Notes under the pieces: model-generated
The model's database searches: none
What the model was told of the DNA's origin: nothing
Seen by the model: the letters and a program-made list of their open reading frames with translations, nothing else
Position numbers and translations under genes: made by a program
Assembly: GCA_019358935.1 (NCBI GenBank)
Contig: JAHHIK010000018.1
Coordinates: 30,591-94,590 of the forward strand
Reading direction: 5' to 3'
Origin: Tolypothrix carrinoi HA7290-LM1
GTDB lineage: Bacteria > Cyanobacteriota > Cyanobacteriia > Cyanobacteriales > Nostocaceae
DNA length: 64,000 bases
Shown here: positions 1 to 64,000 of the stretch, piece after piece
Layout of the letters: each line of letters begins with the position of its first letter
How positions within the stretch are numbered: position 1 is the first letter of the stretch

Positions 1-2552
1 CTGAGGCAGATTTACCAGAATTAATGCAATTCCTCCACCGTCGAGGTGTGAAAGGCTATGTCACTCTAAATACACTTGTTTTTCCCCAAGAACTGCGAGA
101 AGCACAGCAATATATCCGCTCGATTATTACAGCGGGTGTAGATGCAGTAATCGTCCAAGATGTAGGAATTTGCCGTTTAATTCGTCATATTTCCCCAGAT
201 TTTCCCATCCATGCTTCAACTCAGATGACTATCACCAGTGCCGCTGGTGTGGAATTTGCCCAGAAGTTAGGGTGTAATTTAGTTGTGCTTGCCCGTGAGT
301 GTTCCCTGAAAGAAATCGACAAAATTAAGCAGCAAACCTCGCTACCTTTAGAAGTCTTTGTTCACGGTGCTTTATGCGTCGCTTATTCTGGGCAATGTTT
401 GACGAGTGAAGCTTTAGGAGGACGTTCGGCTAATAGAGGTGAATGTGCCCAAGCTTGCCGGATGCCCTACGAGTTAATAGCAGATGGGGAAGTTGTAGAT
501 TTAGGCGATCGCAAATATTTACTCAGTCCTCAAGACTTGGCTGGGCTTGAGGTTCTGCCAGATTTAGTGAAGTCAGGCGTAACTTGTCTCAAAATTGAAG
601 GGCGTTTGAAAGCGCCAGAGTATGTTGCTAATGTGACTCATGTTTATCGGCAAGCATTGGATCGGGTGATGGAGTTGGGAGACAGGGGGACAGGGGGACA
701 AGGGGGACAAGGAGGACAAGGGGGACAAGGGGGACAAGGGGGACAAGGAGGACAAGGAGGACAAGAAGGAATTTCTCCCTTGTCTCCCCCCTCTCCCTTG
801 TCTCCCCCCTCTCCCTTGTCCCCCCCTTCCCCCCTCTCCCCCTCCTCTTCTTCGGAACGCTACAATTTAGAGATGGCGTTTTCTCGCGGTATTTATACAG
901 GCTGGTTCCGTGGAATTAACAATCAAGAACTGGTTCACGCCCGTTTTGGTAAAAAGCGCGGAGTTTACTTGGGGGAAGTTACTCGCATTCGCAACGAACA
1001 GGTAATTATTAAACTGTCAGCGCCTGTTAAACCTGGTGATGGTGTTGTTTTTGACTGCGGACATCCAGAGGCAAAAGAAGAAGGGGGTCGGATCTATGCA
1101 GTGGAATACAAAGGTAAAGAAGCTATACTGACCTTTGGGCGGCGTGACTTGAATCTGCATCGGCTGCATGTGGGTGATAAAGTATGGAAAACTAGCGACC
1201 CAGAATTAGATAAGCAATTACGACAAAGTTTTGCTGGGGAAAATCCGCAATTTCAGCGTCCCATTTCTGTAGAGGTTTATGGAGAAGTGGGAGATAAGTT
1301 GATCGCGATCGCTCGTGACGAATTAAGCCATGTCGTTCGGGTAGAATCGACAATACCACTAGTTGAGGCACACACCAAACCCTTAACAAAAGAACGTTTG
1401 CACGAACAATTCGCTAGGCTTGGCAATACTCCTTTTTGTTTAGCAGACTTGACAAATCACCTAAAAGATGCAATAATGCTGCCCGTAAGTGAATTAAATC
1501 GGATGCGACGGGAAATTGTGACGCAGTTAGAGGTTAGGCGATCGCTTCCCAAACGCTGGCAATTTAATCAAAACGCAACGCTAGCAGATTTACTACCAGC
1601 CAAAGAAACTATTTCACCAAGTTCGTCAAATTTAATTGTCTTGATACGAAACTTAAGGCAACTGCAAGCAGCACTCGATGCGGGAATTGAAACAGTTTAC
1701 TGTGAATTTGAAGATCCGCGTAAGTATCGCGAAGCGGTGAAGATGGTGCGTCAAGGGGATAGGGAGACAAGGGCGACGGGCGTGGAGACAAGGGGACAAG
1801 GAGGACAAGGAGGAATTTCTGCCTTGTCTTCCCCCCATCTCCCCCTTCCCCCCACTCCGCAAATTTGGCTAGCGCTACCGCGAATTACGAAACCTGGGGA
1901 AAACTGGATTTTGGAGCAAGTACGCGCTTGCAAGGCTGATGGTTATCTGGTGCGGAATTATGACCATTTACAATTCTTTGCACAAGAACGCTGTATAGGA
2001 GATTTCTCTTTTAACGTTGCGAATGCTTTAGCGGCAGATTACTTTAAACATCGCTTTGGTTTAGAAAGGGTGACGGCATCGTATGATTTAAACATTACCC
2101 AACTACAAGACTTGCTTAATAGTTGTCCTCCGCAATGGTTTGAGGTAACAATTCATCAGCATATGCCGATGTTTCATATGGAGCATTGTGTCTTTTGTGC
2201 GTTTCTATCTCAAGGGACAGACTACACCAATTGCGGCAGACCATGTGAAAAGCATGAGGTGAAAATTAAAGATAGGGTAGGATGTTCACACATCCTGCAA
2301 GCGGATGTAGGTTGTCGCAATACAATATTTAACGGCACGGCTCAAACTGGAGCCGAATACGTACAGCGGCTCTTGGAGCTTGGTTTACAACACTTCCGGA
2401 TTGAGTTTGTGAATGAGACACCCCAAGAAGTGACGCAAACGATACATTGCTATCAACAACTGTTGCAAGGCGAGATTACAGGTTCTCAACTTTGGCGAGA
2501 ATTAAAGCTGCAATTTCGGCAGCTTGGTGTGACTCGGTGGGAGCGTGGATAG
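1..2552 (+). CDS. U32 family peptidase-like protein (RNA hydroxylase-type) with C-terminal DUF3656; 5' end lies outside the window
   Basis: Motifs HASTQM, LEVFVHGALCVAYSGQC, SANRGECAQACR and LKIEGRLK. The frame is open upstream of the ATG at 24. Two in-frame low-complexity repeat insertions. Confidence 0.9.
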   Translation, partial: EADLPELMQFLHRRGVKGYVTLNTLVFPQELREAQQYIRSIITAGVDAVIVQDVGICRLIRHISPDFPIHASTQMTITSAAGVEFAQKLGCNLVVLARECSLKEIDKIKQQTSLPLEVFVHGALCVAYSGQCLTSEALGGRSANRGECAQACRMPYELIADGEVVDLGDRKYLLSPQDLAGLEVLPDLVKSGVTCLKIEGRLKAPEYVANVTHVYRQALDRVMELGDRGTGGQGGQGGQGGQGGQGGQGGQGGQEGISPLSPPSPLSPPSPLSPPSPLSPSSSSERYNLEMAFSRGIYTGWFRGINNQELVHARFGKKRGVYLGEVTRIRNEQVIIKLSAPVKPGDGVVFDCGHPEAKEEGGRIYAVEYKGKEAILTFGRRDLNLHRLHVGDKVWKTSDPELDKQLRQSFAGENPQFQRPISVEVYGEVGDKLIAIARDELSHVVRVESTIPLVEAHTKPLTKERLHEQFARLGNTPFCLADLTNHLKDAIMLPVSELNRMRREIVTQLEVRRSLPKRWQFNQNATLADLLPAKETISPSSSNLIVLIRNLRQLQAALDAGIETVYCEFEDPRKYREAVKMVRQGDRETRATGVETRGQGGQGGISALSSPHLPLPPTPQIWLALPRITKPGENWILEQVRACKADGYLVRNYDHLQFFAQERCIGDFSFNVANALAADYFKHRFGLERVTASYDLNITQLQDLLNSCPPQWFEVTIHQHMPMFHMEHCVFCAFLSQGTDYTNCGRPCEKHEVKIKDRVGCSHILQADVGCRNTIFNGTAQTGAEYVQRLLELGLQHFRIEFVNETPQEVTQTIHCYQQLLQGEITGSQLWRELKLQFRQLGVTRWERG
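674..850. repeat. GGACAAGG(G/A) 9-mer array followed by an inverted TCCCCC/CCTTGT array, in frame within the U32 gene
   Basis: Translates as (GQG)n...(SPLSPP)n; quasi-palindromic. Confidence 0.9.
1754..1858. repeat. Second in-frame GGACAAG/CCTTGT palindromic repeat insertion in the U32 gene
   Basis: ggagacaagg...ggacaaggaggacaagg...ccttgtcttccccccatctccccc. Confidence 0.8.
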
Positions 2553-2665
2553 TTGATAGTGGATAGTTGATAGTGGATGGTTGTAACGAGTACTTTTTGA
2601 CAACCAACAACGCTCCAACTATCCCCTAACAACTAACAACGCTCCAACTATCCCCTAACAACTAA
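2548..2665. repeat. STRR heptamer array (GATAGTT/GATAGTG and inverted CTAACAA) between convergent genes
   Basis: Tandem heptamers plus a duplicated ~31-bp unit containing aacaacgctccaactatcccct. Confidence 0.85.
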
Positions 2666-4024
2666 TTATTTTCCCAATTTATTAGGAATGCCTTCACAAC
2701 CACCGGGAATTGTACCTCTGCTTTTTTCGCCACACCAAGCGCAGCAGTAGTAACGATTAGCCTCAGACATCCGCTGGACATCGGTAAAATCGGCATTTTC
2801 TACGACAGCGCCGGTATGTTCGCCAGTTTCGTATTTTGGGGCTTCGCTGCGACTGCGAGGGGATGCGGTTTCTGCTGAACCATAAAACAAGCGAGTGCTG
2901 TTCAGGTCGGCTTGATTGAGATTGGCATCATATAAAATAGTGCGGCTCATATTTGCCTTTACTAAGTCACATTCGCTAAGATTAGCGCGGACAAGATTAG
3001 CTTCGCTCAAGTCTGTCCAACGTAAATCTGTACCGGAAAGGTCTGCACCTGCAAGCATGACGCCTAAATCGATGACACGCAAACCTAAAAGGCGATCTTC
3101 AGCGTAACCACCGCTACCATCAAGAATCGCTCGACCAAGGTGGCGATCGCGTTTTAAAGGTGTAAGCAATTTCGACCGCGAGAGAAAGCGGAGAATTTTC
3201 GCTTTACCGTTGCCATCTACACTACTAAATATTGCCGCAGTTCGTCCTTCTGCGATCGCTCTTTCTTGAGGCCAATCTTCTAATAGTCCTTGTTCATCTA
3301 ATACTAAGTCGGAAATGCCTTGAAAATACGAATCTATTGTCTGCTGCTGGGTGATGATGTTTTGCTGTACTGTTAGCAGATTTTGCTGAATTGTCAAGTC
3401 TTTGGATATAACGTATTGTCGCCAAGCAACATAAACGGCGATGATGGCGATGAGAATTTGCCCCAATGCACCAAACCAGTCTGCTAATGTTCCCGAAGCT
3501 TCCCAGTTAATTTTGCGTCCCCAAGCTAGCAACAAAGAACCGATACCACCGAACTTGATTAAGCCAAAAATCGATACTAAAACTCCCAAAAAGGCAACAA
3601 GCAGCGTTCGTTCTTGAAATGAAAACCATTCGTCTACGACAACTTGCAACCAAGGTATCAGTATTATCAGGGATAACACTAAAGTTAATAGTGTGCCGCA
3701 GATGCCAATTATCCAGTTATTTATGGCTATTCCGATAAAAGTGATGGCGATCGCCAGCAAAATAATCAGTAATGCCCGTGGCTTAACTGGTACGCTTTTA
3801 GTAATGCGTTGCTTGAGGAAAGACTGCGCTTGTTTGAGAGCAACTCGATTTTGCTGAGATTGCAAAGAAGCACCCATTGCTATGGCTTGTTGAGTCGCAA
3901 GCTTTTCTGGGGTAAGGCAATTCTCGCTTGCACCACCGTCAAAGTCATCTGGTTGCAAGTCCTGTTCCGGAATGGAATCTGGGGTTGGTAGATGGGATGA
4001 GTTGGAGTTGGATTCAATCGTCAT
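2666..4024 (-). CDS. Membrane-anchored pentapeptide repeat protein
   Basis: N-terminal hydrophobic helices; ADLSGTDLRWTDLSEANLVRANLSECDL pentapeptide repeats. Confidence 0.85.
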   Translation of the reverse strand: MTIESNSNSSHLPTPDSIPEQDLQPDDFDGGASENCLTPEKLATQQAIAMGASLQSQQNRVALKQAQSFLKQRITKSVPVKPRALLIILLAIAITFIGIAINNWIIGICGTLLTLVLSLIILIPWLQVVVDEWFSFQERTLLVAFLGVLVSIFGLIKFGGIGSLLLAWGRKINWEASGTLADWFGALGQILIAIIAVYVAWRQYVISKDLTIQQNLLTVQQNIITQQQTIDSYFQGISDLVLDEQGLLEDWPQERAIAEGRTAAIFSSVDGNGKAKILRFLSRSKLLTPLKRDRHLGRAILDGSGGYAEDRLLGLRVIDLGVMLAGADLSGTDLRWTDLSEANLVRANLSECDLVKANMSRTILYDANLNQADLNSTRLFYGSAETASPRSRSEAPKYETGEHTGAVVENADFTDVQRMSEANRYYCCAWCGEKSRGTIPGGCEGIPNKLGK

Positions 4025-4099
4025 GTTTTCTATTTTGCCCCAGCAGACTTGTTTCTTGCGCTGTTTTATCGTAGCCGCGATTGGGTAGGGTTAGGCAAC

Positions 4100-4471
4100 A
4101 ACCATAGGTTATAAGAGGCGATCGCTCTTTTTGATGCCCCCAGAAGAAGCTTGGAATAATAGAGGTATTGTGCTGAGATATCTGCAACGCTACTTCAGAT
4201 GCACTCACATCTTTTAAGGGCGCGATCGCCAAAAAACCTGCCCCCAGAAGAAGCTTAGAATAATCGAGGTGTTGCCTTAAATTACTTAACAACGTATGAA
4301 AAAGCAATTAAATTTTATGACAAACCGATCGCCAAAAAACCTGACTTTTTTAACGCTTGGAATAATCGAGGCATTGGATTAATAGAATTAAAAAGGTATG
4401 AAGAACCACTTGAATCTTTTAATAAAACAAATAACTCCAAATTAGCTATCTACAATCAAGCAAATAACTAG
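4100..4471 (+). pseudogene. Degenerate TPR-repeat gene remnant
   Basis: Manual translation: EEAWNNRGIVLRYLQRY / SDALTSFKGAIAKKPA / PEEA*NNRGVALNYLTTYEKAIKFYDKPIAKKPDFFNAWNNRGIGLIELKRYEE. Two frameshifts and a TGG>TAG stop. Confidence 0.75.
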
Positions 4472-4654
4472 CTTTGAACAAATATGTATAATTTATGTTA
4501 AAATAAGTTGATGTTATTTGCCAAAAAATCTTTGTATTGGTTAAGTTTTTTTTTGAAAATTCAGCAAATATTTGCAAAAATCATAACGTAGACTGATATT
4601 ATCAAAAAAGATGATAAGCGTTTGATAAATATTACTTTGTAATGTAGGTACAGC

Positions 4655-5398
4655 ATGGTTGTTTGGCGCGACTTAGGGGCAACTAGCTTGTTCGCTTTAT
4701 TGATCGTCAGCTGTAGTGATGGGACAAACTCAGCAGGAGAGATGAGCAAACAAGTAGTACAAAAAACCAATGTATCCCCGCTTTTGGCAGAAGCTTATGA
4801 GACACAAAAGGTAGAAGATTATTTTCAGCAAGGAAATAATTTTTTAGAATTACACCGCTACAATTTGGCGATCGCATCCTACGACAAAGCGATCGCTATC
4901 AAACCAGATAAGTACGAAGCTTGGATTAATCAAGGTAATGCTTTAACAGCACTGCAACGCTACCAAGACGCGATCGCATCCTACGACAAAGCGATCGCCA
5001 TAAAAAAAGACTTGCATTCAGCTTGGTATAACCGAGGAAATGCCTTAACATCACTGCACCTTTATGAAGATGCTGTAGTAGCATATAAAAAAGCGATCGC
5101 TATCAAACCAGACAAGTATGAAGCCTGGATTAACCAAGGAATTGCCTTGACAAAATTGGCACGCTACACTGAAGCGATCGCCGCATACGACAAAGCGATC
5201 GCCATTCAGCCGAAAAAACATGAAGCTTATTACAATAAAGCTTGCTCTTATGCTTTACAAAATAATATTGAATTAACAACAGAGAACCTGCAAAAGGCAA
5301 TCAAGCTTTATCCTAATAAATATCAGCAATTAGCAAAAAGCGATCCAGATTTTGATAAAGTGCGTCGCGACAAACGCTTTCGGGAATTACTGCAATAA
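4655..5398 (+). CDS. TPR-repeat protein, probable lipoprotein
   Basis: Lipobox-like LIVSC; repeated YDKAIAIKPDKYEAWINQGNAL. Confidence 0.9.
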   Translation: MVVWRDLGATSLFALLIVSCSDGTNSAGEMSKQVVQKTNVSPLLAEAYETQKVEDYFQQGNNFLELHRYNLAIASYDKAIAIKPDKYEAWINQGNALTALQRYQDAIASYDKAIAIKKDLHSAWYNRGNALTSLHLYEDAVVAYKKAIAIKPDKYEAWINQGIALTKLARYTEAIAAYDKAIAIQPKKHEAYYNKACSYALQNNIELTTENLQKAIKLYPNKYQQLAKSDPDFDKVRRDKRFRELLQ

Positions 5399-5547
5399 TC
5401 GATTCAAAGAAGAAAAAAACAATTATCATTAAAATTATGTCTATTTTAAAATTTATCGCAACATTAATTGAGTTGAAAACATAAAACTATAACTCAAGAC
5501 AGATATTCTCACGCAATAAATACAGAGTATATTTGAATAAATAAAGT

Positions 5548-5658
5548 GGCGTTGCTGATTTGAAGTATGAATTTGGTGATGTCAATATTGGGATATAGTT
5601 TTGTAGAAGCAATTCATGAATTGCTTCTACGCTCATTCACGCCCAATTCAGCAACGCC
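5548..5658. mobile_element. 111-bp MITE with terminal inverted repeats and an 8-bp target-site duplication
   Basis: TIRs GGCGTTGCTGATTTG / CAATTCAGCAACGCC; AATAAAGT on both sides; internal hairpin gtagaagcaattcatgaattgcttctac. Confidence 0.85.
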
Positions 5659-5690
5659 AATAAAGTTATATGGTATAGGGGTGTGGAAAT

Positions 5691-6251
5691 ATGTATACTA
5701 AAGCCAAAATTTTACATTTAACAGTAGAAGAATATCTGCAACTTGAACTGGAAAGCGTAGTTCACCATGAATACATTGGTGGGCAAGTATATGCAACGGT
5801 AGCAAACAGTGAAAACAATAAAATAATTACCGCAAATCTATTAACTCGATTGCGAGGACATTTACTGGGTAAAAGCTGCCGAGTCTTTTCGTCAGATATG
5901 AAAGTAAAAATCGAAGCGCTTGATGTATTTTATCACCCAGATATTTGTGTGACTTGCGATCCTTCTGACCGAGAAAAAGTTTTTAAAATTAATCCCTGTC
6001 TAATAGTAGAAATTATTTCCCCAGAAACAGAACGCATACACCGCAACGAAAAGCTAATGAATTATCAGCAAATAAAAAGTTTACAAGAGTATGTGTTAAT
6101 TTCGGAATCAGAAAAAAAAATTGATATTTACCGTAAATATAATCATCAAACTTGGTTTTTGGAGCAATTTTTTACCACAGATATAATGAAATTGTCATCA
6201 GTCGGTTTGGAAATGGCGATCGCCGAAATTTATGAAGATGTAGAATTTTAA
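5691..6251 (+). CDS. Uma2 family (DUF820) endonuclease-fold protein
   Basis: LTVEEYLQLE...HEYIGGQVYA, SDMKV, YHPDICVTC, PCLIVEIISPET, SLQEYVLI. Confidence 0.9.
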   Translation: MYTKAKILHLTVEEYLQLELESVVHHEYIGGQVYATVANSENNKIITANLLTRLRGHLLGKSCRVFSSDMKVKIEALDVFYHPDICVTCDPSDREKVFKINPCLIVEIISPETERIHRNEKLMNYQQIKSLQEYVLISESEKKIDIYRKYNHQTWFLEQFFTTDIMKLSSVGLEMAIAEIYEDVEF

Positions 6252-6288
6252 TATTTATTGCTAAAACTACCGCGTTTTCTGCAAAAAT

Positions 6289-7158
6289 ATGAAAAAATTG
6301 TTAATTACTGGTATTAGTGGCTTTTTAGGATGGAATATTTGCCAGTTAGCACGAGAATGGCAAGTTTATGGAACTTATTTATCTCATTCTCTGAATATTC
6401 CCGGTATAAACACCCTAAAAGTTAACTTAACAAATTTTCCAGAAATTAAACAAATATTTGATGAAATTCAGCCAGCAGCAGTAATTCATACTGCCGCACA
6501 ATCTCAGCCAAACTTTTGTCAAACCCACCCCGAAGAATCACACGCAATCAATGTAGAAGCATCGAGTAATATAGCTGGACTTTGTGCGGATTATAATATC
6601 AAGTGTGTTTTTACATCAACTGACTTAGTTTTTGATGGCTTGAATGCACCTTATAGTGAAACAGACGCAGTATGTCCGGTAAATCTTTACGGTGAGCAAA
6701 AAGTGATGGCAGAAGCTGCTATGCTGAAACGATATCCGATGACAGCAGTGTGTAGAATGCCGTTAATGTTTGGGATGGCTACACCCACAGCTACAAGCTT
6801 TATGCAGCCATTTATGCAAACTTTGAAAGAGGGAAAAGAACTAAAGTTATTTATAAATGAATTTCGCACCCCAGTAAGTGGAAAAACTGCCGCAAAAGGA
6901 CTTTTATTAGCGTTAGAAAAAGTCAACGGCATAATTCACTTGGGTGGTAAAGAGCGGATTTCGCGTTATGATTTTGGTAAGTTATTAGTAGAAGTATTTC
7001 AACTGCCTTCTACAAATTTGCAAGCTTGCCGACAACAAGATGTGAAAATGGCAGCACCCAGACCTAGTGATGTTTCTTTGGATAGTTCTAAAGCTTTTGC
7101 GTTGGGGTATAAACCTTTATTTATAAAGGAAGAATTAAAGGCTTTAATTAATAAATAA
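6289..7158 (+). CDS. RmlD-like (dTDP-4-dehydrorhamnose reductase family) extended SDR
   Basis: LLITGISGFLG, STDLVFDG, YGEQK, APRPSDVSLD. Confidence 0.85.
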   Translation: MKKLLITGISGFLGWNICQLAREWQVYGTYLSHSLNIPGINTLKVNLTNFPEIKQIFDEIQPAAVIHTAAQSQPNFCQTHPEESHAINVEASSNIAGLCADYNIKCVFTSTDLVFDGLNAPYSETDAVCPVNLYGEQKVMAEAAMLKRYPMTAVCRMPLMFGMATPTATSFMQPFMQTLKEGKELKLFINEFRTPVSGKTAAKGLLLALEKVNGIIHLGGKERISRYDFGKLLVEVFQLPSTNLQACRQQDVKMAAPRPSDVSLDSSKAFALGYKPLFIKEELKALINK

Positions 7159-7162
7159 TAAC

Positions 7163-7263
7163 CTCACGCAAAGGCGCAAAGACGCAAAGAAAGATTTACT
7201 TTGCGACGGCAGTTGCTTCAAGCCGGGAGACCCGTCCAACGCACTGCCTCGTCTTTGCGTGAG
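7163..7263. repeat. CGCAAAG-type palindromic repeat with a nested GAGGCAGTGC...GCANCTGCCG cassette
   Basis: ctcacgcaaag...ctttgcgtgag arms enclosing the cassette in reverse orientation. Confidence 0.75.
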
Positions 7264-7267
7264 ATTT

Positions 7268-10174
7268 TTATGAATAAGCGTCCATTGGCAGACAAGAACA
7301 AACAAAATTCCTGTCACCATAGGCATTGTCAATTCTACCTACAGACATCCAAAATTTATGTTCGCGAGTCCAAGGTGCAGGATATGCAGCTTGTTCGCGA
7401 GAATAGGGATGATTCCATTCTCCGGTGATGAGACTTTCGGCACTGTGAGGTGCATTCTTCAAGACATTATCTTGAGCATCCATTTTGCCTGATTCGATTT
7501 CGGCGATTTCTTTACGAATCGCAATCATCGCATCGCAAAAACGATCTAATTCTTGTTTTGATTCGCTTTCGGTGGGTTCTACCATGATTGTACCAGCGAC
7601 GGGCCAGGAGACGGTTGGTGCATGGAAACCGTAATCCATCAAACGCTTGGCAATATCATCGATGTCGATATTCGCGGATTTTTTAAGCGATCGCAAGTCT
7701 AAAATGCACTCATGGGCAACTAAAGCATTTTTCCCTTTATATAAAACAGGGTAGTACTTTTCAAGTCTCTTAGCGATGTAATTCGCATTCAGAATCGCTA
7801 CCTTGGTTGCATCCTTCAAACCATCCGCACCCATCATCGCGATGTACATCCAAGATATTACCAAAATGCTAGCGCTACCCCAAGGTGCAGCTGCGATCGC
7901 ACTAATCGATTTTGGATTATTTTCGTGCATTTGCACAACGGAGTGTCCGGGTAAAAAAGGCACTAAATGAGAAGCAACACCAATTGGTCCCATACCCGGA
8001 CCACCACCACCATGAGGAATACAGAAGGTTTTGTGTAAGTTCAAGTGACAAACATCAGCACCAAAATCTCCCGGACGACAAATACCAACTTGGGCATTCA
8101 TATTAGCCCCATCCATGTAAACTTGTCCACCGTGAGAGTGAACAACAGCGCAGATTTCTTGAATTTGCTCTTCAAATACGCCATGAGTTGAGGGATATGT
8201 CACCATTAAAGCAGCAAGTTGGTTGCTATGCTTTTCTGCTTTTGCTTTTAAGTCGTTTAAATCAACATTACCTTCCACATCACAAGCAACTGGTACTACC
8301 TTCATCCCGGACATCACCGCACTTGCGGGATTTGTTCCGTGTGCAGATGTGGGAATTAAACAGATATTGCGGTGTTGTTCTTTGCGACTTTCGTGATATT
8401 CACGAATTACTAAAAGTCCCGTGTATTCACCTTGAGAACCGGCGTTTGGTTGGAGAGAGATTCCGGCAAAACCGGTGATTTCTGCCAACCATTCTTCAAG
8501 TTGATCGAACAGAATTTGATAACCTTGGGTTTGCGATCGCGGGGCAAATGGATGAATATTACCGAATTCCGCCCAAGTTACGGGTATCATTTCCGATGTT
8601 GCATTCAACTTCATCGTACACGAACCCAAGGGAATCATCGATGTAGTTAAGGACAAATCTTTACTTTCTAACTTGTGCAGATAGCGCAATAACTCAGTTT
8701 CTGAATGATAGGAGTTGAAGACGGGGTGGGTGAGGTAGCTGGTTGTGCGCTTTAGGGGGAGAGGGGGAGAGGGGGAGAGGGGGAGAGGGGGGGATGGTAA
8801 TTTGTCGTCAAAAGCGAAAATCTCTAAGAGGTCTTCTAAATCTTTTACTGTCGTTGTTTCACCTAAAGATATCCCAACCGCAGTTTCATCATAAATCCGC
8901 AAGTTGATTTTTTGCGCTTCGCAAGAAGAGAGAATTGCATCTTTACTGCGTGTTCCCAACTCGACTTTGAGAGTATCAAAGAAGTTTTCGCTGACGATGC
9001 TGTAACCGAGACGTTTCAATCCTTCAGCTAACATTACTGTCTTGCTGTGGATATTCTCGGCAATTTGCTTAAGTCCTGCTGAACCATGATATACCGCGTA
9101 CATACTCGCCATCACCGCCAGCAGTACTTGTGCTGTACAAATATTGCTAGTTGCTTTATCGCGACGAATGTGCTGTTCGCGGGTTTGTAAAGCCAGACGC
9201 AATGCCGCTTTACCTTGAGAATCTTTTGATACACCGACAATCCGCCCTGGAACTTGCCGCTTATACTCTTCTTTGGTGGCGAAGTATGCCGCATGAGGTC
9301 CCCCAAACCCCAAGGGAATACCAAAGCGCTGCGTGCTTCCTACGGCGATATCAGCGCCAAATTCGCCAGGGGGTGTTAACAAAGTTAAGCTTAATGGATC
9401 TGCGGCTACCGTTACCAATGCACCCTCAGCATGGGCTTTTTCTATAAAAGCGCGGTAGTCATAAATCGTGCCATCACTAGCAGGATATTGGAGAATTGCT
9501 CCAAATATCAATTGTGCGAAATCAAAGGTTTGATGGTCGCCAACTACGATCTTAATTCCTAAGGGTTTCGCCCGCGTCTGCAACACGTCGATAGTTTGCG
9601 GATGACAGTCTTGCGATACAAAGTAGCTATTTGCCTTATTTTTGCAAACACCATAACTCATACTCATTGCTTCTGCTGCTGCGGTTGCTTCATCCAGCAA
9701 GGAAGCGTTAGCAATTTCCAAACCTGTCAAATCGATAATCATGGTTTGGAAATTCAGCAGCGCTTCTAATCGTCCTTGGGCGATTTCTGACTGATAGGGA
9801 GTGTAAGCTGTATACCAACCGGGGTTTTCTAGAATATTGCGCTGTATTACAGGCGGGGTGATACAGTCGTAATATCCCATGCCAATGAATGAGCGGTAAA
9901 CTTCATTCTTGACAGCGATTTGTTTTAACTTTGCCAGTGCTGCATACTCACTTAATGCTTCTGGCAATTGTAAAGATTGTTTCAGCCGAATTGCCTGGGG
10001 TACTGTTTTGTCGATGAGTGCATCGAGGTTGGAAATCCCCAATAATTCAAGCATTTGTTGGATGTCATCAAAGTTGGGTCCAATGTGACGTTCCGGAAAA
10101 TTACTTGACTTTTGACTCGTTTGACTCAGTACCTGCTCATGGCTTGACTGAGGACGAGAGGCGTAGAATACCAC
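7268..10174 (-). CDS. gcvP: Glycine dehydrogenase (glycine cleavage P protein)
   Basis: [48 protein letters not shown]. Confidence 0.98.
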
Positions 10175-10278
10175 AAACTGCTCTCCAGACGCGACTATTT
10201 CATATTTTGCAACATCTATATTTGTCGCGTCGGCATCTGCTTACCAGTTTATCTAAATTTCATGATTTATGTCCGGAT

Positions 10279-10457
10279 GGGGAGAGGGGGAGACAAGGGA
10301 GACAAGGGAGAGGGGGGAGACAAGGGAGAGGGGGGAGACAAGGGAGACAAGGGGGAGGGGGGAGACAAGGGAGAAATTTTTTCTTGTCCTCCTTGTCCTC
10401 CTTGTCCCCCAAGTCCTCCTTGTCCTCCTTGTCCCCCTTGTCCCCCTTGTCCCCCCA
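10279..10457. repeat. Intergenic GGAGACAAG / CCTTGTCC inverted 9-mer array between gcvH and gcvP
   Basis: Visible in sequence; same family as the in-frame inserts. Confidence 0.9.
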
Positions 10458-10847
10458 CTACTCGCCGGCGACTAGGGTGCTATACTCTTTGGCTGTTAAA
10501 GCATCATCAATGTCACCGGGATCGTTGACGCGCACTTTTAGCAACCATCCTTCACCGTAGGGGTCATCTGATACTTGTTCGGGATCGTCTATCATGGCGT
10601 CGTTGCGCTCGATGACTGTGCCGGTAACTGGTGAGTTTAAAGTTTCGACGGCTTTGACTGATTCAATTGAGCCAAACATTTCATTGCGGGTCACGGTGTC
10701 GTTTACTTCGGGTAATTCCACAAATACAACCTCACCTAATTGCTGTACTGCAAAGGCACTAATGCCGATGGTGGCAATTTCGCCTTCTAACCGCACGTAT
10801 TCGTGAGAATCCAGGTATCTCAAATCTTCAGGATATTCCAAAGACAT
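10458..10847 (-). CDS. gcvH: Glycine cleavage system H protein
   Basis: [16 protein letters not shown] (lipoyl-Lys), DPYGEGWL. Confidence 0.98.
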
Positions 10848-11087
10848 ATTAGTTCCTCTTTTATGTGAAATAAATTAATGCTGAATGCGCGATCGCCTAC
10901 ACTTGATCGATAATTAACCATATTTTGCAATCTTCGTCAAAAATATCGGCATCGCCTAATGTTGGATTTTCAGGTCGGGGTGAGTTTAATTGATTTCAGT
11001 TTCCGATGTCAAGTTGTTTATATATTACGGTAGGATTTTTGATACCGCTTTCATACGCTAAAAAAGAAAAAAGAGCGATCGCCTATC

Positions 11088-11190
11088 ATATACCAGTCGG
11101 TTCGGGAGAGGTGAAGTTAGATTCGGTGACTTTTTAAAGAAGTCACCGAATCTGGACACGGCGAATTTTCACAAATCTAAGATTGCTATA
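11088..11190. mobile_element. Degenerate IS630-type MITE with internal hairpin
   Basis: Right end ttttcacaaatctaagattgctata; hairpin agattcggtgactttttaaagaagtcaccgaatct; left end degenerate. Confidence 0.45.
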
Positions 11191-11213
11191 TCATAATTTA
11201 AGTTCGGATCTTG

Positions 11214-11434
11214 GAGTTTCGAGTTCAAAGGCTCATCGTTCAGGTTCAAAGGCTCAAACTTGACCTTCAGAAGCTCAAACTTGACCTTCAGAAGCTCATC
11301 GTTGACCTTCAGAGGCTCAAAGTTGACCTTCAGAAGCTCATCGTTGACCTTCAGAAGCTCATCGTTGACCTTCAAAGGCTCAAAGTTGACCTTCAGAAGC
11401 TCAAACTTGACCTTCAAAGGCTCATCGTTGACCT
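11214..11434. repeat. 21-bp tandem repeat array, about 10 units (consensus near AAA(C/G)TTGACCTTCAGAAGCTC)
   Basis: Visible in sequence; open in several frames as heptad peptides. Confidence 0.9.
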
Positions 11435-11477
11435 TTATTGACAATACCTTCGCCAAAATCCTACACCCTGGAAGGGT

Positions 11478-11575
11478 GCAGCTATACGAACAAAGGCTGC
11501 CTCCGCAGCCTATAAAGATTTCAGCCCACGAAGGTGGGCTTTGTTCGTATAGCCCCAGGCTTATAGCCTGTGGGC
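11478..11575. repeat. Cruciform REP-like palindrome
   Basis: gctatacgaacaaag...ctttgttcgtatagc arms with an inner agcccacgaaggtgggct hairpin; related copy at 16796-16900. Confidence 0.75.
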
Positions 11576-11654
11576 ATTTTTTTAATGCTGCTGGTGTTAT
11601 ACGCAACGCTATTGAATTTTGATATTAAAAGCTTGATAATAGCCTCAGCCGCCC

Positions 11655-13436
11655 ATGAGCAACAATCCGACTGTGAAGAAAATCTTAATTTTGGCAGCGA
11701 ATCCTAAAAATACAGTCCGCTTGCGGCTAGATCAAGAGGTGCGCGATATTAAGAACGGATTGCAGCTTGCCAAACAACGGGACAATTTTATCTTACAGCA
11801 AGAGGGGGCGGTACGTCCGGAAGATATTCGCCGTGCGGTGTTAGATTTTCATCCAAATATCATTCATTTTTCTGGACATGGTTCGGAAACTGAGGGATTA
11901 TCGTTTGAGGATGAAGTCGGTAAGGAAAAGTTTGTCACGGGAGAAGCGCTGGGGGGATTTTTTCAGCTTTTTGCTAACCATGTAGAGTGTGTGCTGCTAA
12001 ATGCTTGCTATTCCGAAGTCCAAGCTAATGCGATCGCTCAACATATTGATTATGTCATTGGGATGAATCAGGCGATCGCTGATAAAGCTGCACTGCAATT
12101 TTCCGTTGGCTTTTACGATGCTTTAGCACGTTACGACCCGCAGTATGATGGAGATTCGCCGATAGAGTTTGCTTTCAATGTTGCTTGCAGTTCGATTTCA
12201 CTGGCTGGGGTTGGGAGCGCATCTATCCCAGTGCTGATAAAGAATCCTAACCCAAGGAAGAGAAATGAAAGAGGCGATAATCAGCTTCTCGGTCAACTCA
12301 TCGGTGACGTACCAAATTTACCACCGCACTTTTTACCCCGTGAGGAACAACTCAACCCGCTGAAACAGAAGGTGTTAGCAGATACTAATCAACCTGTGGC
12401 TATCACTGCTAAAAGTTGCCATGTCGGTGTGCAAGGCATGGGCGGAATTGGCAAAACTGTACTAGCTACAGCATTAGCGCGGGATGAAGAAGTCAGACGA
12501 GCGTTTCCTGATGGGGTGATTTGGATAACATTCGGACAAACGCCGCAAATTTTAACTTTGCAATCGGATGTAGTGGAAGCGCTGGGGGATAAGCAAGCAT
12601 CGTTTACCGAGATTAATTCGGGAAAAACGCAGTTGCGAAAGTTGTTGACGGATAAAGCTTGTTTGCTGATTTTGGATGATGTCTGGAATTTAAACGACGC
12701 AAGCGCGTTTGACGTGTTAGAAAAACCTTGCCAGATGTTAATTACTACCCGTGATGCGGGGATAATTACAGCGTTGGGAGGTGAAGAATATCAGCTTTCA
12801 ATTTTAAGTGAACAACAGGCTTTAGCTTTGTTGGCAGATTGGGCAAATCAACCTTTAGAGACGTTACCAGCAACAGCACTAGACGTAACGCGAGAATGTG
12901 GGTATTTACCATTAGCATTGTCAATGGTGGGAGCGATGATGCGGGGGAAACCGACAAATCGCTGGCAGAATGTGTTAGAAAAGCTGCGTAGTGCAGACTT
13001 AGACAAGATTCGTCAACAGTTTCCAGATTATCCTTATCCCGATTTACTCAAGGCAATTCAGGTAAGTGTGGAAGCGCTGAAACCAGAAGAGAGAGAAAGA
13101 TATTTAGATTTTGCAGTCTTTGCTGAAGATACACCGATTCCGGAAGCAGTTTTACAGACTTTTTGGGAACCGTTGGGGTTAGATGAGTTTGACACCCAAG
13201 ATGTAATTGATAACTTGGTGAGTAAGTCTCTCGCATCGCGGGATGAAAAGGGAAATTTGAGTTTGCATGACTTGCAGCTTGATTATGTCAGAAAACAGAC
13301 CTCTCCCCCAGCCCCTCCCCTGCGTTCGCGCAGCGTCTCGGAGAGAGGGGAGGGGAGTCTTCCCCCCTTCCCTCCTAGGGAAGGGGGTTGGGGGGTTAGG
13401 TCTGCTTCACAATCGCCTATTAGACGCTTACACTGA
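11655..13436 (+). CDS. CHAT + NB-ARC N-terminal part of the split gene
   Basis: Motifs as above; the C-terminal tail TSPPAPP...RRLH is read from the inserted palindrome. Confidence 0.75.
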   Translation: MSNNPTVKKILILAANPKNTVRLRLDQEVRDIKNGLQLAKQRDNFILQQEGAVRPEDIRRAVLDFHPNIIHFSGHGSETEGLSFEDEVGKEKFVTGEALGGFFQLFANHVECVLLNACYSEVQANAIAQHIDYVIGMNQAIADKAALQFSVGFYDALARYDPQYDGDSPIEFAFNVACSSISLAGVGSASIPVLIKNPNPRKRNERGDNQLLGQLIGDVPNLPPHFLPREEQLNPLKQKVLADTNQPVAITAKSCHVGVQGMGGIGKTVLATALARDEEVRRAFPDGVIWITFGQTPQILTLQSDVVEALGDKQASFTEINSGKTQLRKLLTDKACLLILDDVWNLNDASAFDVLEKPCQMLITTRDAGIITALGGEEYQLSILSEQQALALLADWANQPLETLPATALDVTRECGYLPLALSMVGAMMRGKPTNRWQNVLEKLRSADLDKIRQQFPDYPYPDLLKAIQVSVEALKPEERERYLDFAVFAEDTPIPEAVLQTFWEPLGLDEFDTQDVIDNLVSKSLASRDEKGNLSLHDLQLDYVRKQTSPPAPPLRSRSVSERGEGSLPPFPPREGGWGVRSASQSPIRRLH

Positions 13437-15594
13437 AAAATACCCCGATAGCTGGCATAGCTTAGACAATGACGGCTACATCTTCCAAAATTTAGCACAT
13501 CATTTAATCAAAGCAGGACGCCCAACTGAGTTACAACAGTTATTATTTGACTTTCGCTGGTTGCAAGCCAAGTTAGAGAACAGCAACATAAATGAATTAA
13601 TCGCAGATTATAATTTATTACCTGAAGATGCGAATTTGCAACTGCTGCGACGGACATTATCACTGTCAGGACATGTTCTTGCTAAAGATAAAACACAGCT
13701 AGCAGGGCAATTATGCGGACGTTTGCAGTGTTTCGCAACGTCGGAGATTCAAGAATTGTTGCAACAAGCAAAGCAGAATAAAATCACTTGGTTGCGTCCC
13801 CTGACAGCTAGCTTAACTACCCCAGATGGAAACTTAATCAGAACCATAACTGGTCATAGTTCCTATGTTAATGCGATCGCTTTTTCACCTGATGGCAAAT
13901 ACCTGGTTTCTGGTTCAGTTGATTCCACACTCAAAGTCTGGGATTGGCAAAGTGGGGTTGAAGTGCGTACCATACCGGGTCATAGTTACCCGGTTAATGC
14001 GATCGCTTTTTCACCTGATGGCAAATACCTGGTTTCTGGTTCATCTGACAAGACACTCAAAGTCTGGGATTGGCAAACTGGGGTTGAAGTGCTTACCATA
14101 AGTGGTCATAGTGACTGGGTTAATGCGATCGCTTTTTCACCTGATGGCAAATATGTCATTTCTGGTTCATCTGACTCCACACTCAAAGTCTGGGAGTGGC
14201 AAACAGGAGTTGAAGTGCGTACCATACCGGGTCATACTTCCTGGGTTAATGCGATCGCTTTATCACCTGATGGCAAATACCTGGTTTCTGGTTCAGATGA
14301 TACCACACTCAAAGTCTGGGATTGGCAAACTGGGGTTGAAGTGCTTACCATACCGGGTCATACTTCCAGTGTTTATGCGATCGCTTTATCACCTGATGGC
14401 AAATACCTGGTTTCTGGTTCAGATGATACCACACTCAAAGTCTGGGATTGGCAAACTGGGGTTGAAGTGCTTACCATACCGGGTCATACTTCCAGTGTTT
14501 ATGCGATCGCTTTTTCACCTGATGGCAAATACCTGGTTTCTGGTTCAGGTGACGACACACTCAAAGTCTGGGATTGGCAAACTGGGGTTGAAGTGTGTAC
14601 CATACCGGGTCATACTTCCAGTGTTAATGCGATCGGTTTTTCACCTGATGGCAAATACGTAATTTCTGGTTCCCGTGACTTGACACTCAAAGTCTGGAAT
14701 TGGCAAACTGGGGTTGAAGTGCGTACCATACCGGGTCATAGTCGCTCGGTTAATGCGATCGCTTTTTCACCTGATGGCAAATACGTAATTTCTGGTTCCC
14801 GTGACTTGACACTCAAAGTCTGGGATTGGCAAACTGGGGTTGGAGTGCTTATTATAAGTGGTCATAGTGACTGGGTTAATGCGATCGCTTTTTCACCTGA
14901 TGGCAAATACCTGGTTTCTGGTTCAGATGATACCACACTCAAAGTCTGGAATTGGCAAACTGGGGTTGAAGTGCGTACCATACCAGGTCATAGTCGCTCG
15001 GTTAATGCGATCGCTTTTTCACCTGATGGCAAATACCTGGTTTCTGGTTCATCTGACTCCACGGTGAAAGTTTGGGATTGGCAAACTGGGGTTGAAGTGC
15101 ATACCATAAGTGGTCATAGTGACTGGGTTAATGCGATCGCTTTTTCACCTGATGGCAAATACCTGGTTTCTGGTTCAGATGACTTGATACTCAAAGTCTG
15201 GAATTGGCAAACTGGGGTTGAAGTGCGTACCATAAGTGGTCATAGTTACTCGGTTAATGCGATCGCTTTTTCACCTGATGGCAAATACCTGGTTTCTGGT
15301 TGCCGTGACTCCACGGTGAAAGTCTGGAATTGGCAAACTGGGATTGAAGTGCGTACCTTACAGTGTCATACTGACTCGGTTAATGCGATTGCTTTTTCAC
15401 CTAATGGCAAATACGTCATTTCTAGTTCTCTTGACAACACGGTGAAAGTCTGGAATTGGCAAACTGCGGGAGTAATTGCCACTTTCACAGGTGACAGTGC
15501 AATATTGTGCTGTGCGATCGCACCCGATCGCCTGACAATTGTCGCGGGGGAAAAATCAGGACGAGTGCATTTTTTGCAATTAGAGGGGGTGTGA
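13267..15594 (+). CDS. Helical + WD40 beta-propeller C-terminal part of the split gene (13 highly similar repeats plus a terminal blade)
   Basis: 42-aa / 126-nt units GHxxxVNAIAFSPDGKYLVSGSxDxTLKVWDWQTGVEVxTI. Confidence 0.8.
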   Translation: MTCSLIMSENRPLPQPLPCVRAASRREGRGVFPPSLLGKGVGGLGLLHNRLLDAYTEKYPDSWHSLDNDGYIFQNLAHHLIKAGRPTELQQLLFDFRWLQAKLENSNINELIADYNLLPEDANLQLLRRTLSLSGHVLAKDKTQLAGQLCGRLQCFATSEIQELLQQAKQNKITWLRPLTASLTTPDGNLIRTITGHSSYVNAIAFSPDGKYLVSGSVDSTLKVWDWQSGVEVRTIPGHSYPVNAIAFSPDGKYLVSGSSDKTLKVWDWQTGVEVLTISGHSDWVNAIAFSPDGKYVISGSSDSTLKVWEWQTGVEVRTIPGHTSWVNAIALSPDGKYLVSGSDDTTLKVWDWQTGVEVLTIPGHTSSVYAIALSPDGKYLVSGSDDTTLKVWDWQTGVEVLTIPGHTSSVYAIAFSPDGKYLVSGSGDDTLKVWDWQTGVEVCTIPGHTSSVNAIGFSPDGKYVISGSRDLTLKVWNWQTGVEVRTIPGHSRSVNAIAFSPDGKYVISGSRDLTLKVWDWQTGVGVLIISGHSDWVNAIAFSPDGKYLVSGSDDTTLKVWNWQTGVEVRTIPGHSRSVNAIAFSPDGKYLVSGSSDSTVKVWDWQTGVEVHTISGHSDWVNAIAFSPDGKYLVSGSDDLILKVWNWQTGVEVRTISGHSYSVNAIAFSPDGKYLVSGCRDSTVKVWNWQTGIEVRTLQCHTDSVNAIAFSPNGKYVISSSLDNTVKVWNWQTAGVIATFTGDSAILCCAIAPDRLTIVAGEKSGRVHFLQLEGV
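13299..13401. repeat. 103-nt double-hairpin palindromic element at the frameshift, with a nested GCGTTCGCGCAGCGTCTC unit
   Basis: Closed by (cag)acct...aggt(ctg); inner stems cccctcccct/aggggagggg and ccccccttccct/agggaaggggg. Confidence 0.8.
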
Positions 15595-15605
15595 TGAAGT
15601 ACAAT

Positions 15606-16739
15606 CTAAATCAGACGATTTTTTGAGCGATAAAAGGGACGTTTCACCACAACTGCGGGGTAAGCTTTGCCGCGAATTTCTACTTCTAGCTGCTGACCAA
15701 CACTTGCTAGCTCAGTGGGAACGTAACCAAGGGAGATGGGATAACCAAGTGTAGGTGATAAAGTTCCACTGGTAACTTCCCCCACTACTTTACCTTCAGA
15801 TAATATTTGATAGCCGTGACGAGCAATATTACGTCCTTGCATCTGCAAACCGATCAACCGACGTTGCACCCCATCAGCTTTCTGCTCTTCTAAAATTGAA
15901 CGTCCGATAAAATCACCTTTGCGATCGAGATGAACCAGCCAACCCAAACCCGCTTCTAAAGGTGTGGTGTTTTCATCGATATCTTGTCCATAAAGTGCCA
16001 TTGCCGCTTCTAGTCGCAAAGTGTCTCTCGCACCAAGTCCACAAGGAATGACACCAGCTTGAATCAGATTTTGCCACAACTCCACCCCCACATCTGGATC
16101 TACCATCACCTCAAATCCATCTTCCCCGGTGTAACCTGTGCGGGCAAGAAATGCCGATTTCCCGAATATAGTTGCATCCAAATGACCAAATGCTTTGACT
16201 GTAGTTAATGCTGACACAAATTGCTGAAGAATGCTGCTTGCTTTTGGTCCTTGGACGGCAATTAAGACTTTTTCTGCTGACAAGTCTTGAAATTTCACCT
16301 CTTCAGCGTCCAGGTTTTGCAATAACCATGCTTTGTCTTTGCCTGTGGTTGCGGCATTGACTATAATTACAGCTTTTTGTGTCTTTGTTGTGCTGTCTTC
16401 ACCTTGATAATATACAATGATGTCGTCAATAATTCCCGCTCTTTCATTTAACAAGACGGTGTATTGCGCTTGACCTGGTTGCAAGCGACTCAAATCTGAG
16501 GGAACTAAACGCTGAAGGTGTGAAATTACGCTTTTACCTTCTAAAGTAAACTTACCCATGTGGGAAATATCAAACATTCCCGCTGCATTTCTCACCGCTT
16601 CATGTTCCCGGCTAATACCAGTAAATTGTACAGGCATTTCCCAACCGCCAAAGCTGGTTAATCTTGCTTTCAGTTCGACAGCAAGTTGATATAAAGGAGT
16701 TTGTGCCAGGGTAACGATAATTTCTTCTTGATTAGCCAC
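15606..16739 (-). CDS. gcvT: Aminomethyltransferase (glycine cleavage T protein)
   Basis: FGGWEMPVQF, MFDISHMG, RTGYTGEDGFE, GLGARDTLRLEA. Confidence 0.98.
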   Translation of the reverse strand: MANQEEIIVTLAQTPLYQLAVELKARLTSFGGWEMPVQFTGISREHEAVRNAAGMFDISHMGKFTLEGKSVISHLQRLVPSDLSRLQPGQAQYTVLLNERAGIIDDIIVYYQGEDSTTKTQKAVIIVNAATTGKDKAWLLQNLDAEEVKFQDLSAEKVLIAVQGPKASSILQQFVSALTTVKAFGHLDATIFGKSAFLARTGYTGEDGFEVMVDPDVGVELWQNLIQAGVIPCGLGARDTLRLEAAMALYGQDIDENTTPLEAGLGWLVHLDRKGDFIGRSILEEQKADGVQRRLIGLQMQGRNIARHGYQILSEGKVVGEVTSGTLSPTLGYPISLGYVPTELASVGQQLEVEIRGKAYPAVVVKRPFYRSKNRLI

Positions 16740-16795
16740 AGGTATTTATTGCGATCGCACGTCTATTTTAATATACCCTCACCCTAGAAGGAGCT

Positions 16796-16900
16796 GGCTC
16801 TACGGACGAAGCCCACCTGCGTGGGCTAAGAGGGCGATCGCACGTCAGCTTAGTCCGCGTAGGCGGACTTTGTTTGTGTAGCCGCGACTTCCAGTCGTCA
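16796..16900. repeat. Cruciform REP-like palindrome (same family as 11478-11575)
   Basis: agcccacctgcgtgggct and agtccgcgtaggcggact hairpins within ggctctacggacgaag/ctttgtttgtgtagcc arms. Confidence 0.7.
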
Positions 16901-16901
16901 G

Positions 16902-17200
16902 TTATATCTTAATTTTGAGGAAGAATTCACTGTTTTAGAAGAAATCGAACTTTTAACAGTAGATATCCGAGGTTATGCCAGTCAAATTAAAACACAGGGT
17001 TGGATTGAAAATGAACAACAAGCAATTAATCAATTAAAAGATATGCGACTTTTAGATGTTCCGGCGATCGCTCAATTTTACTTAACAACTAAAAGAGAAT
17101 ACAGACGAATCAAAGCTTATATGCAAATGCTAGATTACTTACGCTTGCTGATTATTGAATATTTGCAACTCAATCAACACTCCCAACCAGAATCAGTTTA
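16902..17200 (+). pseudogene. Protein-like open frame of about 99 codons with no start codon at its 5' end
   Basis: LYLNFEEEFTVLEEIELLTVDIRGYASQIK...YMQMLDYLRLLIIEYLQ...*; in-frame TAG at 16860 inside the palindrome; first ATG is at 17043. Confidence 0.5.
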
Positions 17201-17350
17201 ACTTAAAAACAATATTCAAAACCACCATAAATAACAACAAACAAAATCCCTTGATAAAAAAATTCCCACCAACACCATAATAGGCATTGATGGGGACGTA
17301 GAATTTTCTAATTGTAGTAAACGCGAAGAGCGTTTCTCAACTACTTAGAC

Positions 17351-17809
17351 TTAGTGCCCAGCGCCCATTTCCATTACAATACTACGCATGAAGTCAACGC
17401 GCTTTTCAAAATCCAAGCCTTTGATGGTATCGACAAACTGCTTGGTATTTTCAGGCGGTTGATAATCAGATGGCATTGGTATAATAACGCCTTCTTCCAT
17501 ACCTTGAGACAGTCGCAGCCAAACATCGATTTTAGCGCTAGAAGCCAAAGCATTATATGCACGGCTAATATCACTATCTGCACCACTAGCAATGTCACGC
17601 ATAGCTTGTAGTTGTTGCTGATGATCCATTGCTTTAATGGCGTCATATTCAGCAGCAGCAGTTTCTTGAGCAGAAGTCTGGTTTGCTGGTATTAGTTTTT
17701 CCTTAATATCTAAGTAGCCAAACCACAACACGCCGAGCTGAGTATCTACATCAAAGCCGCGAAACTGTTCTACAGCTTGTTTGGTCTTGTCATCAGTTGC
17801 AAAAGTCAT
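17351..17809 (-). CDS. Helical carotenoid protein (orange carotenoid protein N-terminal domain homolog)
   Basis: DxQLGVLWFGY, QQQLQAMRDIA, ISRAYNAL...KIDVWLRLSQGMEEGVIIPMPSDY, MG terminus. Confidence 0.88.
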   Translation of the reverse strand: MTFATDDKTKQAVEQFRGFDVDTQLGVLWFGYLDIKEKLIPANQTSAQETAAAEYDAIKAMDHQQQLQAMRDIASGADSDISRAYNALASSAKIDVWLRLSQGMEEGVIIPMPSDYQPPENTKQFVDTIKGLDFEKRVDFMRSIVMEMGAGH

Positions 17810-18216
17810 ACAAATAAATCTCCGATTGCTTAAACATTAACCCAGTAACTAAAATTACTAAGCTAAATAAATGCACATTACTTACAGAATCTTATAAATC
17901 ATGGTTTATTCATTAACCCTGCTGTAGACATATATAGTTGTCACAGCTTTTGACAGATGTAAATAATATATCTTTGATTAAAAAGAATTCAGAATTACAG
18001 TCATTTTTAAATGTATAGACCACAGTAATGTGAAAACTGCTGTAAATAAACTACCGATATGAGTTCAAAAGTAAAGCTGCATTGAAGTATTTTACGTATT
18101 TATACGCAAATAAATACATATTTGATGAATTTTTGACAAAGTTGTTTCAGTTGTGACAGGCGATCGCTATATTTTTAGTTAAGCTGTAAGCGCCAAACTA
18201 TGATATGAAGTAAATT

Positions 18217-19044
18217 ATGCACTGGTTGTTATCTGGACCGTTGAGTGTAGAGAAATTGACGGTTAAGATTGCTGGTTTACCCACATCATTACAAAACTTA
18301 AAGCTGGTGCAGATGTCAGATTTTCACTATGATGGTTTGCGGTTGAGTGAAAATATGTTAGATAAAGCGATCGCTCTCAGCAACGAAGCCGAACCAGATT
18401 TAGTATTATTAACCGGCGACTACATCACCACCACCCCAGCACCGATTCACCAACTAGTGCTAAGACTCAAACATTTACAAAGTCGTGCCGGAATATATGC
18501 TATACTAGGAAACCACGATATATGTTATCGCAACTCCAAAGCAGAAGTCACAGCCGCCCTCACAAGTATCGGAATTAACGTATTGTGGAATGAAATCGCC
18601 TATCCGTTAGGAAAAGAATTACCAATAGTAGGATTAAGCGATCGCTACTCACGGGAATTTAATCCTGCACTAGTTATGAACCAACTAGATCCGGCGACAC
18701 CTTGCATTGTATTATCCCACAATCCAGACACAGCCGAGATATTGCAACAATGGCGAGTAGATTTGCAACTATCAGGTCATACTCACGGCGGTCAAATAAT
18801 GATTCCGAAAATGGGTCCCGCGCTGCTTTATCATCGCAAAATCCTGCGAAAAATACCAATGAAAATACGGCGACGAGTTCCATGTTTGCGAAGAGAATAC
18901 TCAGTAGTCCGCCATTGGGAATGGGCGCAAGGATTGCATCAAGTCGGAAAAAATCAATTATACGTCAATCGCGGCTTAGGAACTTATTTCCCAGGACGTT
19001 TATTTTGCCCCCCAGAAGTGACAGTAATTACCTTAGAGGGTTAG
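18217..19044 (+). CDS. Metallophosphoesterase (YkuE/YaeI-like), copy 1
   Basis: SDFH, TGD, LGNHD, LSHNPD, SGHTHGGQ, VNRGLG. Confidence 0.92.
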   Translation: MHWLLSGPLSVEKLTVKIAGLPTSLQNLKLVQMSDFHYDGLRLSENMLDKAIALSNEAEPDLVLLTGDYITTTPAPIHQLVLRLKHLQSRAGIYAILGNHDICYRNSKAEVTAALTSIGINVLWNEIAYPLGKELPIVGLSDRYSREFNPALVMNQLDPATPCIVLSHNPDTAEILQQWRVDLQLSGHTHGGQIMIPKMGPALLYHRKILRKIPMKIRRRVPCLRREYSVVRHWEWAQGLHQVGKNQLYVNRGLGTYFPGRLFCPPEVTVITLEG

Positions 19045-19045
19045 T

Positions 19046-19226
19046 GGATAGTGGGGCATGGGGCATCGGGCATGGGGGAGGCAGTGCGGTCTTGGTGTCG
19101 GACCTGCGTGGAGCATCTGCCGTCATGGGGCATGGGGACTGGAAAAAGAATTATTACCCATTGCCCAATGCCCATTGCCCAATGCCCATTACCCACTAAC
19201 AACTAACCAACAACTATCAACTAACA
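19046..19226. repeat. STRR (GGGCATG / CCCAATG) inverted array with a nested GAGGCAGTGC cassette
   Basis: Visible in sequence. Confidence 0.85.
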
Positions 19227-19278
19227 ATTTAAATTTTGGTAAGCTATAAGCGCTAGTATGAGGAGAATCTCTGGCGCT

Positions 19279-20109
19279 ATGCATTGGTTGTTAACAGGAC
19301 CTTTAAGTATAGATAACCTGACGATAAAGATAGCGGAACTTCCAACATCTTTACAAGGCACAAAACTAGTGCAATTGTCAGATTTTCACTACGATGGTTT
19401 GCGGTTAAGTGAAGAAATGTTAGAAAAAGCGATCGCCTTTAGCAACGAAGCCGAACCGGATTTAGTTGTATTAACCGGCGACTTCGTAACCGACGATCCT
19501 ACCCCAATTCATCAACTAGTACATCGACTCAAACATCTGCAAAGTCGCTGTGGTATTTACGCCGTACTAGGCAACCACGATATACATTACAACAAATCCA
19601 AAACAGAAATTACCACCGCCTTAAATAGCATCGGGATTCATGTTCTTTGGAATGAAATTGCCTATCCCCTAGGAAAAGAATTACCAATAGTAGGACTAGC
19701 CGATTATTGGTCAAGAGAATTTAATCCCGCACCAGTGATGAATCAAATAGATCCTGCAACACCCCGCATCGTTTTATCGCATAATCCAGATACAGCCAAG
19801 ATATTGCAACAATGGCGAGTAGACTTGCAACTATCAGGTCATACCCACGGTGGTCACATCGTCATTCCTGGCATTGGTCCGGTGATAGTTTATTATAAAA
19901 AGCTTCTAAAAATACTTCCCAAAAAACTGCGGCGTTGGGTGCCCATTTTGCGCGGAGACTGTTCTAAAGTAGTGCGATATTGGGAATGGGCGCAAGGTTT
20001 TCATCATGTAGGAGAAAATCAATTATACGTCAATCGCGGCTTAGGAACTTATTTCCCCGGACGCTTATTTTGTCCACCAGAAGTTACTGTAATTACGTTA
20101 ATTAGTTAG
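19279..20109 (+). CDS. Metallophosphoesterase (YkuE/YaeI-like), copy 2 (alternative start 19258)
   Basis: Same motifs as copy 1; starts MHWLL like copy 1. Confidence 0.92.
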   Translation: MHWLLTGPLSIDNLTIKIAELPTSLQGTKLVQLSDFHYDGLRLSEEMLEKAIAFSNEAEPDLVVLTGDFVTDDPTPIHQLVHRLKHLQSRCGIYAVLGNHDIHYNKSKTEITTALNSIGIHVLWNEIAYPLGKELPIVGLADYWSREFNPAPVMNQIDPATPRIVLSHNPDTAKILQQWRVDLQLSGHTHGGHIVIPGIGPVIVYYKKLLKILPKKLRRWVPILRGDCSKVVRYWEWAQGFHHVGENQLYVNRGLGTYFPGRLFCPPEVTVITLIS

Positions 20110-20311
20110 TTGATAGTTGATAGTTGATAGTTGTGAGTTGATAGTTGTGAGTTGATAGTTGTGAGTTGATAGTTGTGAGTTGATAGTTGATAGTTGATAG
20201 TTGTTAATTATTTATTCTTTGCCACTATCCACTATCTACTAACCACGCTCCCACTATCCACGCTTCCACCATCCACTATCCACGCTTCCACCATCCACTA
20301 TCCACTAACTA
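20104..20311. repeat. STRR array (TAGTTGA / CCACTAT)
   Basis: Tandem heptamers in inverted arrangement. Confidence 0.85.
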
Positions 20312-20319
20312 TGATAGAC

Positions 20320-20369
20320 TAAACCGCCCAAAGCTACGATGGATACATATCAGCAGCTTGGGCGGTTTA
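20320..20369. terminator. Stem-loop, probable bidirectional terminator
   Basis: taaaccgcccaaagct...agcttgggcggttta. Confidence 0.6.
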
Positions 20370-20482
20370 TAATTGATTTAATAGATTGAGAAGAGTAAAG
20401 AATCAGAGGTAACTAACTCGACTAATGTGGACAACACTCGCAATACGTGATACTCAACAATTGTGCATCCTTGATTCCAACT

Positions 20483-20660
20483 AGGCAGGCATTTTTGGCT
20501 GTGCGTTCAAAAACCTCCAAAACGACTTTACATGAACTTAAGGCTAAAACACGTTCTTAGGATACGACAATCGAGCAGTTATTGCGAGGACATTAGAGCA
20601 GGAGGCACAGGCTCTAATCTGAAGTTTTTGGTTGAAGGTTTGACTTCTCTGTACCTGTTT
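20483..20660 (-). ncRNA. ssrS: Probable 6S RNA (cyanobacterial SsaA type)
   Basis: About 178 nt. 5' CAGGUA pairs with 3' UGCCUG, then an unpaired bubble, then AAACCUUCAA/UUGGAGGUUU. Blocks AGAGAAGUC, AAAAACUUCAGA, UGUCCUCGCAA and AAAGUCGUUUUGGAGG resemble cyanobacterial 6S as recalled. Upstream TTGCGC-N16-TAACTT promoter. Confidence 0.7.
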
Positions 20661-20790
20661 ATAAGTTAGCATTACTCCTCTCAAGCGCAACAGTCATATT
20701 ACCAAAGTTGATTACCATTAACTTATCGCAACAATTGCGAAATCTTTCTTAAGATTTGGGCAACGTGGTTTCCTCAAAAGTAACGGAGTA

Positions 20791-21717
20791 TTAGCCATGA
20801 CAGAATGGTTCACAAGGCAATAGCGTAATAGTTTTATCTCCACTGCCACTAGCAAGCGTCTTACCATCAGGACTAAAGGCAACGGAATACACGGCTTCTT
20901 GTGCTGTAAAAGTATAGATTTCCTTGCCCGTATCCACCTGCCATAGCTTGATAGTCTTATCTTTACTACCACTAGCTAAAATCTTGCCATTTGGACTGAA
21001 AGCCACAGAACAAACATCATCAGAATGTCCAGTTAGGGTGCAGATTTCCTTGCCTGTATCCACCTGCCATAGTTTGACTGTTTTATCTTTACTACCACTG
21101 GCTAAAATCTTGCCGTTTGGACTGAAGGCAATGGAATTTATCCCCCCAAACCAGTCAGCATGACCTTTGAGGGTTAAAACTTTTTGTTTAGCCAGATGCC
21201 AAATGTTGATGGTTTTGTCATTACCAGCACCACCACTGGCTAAAATCTTTCCATCCGGACTGAAAGCAACGCATAAAACGTCATCTGAATGCACCTTTAG
21301 GGTGTATATTTCTTTTTCTGTGTCTAATGACCAAAGTTTGACTGTTTTATCTTTACTACCACTAGCTAAAGTCTTTCCATCTGGACTAAAGGCAACACAG
21401 CAAACATTTTCTTCATGTCCATTGAAGGTGCAAATTTCTTTTGCGGTAAGCACATCCCACAATTTAACAGTTTTATCATCACTAGCACTAGCTAATTTCT
21501 TGCTATCGGGGCTAAAAGCTACTGAATTAATGCCCCCAGACCAAGAGGATTCTCCGTGTCCTTTGAGAGTTTCGGGTTCCTTTCTCGCTAAGTGCCAAAT
21601 TTTTATGGTTTTATCTTTACTGCCACTAGCTAATATTTGCCCATCAGCGCTGAAGGCAACGGACATAACCTTTTCTGAATGCCCTTTGAGAGTACGTACA
21701 AGTATTAAGTATTGCAT
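20791..21717 (-). CDS. WD40 repeat protein (7 blades)
   Basis: Repeated GH...SVAFSPDGKILASGSKDKTIKLW. Confidence 0.92.
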   Translation of the reverse strand: MQYLILVRTLKGHSEKVMSVAFSADGQILASGSKDKTIKIWHLARKEPETLKGHGESSWSGGINSVAFSPDSKKLASASDDKTVKLWDVLTAKEICTFNGHEENVCCVAFSPDGKTLASGSKDKTVKLWSLDTEKEIYTLKVHSDDVLCVAFSPDGKILASGGAGNDKTINIWHLAKQKVLTLKGHADWFGGINSIAFSPNGKILASGSKDKTVKLWQVDTGKEICTLTGHSDDVCSVAFSPNGKILASGSKDKTIKLWQVDTGKEIYTFTAQEAVYSVAFSPDGKTLASGSGDKTITLLPCEPFCHG

Positions 21718-22136
21718 AAATATAAGCCACAAATTTACTTAATATTTAGTATTCCCAAGTACTAGTAACATGTAACTGTCTTCATCTAGTTAAAGAATTT
21801 TGACTTTATGGCGATCGCTTTCGGTTTCAAGGCATATTATGGCAGTGCAAGCGATGATTGATATGCATAAAAGCGTAAGCGCGATTAAGGCTTTCATGCT
21901 TAGGCGAAAGCTAAGTAAATGCCATCAAGAGTGCAGTTAACATCAGCTACGACAAGCCAAGGGCGTATATTCTTGTGAGAATTTTCCTGACACCCCTCTA
22001 TAGGCTTACTTTTTAAAATAACAAAGAGGCGTTTTGACAAGCGTATACAGCAACTGCTATCCCATTAGAAAGATGCGGTTATCACTGCAATAGTTTTAGA
22101 CTATTTTGTGAAAATTCATTCCAAATGAATACCTAA

Positions 22137-22177
22137 AAAAAGGATGAACTAGAAAAAATTTTCTAGTTCATCCTTTT
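22137..22177. promoter_or_regulatory. Near-perfect inverted repeat about 50 bp upstream of the dehydrogenase gene
   Basis: aaaaggatgaactagaaaa-a-a-ttttctagttcatcctttt. Confidence 0.45.
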
Positions 22178-22225
22178 ACCTTTAGTAGCTCAGTCTTCTC
22201 CTATCAACATTTAAGGAAAGATGTC

Positions 22226-23422
22226 GTGAAAGCAACAAGCTTACTCATCGGTTGTGCTTTGCTACTGAGCATAAGCCTTCCTGCTAATGCACAACAACCG
22301 CAGCAACTAAACATACAGCAAGTTGAGGGTTATCTGGTAACGCCTCAGCAACTGGAATTTGACGAATCACTGCTGCAACAACTTAAGATACCTGCGGGAT
22401 TTCGCATCAGCGTGTTTGCCAAAGACTTAGGCAACCCCCGGATGTTAGCAATAGGTCCCGATGGTACTGTCTACGTTACCCGCCGCGAACAAGGTGATAT
22501 ATTAGCGCTGTCTGACCGCAATCGTGATGGGCGTGCTGACCGAATACGGACGGTTGCCTCAGGTTACAAATACATCAATGGCATCACAATTCGTGAGAAT
22601 CGTCTCTACTTTGTTACAGACAAACAACTTTACGCGGCAGATTTGCGAGCAAACGGCAAGATACGCAAACCAAAGTTGTTGATTAATGACTTGCCAGATG
22701 CGGGACAACACCCAAACCGCACCCTTGCTTTTGGTCCTGACGGATTGCTTTATATCTCAGTGGGTAGCACTTGTAACGCCTGCAATGATACAAATCCAGA
22801 AAATGCGACTCTGCTACAGGCGCAACCCGATGGTAGTAATCGGACGATTTATGCTAAGGGCTTACGCAATACCATCGGCTTTGCGTGGCATCCGGAAACT
22901 GGAGAATTGTGGGGTATGGATCATGGTTCTGACTGGCGTGGTAATGAACAACCGCCAGAAGAATTGAATCTCATTCAGGAAGGCGCAAACTACGGCTGGC
23001 CCTTTTGTTTTGCCGATCGCCGTCCGGATGTGTATCTACAAACAAATCCTCCAGGCATGACAAAGGAGGAATACTGCGCCAATACACAACCGCCAGCGCT
23101 CACCTACACGGCACATAGTGCGCCGTTGGGAATGTTATTTTATACAGGCTCCCAGTTTCCGGAAGAATACCGTAACGATGCTTTTGTGACCATGCGCGGT
23201 TCGTGGAATCGCAACCCTCCCTCAGGTTACAAAGTAGTGCGGGTGCATTACGAAAATGGCAAACCAGTAGAATTTGAGGACTTCATCACAGGATTTTTGG
23301 ATGAAGAACAATTGACACAGTTTGGCAGACCAGTGGGTATTGCGATCGCACCGGATGGTTCGCTGTTGTTCACAGATGATACCAACGGTGTAATTTACCG
23401 GGTATCGTATGTAGGTCAGTGA
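22226..23422 (+). CDS. Secreted PQQ-dependent sugar / sorbosone dehydrogenase family beta-propeller protein
   Basis: Signal peptide; FGPDGLLYISVGSTCNAC, KGLRNTIG, GANYGWP, AHSAPLG, RGSWNR, GRPVG. Confidence 0.88.
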   Translation: MKATSLLIGCALLLSISLPANAQQPQQLNIQQVEGYLVTPQQLEFDESLLQQLKIPAGFRISVFAKDLGNPRMLAIGPDGTVYVTRREQGDILALSDRNRDGRADRIRTVASGYKYINGITIRENRLYFVTDKQLYAADLRANGKIRKPKLLINDLPDAGQHPNRTLAFGPDGLLYISVGSTCNACNDTNPENATLLQAQPDGSNRTIYAKGLRNTIGFAWHPETGELWGMDHGSDWRGNEQPPEELNLIQEGANYGWPFCFADRRPDVYLQTNPPGMTKEEYCANTQPPALTYTAHSAPLGMLFYTGSQFPEEYRNDAFVTMRGSWNRNPPSGYKVVRVHYENGKPVEFEDFITGFLDEEQLTQFGRPVGIAIAPDGSLLFTDDTNGVIYRVSYVGQ

Positions 23423-23548
23423 TCGTGGCTCGGATTGCTTTTTTTTGGTTGCATTAGTAGTTTTAATTACGACTATATGTGCCGTATTTATACTAAAAAA
23501 GGAGTGCGAATCGCAGTTGCGTTTTGCCAACTGCGATTCCTCCAAAGT

Positions 23549-23644
23549 CAATACGCTTGGTGTTAAGGGTAGTTCGTTGTGCGAGAACCCCGGTTTCTTT
23601 GAGAAACCGGGGTTCTGGGTTTGTGCTTAACACCAACTGTATTG
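23549..23644. mobile_element. 96-bp MITE with 19-bp imperfect TIRs and a 10-bp target-site duplication
   Basis: TIRs CAATACGCTTGGTGTTAAG / CTTAACACCAACTGTATTG; CCTCCAAAGT at 23539-23548 and 23645-23654. Confidence 0.88.
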
Positions 23645-23678
23645 CCTCCAAAGTGCGAAACCGCAACTGAGGTTAATA

Positions 23679-25414
<1,736 letters not shown>

Positions 25415-25420
25415 AACTGC

Positions 25421-25426
25421 TATAAT
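25421..25426 (+). promoter_or_regulatory. -10 box upstream of tRNA-Arg
   Basis: tgcTATAAT about 20 nt before the tRNA 5' end. Confidence 0.55.
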
Positions 25427-25445
25427 TCTACAAGCGCACTTTTTT

Positions 25446-25766
25446 GGGGCTGTAGCTCAGTTGGATAGAGCGAGCGCCTCCTGAATAATCGGGCACCATG
25501 AAGGAAACTTGATGAGTGAATGTGGTTAAATTCGGTGAACCCTAAAGAGTATGTTTACTAGAGTGTTGACACTTCAAGGGAATACCGAGCCAAGCCTGAA
25601 TCGAAAAAACGAAAACAATGTTATAACTTCGACTCAGGAAGGTGTAGAGACTAGATAGCCACCACCTAAAGGCTAAAAAGCCTATGGTGAAGGTATAGTC
25701 CGGAGAGTGGGGAAACTCACACAAATCTGAAGCGCTAGGTCGCCGGTTCGAACCTGGCCAGTCCCG
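25446..25766 (+). tRNA. trnR-CCU: tRNA-Arg(CCU) containing an intron; exons 25446-25482 and 25730-25766
   Basis: Acceptor GGGGCTG/CAGTCCC; D-arm GCTC/GAGC; anticodon stem AGCGC/GCGCT with loop CT-CCT^AA; T-arm GCCGG-TTCGAAC-CTGGC; CCA not encoded. Confidence 0.95.
25483..25729 (+). ncRNA. Group I intron (247 nt, no ORF)
   Basis: P1 CCU^GA-AUAA-UCGGG with a U.G pair at the 5' splice site; P AAATTCGGTGAA; Q AATACCGAGCCA; R GTAGAGACTAG; S AAGGTATAGTCC; P7 GACTA/TAGTC; terminal G at 25729. Confidence 0.93.
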
Positions 25767-25925
25767 TCGTCTGGAAACAATTAAATGAATAAAGTAGTCG
25801 AACTTTCTTTATAGATGGTTCGATACAGGATAGGATATTGCAAAAGTCGCAACAAGCGTGCGTTTTTGCGATAAATTATCTAAGTTCATTTTTGGGTAGT
25901 TTTTTGCAAATGCTATCCTAATTAA

Positions 25926-26549
25926 TTGTTTTTCTTTTTAATTAGAGAAAATTCTCTGAACAGACGAAGTAGTAGAGCCTTGAATAAGTTACTTTTTACA
26001 GGGAAATCATTTCGATTTATGGTTATTGCCCTACCGCTGTTGATGTGGTTGGGATATAAGGAAGTTAAAAGCCAAGTTGTACAACCCCAAGCGGTCTTAG
26101 TTTTGGGTGGTTCGACTGCGAGATTAGAACGAGAGAAGTTTACAGCAGATTTTGCCCGTAAGAATCCAAATTTACCGATTTGGATTACTGGTGGTAGCCC
26201 AAAAAAGACTACTGAAAGAGTGTTTGCTAAAGCAGGAGTTGATCCCCGACGTTTACACCTGGACTATGAAGCGGTAGATACAGTTACAAATTTTACCACA
26301 TTGGTGGATGATTTGGAAAAGCGCGGCATTAAGAGTGTGTATTTGATTACATCAGATTATCATATGCGCCGCGCCTGTGTGATCGGCGAGATTGTTTTGG
26401 GTAGTCGGGGGATTATATTTAAGCCAGTGTCGGTTCCTTCACAGCGATCGTCTGAACCAATTGAAAAATCAGTCCGCGATGGTGCTAGGGCTTTAGTTTG
26501 GATGACAACTGGCTACACAGGGGCAGATGAAGCGAAAAATAAGCGGTGA
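25926..26549 (+). CDS. YdcF/DUF218 family protein (alternative start ATG 26019)
   Basis: VLVLGG, AVDTVTNF, LITSDYHMRRA. Confidence 0.88.
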   Translation: MFFFLIRENSLNRRSSRALNKLLFTGKSFRFMVIALPLLMWLGYKEVKSQVVQPQAVLVLGGSTARLEREKFTADFARKNPNLPIWITGGSPKKTTERVFAKAGVDPRRLHLDYEAVDTVTNFTTLVDDLEKRGIKSVYLITSDYHMRRACVIGEIVLGSRGIIFKPVSVPSQRSSEPIEKSVRDGARALVWMTTGYTGADEAKNKR

Positions 26550-26568
26550 GTAATATCACGGGTTAGGG

Positions 26569-26937
26569 CTATTTTATTTGTGCCTTTTGCAAGCGTTGTC
26601 TGTCGGTATTTTGTGACTCTAATTCTTGGCGTAGCTTTTCGTTTTCACTTGCTAACTGATTAACTATCGCTTGGTCAATCAGGTTAGTGTCAGTGGTGGT
26701 ATAGATGTTGACACCTTGCTTTTGGGGTGGTTTTTGATTGTATCGATTGAAGTACAACTGCTGTACCCTGCGTCCCACTTCTAACACCTCAGATTTGGTA
26801 CAGTTTATCTGTAACTGCTGACACCGTTCACTAATGGTAATCCGAGGAGACATTGGGGTGTCAAGTTTGGCACGTTGAGCTGTAACTGGTGTGCTGGCAA
26901 TTAGCAAAGTCGCTAAGATGGCAATAATGGTTTTCAT
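26569..26937 (-). CDS. Hypothetical secreted protein
   Basis: Signal peptide MKTIIAILATLLIASTPVTA; start at 26937 avoids overlap with the upstream gene. Confidence 0.6.
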   Translation of the reverse strand: MKTIIAILATLLIASTPVTAQRAKLDTPMSPRITISERCQQLQINCTKSEVLEVGRRVQQLYFNRYNQKPPQKQGVNIYTTTDTNLIDQAIVNQLASENEKLRQELESQNTDRQRLQKAQIK

Positions 26938-26957
26938 AATAGTAGAAGCTAAGTCGC

Positions 26958-27245
26958 TTATTTTTCTTGAATGAGAACGTATGGTTGTACAATCAAAGTT
27001 AAAAATCGCTTTGCGCGATCGCCATTCCATTCGCCAATTTGTGTAACTGAGGGTTTAGCAAGCAATTGTTCATCAATCCATTGCTGCACTTGAGGGGTGT
27101 TATCGCTAGCGATCGCTACTCCGACATTGAGCAAGTCTAGTTCAATTGGTACTAATATTACAGCATCGCGCTGCACATGAGGAATTAACCACTCCCACTC
27201 AGCCTCATCTAAATTTTGGGTTAATTCGGCTTTTAAATCTTGCAT
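26958..27245 (-). CDS. DUF2288 family protein
   Basis: AEWEWLIPHVQRDAVI...LIVQPYVLIQE. Confidence 0.85.
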   Translation of the reverse strand: MQDLKAELTQNLDEAEWEWLIPHVQRDAVILVPIELDLLNVGVAIASDNTPQVQQWIDEQLLAKPSVTQIGEWNGDRAKRFLTLIVQPYVLIQEK

Positions 27246-27291
27246 AACTGCCCAGTTTTTCTCTGCTTCAAAAGCATTTTACCTTATTCTT

Positions 27292-27374
27292 CGTACAGAC
27301 GTTCCACACCGAACGTCTCTACCGCACCTCCACTATTCGTACAGACGTTCGGTGTGGAACGTCTCTACCGCACC
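27292..27374. repeat. Pair of GTAG-type REP-like hairpins
   Basis: cgtacagacgtt...aacgtctctaccgcacct occurs twice; relatives at 48909, 51565, 51866 and 51939. Confidence 0.75.
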
Positions 27375-27380
27375 TTTTAA

Positions 27381-28418
27381 TTAAACCTCTGCTTTCATCT
27401 CATCAATTTCAAATAGAGAAACGATTACTCCAGCGATAGGAATAGAAATAAAAATTCCTAATAAACCAGCTACTCTAGCACCTACAAGCAAGGCAAAAAA
27501 TACCACCACCGGATTAAGATTCAGCGCATCTTGCATAATTCTCGGCGAAATCAAATTGTCTTGTATCTGCTGAAGTATAATACACGCTATTAATACTTTG
27601 AGTGCTAGCCAAACATTTTGAGACAGCACAATCAAAGTAATTACACCAACTCCTAATGTGGCTCCTATTCCGGGAATAATGTCAAGTAAACCTACTATCA
27701 CTGACAAAATTAAGGCAAAAGGTACTTTTAGTAAAGAGAAAATCATGAAACTAGAAGCTGACAAGAATAAAGTTAATATCAACTGACCGCGAAAAAATCC
27801 TAAAAAGCTGCGTCTGATTATCCTTGTAAATCTAGCGCGTCGCTGGCTTGGTATCACTTTTAAGATAAGATCCCAAAGTTTTTCGCCATCAAGAAGCATA
27901 AAAAAAGCGACAACGGCAATCAAAATGAAAGTCACAAAGTTAGTAATGAAACTTTGGAAAATAGACAAACTTGTTACCAACATTGATATAGCTTGGTCGC
28001 GCAATTGCGTTTCTACTACGCTTAAATCTATCTGCAAGTTACGGTTACGTAGAAATTCTTCTAATCGTTCTACAAAAGGTAATAAGGAGTTTAAAAATGC
28101 AGTTACACTTTCAATTAATTGTTGCCCTTGAGATAAAACTGCTAAACCTACAGTGATTGCTAAACCTCCAAGAAACACAATACTAATTAAAAAAACAAAA
28201 ACAACTGCTATACCGTGGGGCAAAATACGCCGCAGCCACCTAACAGGATAGCTGAGTAAAAAAGCCAGAATTGCTGCAAATGTGAAAGTAACAATGACCG
28301 CTTCAAAGTAAGCTAAAAGCTGTGTAATTGCCCAGCCAGAAGCAACTAAAAGCAAAAAGCGAACTAATGCGAGATTATTTAATCGCTGCCAAAGATTATT
28401 AAATTCAAAGCCCTTCAT
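27381..28418 (-). CDS. AI-2E family transporter
   Basis: Multiple TM helices; GFFRGQ, IPGIGA, QQIQDNLISPRIM. Confidence 0.9.
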   Translation of the reverse strand: MKGFEFNNLWQRLNNLALVRFLLLVASGWAITQLLAYFEAVIVTFTFAAILAFLLSYPVRWLRRILPHGIAVVFVFLISIVFLGGLAITVGLAVLSQGQQLIESVTAFLNSLLPFVERLEEFLRNRNLQIDLSVVETQLRDQAISMLVTSLSIFQSFITNFVTFILIAVVAFFMLLDGEKLWDLILKVIPSQRRARFTRIIRRSFLGFFRGQLILTLFLSASSFMIFSLLKVPFALILSVIVGLLDIIPGIGATLGVGVITLIVLSQNVWLALKVLIACIILQQIQDNLISPRIMQDALNLNPVVVFFALLVGARVAGLLGIFISIPIAGVIVSLFEIDEMKAEV

Positions 28419-28510
28419 ATGGTATTTAGGGAAAGTATGATGAGCTTATAGTCACAAAATAATAAAGGCGATCGCTACCTCCTTTAAGCATATTTATTTA
28501 ATATCTCAAC

Positions 28511-29149
28511 TTATCGCCCCAAGAAGTGCAAATCATTAATTGCTGTTGTACACTGTTGCGTTATCGCCTCTAATTCCTCTTTATTAGTAGAATTAGGAGC
28601 ATCAATCAACTTGCCAATTCTGACACTAACAGGAACTGCCTGAGGTATCGCCGAACCTTTTACCTCAATTTTCTCACTACCCCACAAACATACGGGTAAT
28701 AGTGGCGCTTTTGCCTTCGCAGCTAGCAGCGCTGCACCTCGTTTGGGGTCGGTAATGCGTCCATCTGGGGTGCGCGTACCTTGCAAAAACACACCCACAG
28801 CCCAGCCGTTTTCAAGATACTCTAAAGCTGAACGAATAGCAGCGCGATCGGTACTTCCCCGACTCACCGGATAAGCACCAAATAATTTAATCGCAGTCCG
28901 TAAAATCGGGATTTTGAATAATTCTTCCTTAGCCATATACGCTACAGGACGACCTACACAATTAGAAACAATCGGGGGGTCAAAGTTACTCGCATGATTG
29001 CTGACTATCACCAAAGGTCCGGTTTTGGGGACGTTTTGGGCATCATAAACCTTACCCTGAAAGTAAGTGTAAAGCATAGGGCTGACGACAGACCACTTAA
29101 AGGCGTGGTAAAGTGCCAGACTGATAAACGGTTCGCGACTTTTGCCCAC
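28511..29149 (-). CDS. plsC: 1-acyl-sn-glycerol-3-phosphate acyltransferase
   Basis: NHASNFD, MAKEELF, FLQGTR; downstream of plsX-fabH-fabD. Confidence 0.9.
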   Translation of the reverse strand: MGKSREPFISLALYHAFKWSVVSPMLYTYFQGKVYDAQNVPKTGPLVIVSNHASNFDPPIVSNCVGRPVAYMAKEELFKIPILRTAIKLFGAYPVSRGSTDRAAIRSALEYLENGWAVGVFLQGTRTPDGRITDPKRGAALLAAKAKAPLLPVCLWGSEKIEVKGSAIPQAVPVSVRIGKLIDAPNSTNKEELEAITQQCTTAINDLHFLGR

Positions 29150-29233
29150 AGAAGATAATTGAAATCGGACAGAATTAAGGATAAGCGATCGCCACCACTT
29201 TTGATTGTTAAAGTTAGTTACTAAGCAACCTGC

Positions 29234-30124
29234 TTACAAAGCTTCTTTTACCTGCTTTGAAGTTGCATAGCCCAAGAAAGCTTGTACTGCGGGGTTAGGA
29301 GGGTTTTTATAGACGTAAAATAACTGGCGTCGATAAGGATAATTAGATGCCCCTGGTAGTGAGTTATCAATTGCTACTATCCGCGCCGTACTTTCTCTAG
29401 CTGCTTGTTTGTATGTAGCGTAGCCGATGCCATTTTTTTTCAGTTCTTGGATTAAACCTGTAGTTGTATCCCTTGGCAAAGTGGTAAAATTAGAAGCCGT
29501 ACCAAAATCAGCATTTCCTAATACCAGTTCTTTAAAAGTCTGACGTGTACCGCTTTCCACGGGACGATTAATTACCCGAATTGGATCTGAAGAACCACCA
29601 ACCTGCGACCAATTGATAATTTTTCCTCGAAATATGTCTGCGATTTGAGTACCAGTTAAACCGCCTTTAAAAGGATTATCTATTTTGTGTACGACGATTG
29701 CTATGGCATCATTGCTAATTATTACTGCTTGCAATCCTTTTTTCTGGTCATCATCAGTGAGATGACGAGATACTGCCGCTACATCAATATTACCTGCAAT
29801 TAAATCCTGAATTCCTCTTTCAGAACTATGAGCATTAGTTACAACTTTAGTACCAGGATATTTATCTTCAAAGCCTTTTTTCAGCTTTTCATTAATATTT
29901 ACCATGCTGGTAGAACCATCAATTCTGACATTAGTTCCCACAGGTACTGCATCGGGAAGTTGGAAAGAATACTTGTTATTATTGATGTCTTCTACAGACG
30001 ATATTTGATTGTCTGTAGAAAACAATTGCTTGCGTGGCAGGTGGAAATACCACCAAGTACCACCTAATAGCAAAAGCGATAACAGAATAAAAACAATCGG
30101 AGGTGGACTGCTTGTTTTCTTCAT
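29234..30124 (-). CDS. PstS-like substrate-binding protein with N-terminal membrane anchor
   Basis: RIDGSTSM, DVAAVSR, DAIAIVV, NWSQVGG, NRPVESGTR. Confidence 0.85.
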   Translation of the reverse strand: MKKTSSPPPIVFILLSLLLLGGTWWYFHLPRKQLFSTDNQISSVEDINNNKYSFQLPDAVPVGTNVRIDGSTSMVNINEKLKKGFEDKYPGTKVVTNAHSSERGIQDLIAGNIDVAAVSRHLTDDDQKKGLQAVIISNDAIAIVVHKIDNPFKGGLTGTQIADIFRGKIINWSQVGGSSDPIRVINRPVESGTRQTFKELVLGNADFGTASNFTTLPRDTTTGLIQELKKNGIGYATYKQAARESTARIVAIDNSLPGASNYPYRRQLFYVYKNPPNPAVQAFLGYATSKQVKEAL

Positions 30125-30140
30125 ACCTTTTAATTTTTAC

Positions 30141-31157
30141 TTATAGTTGTTCAGACATACCCCACAACCAATTCCAAACATTAACTGTAGCGCGTCCTGC
30201 TCTTTCTCCCATCAACCAGTAAACAAAATTATCTTGCTGCACGCAATTAATAGGCGGCTGAGTTTTGACAAAAAAAGGCAATATAGCTGGCAAAACTTCC
30301 TCAGCAGATTGATATCTGTCTTTGACACTAGTTTGCAGCAATTTATCTAAGATTTTGCTCAATTCTGCACTAATTGATGTTTTTGGCGGTAAATATTCTC
30401 GCCACTGCCAACTGTTATTTGTACTGTCATACATCTCAATTAGAGTAGGAGTCCTTGTCAGCATTTGGATGCAGGTAACACCTAAACTGTAGAGATCGCT
30501 AGTACAATTCACTTTACCATGCTCAATTTGCTCAGGCGGCGCGTATCCCCGCGTACCGATTAAAGTTCCTGGCTGCATTAAATATGTCTCTGAAACTAAT
30601 TTTGCAGCACCAAAATCAATTAGTACTGGTTTGCCGTCTCGTTGTCTGCGGATAATATTTTGTGGTTTAATATCGCGGTGAAAAACTCTATTTTGATGAA
30701 TGAACTGTAAAACTGGTAACAAGTCGCACAAAAGTTGCAAAATCTGAGCTTCGTTATAAACACCACGCTGCAACTCTTGCTCTAAAGTCAAACCTTCGAT
30801 AAACTCTTGTACTAGATAAAGTCGTTGCTCTTGTTGAAAGCAAGCTAATAAAGCCGGAATCTGCGGGTGAGTTCCTAGAGAATCTAATCTAATCGCTTCA
30901 TCCTTAAATAACTTAATTGCTTTATCCAGGACTTGCGGGTGTTGTGACGAAAACTGAAACTGCTTAACTGCACAGTATGGCTTAGAAGGAATATCTTCAT
31001 CTATCGCCAAAAGAGTCTCCCCAAATGTGCCTTTGCCCAAGACACGAATTGGGCGATAGTGCATCCTTAGCAATAGATGAGAACCACAACTCAAACAAAT
31101 TTCCGCTGTATCTGAATTATGAGGACTCCGACATTCAGGATTTACACACAGAGTCAT
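30141..31157 (-). CDS. Ser/Thr protein kinase with N-terminal Zn-ribbon
   Basis: CVNPEC...CLSCG, LGKGTFG, AVK, HRDIKPQN, DFG, PPE, DLYSLG. Confidence 0.93.
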   Translation of the reverse strand: MTLCVNPECRSPHNSDTAEICLSCGSHLLLRMHYRPIRVLGKGTFGETLLAIDEDIPSKPYCAVKQFQFSSQHPQVLDKAIKLFKDEAIRLDSLGTHPQIPALLACFQQEQRLYLVQEFIEGLTLEQELQRGVYNEAQILQLLCDLLPVLQFIHQNRVFHRDIKPQNIIRRQRDGKPVLIDFGAAKLVSETYLMQPGTLIGTRGYAPPEQIEHGKVNCTSDLYSLGVTCIQMLTRTPTLIEMYDSTNNSWQWREYLPPKTSISAELSKILDKLLQTSVKDRYQSAEEVLPAILPFFVKTQPPINCVQQDNFVYWLMGERAGRATVNVWNWLWGMSEQL

Positions 31158-31208
31158 AAAAGTATGAATTACCTGAATCTACTATAAACAGCAGAGGTTA
31201 ACAAGAAG

Positions 31209-32087
31209 TTAAGCTGGTAATTCGGTAATACTACGGACGTTTTCTAAGATTAAGTCAGAGCAAGTGCGTTTAATCAAACCAGTAAGCACGTTACCTGGAC
31301 CAATTTCTACTACTCGTTCAATGCCATTTAGTGGTAATTGTAAAGAAATTTCTCGCCAGCGTACCGAACCAGTCATCTGTTTAATAAGGCGTTGCTTTAA
31401 AACTTCGGCATCAACAGAGGGAACTGGTTCTACATTAGATAATACTGGTACAATAGCTGGTTGAAATTGAACAGCTTCTAAAACTTCTTGAAATTCGGTT
31501 GATGCAGCTGCCATTAGGGGTGAGTGAAATGCACCAGAAACTTTTAAAGGGATAGCACGCTTTGCTTTAACTTGAGACATGACTGTTTGTACTGCTTCAG
31601 GTGTGCCGGAAATTACAACTTGTGCGGCACTATTATCATTTGCTAGCACTACGTCGGGGGTTTGAGCGATCGCTTGTTCTAATTGTTCGCGGTTAAAGTT
31701 CATCAAAGCTGCCATCATCCCACCTGCGGCACTTTCCATCAGTTCAGCACGACGCTTCACTAAGCGCAATCCCGCAGACCATTCAAACACTCCGGCAATG
31801 TAAAGGGCAATATATTCTCCCAAACTGTGACCGGCAACTAAATCTGGTTTGTGTCCTCTTTCTTGGAGAATGTCAGCGAGAATGCTTTCTACTACATAAA
31901 GACACGGCTGGGTATAAAGTGTAGTTGATAACTTTTCTTCGTTTTCACAGATTTGCGTCACAGACCAACCCAAAATCTCTTCAGCTTGGGCAAATTTATC
32001 TTCAGCGGATGGTAAATCTAATAAGTCGGTTCCCATTCCTAGTGCTTGGGAACCTTGTCCGGGAAACACCCATGCGGTTTTAGTCAT
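31209..32087 (-). CDS. fabD: Malonyl-CoA-ACP transacylase
   Basis: FPGQGSQ, GHSLGE, SGAFHS. Confidence 0.97.
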   Translation of the reverse strand: MTKTAWVFPGQGSQALGMGTDLLDLPSAEDKFAQAEEILGWSVTQICENEEKLSTTLYTQPCLYVVESILADILQERGHKPDLVAGHSLGEYIALYIAGVFEWSAGLRLVKRRAELMESAAGGMMAALMNFNREQLEQAIAQTPDVVLANDNSAAQVVISGTPEAVQTVMSQVKAKRAIPLKVSGAFHSPLMAAASTEFQEVLEAVQFQPAIVPVLSNVEPVPSVDAEVLKQRLIKQMTGSVRWREISLQLPLNGIERVVEIGPGNVLTGLIKRTCSDLILENVRSITELPA

Positions 32088-32095
32088 CGATTTGT

Positions 32096-32402
32096 CGTTA
32101 GTGGTTAGTGGTTAGTGGTGAGGCAGCGCGGTCTTGGGGGTTTCCCCCATGAGCGACTGCCGAACCCGAAGGGTTAGTGGATAGTGGATAGTGGTGAGGC
32201 AGCGCGGTCTTGGGGGTTTCCCCCATGAGCGACTGCCGAACCCGAAGGGTTAGTGGATAGTGGATAGTGGATAGTGGTTAGTGGATAGTGGTTAGTGGAT
32301 AGCAATAACAACTAACAAATAACAACTAACAACTAACTACTAACTACTAACTACTAACAACTAACTACTAACTACTAACTACTAACTACTAACAACCAAC
32401 AA
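32096..32402. repeat. STRR array (TAGTGG[A/T] / ACTAACT) with two identical nested cassettes
   Basis: gaggcagcgcggtcttgggggtttcccccatgagcgactgccgaacccgaaggg at 32120 and 32196. Confidence 0.9.
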
Positions 32403-32406
32403 ATTT

Positions 32407-33414
32407 TTACCTTCCCCATTGAAAAATTGCTGCTCCCCAAGTGAGTCCGGCACCGAAGCCGGAGGTAGCAATGATGTCACCTGGTTTAATTTTGCCTTGT
32501 TGCACTGCTTCATCTAGTGCAAGCGGGATAGACGCGGCGGAGGTATTGCCATATTCCGCGAGATTGCTGATAACTTTATGTGCTGGAATATTCAGGCGTT
32601 GAGCTACGGCATCAAGAATGCGTTGATTTGCTTGATGTAATATCAGCCAGTCTATTTGGTCAACGCTGAGATTTGCGTGAAATAAAGCTTTGTCGATAAC
32701 TTCTGGAACTCGTTGCACGGCGAAGCGGTAGACTTCTTTGCCGTTCATGGTAATCGGTTGGAAGTTGCCTTTATTGACATTTACACCGGGGATAAGTTCT
32801 TGGGGAGAGGCTTTGTAGGCAAGGTTGAGATAGTGGTTTTGAGTGCCGTCAGTTTTAAGTTCAAATCCTAACAAGCGATCGCTTTCGTTTGCTTGCAATA
32901 TTACCGCCCCAGCGCCATCACCGAACAATATACACGTACCTCTATCTTGCCAATCTACCCAACGGGAGAGGATATCTCCTCCAATTAAAAGTACGTTTTG
33001 ATAAACGCCTGTTCTGATGTATTGGGCAGCGGTGACAAGTCCAAAGACGAAGCCGGAACAGGCGGCTGTCAAGTCAAAGGCAACTGCTTTGGTAGCTCCC
33101 AATTCAGCTTGAATTTGACAAGCAGTGCCAAATAAGTCATCTGGGGTAGAGGTGGCGAGCAGAATCAAATCTATGTCTGCTGCGCTAATTCCGGCGGCGG
33201 CGATCGCTTTTTTGCTTGCCATAGTAGCGATCGTCTTCAAAGATTCATCTGCACCCGCCAACCGCCGCTCTTTAATTCCGGTTCTTGTGGCGATCCACTC
33301 GTCTGATGTGTCAACCAGTTGAGTCAGCCCTTGGTTATCTAAAGAAGTTGTCGGTACAGCCGAACCACTTCCTATAATTGCTACACCTAACTTTTCCACT
33401 CCTAGTTTCTCCAC
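32407..33414 (-). CDS. fabH: Beta-ketoacyl-ACP synthase III
   Basis: DTSDEWIATRTGI, AACSGF, HQANQRI, GNTSAAS, FGAGLTW. Confidence 0.97.
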   Translation of the reverse strand: MEKLGVEKLGVAIIGSGSAVPTTSLDNQGLTQLVDTSDEWIATRTGIKERRLAGADESLKTIATMASKKAIAAAGISAADIDLILLATSTPDDLFGTACQIQAELGATKAVAFDLTAACSGFVFGLVTAAQYIRTGVYQNVLLIGGDILSRWVDWQDRGTCILFGDGAGAVILQANESDRLLGFELKTDGTQNHYLNLAYKASPQELIPGVNVNKGNFQPITMNGKEVYRFAVQRVPEVIDKALFHANLSVDQIDWLILHQANQRILDAVAQRLNIPAHKVISNLAEYGNTSAASIPLALDEAVQQGKIKPGDIIATSGFGAGLTWGAAIFQWGR

Positions 33415-33465
33415 CTATCAGCTTTTATTGTTTGTCATCTGTCATTAGTAATAACTATTGACTTT

Positions 33466-34491
33466 TTAGTTGCTCTCCTGCTGAAGGCTTTGATATTGAG
33501 ACTGAATTCGTTGCAGCACAGAGTTATCAACCGCTTCTTTGGCGATGCGAATTGCATTAAAAATCGAAGGCGCTTGCGAACTGCCGTGACCGATTATACA
33601 AATTCCGGCTACGCCTAAAAGCAAACCGCCGCCATGTTCGGCGTGGTCTACTCGCTGTTTAATCCGCTTCAGGTTTGGTTTTAAAATTGCCGAGCCGATT
33701 TGACCGCGTATTCCTTGGGGTAACTCTTCGCGCAAAATTTGCAAGACGATATCCCCGACTGCTTCGGCGAATTTTAACAAAACATTGCCGACAAAGCCAT
33801 CACAGACTATCACATCAAAGCGACCGGAGAGTACATCACGTCCTTCAGCGTTGCCAATAAAAGAAATTTGCGAATTTTCGCGCAGTATTTGGTTAGCGCG
33901 GACGGCTGCATCATTTCCCTTAGAGTCTTCTTCGCCGATATTTAACAAACCTACTTTGGGATTGGGTGTACCCAAAACATACTCACTATAAATCGACCCC
34001 ATAACCGCAAACTGGTCTAAAAATTTCGGACGACAGTCTACATTTGCGCCGACATCAAGTATTAATACTGGCTTACTGGCTATTAAGGTAGGAAACACAG
34101 CGCCAATTGCCGGACGGTCAATTCCCGGTAGTCGTCCCAAACGCAGCAAAGCAGCTGCCATTGCCGCACCAGAATGACCGGCACTAACTACACCATCTGC
34201 TTTTTGGTTTTTAACCAAATTCATCGCCACATTGATCGAAGCCTTGGGTTTGCGTCTAATGGCGCTTAAAGGCTCCTCATCCATTGCGATCGCATCAGTT
34301 GCGCTGACTATCTCCACCTGCCCTAAATTTGTTTTTGACGGCAGGGCAGCCTCGATTTGTTGGGGATCGCCTACCAACAATACTTCTACACCTAGTTCTT
34401 CTCGTGCCCGCAGTGCGCCGGCGACGATTTCCCCAGGTGCGTGATCCCCTCCCATTGCATCAATTGCGATTCTTACGCAAGTCGATCCCAT
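33466..34491 (-). CDS. plsX: Phosphate acyltransferase
   Basis: IAIDAMGGDHAP, LDVGANVD, LLNIGEEDSKG, CDGFVGN, HGSS. Confidence 0.97.
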   Translation of the reverse strand: MGSTCVRIAIDAMGGDHAPGEIVAGALRAREELGVEVLLVGDPQQIEAALPSKTNLGQVEIVSATDAIAMDEEPLSAIRRKPKASINVAMNLVKNQKADGVVSAGHSGAAMAAALLRLGRLPGIDRPAIGAVFPTLIASKPVLILDVGANVDCRPKFLDQFAVMGSIYSEYVLGTPNPKVGLLNIGEEDSKGNDAAVRANQILRENSQISFIGNAEGRDVLSGRFDVIVCDGFVGNVLLKFAEAVGDIVLQILREELPQGIRGQIGSAILKPNLKRIKQRVDHAEHGGGLLLGVAGICIIGHGSSQAPSIFNAIRIAKEAVDNSVLQRIQSQYQSLQQESN

Positions 34492-34532
34492 TGCTAAAGC
34501 TTATAGAAACCTTACAAATTTTACCAGATGTT

Positions 34533-34620
34533 AGGGAATGGGGAATGGGGAATGGGGAATGGGGAATGGGGAATGGGTAATAGGGAATGGGGAATGGGGA
34601 ATGGGGAATGGGGAATGGGA
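34533..34620. repeat. STRR array (GGGAATG)n
   Basis: About 12 tandem heptamers. Confidence 0.9.
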
Positions 34621-34715
34621 ACGCATTTAGTGGGCTGCTGCCTCGACTGTTAGTAATGGAGGCAGCAGTTCTCCAAGAACTACATTTACTGGCAGAGCAA
34701 GGAAACGAGAAGGAA

Positions 34716-34937
34716 AACACGAAACTTCGAGTTCTGAACACGAAACTTCAGCTTCTGAACATGAAACTTGAGCTTCTGAACATGAAACTTCAGCTTCAGA
34801 ACATGAAACTTCAGCTTCAGAACATGAAACTTCAGCTTCAGAACATGAAACTTCAGCTTCAGAACATGAAACTTCAGCTTCAGAACATGAAACTTCAGCT
34901 TCAGAACATGAAACTTCAGCTTCAGAACACGAAACTT
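34716..34937. repeat. 21-bp tandem repeat array, about 10 units (AAACTTCAGCTTCAGAACATG)
   Basis: Visible in sequence; lies in a possible ORF 34656-34940 reading (LQLQNMK)n. Confidence 0.92.
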
Positions 34938-34977
34938 TAAGCTTTTAACTGGGAATGTCTCGTTCTACACTTAAACA

Positions 34978-35112
34978 CCAATGCCCCATGCCCAATGCCC
35001 CATGCCCAATGCCCCATGCCCAATGCCCAATGCCCTATGCCCAATGCCCAATGCCCCATGCCCAATGCCCCATGCCCCATGCCCCATGCCCCATGCCCCA
35101 TGCCCAATTACC
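34978..35112. repeat. STRR array (CCC[C/A]ATG)n
   Basis: About 18 tandem heptamers. Confidence 0.9.
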
Positions 35113-35117
35113 AATCT

Positions 35118-36590
35118 TTAACTCATCACCCAGTTAACGAGGGTGCGAACGCCAAAACCGGTTGCCCCAGAACCGTTATAGCCGTTTTCTTTGTCTGTCC
35201 AAACGGGTCCTGCGATATCTAAGTGCGCCCAAGGAGTTTCTTTGACGAACTGTTTGAGGAATAAAGCGGCGGTAATTGAACCACCTGCACGAGGACCTGT
35301 GTTTTTCATGTCGGCAATGCCAGACTTTAGCCCTTCAAAGTATTTTTCTTCCATTGGCAGACGCCACAGCTTTTCCCCAGCAGTCTCAGATGCTGTCTCT
35401 AGCTGTTTAGCTACGGCATCGTCGGGACTAAACAACCCGCCGATATCGTCTCCTAAGGCAATCAGGCAAGCACCTGTGAGGGTAGCTAAATCAACGATCG
35501 CTTCTACTCCTAATTTCTCGGCAAACACTAAGGCATCTGCTAAAGTTAAACGTCCTTCAGCATCGGTGTTGTTAACTTCTATGGTTTTGCCGTTAGAAGC
35601 TTTCAGCACGTCGCCTGGGTGCATGGCGCGACCGCTAATCATGTTTTCAGTCACCGCTGAGATGAAATGCACTTCCACATCAGGCTTTAACTGACCAATT
35701 GCTTTTGCCGCACCTAATGTAGCCGCTGCACCGCCCATATCAATTTTCATCGTTTCGATGCCGCTACCAGCACCTTTGATGTTGAGTCCGCCAGAATCAA
35801 AGGTTAAACCTTTACCGATAATTGCCAGTTTGCGTCTGGGTGTGCCTTGGGGTTTGTAGGTGAGGTGAATAAATTTCGGGGGCAATTCAGAAGCTTGTGC
35901 GACTCCTAAAAAAGCACCCATCCCCAGCTTCTCACAGTCTTCTTTTTCCAAGATTTCTAACTGCAAATCGTGATCTGAAGCGATCGCTTGAGCGGTTTCT
36001 GCCATTGTAATTGGTGTGACAGCATTCGCTGGCGCTGCTACCAACTGTCGCGCCAAAATTACTCCAGAAGCGATTTGATTAGCGCGGGCAATTGCGGCTT
36101 CTTGTCCGCTTAACCCTAGTAAATGTACTGTTTCTACTTGCGGTCCTTTATCTTCGTTTTCCGACTTGAAGCGAGTATCTTGATAAAGTGCTAGTTGGAT
36201 ACCTTCGGCGATCGCTTGCGCTGTTGCCTCTGGATTATTATTCCATACTGGCAAGTCAATTGCAAGAGTTTTGCATTTTTGCTTTTTAGCTAATCGTGCC
36301 ACAGATGCAGCAGCGCGTCGCAAGCTATCTAATTTCAAAGCATCAGGTTTTCCCAAACCTACCACCATCAGCTTTCGCACTGATTTATCACTACTTAAGC
36401 GCGTGAAAATGCTGCTACCTGCTTTTCCCTTAAATTCTTCTTCTGCAATCAGTTCTTTTAAGACACCGCCGACTTTTTCATCTAAAGTCGCTAGTTCGCC
36501 AGTTAACTCTACCGCATCTTCAAATAATCCAATCGCCAAACCATCTCCCTTCCACTCTCCGAAAGGCGTATTACTTGCTAGAATTTCCAT
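35118..36590 (-). CDS. pepA: Leucyl aminopeptidase (M17)
   Basis: [41 protein letters not shown]. Confidence 0.97.
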
Positions 36591-36629
36591 TTGTGATATT
36601 TTCTGTAAAACTTCTTGTACCAGTATTGC

Positions 36630-37114
36630 TTGACACTCTCACCGTCTAAAGACGCGCTCGATTCTTAGTTCAACGACATGCCTTGAAATTGTCTATCCTT
36701 GCGGCAATACTTAAACCTGATACCCGCTCAACAGAACAAAGCGCCGAGTCTAATTTAAACAACCCCAGAGGGCTTATCTCCCTAAGCGTTAGAGAATCGT
36801 TTCTCCAGTTCCCGTATGCCCTACGGTACTTTGTCTAACAAATAAATAGTTTTGTTCTCTGGTATGGGTGCGGGTTGGCTACCCTAGCTATGTTTATTCG
36901 TGGTGTTCGCCACCCACTATCCATTATTGTTTCCTAGTCAATCGTTTGGGAGTGCTTACCCATGTGTACTAGCGGTTATTCTACCTGTGGCATAACGCTA
37001 TTATAACCTCGAATGTTCGTACCAAAAATTAATCATGAATGCAGTTAAAACCGCACGATTCCCTTCTATCTCAGCACTCTTCGTGACTGAAGCTCTAAGC
37101 TTACCGACTAGCTT
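36630..37114 (-). mobile_element. Non-autonomous IS200/IS605-family element (no tnpA/tnpB ORF) retaining the tnpB 3' tail and omega-RNA-like right end
   Basis: On the minus strand it follows TTAC, contains agtaccgtagggcatacgggaact (STVGHTGT, a tnpB-tail-like motif) and ends GAATcgagcgcgtctttagacggtgagagtgTCAA. Internal TATAAT at about 37000-37005. Confidence 0.75.
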
Positions 37115-37184
37115 GTAAAATCCGCTTTTCGTGCTTCCTCCTTTGGGAGTGGGGGACAAGGGGACAACAACTAACTCCTAATTC

Positions 37185-38369
37185 CTAACTTTTAACATCA
37201 ATGTTAAATTTAGAGCCGATCGCTTTAATCACTCTTGCTTCTTCTAATGTAGTTTTGTTGTTGAGTTGGGCTATTCTATAACATTGAGCTAGCAAAGGTA
37301 CTGCAAAATCGCGGTTGAGTTGATTGAGTAGTGTATCTAAAGGTTGGGGTGATTTGATGTTTTGGGCGATCGCATCTATTGATGTGGGACTGAAGTTTAA
37401 TGTTTGCAACTTAGGCAAAATTTCATCCCAAGTTCGATCTGGATGACTTGCGAGGATCATGTGAACGAGAATTTGATCCATAATCGCTTCTTGAGCGATC
37501 GCTTTTTCTAAATAATTTTCGCTTTGTTTCTTTAACTCTGCAAGTGTTTCTTCCGAAGTCAACGAAGTTGATTCATCCAGCTTTGCTTCATAAAATCGAC
37601 AAGCTGCATATCCCAATGAATATATCATCGTCGCATTAGAACTAGCACCAATCACCGCACCAGCAAAAGGTACATTTCGCAGCAAACCTAATCCCGCTGC
37701 TTTGAGAAGACGACTACCACCAAAAGCTAAACCAAAAATCGCTAAAGCTTCACCTTTCCGCGCAGGGTCTTTTAAATCCAGCCCATAGACAGATGCAATT
37801 TGATAAAGCATTTCTGACTGTAATTGCGTTGTTGCTGCCAAATCAACTGCAAACAGCGCCAACGCTTCACCTGGTAAAATACTCGTAGCCAGTCCAATTC
37901 CCCCTGCTTTAGTTGCTTTATCCAGCATAATCCGATGGGCAATTTGGCTGGGTGATTCTTGGGGATGCTGTTGCTGTAGTTGTTTTACTTCAGCTTCGGC
38001 TTTTGCTAAATCAACCTTGTCACTCACACCAATCAGCCAATTGAGATTTAACACTCCAGCTAGTTTTCTAATTAGCCAGTTTTCACCAAGATGAGTGACT
38101 ACCTCTCCAGCAGTGTGAGTTGCTTGTTCAATTAGCTTGTGTGTTTGTTTTGCGGCTACTTCTCCCAAGCCTACTGCTATTTCTACAGATGCCGATCCTA
38201 CCCCAACTGCGGTTCCAACTGCACCACCTACAGACTTAGCAAACGATTCTAATACAGATGGTGTATCTTCTTCTACTGGAGTTTGCGGCTTAATTTCTAT
38301 TTCTGAATCTGCTTGCGGTGAATTAACCGATTTATTCACCTCGATTTCTGTTTGGGATTTGTCTTTCAT
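37185..38369 (-). CDS. EcsC/DUF697-like conserved cyanobacterial protein
   Basis: SQIAHRIM..KA..AGGIGL, DLAATTQLQSEMLYQIASVYG, YSLGYAACRFYE. Confidence 0.75.
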   Translation of the reverse strand: MKDKSQTEIEVNKSVNSPQADSEIEIKPQTPVEEDTPSVLESFAKSVGGAVGTAVGVGSASVEIAVGLGEVAAKQTHKLIEQATHTAGEVVTHLGENWLIRKLAGVLNLNWLIGVSDKVDLAKAEAEVKQLQQQHPQESPSQIAHRIMLDKATKAGGIGLATSILPGEALALFAVDLAATTQLQSEMLYQIASVYGLDLKDPARKGEALAIFGLAFGGSRLLKAAGLGLLRNVPFAGAVIGASSNATMIYSLGYAACRFYEAKLDESTSLTSEETLAELKKQSENYLEKAIAQEAIMDQILVHMILASHPDRTWDEILPKLQTLNFSPTSIDAIAQNIKSPQPLDTLLNQLNRDFAVPLLAQCYRIAQLNNKTTLEEARVIKAIGSKFNIDVKS

Positions 38370-38466
38370 AAAGCAAGCAACGTCTTACAAGTCTTTCTAC
38401 TTAACTTGTAACCAAAGGGCAACGAGCTTGACATCTCTCTGTAAGAGTAAGTTGTTAATTGATCAA

Positions 38467-38691
38467 CTATTTCCTACCACCGACAACAGTTAGCCCCACT
38501 CCTGGAATGTACTCTACTGGCTTACCTTGTGGCTGTCCTTCAAGTCCCCAATCGTAAGTATCTTCTGCTAACAAGTCTGCTTCACCTTGATTAATTTCCT
38601 CATCTAAAATTTGCCATAATCTACGTTTTTCTTCAATTCCTAGTGACGATATCGCATTTATTAGGGATTCAAAAGTAATTTCCAGTTTCAC
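38467..38691 (-). CDS. Small hypothetical protein, antitoxin-like
   Basis: 74 aa; SLGIEEKRRLWQIL helix and YDWG..GKPVEYIPGVG tail. Confidence 0.55.
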   Translation of the reverse strand: MKLEITFESLINAISSLGIEEKRRLWQILDEEINQGEADLLAEDTYDWGLEGQPQGKPVEYIPGVGLTVVGGRK

Positions 38692-38766
38692 AGTTTCTTG
38701 TGTCAGGATGTGTATTGGATTTGTTTAATTTATATTATCGCCTCACATATCCTTTATCAAGTCTCA

Positions 38767-38973
38767 CTAAACAGGTTCCCCCTCTTCAAGAGAATATAAA
38801 TCCGGTTCCTCATGCAAAAAGTCAAATGCTTTTCCTTTTTCAGCAAGATACATAAGTTCATTACTAGAAGGATAGGGAATATTTCCAAATAACTTATTTT
38901 CGAGCAATAAACGTTCTTCTGTTGGTAAAGCAAGAATTACTTCTAATAAGGATTCAACAAGCTTTATATTCAT
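38767..38973 (-). CDS. Small hypothetical protein, antitoxin-like (DUF2281-like tail)
   Basis: 68 aa; acidic tail AFDFLHEEPDLYSLEEGEPV. Confidence 0.6.
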   Translation of the reverse strand: MNIKLVESLLEVILALPTEERLLLENKLFGNIPYPSSNELMYLAEKGKAFDFLHEEPDLYSLEEGEPV

Positions 38974-39023
38974 CGCTTTCTTCAGTTAAGTTTAATTGTA
39001 ATTATCGTTTTAATCTCAAAAAA

Positions 39024-39845
39024 TCACTTCATTTCTAATTCAGAAACGGCTTCGCCATAATTCTCTAAAAAGTTGTTTTCCTTCATAATTTCATAAAGAT
39101 AAATTTCTTTTTCTAACAAACAGGCGTGTCCGCTATGAGGTAAGACTACCATTTTGGCATTAGGTAAAATATTAACTAAACGTTCGGCTTCAGTCACAGA
39201 AGGTAAAAGGCGATCGTCACCACCAGCAATTACCAAAATTGGTTGAGTCAGGGTGCGTAACTGTTTGTCATCAACGTTAAAATCTCGCAATAACGATATT
39301 CGCCAAAGAACGGTTTCTGGTGGTACATAACGCATTGACTTGAGAAGTTCTTGGCGATCGCCTCTCGCAACTCTCCCCAAAGATGCTAAAAATGGCAATA
39401 GCCCCAACGCAGCAATATCATAAAGGTATCCCGGTACGATGTTGGTTAGTTGCGATGTCCAATTCAACCACGGACGAAGATTCAAAGCAGAAGCCGAGTT
39501 AATCAGAATTATTCGCTTAAACAACTGCGGTGAAGCGATCGCTACTTTCATCGCCAAACAACCCCCAAAAGACTCACCACACAAGTAAACTGGTCTAGGA
39601 CTTTTTTCCAATTCCCCGTCGATTAAGTCCAATACGTTTCTAGTCAGATCGTCCCAATCGGTTAAATCCTCTCGTGGTATTGCCAGACAACGCACATCAA
39701 AGCCGGCTTCTAAACCGGCGGTTTGCGCTCGCAATAATTGACCAGTTCCATCCATACCTGGTAAGTATACCAACAACGGATACTCTGGTTTTAGTCTTTT
39801 AGGTGTTAAAAAACACGGTTTTAGATCAACTTTTTGAGTAGTCAT
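39024..39845 (-). CDS. Alpha/beta hydrolase resembling the N-terminal domain of phytyl ester synthase / ELT proteins
   Basis: PLLVYLPGMDGTG, GESFGG, DRLLPS, SGHACLLE. Confidence 0.85.
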   Translation of the reverse strand: MTTQKVDLKPCFLTPKRLKPEYPLLVYLPGMDGTGQLLRAQTAGLEAGFDVRCLAIPREDLTDWDDLTRNVLDLIDGELEKSPRPVYLCGESFGGCLAMKVAIASPQLFKRIILINSASALNLRPWLNWTSQLTNIVPGYLYDIAALGLLPFLASLGRVARGDRQELLKSMRYVPPETVLWRISLLRDFNVDDKQLRTLTQPILVIAGGDDRLLPSVTEAERLVNILPNAKMVVLPHSGHACLLEKEIYLYEIMKENNFLENYGEAVSELEMK

Positions 39846-39849
39846 TAGT

Positions 39850-40025
39850 CAATTGGGCAATGGGCAATGGGCAATGGGCAATGGGCAATGGGCAATGGGC
39901 AATGGGCAATGGGCAATGGGCAATGGGCAATGGGAATAAAGCCAAATTTCGATCTCAGCCCACTTAGATGATGCCCGCTTGCCCCATGCCCCATGCCCAA
40001 TGCCCAATGCCCCATTACCCATTCC
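39850..40025. repeat. STRR array (GGGCAAT)n with inverted partner
   Basis: Visible in sequence. Confidence 0.9.
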
Positions 40026-40751
40026 CTAATAACATCCTTCACGCAACAATTTAGCAATTTCACCATGACAGTGTTCTGTCAATTCGGCTACAACTTTTTT
40101 GCCTTGTTTGCCCTGGTATTTTTCCTTGTGTTGCGGCATAATCCAATAGGGACGACCAATCAACACGGCAAGGCGACGATAAATAACCAAGGGATGCAAA
40201 CCCGGTTGATTGAATAAAGGTTCTGAAGGGTCAAACAAACTCAACACTCTTAAGGGTAATGCAGAAGTGCTGATTTCTTCTAATGAAGCGATCGCGATCG
40301 GCAAAATTGCTAAATCCTCAACTTGCGATCGCAATGCCAAATGAGCAAATCCTCGCTGAAATTCCCCCACTTGATTCGCAGGAGTAAATTTCACCATTGG
40401 CTTAGTTCCTTCCGGAAAAACCCCCACCATCTGCTTTGACTGCAACAAAGCCTGAGATTGCACAAAAAAGCTATGCTGGCGGTTTTCTGGACTTTCTAAG
40501 GGAAAGCAGCCCAATTGTCCCGTGACAATCTCTCGCATAATTGGTACTTGCCCCATATAATGATGGCAGGCAAAGCGAATTGGACTTGACAACGCCTCCA
40601 TTAAAACTGGTGCATCCATGAAGCTGCGATGATTGCTCACCACCAAGACACTTGCATCTTGGGGAATGCGATCCTCGTAATAGCGAAACATTTTTGTTGA
40701 GATTGTCGCTAGAAACGAGCGAGAAATATCCAGAGGGCTATTTACACTCAT
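40026..40751 (-). CDS. PlsC-like lysophospholipid acyltransferase
   Basis: VSNHRSFMD, VFPEG. Confidence 0.88.
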   Translation of the reverse strand: MSVNSPLDISRSFLATISTKMFRYYEDRIPQDASVLVVSNHRSFMDAPVLMEALSSPIRFACHHYMGQVPIMREIVTGQLGCFPLESPENRQHSFFVQSQALLQSKQMVGVFPEGTKPMVKFTPANQVGEFQRGFAHLALRSQVEDLAILPIAIASLEEISTSALPLRVLSLFDPSEPLFNQPGLHPLVIYRRLAVLIGRPYWIMPQHKEKYQGKQGKKVVAELTEHCHGEIAKLLREGCY

Positions 40752-41270
40752 ACTTTAGTGAATATATTTTTGAGAAAATACTGCATTTTTTCTGAGATAA
40801 GTTTTACATTTCTTTACTATAACAACGACCGTCTTCAGATAGAAATGTCTAATTTACAGAATAAGTTAAACTTTTCTTAGAACTTATGGGTGCTATTTTC
40901 AGCCACAAGAAATAGTTAAAAAAAGCCCGCATCAACACCAAAGCGCTTATTATAAACAATGAAATGGAACACCCACTTTCATGGATAGGGCTTAAACTAA
41001 GAAAAAAATCAAGCAGATGAATTTGCCCCCTCAGGACAGAACTTGTGCCAAATTAAGGGAATTGTTTTTCAGCCTTGATGCTTTATGCTTCAGACTTCTT
41101 TAGTCAGGATTGTTCAAGCAAAAAAAGTGCTGCATTCACGCTTAGGCAGCGAACAATCGCATAGCAAAGAAATTTGCTAATATTAAATTGTTGTTTGAAA
41201 ATTGGGGAACAATATTATATAATTACGTGGTTTTAAACACATAAGTGCGTTAGAAAACTGTTTTAACAAG

Positions 41271-42887
41271 TTGTTTTTGATTCTGCAAGATAAAAGAGTG
41301 GATACAGAAAAGACATTTGCGCTAACAACACCGCTATATTATGTAAACGATTTACCCCACATGGGCAGCGCTTATCCAACGATCGCAGCTGATGTGGTAG
41401 CGCGGTTCCAAAGACTATTAGGAAACCCGGTACTGCTGATTACAGGTACAGATGAGCATGGACTGAAAATTCAGCGGGCAGCAGAAAGTAAAGGGCTTAA
41501 CCCACAAGAATACTGCGATGGAATTGTACCGAGTTTTGTTTCTTTGTGGGAATTGCTAAACATTCAATACGATCGCTTTATTCGGACTACCGATCCGCGT
41601 CATGAAGCGATCGTCAAAGAATTCTTCCAGCGAGTTTGGGATCGAGGTGACATCTACCAGGGACAACAAAAAGGCTGGTATTGCGTTTCCTGTGAAGAAT
41701 TTAAAGAAGAACGGGATTTGTTAGAAAAACACCGCTGTCCCATCCACACCAACAAAGAAGTCGAATGGCGAGATGAGCAAAACTACTTCTTTCGCTTATC
41801 CAAATATCAAAGCCAACTTCAAGAATTATACCAGTCCAGACCAGATTTTATTCAACCAGAAAGCCGTCGAAATGAAGTCCTCAACTTTGTAAATCAGGGT
41901 TTGCAGGACTTTTCTATATCACGGGTAAATCTGGACTGGGGTTTTGCAGTACCAGTTGACCCCAAACAAACCCTTTATGTCTGGTTTGATGCGCTGCTGG
42001 GTTACATAACTGCCTTGAACGCAGCAGACGCAGAACCGACTTTAGAAAATGCCTTAAAAAAATGGATGCCAATCAACTTGCATTTAATCGGTAAGGATAT
42101 CCTCCGCTTTCATGCAGTTTACTGGCCCGCAATGTTAATGTCAGCCAATTTGCCACTACCAGAAAGAGTATTTGGACACGGTTTCTTAACCAAAGATAAT
42201 CAGAAAATGGGGAAAACCCTTGGTAATACTCTCGATCCCGTGGCGTTAGTTAAAACTTATGGTGCTTCTTCAGTTCGTTATTACTTCCTTAAGGAAATCG
42301 AATTTGGCAAAGATGGCGATTTTAATGAAGTTAGATTCATTAATACTCTGAATGCAGATTTGGCAAACGATTTGGGTAATTTGCTAAATCGCACTTTGAA
42401 CATGGTGAAAAAATACTGCGCTGGAAATGTGCCGCAAATTACAAATGAAGAGATTACTGATGAAAATCCGTTGAAAGCGATTGGTTTAGATTTAGGAGAA
42501 AAGGTAAAAAACGCTTATGAAGCGCTAGCTTTTAATCAAGCCTGCGAATCTATCCTAACTCTGGTGCGAGCCAGTAATAAGTTTATCGACGACCAAGCAC
42601 CTTGGACATTGTATAAACAAGGACAAACGCAGGCGCTAGAGCAAGTACTGTATGCAGTTTTAGAATCGGTGAGGCTAGCAGCTTATTTATTGTCCCCAAT
42701 TATTCCGGATATCAGTAGCGATATTTATGAGCAATTGGGCTTCCAAATCAACTTTAATCAGCAAATAGAAAGTTCAACTGCTGCACCTTTTGCGATCCAT
42801 TCAACATGGGGAGTACTCAGCAACGAACAAAAGTTAGGTACACCAAAACCAATTTTTAAACGCATCGAACCGCCAAAAAACGATTAG
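41271..42887 (+). CDS. metG: Methionine--tRNA ligase (start may be GTG 41298)
   Basis: TTPLYYVN..PHMGSAY, GTDEHG, YVWFDAL, IGKDI, KMGKT. Confidence 0.97.
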   Translation: MFLILQDKRVDTEKTFALTTPLYYVNDLPHMGSAYPTIAADVVARFQRLLGNPVLLITGTDEHGLKIQRAAESKGLNPQEYCDGIVPSFVSLWELLNIQYDRFIRTTDPRHEAIVKEFFQRVWDRGDIYQGQQKGWYCVSCEEFKEERDLLEKHRCPIHTNKEVEWRDEQNYFFRLSKYQSQLQELYQSRPDFIQPESRRNEVLNFVNQGLQDFSISRVNLDWGFAVPVDPKQTLYVWFDALLGYITALNAADAEPTLENALKKWMPINLHLIGKDILRFHAVYWPAMLMSANLPLPERVFGHGFLTKDNQKMGKTLGNTLDPVALVKTYGASSVRYYFLKEIEFGKDGDFNEVRFINTLNADLANDLGNLLNRTLNMVKKYCAGNVPQITNEEITDENPLKAIGLDLGEKVKNAYEALAFNQACESILTLVRASNKFIDDQAPWTLYKQGQTQALEQVLYAVLESVRLAAYLLSPIIPDISSDIYEQLGFQINFNQQIESSTAAPFAIHSTWGVLSNEQKLGTPKPIFKRIEPPKND

Positions 42888-43020
42888 CTTTTTTAATTTC
42901 TTTTGTCAACAAAATTAGCGGGGCTTAATTGATAGCCTTGAAAGCTTATTATAAGCAGCTCTGACTTCTGAAGAAAAAAGATAAATTAGTAACAATTATT
43001 ACAAGGATAAGAATTGAGGT

Positions 43021-43659
43021 ATGACAGCAATGTTGAATAACTTGGAAAACGACTCAATATTTACGCCAGAACAAGTTTTGGAAAATCGTGGTCGTGTGGC
43101 TATTTTTATTGATGGTTCAAATCTATTTTACGCAGCGCTGCAACTAGGAATAGAAATAGATTACACTAAGCTTTTGTGCAGATTGACGGGTGGATCTAGA
43201 TTGTTGCGGGCATTTTTCTATACAGGTGTAGACCGGACAAACGAGAAACAACAGGGATTTTTGTTGTGGATGCGTCGCAACGGGTATCGAGTAATTGCTA
43301 AAGATTTGGTGCAGTTACCAGATGGCTCAAAAAAAGCCAACCTCGATGTGGAAATTGCGGTAGATATGATGGCATTGGTAGATTCATATGATACAGCGGT
43401 GTTAGTAAGTGGCGATGGAGATTTGGCTTACGCAGTCAATTCAGTCAGCTATCGTGGGGTGCGCGTAGAAGTGGTGAGTTTGCGCTCAATGACCAGCGAT
43501 AGTTTAATTAACGTAAGCGATCGCTACATCGACTTAGAAGCCATTAAAGAAGACATCCAAAAAACTCCTCGACAAAGCTATCCATATCGTCCCTTATCCG
43601 GTATCGGTTTTTTAGAAGAATCCGGAGAGATTGACGGACATCTAGAAATTCAAGAGTGA
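43021..43659 (+). CDS. NYN domain (LabA/DUF88) protein
   Basis: AIFIDGSNL, KANLDVEIAVDM, LVSGDGDL. Confidence 0.92.
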   Translation: MTAMLNNLENDSIFTPEQVLENRGRVAIFIDGSNLFYAALQLGIEIDYTKLLCRLTGGSRLLRAFFYTGVDRTNEKQQGFLLWMRRNGYRVIAKDLVQLPDGSKKANLDVEIAVDMMALVDSYDTAVLVSGDGDLAYAVNSVSYRGVRVEVVSLRSMTSDSLINVSDRYIDLEAIKEDIQKTPRQSYPYRPLSGIGFLEESGEIDGHLEIQE

Positions 43660-45020
43660 ACCAACAGAAGTATCGACAGGGAGACAAGGAGTTGGAGAGA
43701 TTTGGGGACAGGGAGATAAGGGGACAAGGAGGACAAGGAGGACAAGGAGGACAAGGAGGACAAGAAGGACAAGGGGGAATTTCTCCCTCATCTCCCTCAT
43801 CTCCCTCATCTCCCTTGTCTTCCCCCTCTCCCTTGTCCCCCCTCTCCCTCTCCCACTCCCCCCCTCCCCCCCTCCCCCGCTTCCTCTTACCGATTACCTT
43901 ATTGTTGGTAATGGGGTTAGCTGCTTGTGGGGGTCAAAAGCCCACAGATTCAAAATCAGCAGATTCGGGTTCATCCAAAAACTCGGATAGCAATTTGACC
44001 TTCTTTAATGTGGACTTGGAACAAGCAGATGAGGTAGGACGACCGGTTTGGCGAGTTAGAGCCAACCAAGCAAAATACACTAAAGAAAAACAAATTGGTC
44101 AAGCAGAAAATCCCTATGGTGAACTGTACCAAGATGGTAAAGTTGTTTATCAAGTAAAAGCAGATGTAGCAGACATCGATCAGAATGGTAAGCAGCTGCT
44201 TTTGAAAGGAAAAATCATCGCCACAGATCCTCGCAACGGCATTGTGTTGCAAGGTAATGAATTAGAATGGCGTCCGAAAGAAGATTTATTGATTGTCCGC
44301 AACCAGCTGAACGGAACGCATCAACAATTGCAAGCGGTAGCGCAAGAAGCGCGAGTCAAAACCCGCGAACAACGCATAGACTTTTCTGGAGGGGTGATAG
44401 CAAATTCTCTTGAGCCGCAAGTGCAAATGCGAACCGAGCATTTGATTTGGCAAATTAAACAAGACAAATTAATCGCCGATCGCCCAGTGCAATTCGACCG
44501 CTACAAAGATAATTTAGTAAGCGATCGCGGTAGAGGAGATTCTGCCGAATTTAACTTAAAAACTAAAATTGCTACCCTCAACAAAAATGCCCAAGTAGAA
44601 TTACTAGAGCCGCCAATGCAAATTGCTAGTAACTCCATGACTTGGAATTTGAACGCAGAAACGGTCAACACAAATGCACCCGTGCGCGTCTTCCATCGCG
44701 CCGAAAATGTTCTCGTGACCGCCAATCAAGCGCAAATGAAAATAGCGCAAAAAACAGTTTATTTAACAGGCAATGTTAACGCCATAGGGCAGCGTCGTCA
44801 GGCGATTAAATCTAATACACTAACTTGGTATCTTGAGAATAAATTAATTGAAGCTCAGGGCAATGTAGTTTATCGGCAAGTTGACCCACCATTAACTTTT
44901 AACGGTGACAAAGCCGTTGGGAACTTGCAAACAGAAAACATTGCCGTCAGTGGTGGTAATACTTCTGGTGGTAGGGTAGTTACAGAAATTATTCCTCAAG
45001 ATCCAGGAGTTAAGAATTAG
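43656..45020 (+). CDS. lptC: LPS export periplasmic protein LptC
   Basis: Lipobox LAAC and beta-jellyroll-like repeats; follows the NYN gene; N-terminal repeat insertion. Confidence 0.8.
   Translation: MNQQKYRQGDKELERFGDREIRGQGGQGGQGGQGGQEGQGGISPSSPSSPSSPLSSPSPLSPLSLSHSPPPPLPRFLLPITLLLVMGLAACGGQKPTDSKSADSGSSKNSDSNLTFFNVDLEQADEVGRPVWRVRANQAKYTKEKQIGQAENPYGELYQDGKVVYQVKADVADIDQNGKQLLLKGKIIATDPRNGIVLQGNELEWRPKEDLLIVRNQLNGTHQQLQAVAQEARVKTREQRIDFSGGVIANSLEPQVQMRTEHLIWQIKQDKLIADRPVQFDRYKDNLVSDRGRGDSAEFNLKTKIATLNKNAQVELLEPPMQIASNSMTWNLNAETVNTNAPVRVFHRAENVLVTANQAQMKIAQKTVYLTGNVNAIGQRRQAIKSNTLTWYLENKLIEAQGNVVYRQVDPPLTFNGDKAVGNLQTENIAVSGGNTSGGRVVTEIIPQDPGVKN
43678..43878. repeat. In-frame GGACAAGGA/TCTCCC palindromic repeat at the lptC 5' end
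   Basis: Translates as (GQG)n ... (SPSS)n. Confidence 0.88.
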
Positions 45021-45024
45021 GAAA

Positions 45025-45530
45025 TGGATAGTGGGGCATGGGGCATGGGGGAGGCAGTGCGTTGGACGGGTCTCCCGGCTTGAAGCACCTGCCGTCATGG
45101 GGCATGGGACATGGGGGAGGCAGTGCGTTGGAAAGGCTCTGCCGACAGTCACGCATCTGCCGTCATGGGGCATGGGGCATGGGGCATGGGGCATGGGGCA
45201 TCAGGCATTGGTAATAATTCTTTCCCATGAGTCCCTTTCACGGCAGTTGCTACAACGCGGCGGCAGTCGCTACAACGGGGGGAACCCCAACGCGGCTGTG
45301 CTTCAAGCCGGGAAACCCTTGCGGCAGTCGCTCATGGGGGGAACCCCCAAGACCGCGCTGCCGATGCCTACGCACTGGCTCCGCAACGCGCTGCCTTGGG
45401 AACCCGCGCAACGCACTGCCTCCCCTTTACCCTTTTCCCCTCTTCAAAAAGCCCATTGCCCATTAAACAATTGCCCATTGCCCAATGCCCAATGCCCAAT
45501 GCCCATTGCCCATCAACTAACAAATATCAA
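45025..45530. repeat. STRR arrays with tandem and four-level nested palindromic cassettes
   Basis: Cassettes at 45051, 45117 and nested set 45241-45422. Confidence 0.85.
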
Positions 45531-46853
45531 CTATCCCCCATACACAATTTCATTGCGACTAACTGAACCGAGTTCTGGTACTGTGTTAATAGCTGAGTGG
45601 GGAGTAATGGCAGTGGGAAGGGTTGGTGCTACTTGCAATTTCTGCACAAGATGTTGCAAAAATTGGTCTTGTCCAGCGCGAAAACCGGATACATTGTTAC
45701 CACGGTTAATAATAGCGAACCAAACCAAACCGCGATCGCGTGTGGGAATTACTCCAGCTAAAGAACTGACATCTCGCAGAGTACCAGTTTTAAACACAGT
45801 AGCGGTGGGCATGTGTCTGCCGTGAATTGTTCCACGATGATCGAACCCCGAAATCAGCAACAAGTCAGATAAGGTCAATTGATGGAAGAGTGCTTCTCGT
45901 TGCAACGCCATCAACATAGCACAGACTGCTCTGGGGGAAATGCGATTTTCAGGTCCGAGTCCCGAACCGTTGATTAATTGAATTTCTGACTGCGGTACTC
46001 TAGCAAGTTGGGCAGCTGTTAATTGTACTACCTGCGCTCCTCCTACCGAGTCCGCTAGCATCTGTGCCATCTCGTTATTGCTGAAAACGTTCATTTCCTT
46101 GATGAGTTGCTTCAAAGGCAAAGAACGGTGACGCAACAGCACGGTTTGTTGCGAGTTTAGCTGCGGATCTAATTTCACAGTACCCGCAATTACGACTTGA
46201 GGCTTCGGAGTTCCCTTGGGCATAATTGAGTATACGTAATTAGCAGGGCGCGACCAAGTGGTGTAATTCATTGCTTGCTTGAGCGTTTGACCTGCTACTA
46301 TCGGATTAGGCTGGAAATTCATCATGAAATTCCCAGTAATAACCAAATTTCCCTTTACTTGCTTGATTCCCATTTTGTTGAGAGTATTACCAAGGGCGAT
46401 CGCTTCCTCCCAAACAAACATCGGATCGTTATTACCAGCAATCACTAAATCACCTTGTAAAACTCCATTTTGTATTGGTCCTGTTGTGCTGACCAAAGTC
46501 TCAAATTGGTGGTCTGGTCCCCAAGTTTTCAAAGCAACTAAAGATGTAGCAATTTTTGTTAACGAAGCCGCAGGTAGAGGAGTCGTACCTTGGTGATTAG
46601 CCATCAGCATCGGTCCCGACTGCATCCAAATACCTTGACTTTCTGTCAACTTCGGATCTATAAGCTTTGATGTTACTAGTGTTTTTAAATATTCTTGAAC
46701 TGTAATAGCCCCAGCTGGATTTGGATCGGGGGCGAGAACTAAGCCTGGGCTACTTTGCCAAGCCAATGCATCTAAAGCATTTAAAGGCTTGAGTTGTACC
46801 CCTGCCATTTCTAGCCAAAGCGTAACTAAACCTGAACCCAATAACTCCAGCAT
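45531..46853 (-). CDS. dacB: D-alanyl-D-alanine carboxypeptidase (peptidase S13)
   Basis: PAASLTK (SxxK), FSNN (SxN), NGSGL, KTGTL. Confidence 0.9.
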   Translation of the reverse strand: MLELLGSGLVTLWLEMAGVQLKPLNALDALAWQSSPGLVLAPDPNPAGAITVQEYLKTLVTSKLIDPKLTESQGIWMQSGPMLMANHQGTTPLPAASLTKIATSLVALKTWGPDHQFETLVSTTGPIQNGVLQGDLVIAGNNDPMFVWEEAIALGNTLNKMGIKQVKGNLVITGNFMMNFQPNPIVAGQTLKQAMNYTTWSRPANYVYSIMPKGTPKPQVVIAGTVKLDPQLNSQQTVLLRHRSLPLKQLIKEMNVFSNNEMAQMLADSVGGAQVVQLTAAQLARVPQSEIQLINGSGLGPENRISPRAVCAMLMALQREALFHQLTLSDLLLISGFDHRGTIHGRHMPTATVFKTGTLRDVSSLAGVIPTRDRGLVWFAIINRGNNVSGFRAGQDQFLQHLVQKLQVAPTLPTAITPHSAINTVPELGSVSRNEIVYGG

Positions 46854-47189
46854 TCTTTATTCCCCTGTTAGGACGTGCTAATTTATTTACTGTGCTAATA
46901 TACAAGGCTTTTTTATGCTAATCAGCATTGAGTCATAATAACTGGTATTTTTCATATCTATAGGTAGGATGGATAACATTGTTTTAGTTACTACTTTTAC
47001 ACTCTTAAAATTTCTACCATTTTTTCATGACTTTAAGCACAGAAAAATATAAAGTCGGTTTCTTAAAGTCAATAAATTCGTTAAAAACGTTGCCTTAGCA
47101 ATATAAGTAAAGTCCGCCCAACCGGACTTAAGAAAATACAAGAATAAACCGGATTTGGTATTAAGTAGTTGTCATGAACTGCGTACACT

Positions 47190-47375
47190 AGGGTTGGGCA
47201 ATGGGTAATGGGCAATGGGCAATGGGCAATGGGAATTGGGAATTGGGAATGCGTTTTTTACCATTACCCATGCCCCATGCCCCATGCCCCATGCCCAATG
47301 CCCCATGACGGCAGATGCCTCAACGGAGGGAACCTCCGCACGGCACTGCCTCCCCAATGCCCCATGCCCCAATCC
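47190..47375. repeat. STRR inverted array with nested cassette
   Basis: GGGCAAT / CCCCATG heptamers; cassette at 47308-47351. Confidence 0.85.
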
Positions 47376-48446
47376 CTACTTCCTTTCCGGATGAGCCGCA
47401 TCCTCTGGGGAAGGAGTGCCTATCCTATTAATTGCGGCAATCATTTGATACAAGCGCCCTAAGTCGCGTTGATTGAAGTACAAAATGAGGCGGGGTAGCC
47501 CAACTGCTTCATCTTGCCCTTCTTGGGGTAAAGCGTGACTTTTTTCAATTTGCCCATTAACCAGGATGTCGCTAAAATTAGCATTTAGTTGCTCGACTTC
47601 AGCATCTGATAAATCTGTCTTGAGGCGGATGATTAAGCGATCGCCTACATAGCGGCTGGAGTGATAAACCTGATAAAAACGGGTAATCGCATTGCAAGCT
47701 ACATCTAGGTTGTCTGTGACTGTATAAAGACAAGGGTCTTCGGGACTTACTAAACCTTTTTGTACCAGTTGCTTATCAATATATTCGCTCCAAGAGCGCC
47801 AGTAATCGCCACCAGGGTGATCGATTAAAACTAAAGGTACTGGACCAAACTTACCTGTTTGGCTCAAGGTCATGCACTCAAAAGCTTCGTCTTGAGTGCC
47901 AAAACCACCAGCAAACAAAGCTACAGCATCACTTTCTTTGAGAAGAAACAGCTTGCGGGTGAAGAAATACTTAAAGTTAATCAGCTTTGGATCGCCTTGA
48001 ATAAAAGGGTTTGCCTCTTGCTCAAACGGCAATTGAATGTTTAAGCCAAAGGAATTTTCTCGCCCCGCACCTTCGTGACCTGCTTGCATAATTCCGCCAC
48101 CACCGCCTGTCATCACCATGAATCCCATCCCAGTGACATAGCGAGCAAATTCAACCGCCATGCGGTATTCTGGGCTTTCTGGCGAAATCCGGGCAGAACC
48201 GAAGATGGTTACTTTGCGAACGTGTCGGTAAGCATGAAACAGTTGAAAACCCCGCTCCATGTCTGTTAAAGAGGCAGATAATATCTTCCAGTCAAGACGA
48301 TCGATGTCGCTTTCCCCTAGACGTACTATTGTCGTCAGTGCCTGTTTGATAAATTGCCGATTTTTTAACGTTGGTAAGCGATCGATTAAGAGCGCGATAT
48401 CCGCTTTTAGAGAGTCTAATGTGTCGAATGACGTTTCGGAGGTCAT
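47376..48446 (-). CDS. LOG family (lysine-decarboxylase-like) nucleotide-binding protein
   Basis: VTIFGSAR, TGGGGGIM, FKYFFTRK, GGFGTQDE; start chosen at MTSETS. Confidence 0.9.
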   Translation of the reverse strand: MTSETSFDTLDSLKADIALLIDRLPTLKNRQFIKQALTTIVRLGESDIDRLDWKILSASLTDMERGFQLFHAYRHVRKVTIFGSARISPESPEYRMAVEFARYVTGMGFMVMTGGGGGIMQAGHEGAGRENSFGLNIQLPFEQEANPFIQGDPKLINFKYFFTRKLFLLKESDAVALFAGGFGTQDEAFECMTLSQTGKFGPVPLVLIDHPGGDYWRSWSEYIDKQLVQKGLVSPEDPCLYTVTDNLDVACNAITRFYQVYHSSRYVGDRLIIRLKTDLSDAEVEQLNANFSDILVNGQIEKSHALPQEGQDEAVGLPRLILYFNQRDLGRLYQMIAAINRIGTPSPEDAAHPERK

Positions 48447-48666
48447 GAGAACTGCCGCCAAAATAGCACTATATTTTACCCAGATTTGGTGTGTTGTTAT
48501 CAAATACCGCTTTGCCTACTTTCACGCGAACGCACTGCACGCTAACTTCTGACAAAAGTAGGGCGTCCTAACTCTTGACGCAAGAAAAAACATGCAGTTG
48601 AGCGATCGCCTACAACGTAAGTCCTGAAAATTTTTCTTCCCCCTTTCAACCAGTTCCTATTTCACA

Positions 48667-48704
48667 ATAAAAAGCACCTTTGGTTTCCCATCAACCAAGG
48701 TGCT
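48667..48704 (-). terminator. Rho-independent terminator-like hairpin
   Basis: Minus strand gcaccttggttgatgggaaaccaaaggtgc-ttttt. Confidence 0.6.
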
Positions 48705-49008
48705 GGCGACGACGCTAGTCGTCAACCCGTGCTCATTAAAGCCAAGCATCTGACATGAGCTTGTATTTTGGATAGAAGTAGCTCGTGACTTTACATCTCC
48801 ACTTGAGTTGAAAGTACAACCAAAAGATTTTCGCAGAAATGTTACAGCAATAAAAAATTACTTTACCAAAAGTAATCTTAAGAATGATTACAATTGAAAA
48901 CGATTTTCTAGAGACGCGAATTTTCGCGCCTCAGTAAATCGTAAACAAAAACTTAGCTAATACCAGACCAAATGGACAACTTAATAAGAGTTTTCCAGTG
49001 GTTGAGTT

Positions 49009-49332
49009 TCAAAGATACTTTTCCAAAGTGTTAGCTAATGTAGTTTTCGGTACAGCACCGACGACCATATCAACTTTTTGCCCACCCTTAAAAATCATTA
49101 ACGTGGGAATGCTGCGGATGCCGTATTGACTGGCAACATTCGGATTTTCATCGGTGTTAACTTTAACCACTTTGATTTGACCTTCGTACTGAGAAGCGAT
49201 TTCATCTACAACCGGAGCGACCATCCGGCAGGGACCGCACCACGGTGCCCAAAAGTCAACTAGAACCGGAACTTCGCTATCCAGTACTTCTTGCTTAAAC
49301 GTAGAATCCGAAACTTGTGCGGCTGCTGACAT
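49009..49332 (-). CDS. trxA: Thioredoxin (m-type)
   Basis: [12 protein letters not shown]. Confidence 0.97.
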
Positions 49333-49523
49333 GCCTAAAAACCTTTGCCTATTATATTTCTGAGCTTCGTGAAAATTCTACCATAGCAAAAACCACCGCT
49401 TCGGATTGTCGGATGTACATTTGCAAAGAAGCTCGCTTATTTTATTAACATTTGGCTAAACAAAAAAGCAATAGACAAGCGTAACAGCTTGTTTTTGCTG
49501 CCAGCTAATAGCTTTATATACAT

Positions 49524-49594
49524 AAGGAACCGCCCGAACAGTAGTCCGGGCGGAGTGTGGTGTGAGGAGTGAACGGAAACATGCGTCTCCGCTT
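49524..49594 (-). ncRNA. yfr1: Yfr1 small RNA
   Basis: Minus strand GCGGAGACGCAUGUUUCCGU-UC-ACUCCUCACAC-CACACU-CCGCCCGGAC...GUUCGGGCGG; conserved ACUCCUCACAC motif; between guaB and trxA; TACAAT -10 at 49600-49605. Confidence 0.95.
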
Positions 49595-49664
49595 TCTCCA
49601 TTGTAGGCGACATATGGAATTTTTCCAGTGATTGTTTAAGAGTCACGGAAAAATTTATTTCAGG

Positions 49665-49952
49665 GTTGTTAGTGGTGAGCCAGTGCGTTGGAAAGGCTCT
49701 GCCGACAGTCACGCAACTGGCGAACCCGAAGGGTTGGTGGTTGGTGGTTGGTGGTTGGTTGTTAGTGGTTGGTTGTTAGTGGTTGGTGGTTAGTGGTTAG
49801 TGGTTGGTGGTTAGTGGTTAGTGGTTAGTGGTTAGTGGTTAGTGGTTAGTGGGAGCGTTGAATTTTCTAATCCCCATTACCCATTCCCCATTACTCATTC
49901 CCCATTCCCCATTCCCCATTCCCCATTCCCCATTCCCCATTCCCCATTCCCC
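49665..49952. repeat. STRR arrays (GGTTAGT, CCCCATT) with nested cassette
   Basis: Visible in sequence. Confidence 0.88.
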
Positions 49953-51116
49953 TTATTTACCCATGCCTAATTGTTGAGCTTTTTGGTAAACTTTACCTTC
50001 AGTTAATAGGGAAGGAGCAATCACAACTTCAACTTGTTGCATTTCTTTAATATTTTTGGCTCCCAAAGTTCCCATACTCGTCTTTAAGGCTCCTAAAAGA
50101 TTATGAGTGCCATCATCTAAAGCTGCTGGTCCGGTGAGAATTTGCTCTAGAGTGCCGGTAGTGCCGACGCTAATACGCGTACCACGGGGCAATACAGGGC
50201 TAGGAGTCGCCATCCCCCAATGATAACGTCGTCCTGGGGCTTCGGCGCATCTAGCAAAGGGGGAGCCAATCATCACGCCATCGGCACCGCAGGCGATGCA
50301 TTTACAGATGTCGCCCCCTGTGATTAAACCGCCATCGGCAATCACGGGGACATAATTACCAGTTTCTTGGTGATAATCGTCTCTAGCGGCTGCACAGTCA
50401 GCGATCGCACTCGCTTGAGGCACACCCACACCCAATACCCCACGAGAGGTACAAGCCGCACCAGGACCAATTCCCACCATCACAGCAGCTGCCCCAGCTT
50501 TCATCAAATTTAAGGTGACTTCGTAAGTCACGCAATTCCCTAATATCACAGGGATAGGCATAGAGCGACAAAATTCTGCCAAATCAAGTGGAACTATAGA
50601 CTCTGGTGACAAGTGTGCCGTCGAAACCACGGTTGCTTGTACAAAGAACAAATCTGCCCCTGCTTGCGCTACCACCGTACCATATTTGCTCGCGGCTGCT
50701 GGAGTAGCACTTACCGCCGCAATACCACCTTGTTGTTTAATTTCCTGAATACGTTGTTCAATTAATTCCTGTTTTATTGGTTCGGCATATAGTTGTTGCA
50801 TTAAAGAAACAAATTCATCTTTGCCAACAGTTGCAATTCGATCTAAAATCGGTTCTGGGTCAGCATAACGAGTTTGGATACCCTCTAAATTGAGAACGCC
50901 CAATGCTCCTAACTGCGACAAACGTACAGCCATGCGGACATCTACCACGCTATCCATCGCACTAGCAATTATCGGGATTTCGCGCTCTATATTGCCAATA
51001 CGCCATTTGGTATCTGCCAAACTCGGATCGAGTGTCCGACCTGAGGGGACTAAAGCAATTTCATCAATTCCGTAAGCTCTGCGAGCTGTCTTACCCCGCC
51101 CAATTTCAATGTCCAC
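49953..51116 (-). CDS. guaB: IMP dehydrogenase family protein (GuaB3 type)
   Basis: [28 protein letters not shown]. Confidence 0.93.
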
Positions 51117-51515
51117 GCTTTTAACATTCCCAAATCTGTTTAAGCTAGGGTATCAAATTGCGGGGTAACTTGGAGCGTTTTTGGTGAAAGTAACCTGCAA
51201 GCTGTCAAGGATAGCAAGAGGGGAGAAGAGAGCAAAAAATTGTGAATGTGTTTGTATTTTAGATAAAATTCGGTTAATTCAAATGTTTAAATAGTACACC
51301 ACCAATAGACGCACTTTAAATAATTTTTATGCATATATCTATGGTTATAAATAGCCGGAATAAAAACTTGGCTGATTGTTAAGTATTGATTATTTTGGCA
51401 ATCAAATTTAATTATTAGCAATTGTTTTTAGCGAAAATGTATGATTGTTATTACAAGCGATGCCCACAACTTGCATCTCACAAACCCTAACTAATTATTT
51501 CTTGTGCCTTCAGCA

Positions 51516-51625
51516 TATAGCGGTTTTCATTTCAATCACATACATATTCAAGAAATGAATGAATGTAGAGACGCAACCGATCGCGTCTCTACACCGCACA
51601 TTGCACGCAACTGAGAAGCGCTATA
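51516..51625. mobile_element. IS630-type MITE, 110 bp, carrying a REP-like hairpin
   Basis: Ends TATAGCGGTTTTCA / TGAGAAGCGCTATA; internal gtagagacgc...gcgtctctac. Confidence 0.65.
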
Positions 51626-51865
51626 TATTGCTGCCTTTTTCATGGCACAATACACTTAACCTGATTAGAACCCACACCTGAAGAACTTGCATTAAGTAGT
51701 TACGCAAAATTAATTATATATTCTTCTCCAAAATTCTTAAATATATATTCCACAGCTTTTACTAAACTTTCCCAACTCTCATAAGCATCTATTCCCAGCC
51801 AATTATATTTCATAAAACGCCACAAAATTTCGTGGAAATTAATTATGCGTTAACCAGAACCATTA

Positions 51866-51967
51866 TAGAGACGTAGCAGTGCTACGTCTCTACATTCTTT
51901 TTCCATGCCTATGTCTATTAGACATCTCCAGAAAAGACGTAGAGACGTTCCGACGGAACGTCTCTAC
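51866..51967. repeat. Two GTAG-type REP-like hairpins
   Basis: tagagacgtagcagtgctacgtctcta and gtagagacgttccgacggaacgtctctac. Confidence 0.75.
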
Positions 51968-52043
51968 TTTGGGCATTTGGTGTATTTTCGTTACCCCGCA
52001 AGGGTTTGAGGCTTATTTATTCCTCAAAAATGTTTAAGTCACG

Positions 52044-55000
52044 TTAGAAATATTCTGCCGTGATGGTGATATTTGCGCTGTTATCAAACACCTTGATGAA
52101 ACTAATATTGATGCTTTGGTTGTAATACCACGCATTGCTCACGGATGCGTTTAAATTATCGCTTCCTTGCAACTGTTGTATTTGTTGTGTTCCTATCTTG
52201 ACACTCTTCAGGCAACCAGAACTTCCTTTAGTTTCAAATGGATCGTGTAGTACCGCAACGAAGAAATATTTTTCAAACTTCGGCGTGTACCCATCATGGA
52301 CGCGATCAACTTTAATCTCACGAATCTTCGTCTTTTCATCGTAAGAATTTGTAATCTCTGTCCGACGATATTCATCATTAGCTTCTTCATCCCATCCAGA
52401 GTGATCTGGCATCTTAGGAGCAGAAGAACGGCTCACACCATCATCTAAGAACATGGTGTATTTACCACTGTTACCTGGATACACATTCAGAGTAATAGGA
52501 TTGGGCTTACCTTCCTTATTCAGTTGTCCCACATATTGTTCCAGTTCAATCGTAGGAATGATTGCCCCTGCACGCACATACATGGGAACGATGAAGTTAA
52601 GGTGATCGCCTTCCAGGTTCAGACTAGCATCAAAATCTCGGATAGTTGTCCCACCCTCAACAGCAGCACCAAGGGGCATGGTGTTGTTCATAAAACAGTA
52701 CCAATTGCTGCCGTAGGGGACGTAAACATCCCGCTTGCCGTAGTTTTTGTCAAGTGAACTGGGTTCCTCAGGGTCTAAAACCGGAGCAATCAAGAGATCC
52801 TTACCCACAAAGAACTCGTTGTCTAGGAAAGCTTCTTTGTCATTGTAGAGGGATTGGTCGCCGGGATCGTTAAGAAACAGCGGTCTGGATATCGGCAATC
52901 CACTCAGCGAGTTCTCAAACATGGCATCGTAGAACAACTGCATCAGCCGATAGCGCAATTCAATGTAGTGCTTACAAATCGGCAGTACCATCCGGTACAG
53001 ATTTTCCGGCTCCGGCAGCTTACCACCCTGATATTGGTTAAACCATTCTACATACATGAATGGCTCTTGAAACTCTTTACGCCCCTTGCGAACATAATGA
53101 TTCCGGAACCAGGGCAGGAAAGCACCCGCAGCCGTCCAGCGAATCAGCAATTCTGGACTAGCCCATCTGCCCTCATCCACCACTGAAGCTTCAAAACCTC
53201 CAATATCCTGACCATTGATGGCTAATCCGCACAAACCTAGGGACAACACTTGAGAGACATTCATCTTCAGAAAATCCCAGTCCGAAGAGTTGTCACCATT
53301 CCACAATCCTGCATATCGATGCACGCCGCAGAAACTGCCCCGTCCGATAATAAAGTTCCGCTTGTTCTTTCTTTCGCTCAAATTAGGGTATTCGGGATCG
53401 TTGAGTTCGTGCAGGCAGTTTAGTCCCTGATATGTGGCTTTGTGAAGATTGTAAGAGTACAAATTCCAGACTTTAATCGCTGGGGTTAACGTCGGTTGAG
53501 CATCAGAGTGGGAATTATCCGTCACTAACAAACGGAATGGAAAACCCTTCATATCTCCACGATAATCGCGGATAGCAGGTGTTGTCATATCCTGCCAAAC
53601 CATTTCTAACCCCATCGAATAGAGGTATTTGTATTGGGTTCCCCACCACTCCCGGACTTCTTTGCGACCAAGATCGGCGTAATGACCAGAGGCTCCTAGC
53701 TCAGTGCCGGAGGAATCGTTGCCGTAGTACACCCCACCAATATAGGGTTCCCCACTATTGAAATCTTCGACATAGCCATTATTGGGAGAGAATTGATGAC
53801 CGCTACCGTAAAGCTGGTAAATTTTGCTTTGAGGATTTCCAGGATCGTAACGTTTGTCTCCGACGAAATAACCTTTTTCCTTGGCTTCCTCGTAAGTTGA
53901 ATAAGTTCCAGGAGGTGCTACACGGCTAATGACTGGGGTAATGTTGGTACTACATTTCACGCCTTGGTCTTTTAAGTCGTGAAACATCTTGTATGGATCG
54001 GGGAATTTATTGGTATCGATGGTGAAGGTTTGGTAGTCCTTCTGGATATCCACATCCACGTGCATCCCATCTAGGGGAATTTGGTATTCCCGATGCTTGC
54101 GAACCGCCCATTCTACAATGTCCTGACGTTCGTAGCCATAACAACCTTGGTGATATCCCAAGCAGTAGCGGGGTTTCAAGCGCGGTCTGCCGACAATTTC
54201 TGTATAACTATCTAGGATGTTGGCAGGGTTATGTCCAATAAAGAAATAGAAGTCCAGGTCGCCAAAGCGAGTCCCAAACATATAGCGACTGGAGTTGATA
54301 TACCCGATATCCATCAGGACTTGCCCGGTATTATCAATGAAAATGCCATTGACGCTATCGTGTTCTGGAACGCCATGAAATTCGTAAAAGAACGGTTCTG
54401 AGTGGTAAAGAGGTTCGCGGGGGTCTAACGGACCGCGATCATAAACCTGTCGATACCGCATATTATCGAAGTTGAAATAGTTGACTTGTGCGGTATTTTT
54501 ACTGAGAGATTGCCCCCCTTGTTCGCCAAAACCAACATATTTGGCATTGGCTGGCTTGTTCACTGCCTGGATAATGGCGTAATCATTATTCCCATTAGGC
54601 GTATAGTAAATCGGAGTATCTGCTGTTTGCCAAACAATATACTCTTCATAGGGGGCAAACATATAGACGGTAATTGAAAATGGCTGATGTTTGACAACCA
54701 CTTTCATTTCACGATTATCCCCAGCCATCTTCGTCACAGCCTTCGTCACCAGTTCGATGCTGTCGCTGGCATCTTTGACGACATCCATCTCAAAGTGTTC
54801 GTCTTTGTCCAGCAGTCTGGTCAAATCTTGAAAGTTGTTCAAAAGTACTGAAGGACTATTTTTTGTAGAATACTCCTCGGCAGTTTTTCCGGGATTGAAG
54901 CGCAACCGGAAAGTATCCTTTTGAGGAAACTGCATTAGCATACAGCATGGTTTGCCATCGCTCTTGCTAAAATTCAGCGTCAGAGTTTTGGAACTGGCAT

Positions 55001-55115
55001 CGAAACTATGATTTTGGACTGCTCCCAGCTTTTCCCATTCTTTATACCGGGCAAAATACTCTTCTACTTTGAGAAACTTGTAGGCATCATTGTCGGAAAA
55101 GATTTGATTCGACAT
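52044..55115 (-). CDS. GH31 family enzyme, probable alpha-1,4-glucan lyase
   Basis: GH31 motifs GFGEQ, LGYHQGCYGY, DGMHVDVD, WFRNH; nucleophile motif GLEMVWQDMTTPA (lyase-type rather than WxDMNE); acid/base LWNGDN. Confidence 0.85.
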   Translation of the reverse strand: MSNQIFSDNDAYKFLKVEEYFARYKEWEKLGAVQNHSFDASSKTLTLNFSKSDGKPCCMLMQFPQKDTFRLRFNPGKTAEEYSTKNSPSVLLNNFQDLTRLLDKDEHFEMDVVKDASDSIELVTKAVTKMAGDNREMKVVVKHQPFSITVYMFAPYEEYIVWQTADTPIYYTPNGNNDYAIIQAVNKPANAKYVGFGEQGGQSLSKNTAQVNYFNFDNMRYRQVYDRGPLDPREPLYHSEPFFYEFHGVPEHDSVNGIFIDNTGQVLMDIGYINSSRYMFGTRFGDLDFYFFIGHNPANILDSYTEIVGRPRLKPRYCLGYHQGCYGYERQDIVEWAVRKHREYQIPLDGMHVDVDIQKDYQTFTIDTNKFPDPYKMFHDLKDQGVKCSTNITPVISRVAPPGTYSTYEEAKEKGYFVGDKRYDPGNPQSKIYQLYGSGHQFSPNNGYVEDFNSGEPYIGGVYYGNDSSGTELGASGHYADLGRKEVREWWGTQYKYLYSMGLEMVWQDMTTPAIRDYRGDMKGFPFRLLVTDNSHSDAQPTLTPAIKVWNLYSYNLHKATYQGLNCLHELNDPEYPNLSERKNKRNFIIGRGSFCGVHRYAGLWNGDNSSDWDFLKMNVSQVLSLGLCGLAINGQDIGGFEASVVDEGRWASPELLIRWTAAGAFLPWFRNHYVRKGRKEFQEPFMYVEWFNQYQGGKLPEPENLYRMVLPICKHYIELRYRLMQLFYDAMFENSLSGLPISRPLFLNDPGDQSLYNDKEAFLDNEFFVGKDLLIAPVLDPEEPSSLDKNYGKRDVYVPYGSNWYCFMNNTMPLGAAVEGGTTIRDFDASLNLEGDHLNFIVPMYVRAGAIIPTIELEQYVGQLNKEGKPNPITLNVYPGNSGKYTMFLDDGVSRSSAPKMPDHSGWDEEANDEYRRTEITNSYDEKTKIREIKVDRVHDGYTPKFEKYFFVAVLHDPFETKGSSGCLKSVKIGTQQIQQLQGSDNLNASVSNAWYYNQSINISFIKVFDNSANITITAEYF

Positions 55116-55262
55116 AACTATCCCCTGGTAGAAAAACTCAATCTGCGGTTAAGTCATTAACATCGGTCAAACATTTGCAAAAAAGATTCTAGAAGCCTGA
55201 TATATCAAAGTTGTCCCTAGTTTTTGGAGATATCCATTGGTCATCCCCGCTATCCAATCGAA

Positions 55263-55976
55263 CTAAATTGGATGAAATTCATTAGCCATCCAGATGCAGT
55301 CAGTATCAGAATAATACTGATGCCACGGATAAACAAATTGCTCATTTTCTCCTACATTAGCAAAGGGAATATGAGTTTCACCGGGACTCATAATAACATC
55401 TTGGTAGATCGTACTCAAGTCATTTTCATGGAATTTTTGCATTATTCCCACACCATAAATTTGAGTGTGAACTTCTAAAAGTTCGGGATCGGTATGATGA
55501 TTGTGAATTGCACAGTTGGTCTTGGCTGGGGCAAACCACCAATTTACTTTGACTATGTATTCCTTGGTATTGCTATGGTGAGGATGCTCTGATAGTCCGG
55601 TGACAAAGTAGGGGTCGAAACTGACTATTCCTACTTCGTATTGGGGCGATTTATACAATGGTACATCTACTGGAAAATCAGCGATTTGTCCGAGTAGATT
55701 CCATTCAGGTTCTAAAACTATGCCCCCGATATTGGTTTCATCTCCTAGTTCAATCAGCAGTAAGGAGTCACCATCTTTAATTGTAATTTCTTGGAAAATA
55801 CTTGAAGTTCTAGGCAGCAAGTATTTTTCTGGTGGCGCTAAAATATGCGCTCTTTCATTGCCAAGATTAACAACTATTGTTCGCTTTTGAATCCGATAGT
55901 TGCTAACATTCTTGAGCCATGTGGTTTTCAGATATTTCTCTGAAAATCTGATCTGTTCTTCAATATTGATAGACAT
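55263..55976 (-). CDS. Cupin protein resembling the aldos-2-ulose dehydratase/isomerase (AUDH) cupin domain
   Basis: VNWWFAPAKTNCAIHNHH...LEVHTQIYG.G.MQKF...MSPGETH.PF...YPWHQYYSDTDCIW; ATG 55976 preceded by AGAAAGGT. Confidence 0.72.
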   Translation of the reverse strand: MSINIEEQIRFSEKYLKTTWLKNVSNYRIQKRTIVVNLGNERAHILAPPEKYLLPRTSSIFQEITIKDGDSLLLIELGDETNIGGIVLEPEWNLLGQIADFPVDVPLYKSPQYEVGIVSFDPYFVTGLSEHPHHSNTKEYIVKVNWWFAPAKTNCAIHNHHTDPELLEVHTQIYGVGIMQKFHENDLSTIYQDVIMSPGETHIPFANVGENEQFVYPWHQYYSDTDCIWMANEFHPI

Positions 55977-56065
55977 TGATGCTACCTTTCTATGGTTCCC
56001 ATCAACAGAATAACCGATGGTGTGCATTGGTAACCAGTTAGTTACACCACAATTCAAAATTTTTA

Positions 56066-56215
56066 CAGTCCGAAGCGAGGGTCACGTTTGCGGAGCGTCA
56101 CGTTCGCGGTAGCGTCTTTGAAGGGGAAGAGAAGCAATCCCAGCCGCAAGCGAATTGCTTCATTCCGCTTCTCTGGGAGACAAATAGCGCGAACGTGACC
56201 TTCGCTTCGGACATT
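56066..56215. repeat. Long imperfect palindrome upstream of the cupin gene
   Basis: gtccgaagcgagggtcacgtt ... aacgtgaccttcgcttcggac, 21-bp arms. Confidence 0.75.
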
Positions 56216-56382
56216 ATGTAATTAATTCTGTTTGATTACTTATAGCCCAGATTACATCTAATATGATTTTGTTACTGAATCATGTTATATGTGAATAAAA
56301 AAACGTCGGAAATTTCACCCTTGAAGATGAAGCTGTCTGCTCGTAGTATTGTTACGATAATTTCAGATTAGATGTTGAAGCC

Positions 56383-58953
56383 TTGATCCAGTCTGAAACT
56401 TTAGAACTACTAGAATGGCACCGCCTCTGCCAGCATCTTTCCACATTTGCGGCAACTAAACTAGGGGCGCGAGCCTCACGTCATCTGCCAATTCCTGACT
56501 CGAGAGCGGAAAGTGAATACTTGGTTAAGCAAACCAAGGAAGTATACGAATTAGAAAATCGTCTCACCACGGGACTGTCTTTTGAGGGAATTCAAGATAT
56601 TGGTGATTCCCTTGAACGGGCAGAAATTCAAGGTGTTTTAACTGGTGAGGAACTTTTGGCGATCGCTACTACTCTTGCGGGAACCAGAAATTTACGCCGT
56701 GTAATTGACAACCAACCTGATTTTCCCATACTCAATCAGCTAATTGCCGATTTACGGACTTATCCAGAACTAGAGCAAGAAATTCACCGTTGTATTGACG
56801 ATCGCGCACAAGTAGCCGATCGCGCTAGCCAAAAACTCAATGACATTCGCACCGATTTGCGGAAATTACGCAGTCAAATCACTCAAAAACTGCAAAATAT
56901 TTTACAAGTTAAATATGGCGCAGTTCAAGAGCAAATAATTACCCAAAGAGGCGATCGCTACGTCATCCCCGTGAAAGCGCCTCAAAAAGACGCGATTCCC
57001 GGCATTGTCCACGATACCTCTACCAGCGGCGCAACGCTTTATATAGAACCTCATTCGATTGTCCCTTGGGGCAATCAACTGCGACAAACAACTAAAAAAG
57101 AACAAGCTGAAGAAGAAGCGATTCGCCGCATATTAACACAGCAAGTGGCAGCAGTCAAACCAGATTTGGAAAGATTGCTAGCAATTGTCACAACTTTGGA
57201 TTTAGCAAGTGCTAGAGCGCGTTATAGTTTATGGTTAGGAGCAAATCCCCCCCGATTCATCCAGCGCGAGGAAAATGAAACTATTACCTTGCGGCAGTTA
57301 CGTCATCCGCTTTTAGTCTGGCAGCATCAACACGAACAAGGTTCAGCAGTAATTCCCGTGGATTTACTGATTCAACCGCAAATTCGCGTGGTGACGATAA
57401 CAGGACCAAACACCGGCGGTAAAACTGTCAGCTTGAAAACCCTCGGTTTAGCAGCATTGATGGCGAAGGTGGGTTTATTTGTCCCCGCCCGCGAACCCGT
57501 AGAAATACCTTGGTTTGAGAAGGTACTAGCAGATATTGGCGATGAACAATCACTACAGCAAAGTTTATCTACATTTTCCGGTCACATCCGCCGGATAAGT
57601 CGGATTTTAGATGCTTTGGGAGAGGGGGACAGGGGGACAGGGGGACAGGGGGACAAGGAGGACAAGGAGGACAAGGAGGACAAGGGGGACAATGAGGAAT
57701 TTGCTTCCTCATCTCCCTCATCTCCCCCAACTCCCTCATCCCCCCCTCTCCCCATTCCCCCCAACCCCACTTCGTGGGGACGCATGTGCCCCCCATCTCC
57801 CCACTCCCCACTCCCCACTCCCCACTCCCTAGTCTTGCTTGATGAAGTGGGTGCGGGAACCGATCCGGCGGAGGGTAGTGCTTTAGCGATCGCTTTGTTG
57901 CATTATCTCGCTGACAACGCTCAATTAACTATGGCTACAACTCACTTTGGTGAACTCAAAGCCTTAAAGTACGAGGATGAGCGGTTTGAAAATGCTTCTG
58001 TAGAATTTGATGAAAGTACTCTTTCGCCTACGTATCGCTTGCTTTGGGGAATTCCCGGACGTTCTAATGCTTTGGCGATCGCCCTGCGTTTGGGGTTGAA
58101 ACCAGAAGTTGTCCTCCAGGCGAAAAGCCAAGTAGGGGAAGCATCAGACGAAGTAAATCAGGTGATTGCTGGTTTAGAAGCGCAACGCCGCCGTCAGGAA
58201 ACTAAAGCTGCGGAAGCCCAAAATCTATTGCAGCAAGCAGAGCGTTTATACAAAGAAGTATCGGAAAAATCCGCAAATTTACAGGAAAGAGAGCGCTCTT
58301 TACGGGCTTCGCAAGAAGTAGCCGTACAACAAGCGATCGCCAGCGCCAAAGGTGAAATCGCTTCTATAATTCGCCGCTTGCAGAAAGGTACGCCCACAGC
58401 TCAAGATGCTCAAGAAGCGACAAACGCTTTAAATCAAATTAATCAGAAGTATCAAGCAGCACAACAGGAAAAACCCAAAGCTGGGTTTATGCCGAAAGTA
58501 GGCGATCGCATTCGCATCCCGAAGTTAGGGCAAACAGCGGAAGTTTTAACTACACCTGATGAAGATGGTGAGTTAAGCGTGCGCTTTGGCATCATGAAAA
58601 TGACGGTAAAGCTGGAAGACGTGGAATCTTTGGATGGAAAAAAACCGGAAGCGATCGCTCCTGTTGCCAGCAAACCCGCTAAGGTAACACCACCGCCCCA
58701 AAGCGCCCCAGCAATTCGCACATCTCAAAATACCGTAGATTTACGCGGAAAACGTGTAGCGGATAGCGAATTGATTTTAGACAAAGCAATTTCTGAAGCA
58801 ACCGGACCAATCTGGATTATTCACGGACACGGCACTGGTAAGCTGCGGCAAGGTGTTCACGCCTTTTTGCACCAGCACAAGCGAGTTACCCGTTTTGAAG
58901 CCGCAGAACAAGCAGATGGCGGATCTGGCGTTACAGTTGCTTACATTGAGTAA
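56383..58953 (+). CDS. mutS2: Endonuclease MutS2
   Basis: GIVHDTSTSGATLYIEP, TGPNTGGKT, SLSTFSGH, LLDEVGAGTDP, TTH, C-terminal Smr IIHGHGTGKLR. Confidence 0.96.
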   Translation: MIQSETLELLEWHRLCQHLSTFAATKLGARASRHLPIPDSRAESEYLVKQTKEVYELENRLTTGLSFEGIQDIGDSLERAEIQGVLTGEELLAIATTLAGTRNLRRVIDNQPDFPILNQLIADLRTYPELEQEIHRCIDDRAQVADRASQKLNDIRTDLRKLRSQITQKLQNILQVKYGAVQEQIITQRGDRYVIPVKAPQKDAIPGIVHDTSTSGATLYIEPHSIVPWGNQLRQTTKKEQAEEEAIRRILTQQVAAVKPDLERLLAIVTTLDLASARARYSLWLGANPPRFIQREENETITLRQLRHPLLVWQHQHEQGSAVIPVDLLIQPQIRVVTITGPNTGGKTVSLKTLGLAALMAKVGLFVPAREPVEIPWFEKVLADIGDEQSLQQSLSTFSGHIRRISRILDALGEGDRGTGGQGDKEDKEDKEDKGDNEEFASSSPSSPPTPSSPPLPIPPNPTSWGRMCPPSPHSPLPTPHSLVLLDEVGAGTDPAEGSALAIALLHYLADNAQLTMATTHFGELKALKYEDERFENASVEFDESTLSPTYRLLWGIPGRSNALAIALRLGLKPEVVLQAKSQVGEASDEVNQVIAGLEAQRRRQETKAAEAQNLLQQAERLYKEVSEKSANLQERERSLRASQEVAVQQAIASAKGEIASIIRRLQKGTPTAQDAQEATNALNQINQKYQAAQQEKPKAGFMPKVGDRIRIPKLGQTAEVLTTPDEDGELSVRFGIMKMTVKLEDVESLDGKKPEAIAPVASKPAKVTPPPQSAPAIRTSQNTVDLRGKRVADSELILDKAISEATGPIWIIHGHGTGKLRQGVHAFLHQHKRVTRFEAAEQADGGSGVTVAYIE
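57617..57829. repeat. In-frame composite palindromic repeat inside the MutS2 ATPase domain
   Basis: Translates as GEGDRGTGGQGDKEDKEDKED...PHSPLPTPH, just before the Walker B motif. Confidence 0.9.
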
Positions 58954-59195
58954 TGGGGCATGGGGCATGGGGCATGGGGCATGGGGCATGGGGCATGGGG
59001 CATGGGGCATGGGGCATGGGGCATGGGGCATGGGGCATGGGGCATGGGGCATGGGGCATGGGGCATGGGGCATGGGGCAAGTGAAATACGCGATCGCTTC
59101 TTTTTATTCCCATTGCGAGCGTGCCCATTGCGAGCGTGCCCATTGCCCATTGCGATAGGGCCCATTGCCCATTGCCCAATTCCCAATTCCCAATG
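58953..59195. repeat. STRR array (ATGGGGC) about 17 units with inverted partner
   Basis: Visible in sequence. Confidence 0.92.
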
Positions 59196-59499
59196 CTCAC
59201 CTCCTGACTTATACTATGTACTTAAGTATCAGTTAACGCAATCGAGCGCTCTGGTGACTGGGGCATTACCAAAGTAGATGCAAGTCCCTAATATTTATAC
59301 TTTGTTAAACAGAGACTTTCGTCATAAAGTAAGACAAACACACCCGCTGTTGACCTAACTTATAAAAGCTGAAGAACGGCAGGTTTAGCGATGTTTTTCA
59401 GCTAGCTTCCGGCTTGTAGCTATGGGAAACCAACCTTAATTATTGCGAGTCTGGTTTCAAAATGGGTAACAGCAACAGCCCGAACCCGCCCGATAACCT

Positions 59500-60105
59500 A
59501 TGCTAAAAGTTATGCACTCGGCAGCCAACTCAGCCAATCCAAATTCCCAATGGGAAGACTTAACCCAGCTTTCGGCTCCAAACACAGTTCAGTGGGATAA
59601 TATCAAAACCCAATTAGACTTAGCACTTTTGGCGCTAGAAACTTTAACTGGTATTGGTTCTGAAGCAATGCTCTCGGCGGCAATTCTTCTGAATTTAGAA
59701 TCAAAAGTGCCAGATCGTGTGGCGTTGTGGCGACTGCGGCAATCGAATCCTCTACGTAAAGGTACTGGAGGGCGAAAAAAACTAGATGTAGAAGAAGCGC
59801 GATCGCTAGTTCTTATCATTTGTTACCTTGCAAAAGAGGATCAAGAATTGATTCGCCGTGCTGTAGGGTTATTAGAACAAATGGCGGAAACTAAGCGCGA
59901 ACCCCATCAAGCTGCTTTATTAGGAGATTATATTGATGCTTTCTGCAACACCTATCAAGAGCGGATGGAGTCGGATGAGCAAATTTCCACAGATGCACTT
60001 ACCCACCTAGCATTGAAACTACTGGTAGATTTACTATTTTACAGTGGTCCCGGTGGACATCGCCGTCTCTGGCTAGCACTAATAGATCGTTCCACACAAT
60101 TTTAG
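59500..60105 (+). CDS. DUF3038 family protein
   Basis: LDLALLALETL, RVALWRLRQSNPLRK, LLFYSGPGGHRRLW. Confidence 0.85.
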   Translation: MLKVMHSAANSANPNSQWEDLTQLSAPNTVQWDNIKTQLDLALLALETLTGIGSEAMLSAAILLNLESKVPDRVALWRLRQSNPLRKGTGGRKKLDVEEARSLVLIICYLAKEDQELIRRAVGLLEQMAETKREPHQAALLGDYIDAFCNTYQERMESDEQISTDALTHLALKLLVDLLFYSGPGGHRRLWLALIDRSTQF

Positions 60106-60197
60106 ATTTGAGATTTTAGGTTACTAATCCAAATCCCAAATCCCAAATCCCAAATCCCAAATCCAAAATCCCAAATCCAAAATCCAAAATCCAAAAT
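60105..60197. repeat. STRR array (CCAAATC / CAAAATC)
   Basis: Visible in sequence. Confidence 0.85.
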
Positions 60198-60226
60198 CTC
60201 TAATTGTCCCCCTCGCACTTTCTGTC

Positions 60227-61900
60227 ATGCCTGTATCAAACCCTGTAATCCGCCGATACACACCCCCCACCTGTACGCTAGAAGTTTTGGCACAAAGCTC
60301 ATCTTTGTCCGGTTGGATGGGGAAATCTGTGCTAAAGCAGTTAAACTTTGAGCTTCGCTTTGACGATCCGCGACTGCCAGAAGAACGGAGAATATCAATC
60401 AAAGGCGATCGCGATCAACTTGAAGCGTTGTATAGTGCAGTGACAAATTACGTGCAGGAATTTCTGCAAAAGTCTCCAGAAAGCTTTTGGGCAAGTTTCT
60501 CCGAACCAAATGACTCTACTAAAGTATCAGAACACCCAGAATTAAAAGGCTTTAATCAAGTACTGCCAGAACAAACTTTAAAATCTTCCAAATCATTTAA
60601 CAATTTCCAGATACCACAAGCAGACATACACTTAGAACCAAGCAGTTATTTAATTCATAACTTGTTTCTCGGTTCCCTCGCTAACCAGATATCTGGAGGC
60701 GTAATTCAACTTAGTCTGTTGCAACTGTTCGATTTGGCAACCGCTTTAGATGAATATTCAGCTGAGGTAATGGCGTTACCTACTCTTAATACAAGAAGCA
60801 GTTCAACTTTTAGCTTGCCTAGTTGGACACCTGCTGCCGCCGTGGTATTAGTAGCTTTGGGTTTAGCACCATTTACTTGGCAATATGCTAACAATATCAG
60901 GCAAAAGCAACAGACAGCTAAAAAAGCAGCTTCTACACAAGAAGTAGCCCTGCAACCTTCACCCTCAGCACTTTTGCCAACACCCCAACCTGGACTCACC
61001 CCCCCAGATAATTTGTTAGTGCCACCGTTAGGAACTACCCCAGCAATACCAGGTTCTACGCTGCCTACACCCCCAGCACCCGGTTCTGCACTTCTGCCAA
61101 CGCCAGTACCCGGTTCGATACTTCCCGCAACGCCTCAACTGCCAGCCGATGCCAAAACTGCCCCCGGTTCTTTTCCCTCCGTACCCCAAACAGCGCCCGG
61201 TTCCACTTTTTCGACAGCGCCATTGCCATCAAGCGGCAGTGCTTTAACTATACCTGGGACAACTACACCAACTCTTTCTCGGTCTTCAGGGGAAACAGCA
61301 ACCAGCAAATTACCAGATCCGTTTGCGATTCCCACAAATTCTCAACAAACTAGCCGTACAAGTTCAATCCCTAAGAATCAAATTGCTTTGCCAAGTACAG
61401 CAAATTTACCATCAAATTTACCTCCCGCCACGGATGACATATCCTCCGGTATCTCCGCTGCTCCTCCTCTTGCCACCATACCCAACGACCAGCGTGCTAA
61501 CACCCGTACCTCAGCTTCCTCACCAACAGATCCCTTGGGAACTAATGATAATTCCTTAGCACAGAGATTGAGGCAAGGGCGCAACACTTCTCCAGAGGTA
61601 GCAACAGGCACATTGTTTGACACACCCCAGGTGGCAGAAGCTAGAGACTTTTTGAAAAAGCGCTGGCAGCCACCTACAGGATTAAAGCAAACGCTAGAGT
61701 ACAGTTTATTAATCGGTGTTGACGGCAAAGTTGAAAGAATTTTGCCTTTAGGAAAAGCCGCCAGAGATTACGTTGACAGCGCCGGAATGCCAGGAATTGG
61801 GCAACCTTTTGTCTCGCCCAATAGAAATGGACAAAATGTGAGAATTCGAGCCGTTCTCAGTCCTGATGGCAAAGTACAGACATTTCCGGAGTCAGAGTAA
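60227..61900 (+). CDS. DUF4335 domain membrane protein with Pro-rich linker
   Basis: RRYTPPTCTLEV, LSLLQLFDLATALDEY, one TM helix, RWQPP...LEYSL. Confidence 0.82.
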   Translation: MPVSNPVIRRYTPPTCTLEVLAQSSSLSGWMGKSVLKQLNFELRFDDPRLPEERRISIKGDRDQLEALYSAVTNYVQEFLQKSPESFWASFSEPNDSTKVSEHPELKGFNQVLPEQTLKSSKSFNNFQIPQADIHLEPSSYLIHNLFLGSLANQISGGVIQLSLLQLFDLATALDEYSAEVMALPTLNTRSSSTFSLPSWTPAAAVVLVALGLAPFTWQYANNIRQKQQTAKKAASTQEVALQPSPSALLPTPQPGLTPPDNLLVPPLGTTPAIPGSTLPTPPAPGSALLPTPVPGSILPATPQLPADAKTAPGSFPSVPQTAPGSTFSTAPLPSSGSALTIPGTTTPTLSRSSGETATSKLPDPFAIPTNSQQTSRTSSIPKNQIALPSTANLPSNLPPATDDISSGISAAPPLATIPNDQRANTRTSASSPTDPLGTNDNSLAQRLRQGRNTSPEVATGTLFDTPQVAEARDFLKKRWQPPTGLKQTLEYSLLIGVDGKVERILPLGKAARDYVDSAGMPGIGQPFVSPNRNGQNVRIRAVLSPDGKVQTFPESE

Positions 61901-62098
61901 TTGAGCAAAAATATATCTTCTATCGTAGTTAGCGCAAAGCGCGCTGTTAGCGGAGCTTTCCCGTAGGGTAGCGCTAACTACATCGCTTTATATATTTCAA
62001 ATAATCCCAACCTACGTGTTTACCGAAGCATTAAATAGTATAAAAAACAAAAGGACTGTCTAAACAGCCCTTTATATTTGAAATTGAAATTTTATATT

Positions 62099-62554
62099 TC
62101 AATAACGGGATTTTTTAGGGGTTAACCTTCGCTTTTGACGGCGCCGTGCAGCAGCGACAACCGCTTCTTCCACCGGATAACCTACCACAGGAATTACCTG
62201 ATATTTGCGCTCTTCTTCTAACTTTTTCAATTCAGTGTAATCTACCCAGTGGATGCAATCAACCGGACAAGTGTCAATTGCTTCTTGAATTACTTCTTCC
62301 GCGTCTCCTTCTTGTCGAATTACACGCGATCGCCCGTAATCTGGTTCAATATAAAAAGTGTTACGAGCAACATGGGCACAATGCAAACAGCCGATACAGG
62401 TGATTTCATCAACATAAACACCTTTTTGACGCAGCATTCCCCCCAATTCCGGCTCTAAACCAGACCGTTCCGGCTCATCCCGCAAAAAACCGCCTAATTC
62501 TGGCTCTAAACCGGAGCGTTCTTCTTGTTCTTCCTGCGGTAGAAAATCAGACAT
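62099..62554 (-). CDS. Ferredoxin (single Fe-S cluster type)
   Basis: VYVDEITCIGCLHC...AIDTCPVDCIHW. Confidence 0.9.
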   Translation of the reverse strand: MSDFLPQEEQEERSGLEPELGGFLRDEPERSGLEPELGGMLRQKGVYVDEITCIGCLHCAHVARNTFYIEPDYGRSRVIRQEGDAEEVIQEAIDTCPVDCIHWVDYTELKKLEEERKYQVIPVVGYPVEEAVVAAARRRQKRRLTPKKSRY

Positions 62555-62940
62555 TACGCACTCCAGCGCTGTACTACTAAGCGAATAGAACCATCTTTAT
62601 TTTTTTGTTGTTCAGCGACTTCAAAGCCAGCACGAGTAGTTTCTTTCACAACCGTGTGATATGCATAACGCTGCGTTACTTGCCGCAAAAACCCATCAAC
62701 AGACAAGTTTTGCTGCCAATATTGCAAGTCAGAAACCAATTCGTATTCTAAGCCATTCCATTTAAAGCCGATGTCATAACCATTATCTTGTTCAATGGTA
62801 ACTTCGGCGGCATGAGTTTGACCGCGATAACCGCGCACTTCGCGTGTACCGGGTTTCCAATTTATACCCAAGTCGGTGAGAGCTTCTTTTAACGAGTCAA
62901 GATTACGGATTTGCGTCTTAATTTGGCTAAAGTGTGACAT
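62554..62940 (-). CDS. ycf35: DUF1257 / Ycf35 family protein
   Basis: MSHFSQIKTQIR...VTQRYAY. Confidence 0.88.
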   Translation of the reverse strand: MSHFSQIKTQIRNLDSLKEALTDLGINWKPGTREVRGYRGQTHAAEVTIEQDNGYDIGFKWNGLEYELVSDLQYWQQNLSVDGFLRQVTQRYAYHTVVKETTRAGFEVAEQQKNKDGSIRLVVQRWSA

Positions 62941-62979
62941 GGTGGTTGTGATTTGATGAAACTAAATTTGTTGAAAAAC

Positions 62980-63192
62980 TTACCATTCGCTGAAAGTGGT
63001 TTGCGTATTTACCACACCAGATTGTTGCTGCACCTGAGCGGTGAAGAATTCTGAAGTTGGTTCATGACTAAGTACTAGCCCTAGCTGTGCCTCTATTGCT
63101 GCCGTAACTTCCGCACAAGAAGCACCAACAATGCCAGTGACTTTCTCTTGTACCCGACCATCTGGATAAATGATGAATTCTAGTGTCTCCAT
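62980..63192 (-). CDS. DUF2997 family protein
   Basis: LEFIIYPDGRVQEKVTGIVGASC...PTSEFF. Confidence 0.85.
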   Translation of the reverse strand: METLEFIIYPDGRVQEKVTGIVGASCAEVTAAIEAQLGLVLSHEPTSEFFTAQVQQQSGVVNTQTTFSEW

Positions 63193-63703
63193 GCTTTTGG
63201 CAAACCACGCTCTTTACGTTTGGACAGTACTGTTGTTTTCTTATGGCTAAAATATAGCCATAGGAACATTTTCACGCTTGATACAAACTTGCCACTTTGT
63301 TAACTAATGTTCCATCTCTCAAAATATATATCTCAGAATCTTTACAAAAATTATTGATTTTATAAGTCTACACATCTGTCATATGTAAGTTTCCCTTAAC
63401 CTTCTAAATTAGTCAAGGTGGAAATTAAGCGGCGTTATGTAGTCTCAAAAGCTGTAAAAACGAGCATGATTGAGCATATAAGCAGCAGTGCATGTTAGTA
63501 AATGACTAAAAGTGTTGACAAAAGTTATCATTACTATGACTTCGCCCAATTCTCAGCAATAGCTGTATAAGTTGGGTTATGGGTAATTTAAGCCAACAGT
63601 AAAAATACAATAGCTTTAATTTCTATCTTTGGTTATATAACCAAAGAAGTATATATTATTTTTGAGCTTGAGTGAAGCGATCGCACTCTTGGTGTTAGGT
63701 AGT

Positions 63704-63880
63704 TCACTCGGCAAACATCTCAGCCAAGATATCGAGAACTGCCCTTTGCTCATGGTCACTAATTTGACCAAGTAGTTTGACCAATCGAACTTTATCTACT
63801 GTGCGAATTTGATCGAGAACAATCTGCCCATCTTTGCCTTGAAACTCACAAGCTATGCGTGTAGGATATATCTGCCGCTT
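63704..63880 (-). pseudogene. 3' half of a PemK/MazF-family toxin gene, interrupted at 63881
   Basis: Manual translation KRQIYPTRIACEFQGKDGQIVLDQIRTVDKVRLVKLLGQISDHEQRAVLDILAEMFAE*; in-frame TAG at 63881-63883 where unrelated sequence starts. Confidence 0.8.
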
Positions 63881-64000
63881 CTAAATGTGTGGACAGAACT
63901 ACCACTAGCTAGATAATTTGTCCATACCTCACTCCACGGTGTAAGTGAAAGCGTTCTTTCCTAGTGCTTACGCTTCCTCGGTTTCGAGGTTGGCTAGGAA

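Follow-up and report, generated by a model that had tools for sequence, protein, structure and literature searches.

The tRNA-Arg(CCU) gene in the window, the 64,000-nt stretch of Tolypothrix carrinoi HA7290-LM1 DNA analysed here, is split by a group I intron of the Arg.5Ug class. Taken as a whole, its history is probably best explained as that of a decayed allele of an HNH-encoding intron, inherited for the most part at its locus and belonging to a lineage in which the catalytic core appears to have been exchanged with a LAGLIDADG-encoding type. The intron itself belongs to a known class and is more ordinary than the original prediction held, so that its history is the interesting part. Whether cyanobacterial tRNA introns are ancient or mobile has long been debated on the grounds of intron trees, and core swapping bears directly on this debate, since one intron can then hold two histories. 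The tRNA-Arg(CCU) introns represent a common and under-annotated third tRNA intron of cyanobacteria, for which two endonucleases, one of the HNH and one of the LAGLIDADG type, are pointed to as candidate vehicles of spread.

The split tRNA-Arg(CCU) gene and its locus

A 247-nt insert (25483-25729, forward strand) lies directly after U36 and ends with G. The 5′ exon (25446..25482, forward strand) finishes with the anticodon CCU at U36 and equals the first 37 nt of the intron-less genes of relatives, and the 3′ exon (25730..25766, forward strand) does not encode CCA. Spliced in silico, the exons give a clean tRNA-Arg(cct) cloverleaf, in agreement with the complete cloverleaf split after CCU that had been proposed from the letters alone. 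The expectation that standard callers may miss such a gene was likewise borne out: default ARAGORN calls zero genes in the window, and the split gene is called once introns are enabled. A sigma-70-like promoter is predicted upstream (25399..25426, forward strand), with a -35 element at 25399-25404 and an extended -10 element, TGnTATAAT, at 25418-25426, this being purely a consensus match, of which 2 sites were found against 1.2 expected in shuffles. Two neighbouring genes serve as synteny markers, one for a tocopherol cyclase upstream (24200..25414, forward strand; PF14249) and one for a DUF218 protein downstream (25926..26549, forward strand; PF02698), and the position of the intron locus 3′ of the tocopherol cyclase gene is syntenic in several genera.

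A search of the genome with RF00028 yields three group I introns, in tRNA-Leu(UAA), tRNA-fMet and tRNA-Arg(CCU); the presence of three split tRNA genes within one genome (loci L001 on C30 and L003 on C11) is an observation in itself. Arg.5Ug introns were reportedly first described in Agrobacterium. In the available part of Williams 2020 (bioRxiv 10.1101/2020.01.27.920355), from which the numbering of insertion sites is taken, Arg.5Ug is one of four classical bacterial tRNA intron classes and is marked IC3, split tRNA genes number 0.69 per genome in cyanobacteria, and genes may be present in introns longer than about 400 nt; its phylum table may already have counted cyanobacterial Arg.5Ug introns. 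The present intron resembles this class in its tRNA, the site after U36, U(-1), the terminal G and a compact core, whereas, unlike the alphaproteobacterial members, the cyanobacterial copies appear to form separate lineages, have a different P9 end and carry or carried endonuclease genes.

Structure of the group I intron

The identity of the insert as a compact tRNA-type group I intron with a core of type A is supported by hand-placed helices, by covariation and by its match to Rfam RF00028, where it scores 61.3 bits against a cut-off of 50 (E 1.5e-14), a model check that had been suggested at the outset. Helices P1 to P9 were placed by hand on the present copy, all on the forward strand. The 5′ outer shell (25480..25518), common to type B copies of the same genus, consists of P1 (25480-25493), which contains the splice-site U.G, and P2 (25494-25518), which is capped by a GAAA loop. 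An exchangeable core block (25522..25662) follows, comprising the P3 5′ strand, P4 (25532-37/25583-88), P5, P6, the P7 5′ strand (25647-53), a short J7/3 (25654..25657) and the P3 3′ strand (25657-62); at J7/3, type B copies have an arm, P7.1, in which the LAGLIDADG gene or its stub is located. The 3′ outer shell (25663..25729) consists of P8 (25663-89), the P7 3′ strand (25696-701), P9.0, P9 with a GAAA loop, and the terminal G. The U.G pair of P1, a P7 of GACUA/UAGUC and the terminal G, all read correctly in the original prediction, are confirmed on this structure. Every core pair is intact, and a single G.G mismatch is found in P2.

The P3-P7 pseudoknot, the P4-P6 domain and the G-binding pair of P7 are all present, as expected of a group I intron, and insertion after the third anticodon base of a tRNA-Arg, with U(-1) and a terminal G, places it at Arg.5Ug. 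The compact layout and the alignment with Ile2, Leu and fMet introns fit a putative assignment to subgroup IC3. P8 and P5 resemble the receptors of the GAAA loops L2 and L9. The fold has a z-score of -4.0, none of 200 shuffles being equally stable. Across 43 cyanobacterial copies chosen for spread, 98.2% of the cells pair (29-39% in slid controls) and two-sided changes occur in 29 of 63 pairs, a covariation that 0 of 500 shuffles attain and that is to be read as support and not as a probability, since the structure was taken from the present copy and the copies are related, with many changes coming from the single split between cores A and B. In these copies P3, P6, P7 and P8 are 100% paired, two-sided changes affect P3, P4 and P7, and 39 of the 43 rows retain the U.G splice-site column, the others being shifted in the alignment.

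From established group I chemistry we infer self-splicing of the intron. P1 would set the U.G 5′ splice site after transcription, free guanosine bound in P7 would attack, the terminal G would then take the place of the guanosine, and the joined exons would yield the mature tRNA. Like the pre-tRNA-Ile(CAU) intron of Azoarcus, as far as this is described in the available text of PMC13168695, the present intron is a small group I intron in a tRNA anticodon loop, whereas the tRNA is a different one, the length is 205 nt there and 247 nt here, and splicing has been demonstrated for Azoarcus and is predicted here. Ile2 introns occupy the same 36/37 site as the present intron, and the betaproteobacterial ones share the short P9 end.

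The HNH endonuclease gene and its fossil stub

The stub of an antisense HNH gene lies in P5/L5 (25542..25577, reverse strand), where a TTG start opens 11 codons, LKCQHSSKHTL (25577-25545), closed by a stop codon; the endonuclease ORF of the present copy is thus not intact and persists as this stub only. Of the 20 loop bases of the stub, 16 agree with the 5′ end of a long copy, and the score of the stub on a profile of eight long copies was equalled by 2 of 200,000 shuffles. The former HNH start codon (25575-25579), which overlaps the P5 3′ strand, has become TTG in the present copy, and two genomes of the genus have ATG. Among relatives, the stub reads MKCQHCGQKTTNPTF in g162, MKCKDGLLIF, a fusion of start and end, in g172, and MKCQHYGKHTL in the genus of the present genome. 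Stubs of differing lengths are found in genera g1, g9, g162, g172, g193 and g200 and constitute a graded deletion series, whose differing end points argue for independent deletions of the HNH gene.

Long copies of type A contain a 153-residue ORF with a zinc finger and an HNH domain, which is antisense, starts in the P5 3′ strand and ends in the P5 5′ strand. In relatives, this ORF matches PF13391 over the cut-off (E 4e-12), with H113, N134, C139 and H143 as invariant residues. Its matches to the HNH domains of TagI and of the McrA type are weak, with nothing reaching E 0.001, and a fold search with the HNH model likewise gave nothing at that level. The full-length insert is present in six genome copies, with an unbroken frame in four, and the HNH gene occurs in 7 of 401 genomes, in two of these inside the intron. 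A search of the present genome with the HNH and LAGLIDADG queries of relatives found no close copy of either elsewhere. Judging from the sequence of these remains, the intron lineage is not ORF-less by origin and descends from an HNH-encoding intron, so that the initial notion of an ORF-less import is not supported.

The HNH family comprises 462 homologues. In viral and metagenome sequences, 108 distinct loci of the family were examined, and 99 of them have a tRNA gene, which in 79 cases lies within 150 nt of or around the ORF, a proximity counted with no control family; the tRNA genes commonest beside these loci are Arg(UCU) (18) and Arg(CCU) (14) by their ARAGORN labels, several intron-split ones being in fact Arg(UCU). 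Fourteen genes of the family lie antisense in L5 of tRNA-Arg introns (11 found by script and 3 by eye; 10 supported by Rfam). The cyanobacterial HNH enzymes form one clade (96), placed weakly beside free-standing genes that adjoin tRNA-Arg(CCU) (86). This genomic context suggests that the HNH enzyme would cut intron-less tRNA-Arg genes. It can be proposed that the lineage once held an antisense HNH homing gene in L5, most likely directed against such genes, which would have been lost by several independent deletions. With only the gene ends left, the present copy would be unable to home by itself. According to PMC2330249, SegB of phage T4 is a free-standing homing endonuclease of a tRNA cluster that cuts tRNA gene DNA, and the HNH family similarly has many free-standing members; unlike these, SegB is a GIY-YIG enzyme that recognises the T-loop motif, the target of the HNH enzyme being a predicted one.

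Two further observations concern this family. The metagenome introns of tRNA-Arg(UCU) and tRNA-Arg(CCU) with an antisense HNH gene in L5 (L290, L296, L298, L300, L303, L314, L326, L332, L335, L338, L331 and L364) are of a non-cyanobacterial type, several of them mislabelled by ARAGORN. Five genomes of family f52 (L283-L287) have an intron-free arrangement in which a free-standing gene of the HNH family directly adjoins tRNA(CAU) and is encoded on its opposite strand.

Core types A and B and the LAGLIDADG gene

Two core types can be distinguished by P4, which is CGGU/ACCG in type A, including the present copy, and CAAG/CUUG in type B. A set of 133 typed copies holds 61 of type A without a long insert, 6 of type A with the HNH insert, 36 of type B with LAGLIDADG, 25 of type B with a J7/3 stub and 5 bare type B copies, counts that are not frequencies, the set being enriched for LAGLIDADG copies by design. 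Linkage is complete, with 36 of 36 LAGLIDADG genes in core B and 6 of 6 long HNH inserts in core A; none of the 133 copies combines core A with LAGLIDADG or core B with HNH, as a partial hybrid would.

The gene of type B copies is a LAGLIDADG_2 gene (PF03161, E 8.5e-40). It is present in 73 of 401 sampled genomes, and the best 30 of the 73 are all inside the Arg(CCU) intron. In a survey that left out three copies, both catalytic acidic residues are kept in 11 of 36, one in 12 and none in 13, so that many LAGLIDADG copies cannot drive anything; the G496 and G897 copies keep both catalytic aspartates. Frames stay open in many copies without either residue (13 of 36; L035-L038, L069, L395-L402), which hints at a possible second role, such as help in splicing. 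Upstream, the frame is also open through P1-P7 (L203:2477-3247, L034, L374), and the LAGLIDADG copies of family f1 have ATA in place of the usual ATG, preceded by a purine run like a ribosome-binding site.

The Synechocystis tRNA-fMet intron with I-Ssp6803I, according to the available part of PMC3073962, is likewise cyanobacterial and is mobilised by an endonuclease gene of its own that overlaps the RNA structure. A PD-(D/E)xK enzyme is encoded there, in P1, whereas the Arg(CCU) site has been used by two endonuclease families, HNH antisense in L5 and LAGLIDADG at J7/3.

Probable exchange of the core between alleles

Within the genus of the present genome, a single locus holds six type A copies (the present one included), two of type B, one of them cut by a contig end, and three exactly empty alleles. 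Type A is also the state of the genome at the base of the genus in the flank tree, the host tree being poorly resolved and the downstream-flank tree containing one non-homologous row. Same-genus pairs of A and B (g1, g260 and g23) show 1-2 differences in the first 50 bases and 0-2 in the last 72, against 17-19 in the 30 bases after the first 50. G496 (B) and G492 (A) have no difference across about 101 outer bases and 32 across 65 P4-P6 columns; G950 (A, full-length HNH) and G897 (B, LAGLIDADG) have one outer difference, the next neighbour being at 9-10; and the g23 pair has two. The switch points agree in three genera, the one studied here among them, the left one at about P3 5′/P4 and the right one directly after the LAGLIDADG gene.

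The LAGLIDADG gene of G496 is 97.4% identical to that of G483, from another genus, and the tocopherol cyclase genes of the present genome and G483 are 81% identical, which indicates a recent transfer of core and gene into a resident intron. Homing of the whole intron would have carried in the outer parts of the donor, which differ at 7 or more positions. This comparison of alleles indicates that the catalytic core and its endonuclease gene have been exchanged inside a resident intron, the direction being argued for genus g1 alone. The P4-P7 core would have been replaced by recombination with a type B intron, bringing the LAGLIDADG gene. Trees of the outer shell, with seven copies left out, were too short to resolve. 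A search of viral contigs for the cyanobacterial intron-end pattern gave 0 matches, so no phage vector with that exact pattern was seen.

The intron would have been mostly inherited at the locus and sometimes lost precisely, and several gains would account equally well for the three empty alleles that lie among alleles with the intron. At one locus the genus has empty alleles, alleles with the HNH stub and alleles with LAGLIDADG, and g260 holds both full-length enzymes in one shell; with such alleles, target sites and natural swaps of ribozyme domains are directly testable.

As to how the core was swapped, a first possibility, to which we assign only just under an even chance, is that the exchange was driven by the enzyme. 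The LAGLIDADG protein would cut the resident type A intron at its empty J7/3, and because P4-P6 differ between the types, repair would run back to P3/P2, so that the invader would replace the whole core and evict the HNH gene. Three genera share the two breakpoints, of which the right-hand one immediately follows the gene, and this reading would also account for the complete linkage of each enzyme to its core and for the catalytic aspartates kept in the recently transferred G496 copy and in G897. The five closest viral relatives of the LAGLIDADG protein (L405-L409; 31-40% identity) sit in group I-like introns after the P7 5′ strand, a position read by eye and supported by Rfam for L405 only; with no tRNA nearby, they suggest that the family tracks an intron position and not tRNA exons, although at such identity they may have other targets. 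PMC4964425 cites a precedent by Sellem and Belcour, from the introns nad1-i4 and cox1-i7 of Podospora, in which an optional ORF enters a resident, ORF-less intron together with flanking intron sequence; there the ORF is added, in fungal mitochondria, whereas here the catalytic P4-P7 core gives way to another and the other endonuclease gene goes with it. Against enzyme-driven exchange, the target site is a candidate only, and the breakpoints lie in the only long blocks common to both types, where any recombination would end. This reading refines the best overall explanation and does not exclude it.

The second possibility, which we rate somewhat below even, is a passive swap in which both enzymes would target the intron-less tRNA gene only. 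Incoming DNA would recombine with the resident intron at the shared blocks, and the resulting mosaics would spread by drift or by ordinary homing into empty alleles. Empty alleles do exist in the genus, the breakpoints coincide with conserved blocks, and homing endonucleases normally cut intron-less alleles (as stated in the available part of PMC3984707), but one rare event would have to have recurred in three or more genera without leaving a partial hybrid among the 133 copies.

Extending the enzyme-driven exchange, one may picture two unrelated endonuclease genes in competition, the HNH enzyme spreading the intron and the LAGLIDADG enzyme cutting the resident copy, replacing P4-P7 and evicting HNH. 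The ribozyme would then be a host-tracking shell with an exchangeable core, and the present copy a decayed HNH state awaiting invasion; on the sequences compared, we hold this picture to be nearly as probable as its opposite. In the accessible text of the literature searched, mostly open access (including PMC8450103, PMC5733544, PMC4853749 and PMC3610870), we found no cyanobacterial Arg(CCU) introns with these endonucleases and no account of an HNH fossil stub or core exchange in Arg(CCU) introns.

Distribution and origin

Intron-level matches (E under 1e-20, the other matches being exon-only at 6e-12 or weaker) were counted by hand in 51 of 401 genomes of the phylum, 50 of them within the 130 genomes of the order. 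In the order sample, family f3 has the intron in 24 of 25 genomes; in the family of the present genome 61 of 389 match, and 51 of the 60 other matching genomes were taken for comparison. The insertion site was the same in all 45 of the 51 phylum-level matches that were inspected. The Arg(CCU) intron is therefore common in cyanobacteria and patchy in the family. A pattern scan of all species genomes gave at least 121 loci, of which 99 were resolved, all split after U36; among the matches listed, these 99 fall in tRNA(CAU) (58), Arg(CCU) (31), Thr(UGU) (5), Arg(UCU) (3) and Asn(GUU) (2), and the cyanobacterial hosts include Nostoc linckia, Microcoleus, Okeania, Spirulina, Crocosphaera and Prochloron.

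[quoted passage not shown] Read in this way, the intron would be a sporadic import derived from the alphaproteobacterial ones. The shared insertion site and the patchiness in the family speak for such an import, but the nearest relatives are cyanobacterial (94-98% identity within the genus), the locus is syntenic across genera, the HNH stub is present, and the counts in order and family do not suit a rare import. The suggested intron phylogeny gave a divided answer. With P9 included, in an alignment that is poor between the cyanobacterial, Ile2 and Arg(UCU) introns on one side and the alphaproteobacterial group on the other, 11 alphaproteobacterial Arg(CCU) introns form their own clade (99/98), separated by a 100/99 branch, on the other side of which the cyanobacterial copies group with Ile2 introns and with Arg(UCU) introns that bear the HNH gene; with the core alone, P9 and 15 further rows being left out, a joint cyanobacterial and alphaproteobacterial clade is not rejected (AU p 0.34). 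A recent alphaproteobacterial donor is not supported by these trees, a recent origin of this kind is largely refuted, and we regard the import as very improbable.

A type A, cyanobacterial-like copy (L171) lies on a 3.4-kb contig of a Sericytochromatia bin and may be mis-binned. Group I-type introns after U36 are also seen in proteobacterial tRNA-Thr(UGU) and tRNA-Asn(GUU) genes (L073, L123, L133, L153, L161, L098 and L099).

Expression and decoding of AGG

Four RNA runs gave contigs of relatives only and no CCU splice joint, the sole joint being that of a tRNA-Arg(UCU), and in 24 RNA runs that were checked none contained half of the query words. In one run, contig depth is high over the intron and 0-4 over the flanks, on contigs of relatives that cannot give levels. 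The intron-bearing copy is the only canonical tRNA-Arg(CCU) gene of the genome. A tRNA-Arg(UCU) gene on contig C50 is intact, and such a tRNA is able to wobble-read AGG, which accounts for 6.4% of Arg codons in long open frames; AGG reading need not depend wholly on the split gene. An alternative in which the gene is a tRNA pseudogene, its intron a dead relic and AGG left to tRNA-Arg(UCU), would suit the intact tRNA-Arg(UCU), the low share of AGG, the G.G mismatch in P2 and the missing splice joint in the contigs of relatives, but is highly doubtful given that no core pair is broken, the exons agree with those of relatives without the intron, the upstream region contains a promoter-like site and the pairing is kept throughout the family.

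A second functional tRNA-Arg(CCU) gene was considered on contig C42 and rejected, the call being degenerate and having no Rfam tRNA match at E 0.1. The array on that contig (L403:900-1500) is small, with degenerate members that include a decayed Arg(CCU). A second tRNA array, with at least 20 tRNA calls, is located on contig C183 near 6800-8500.
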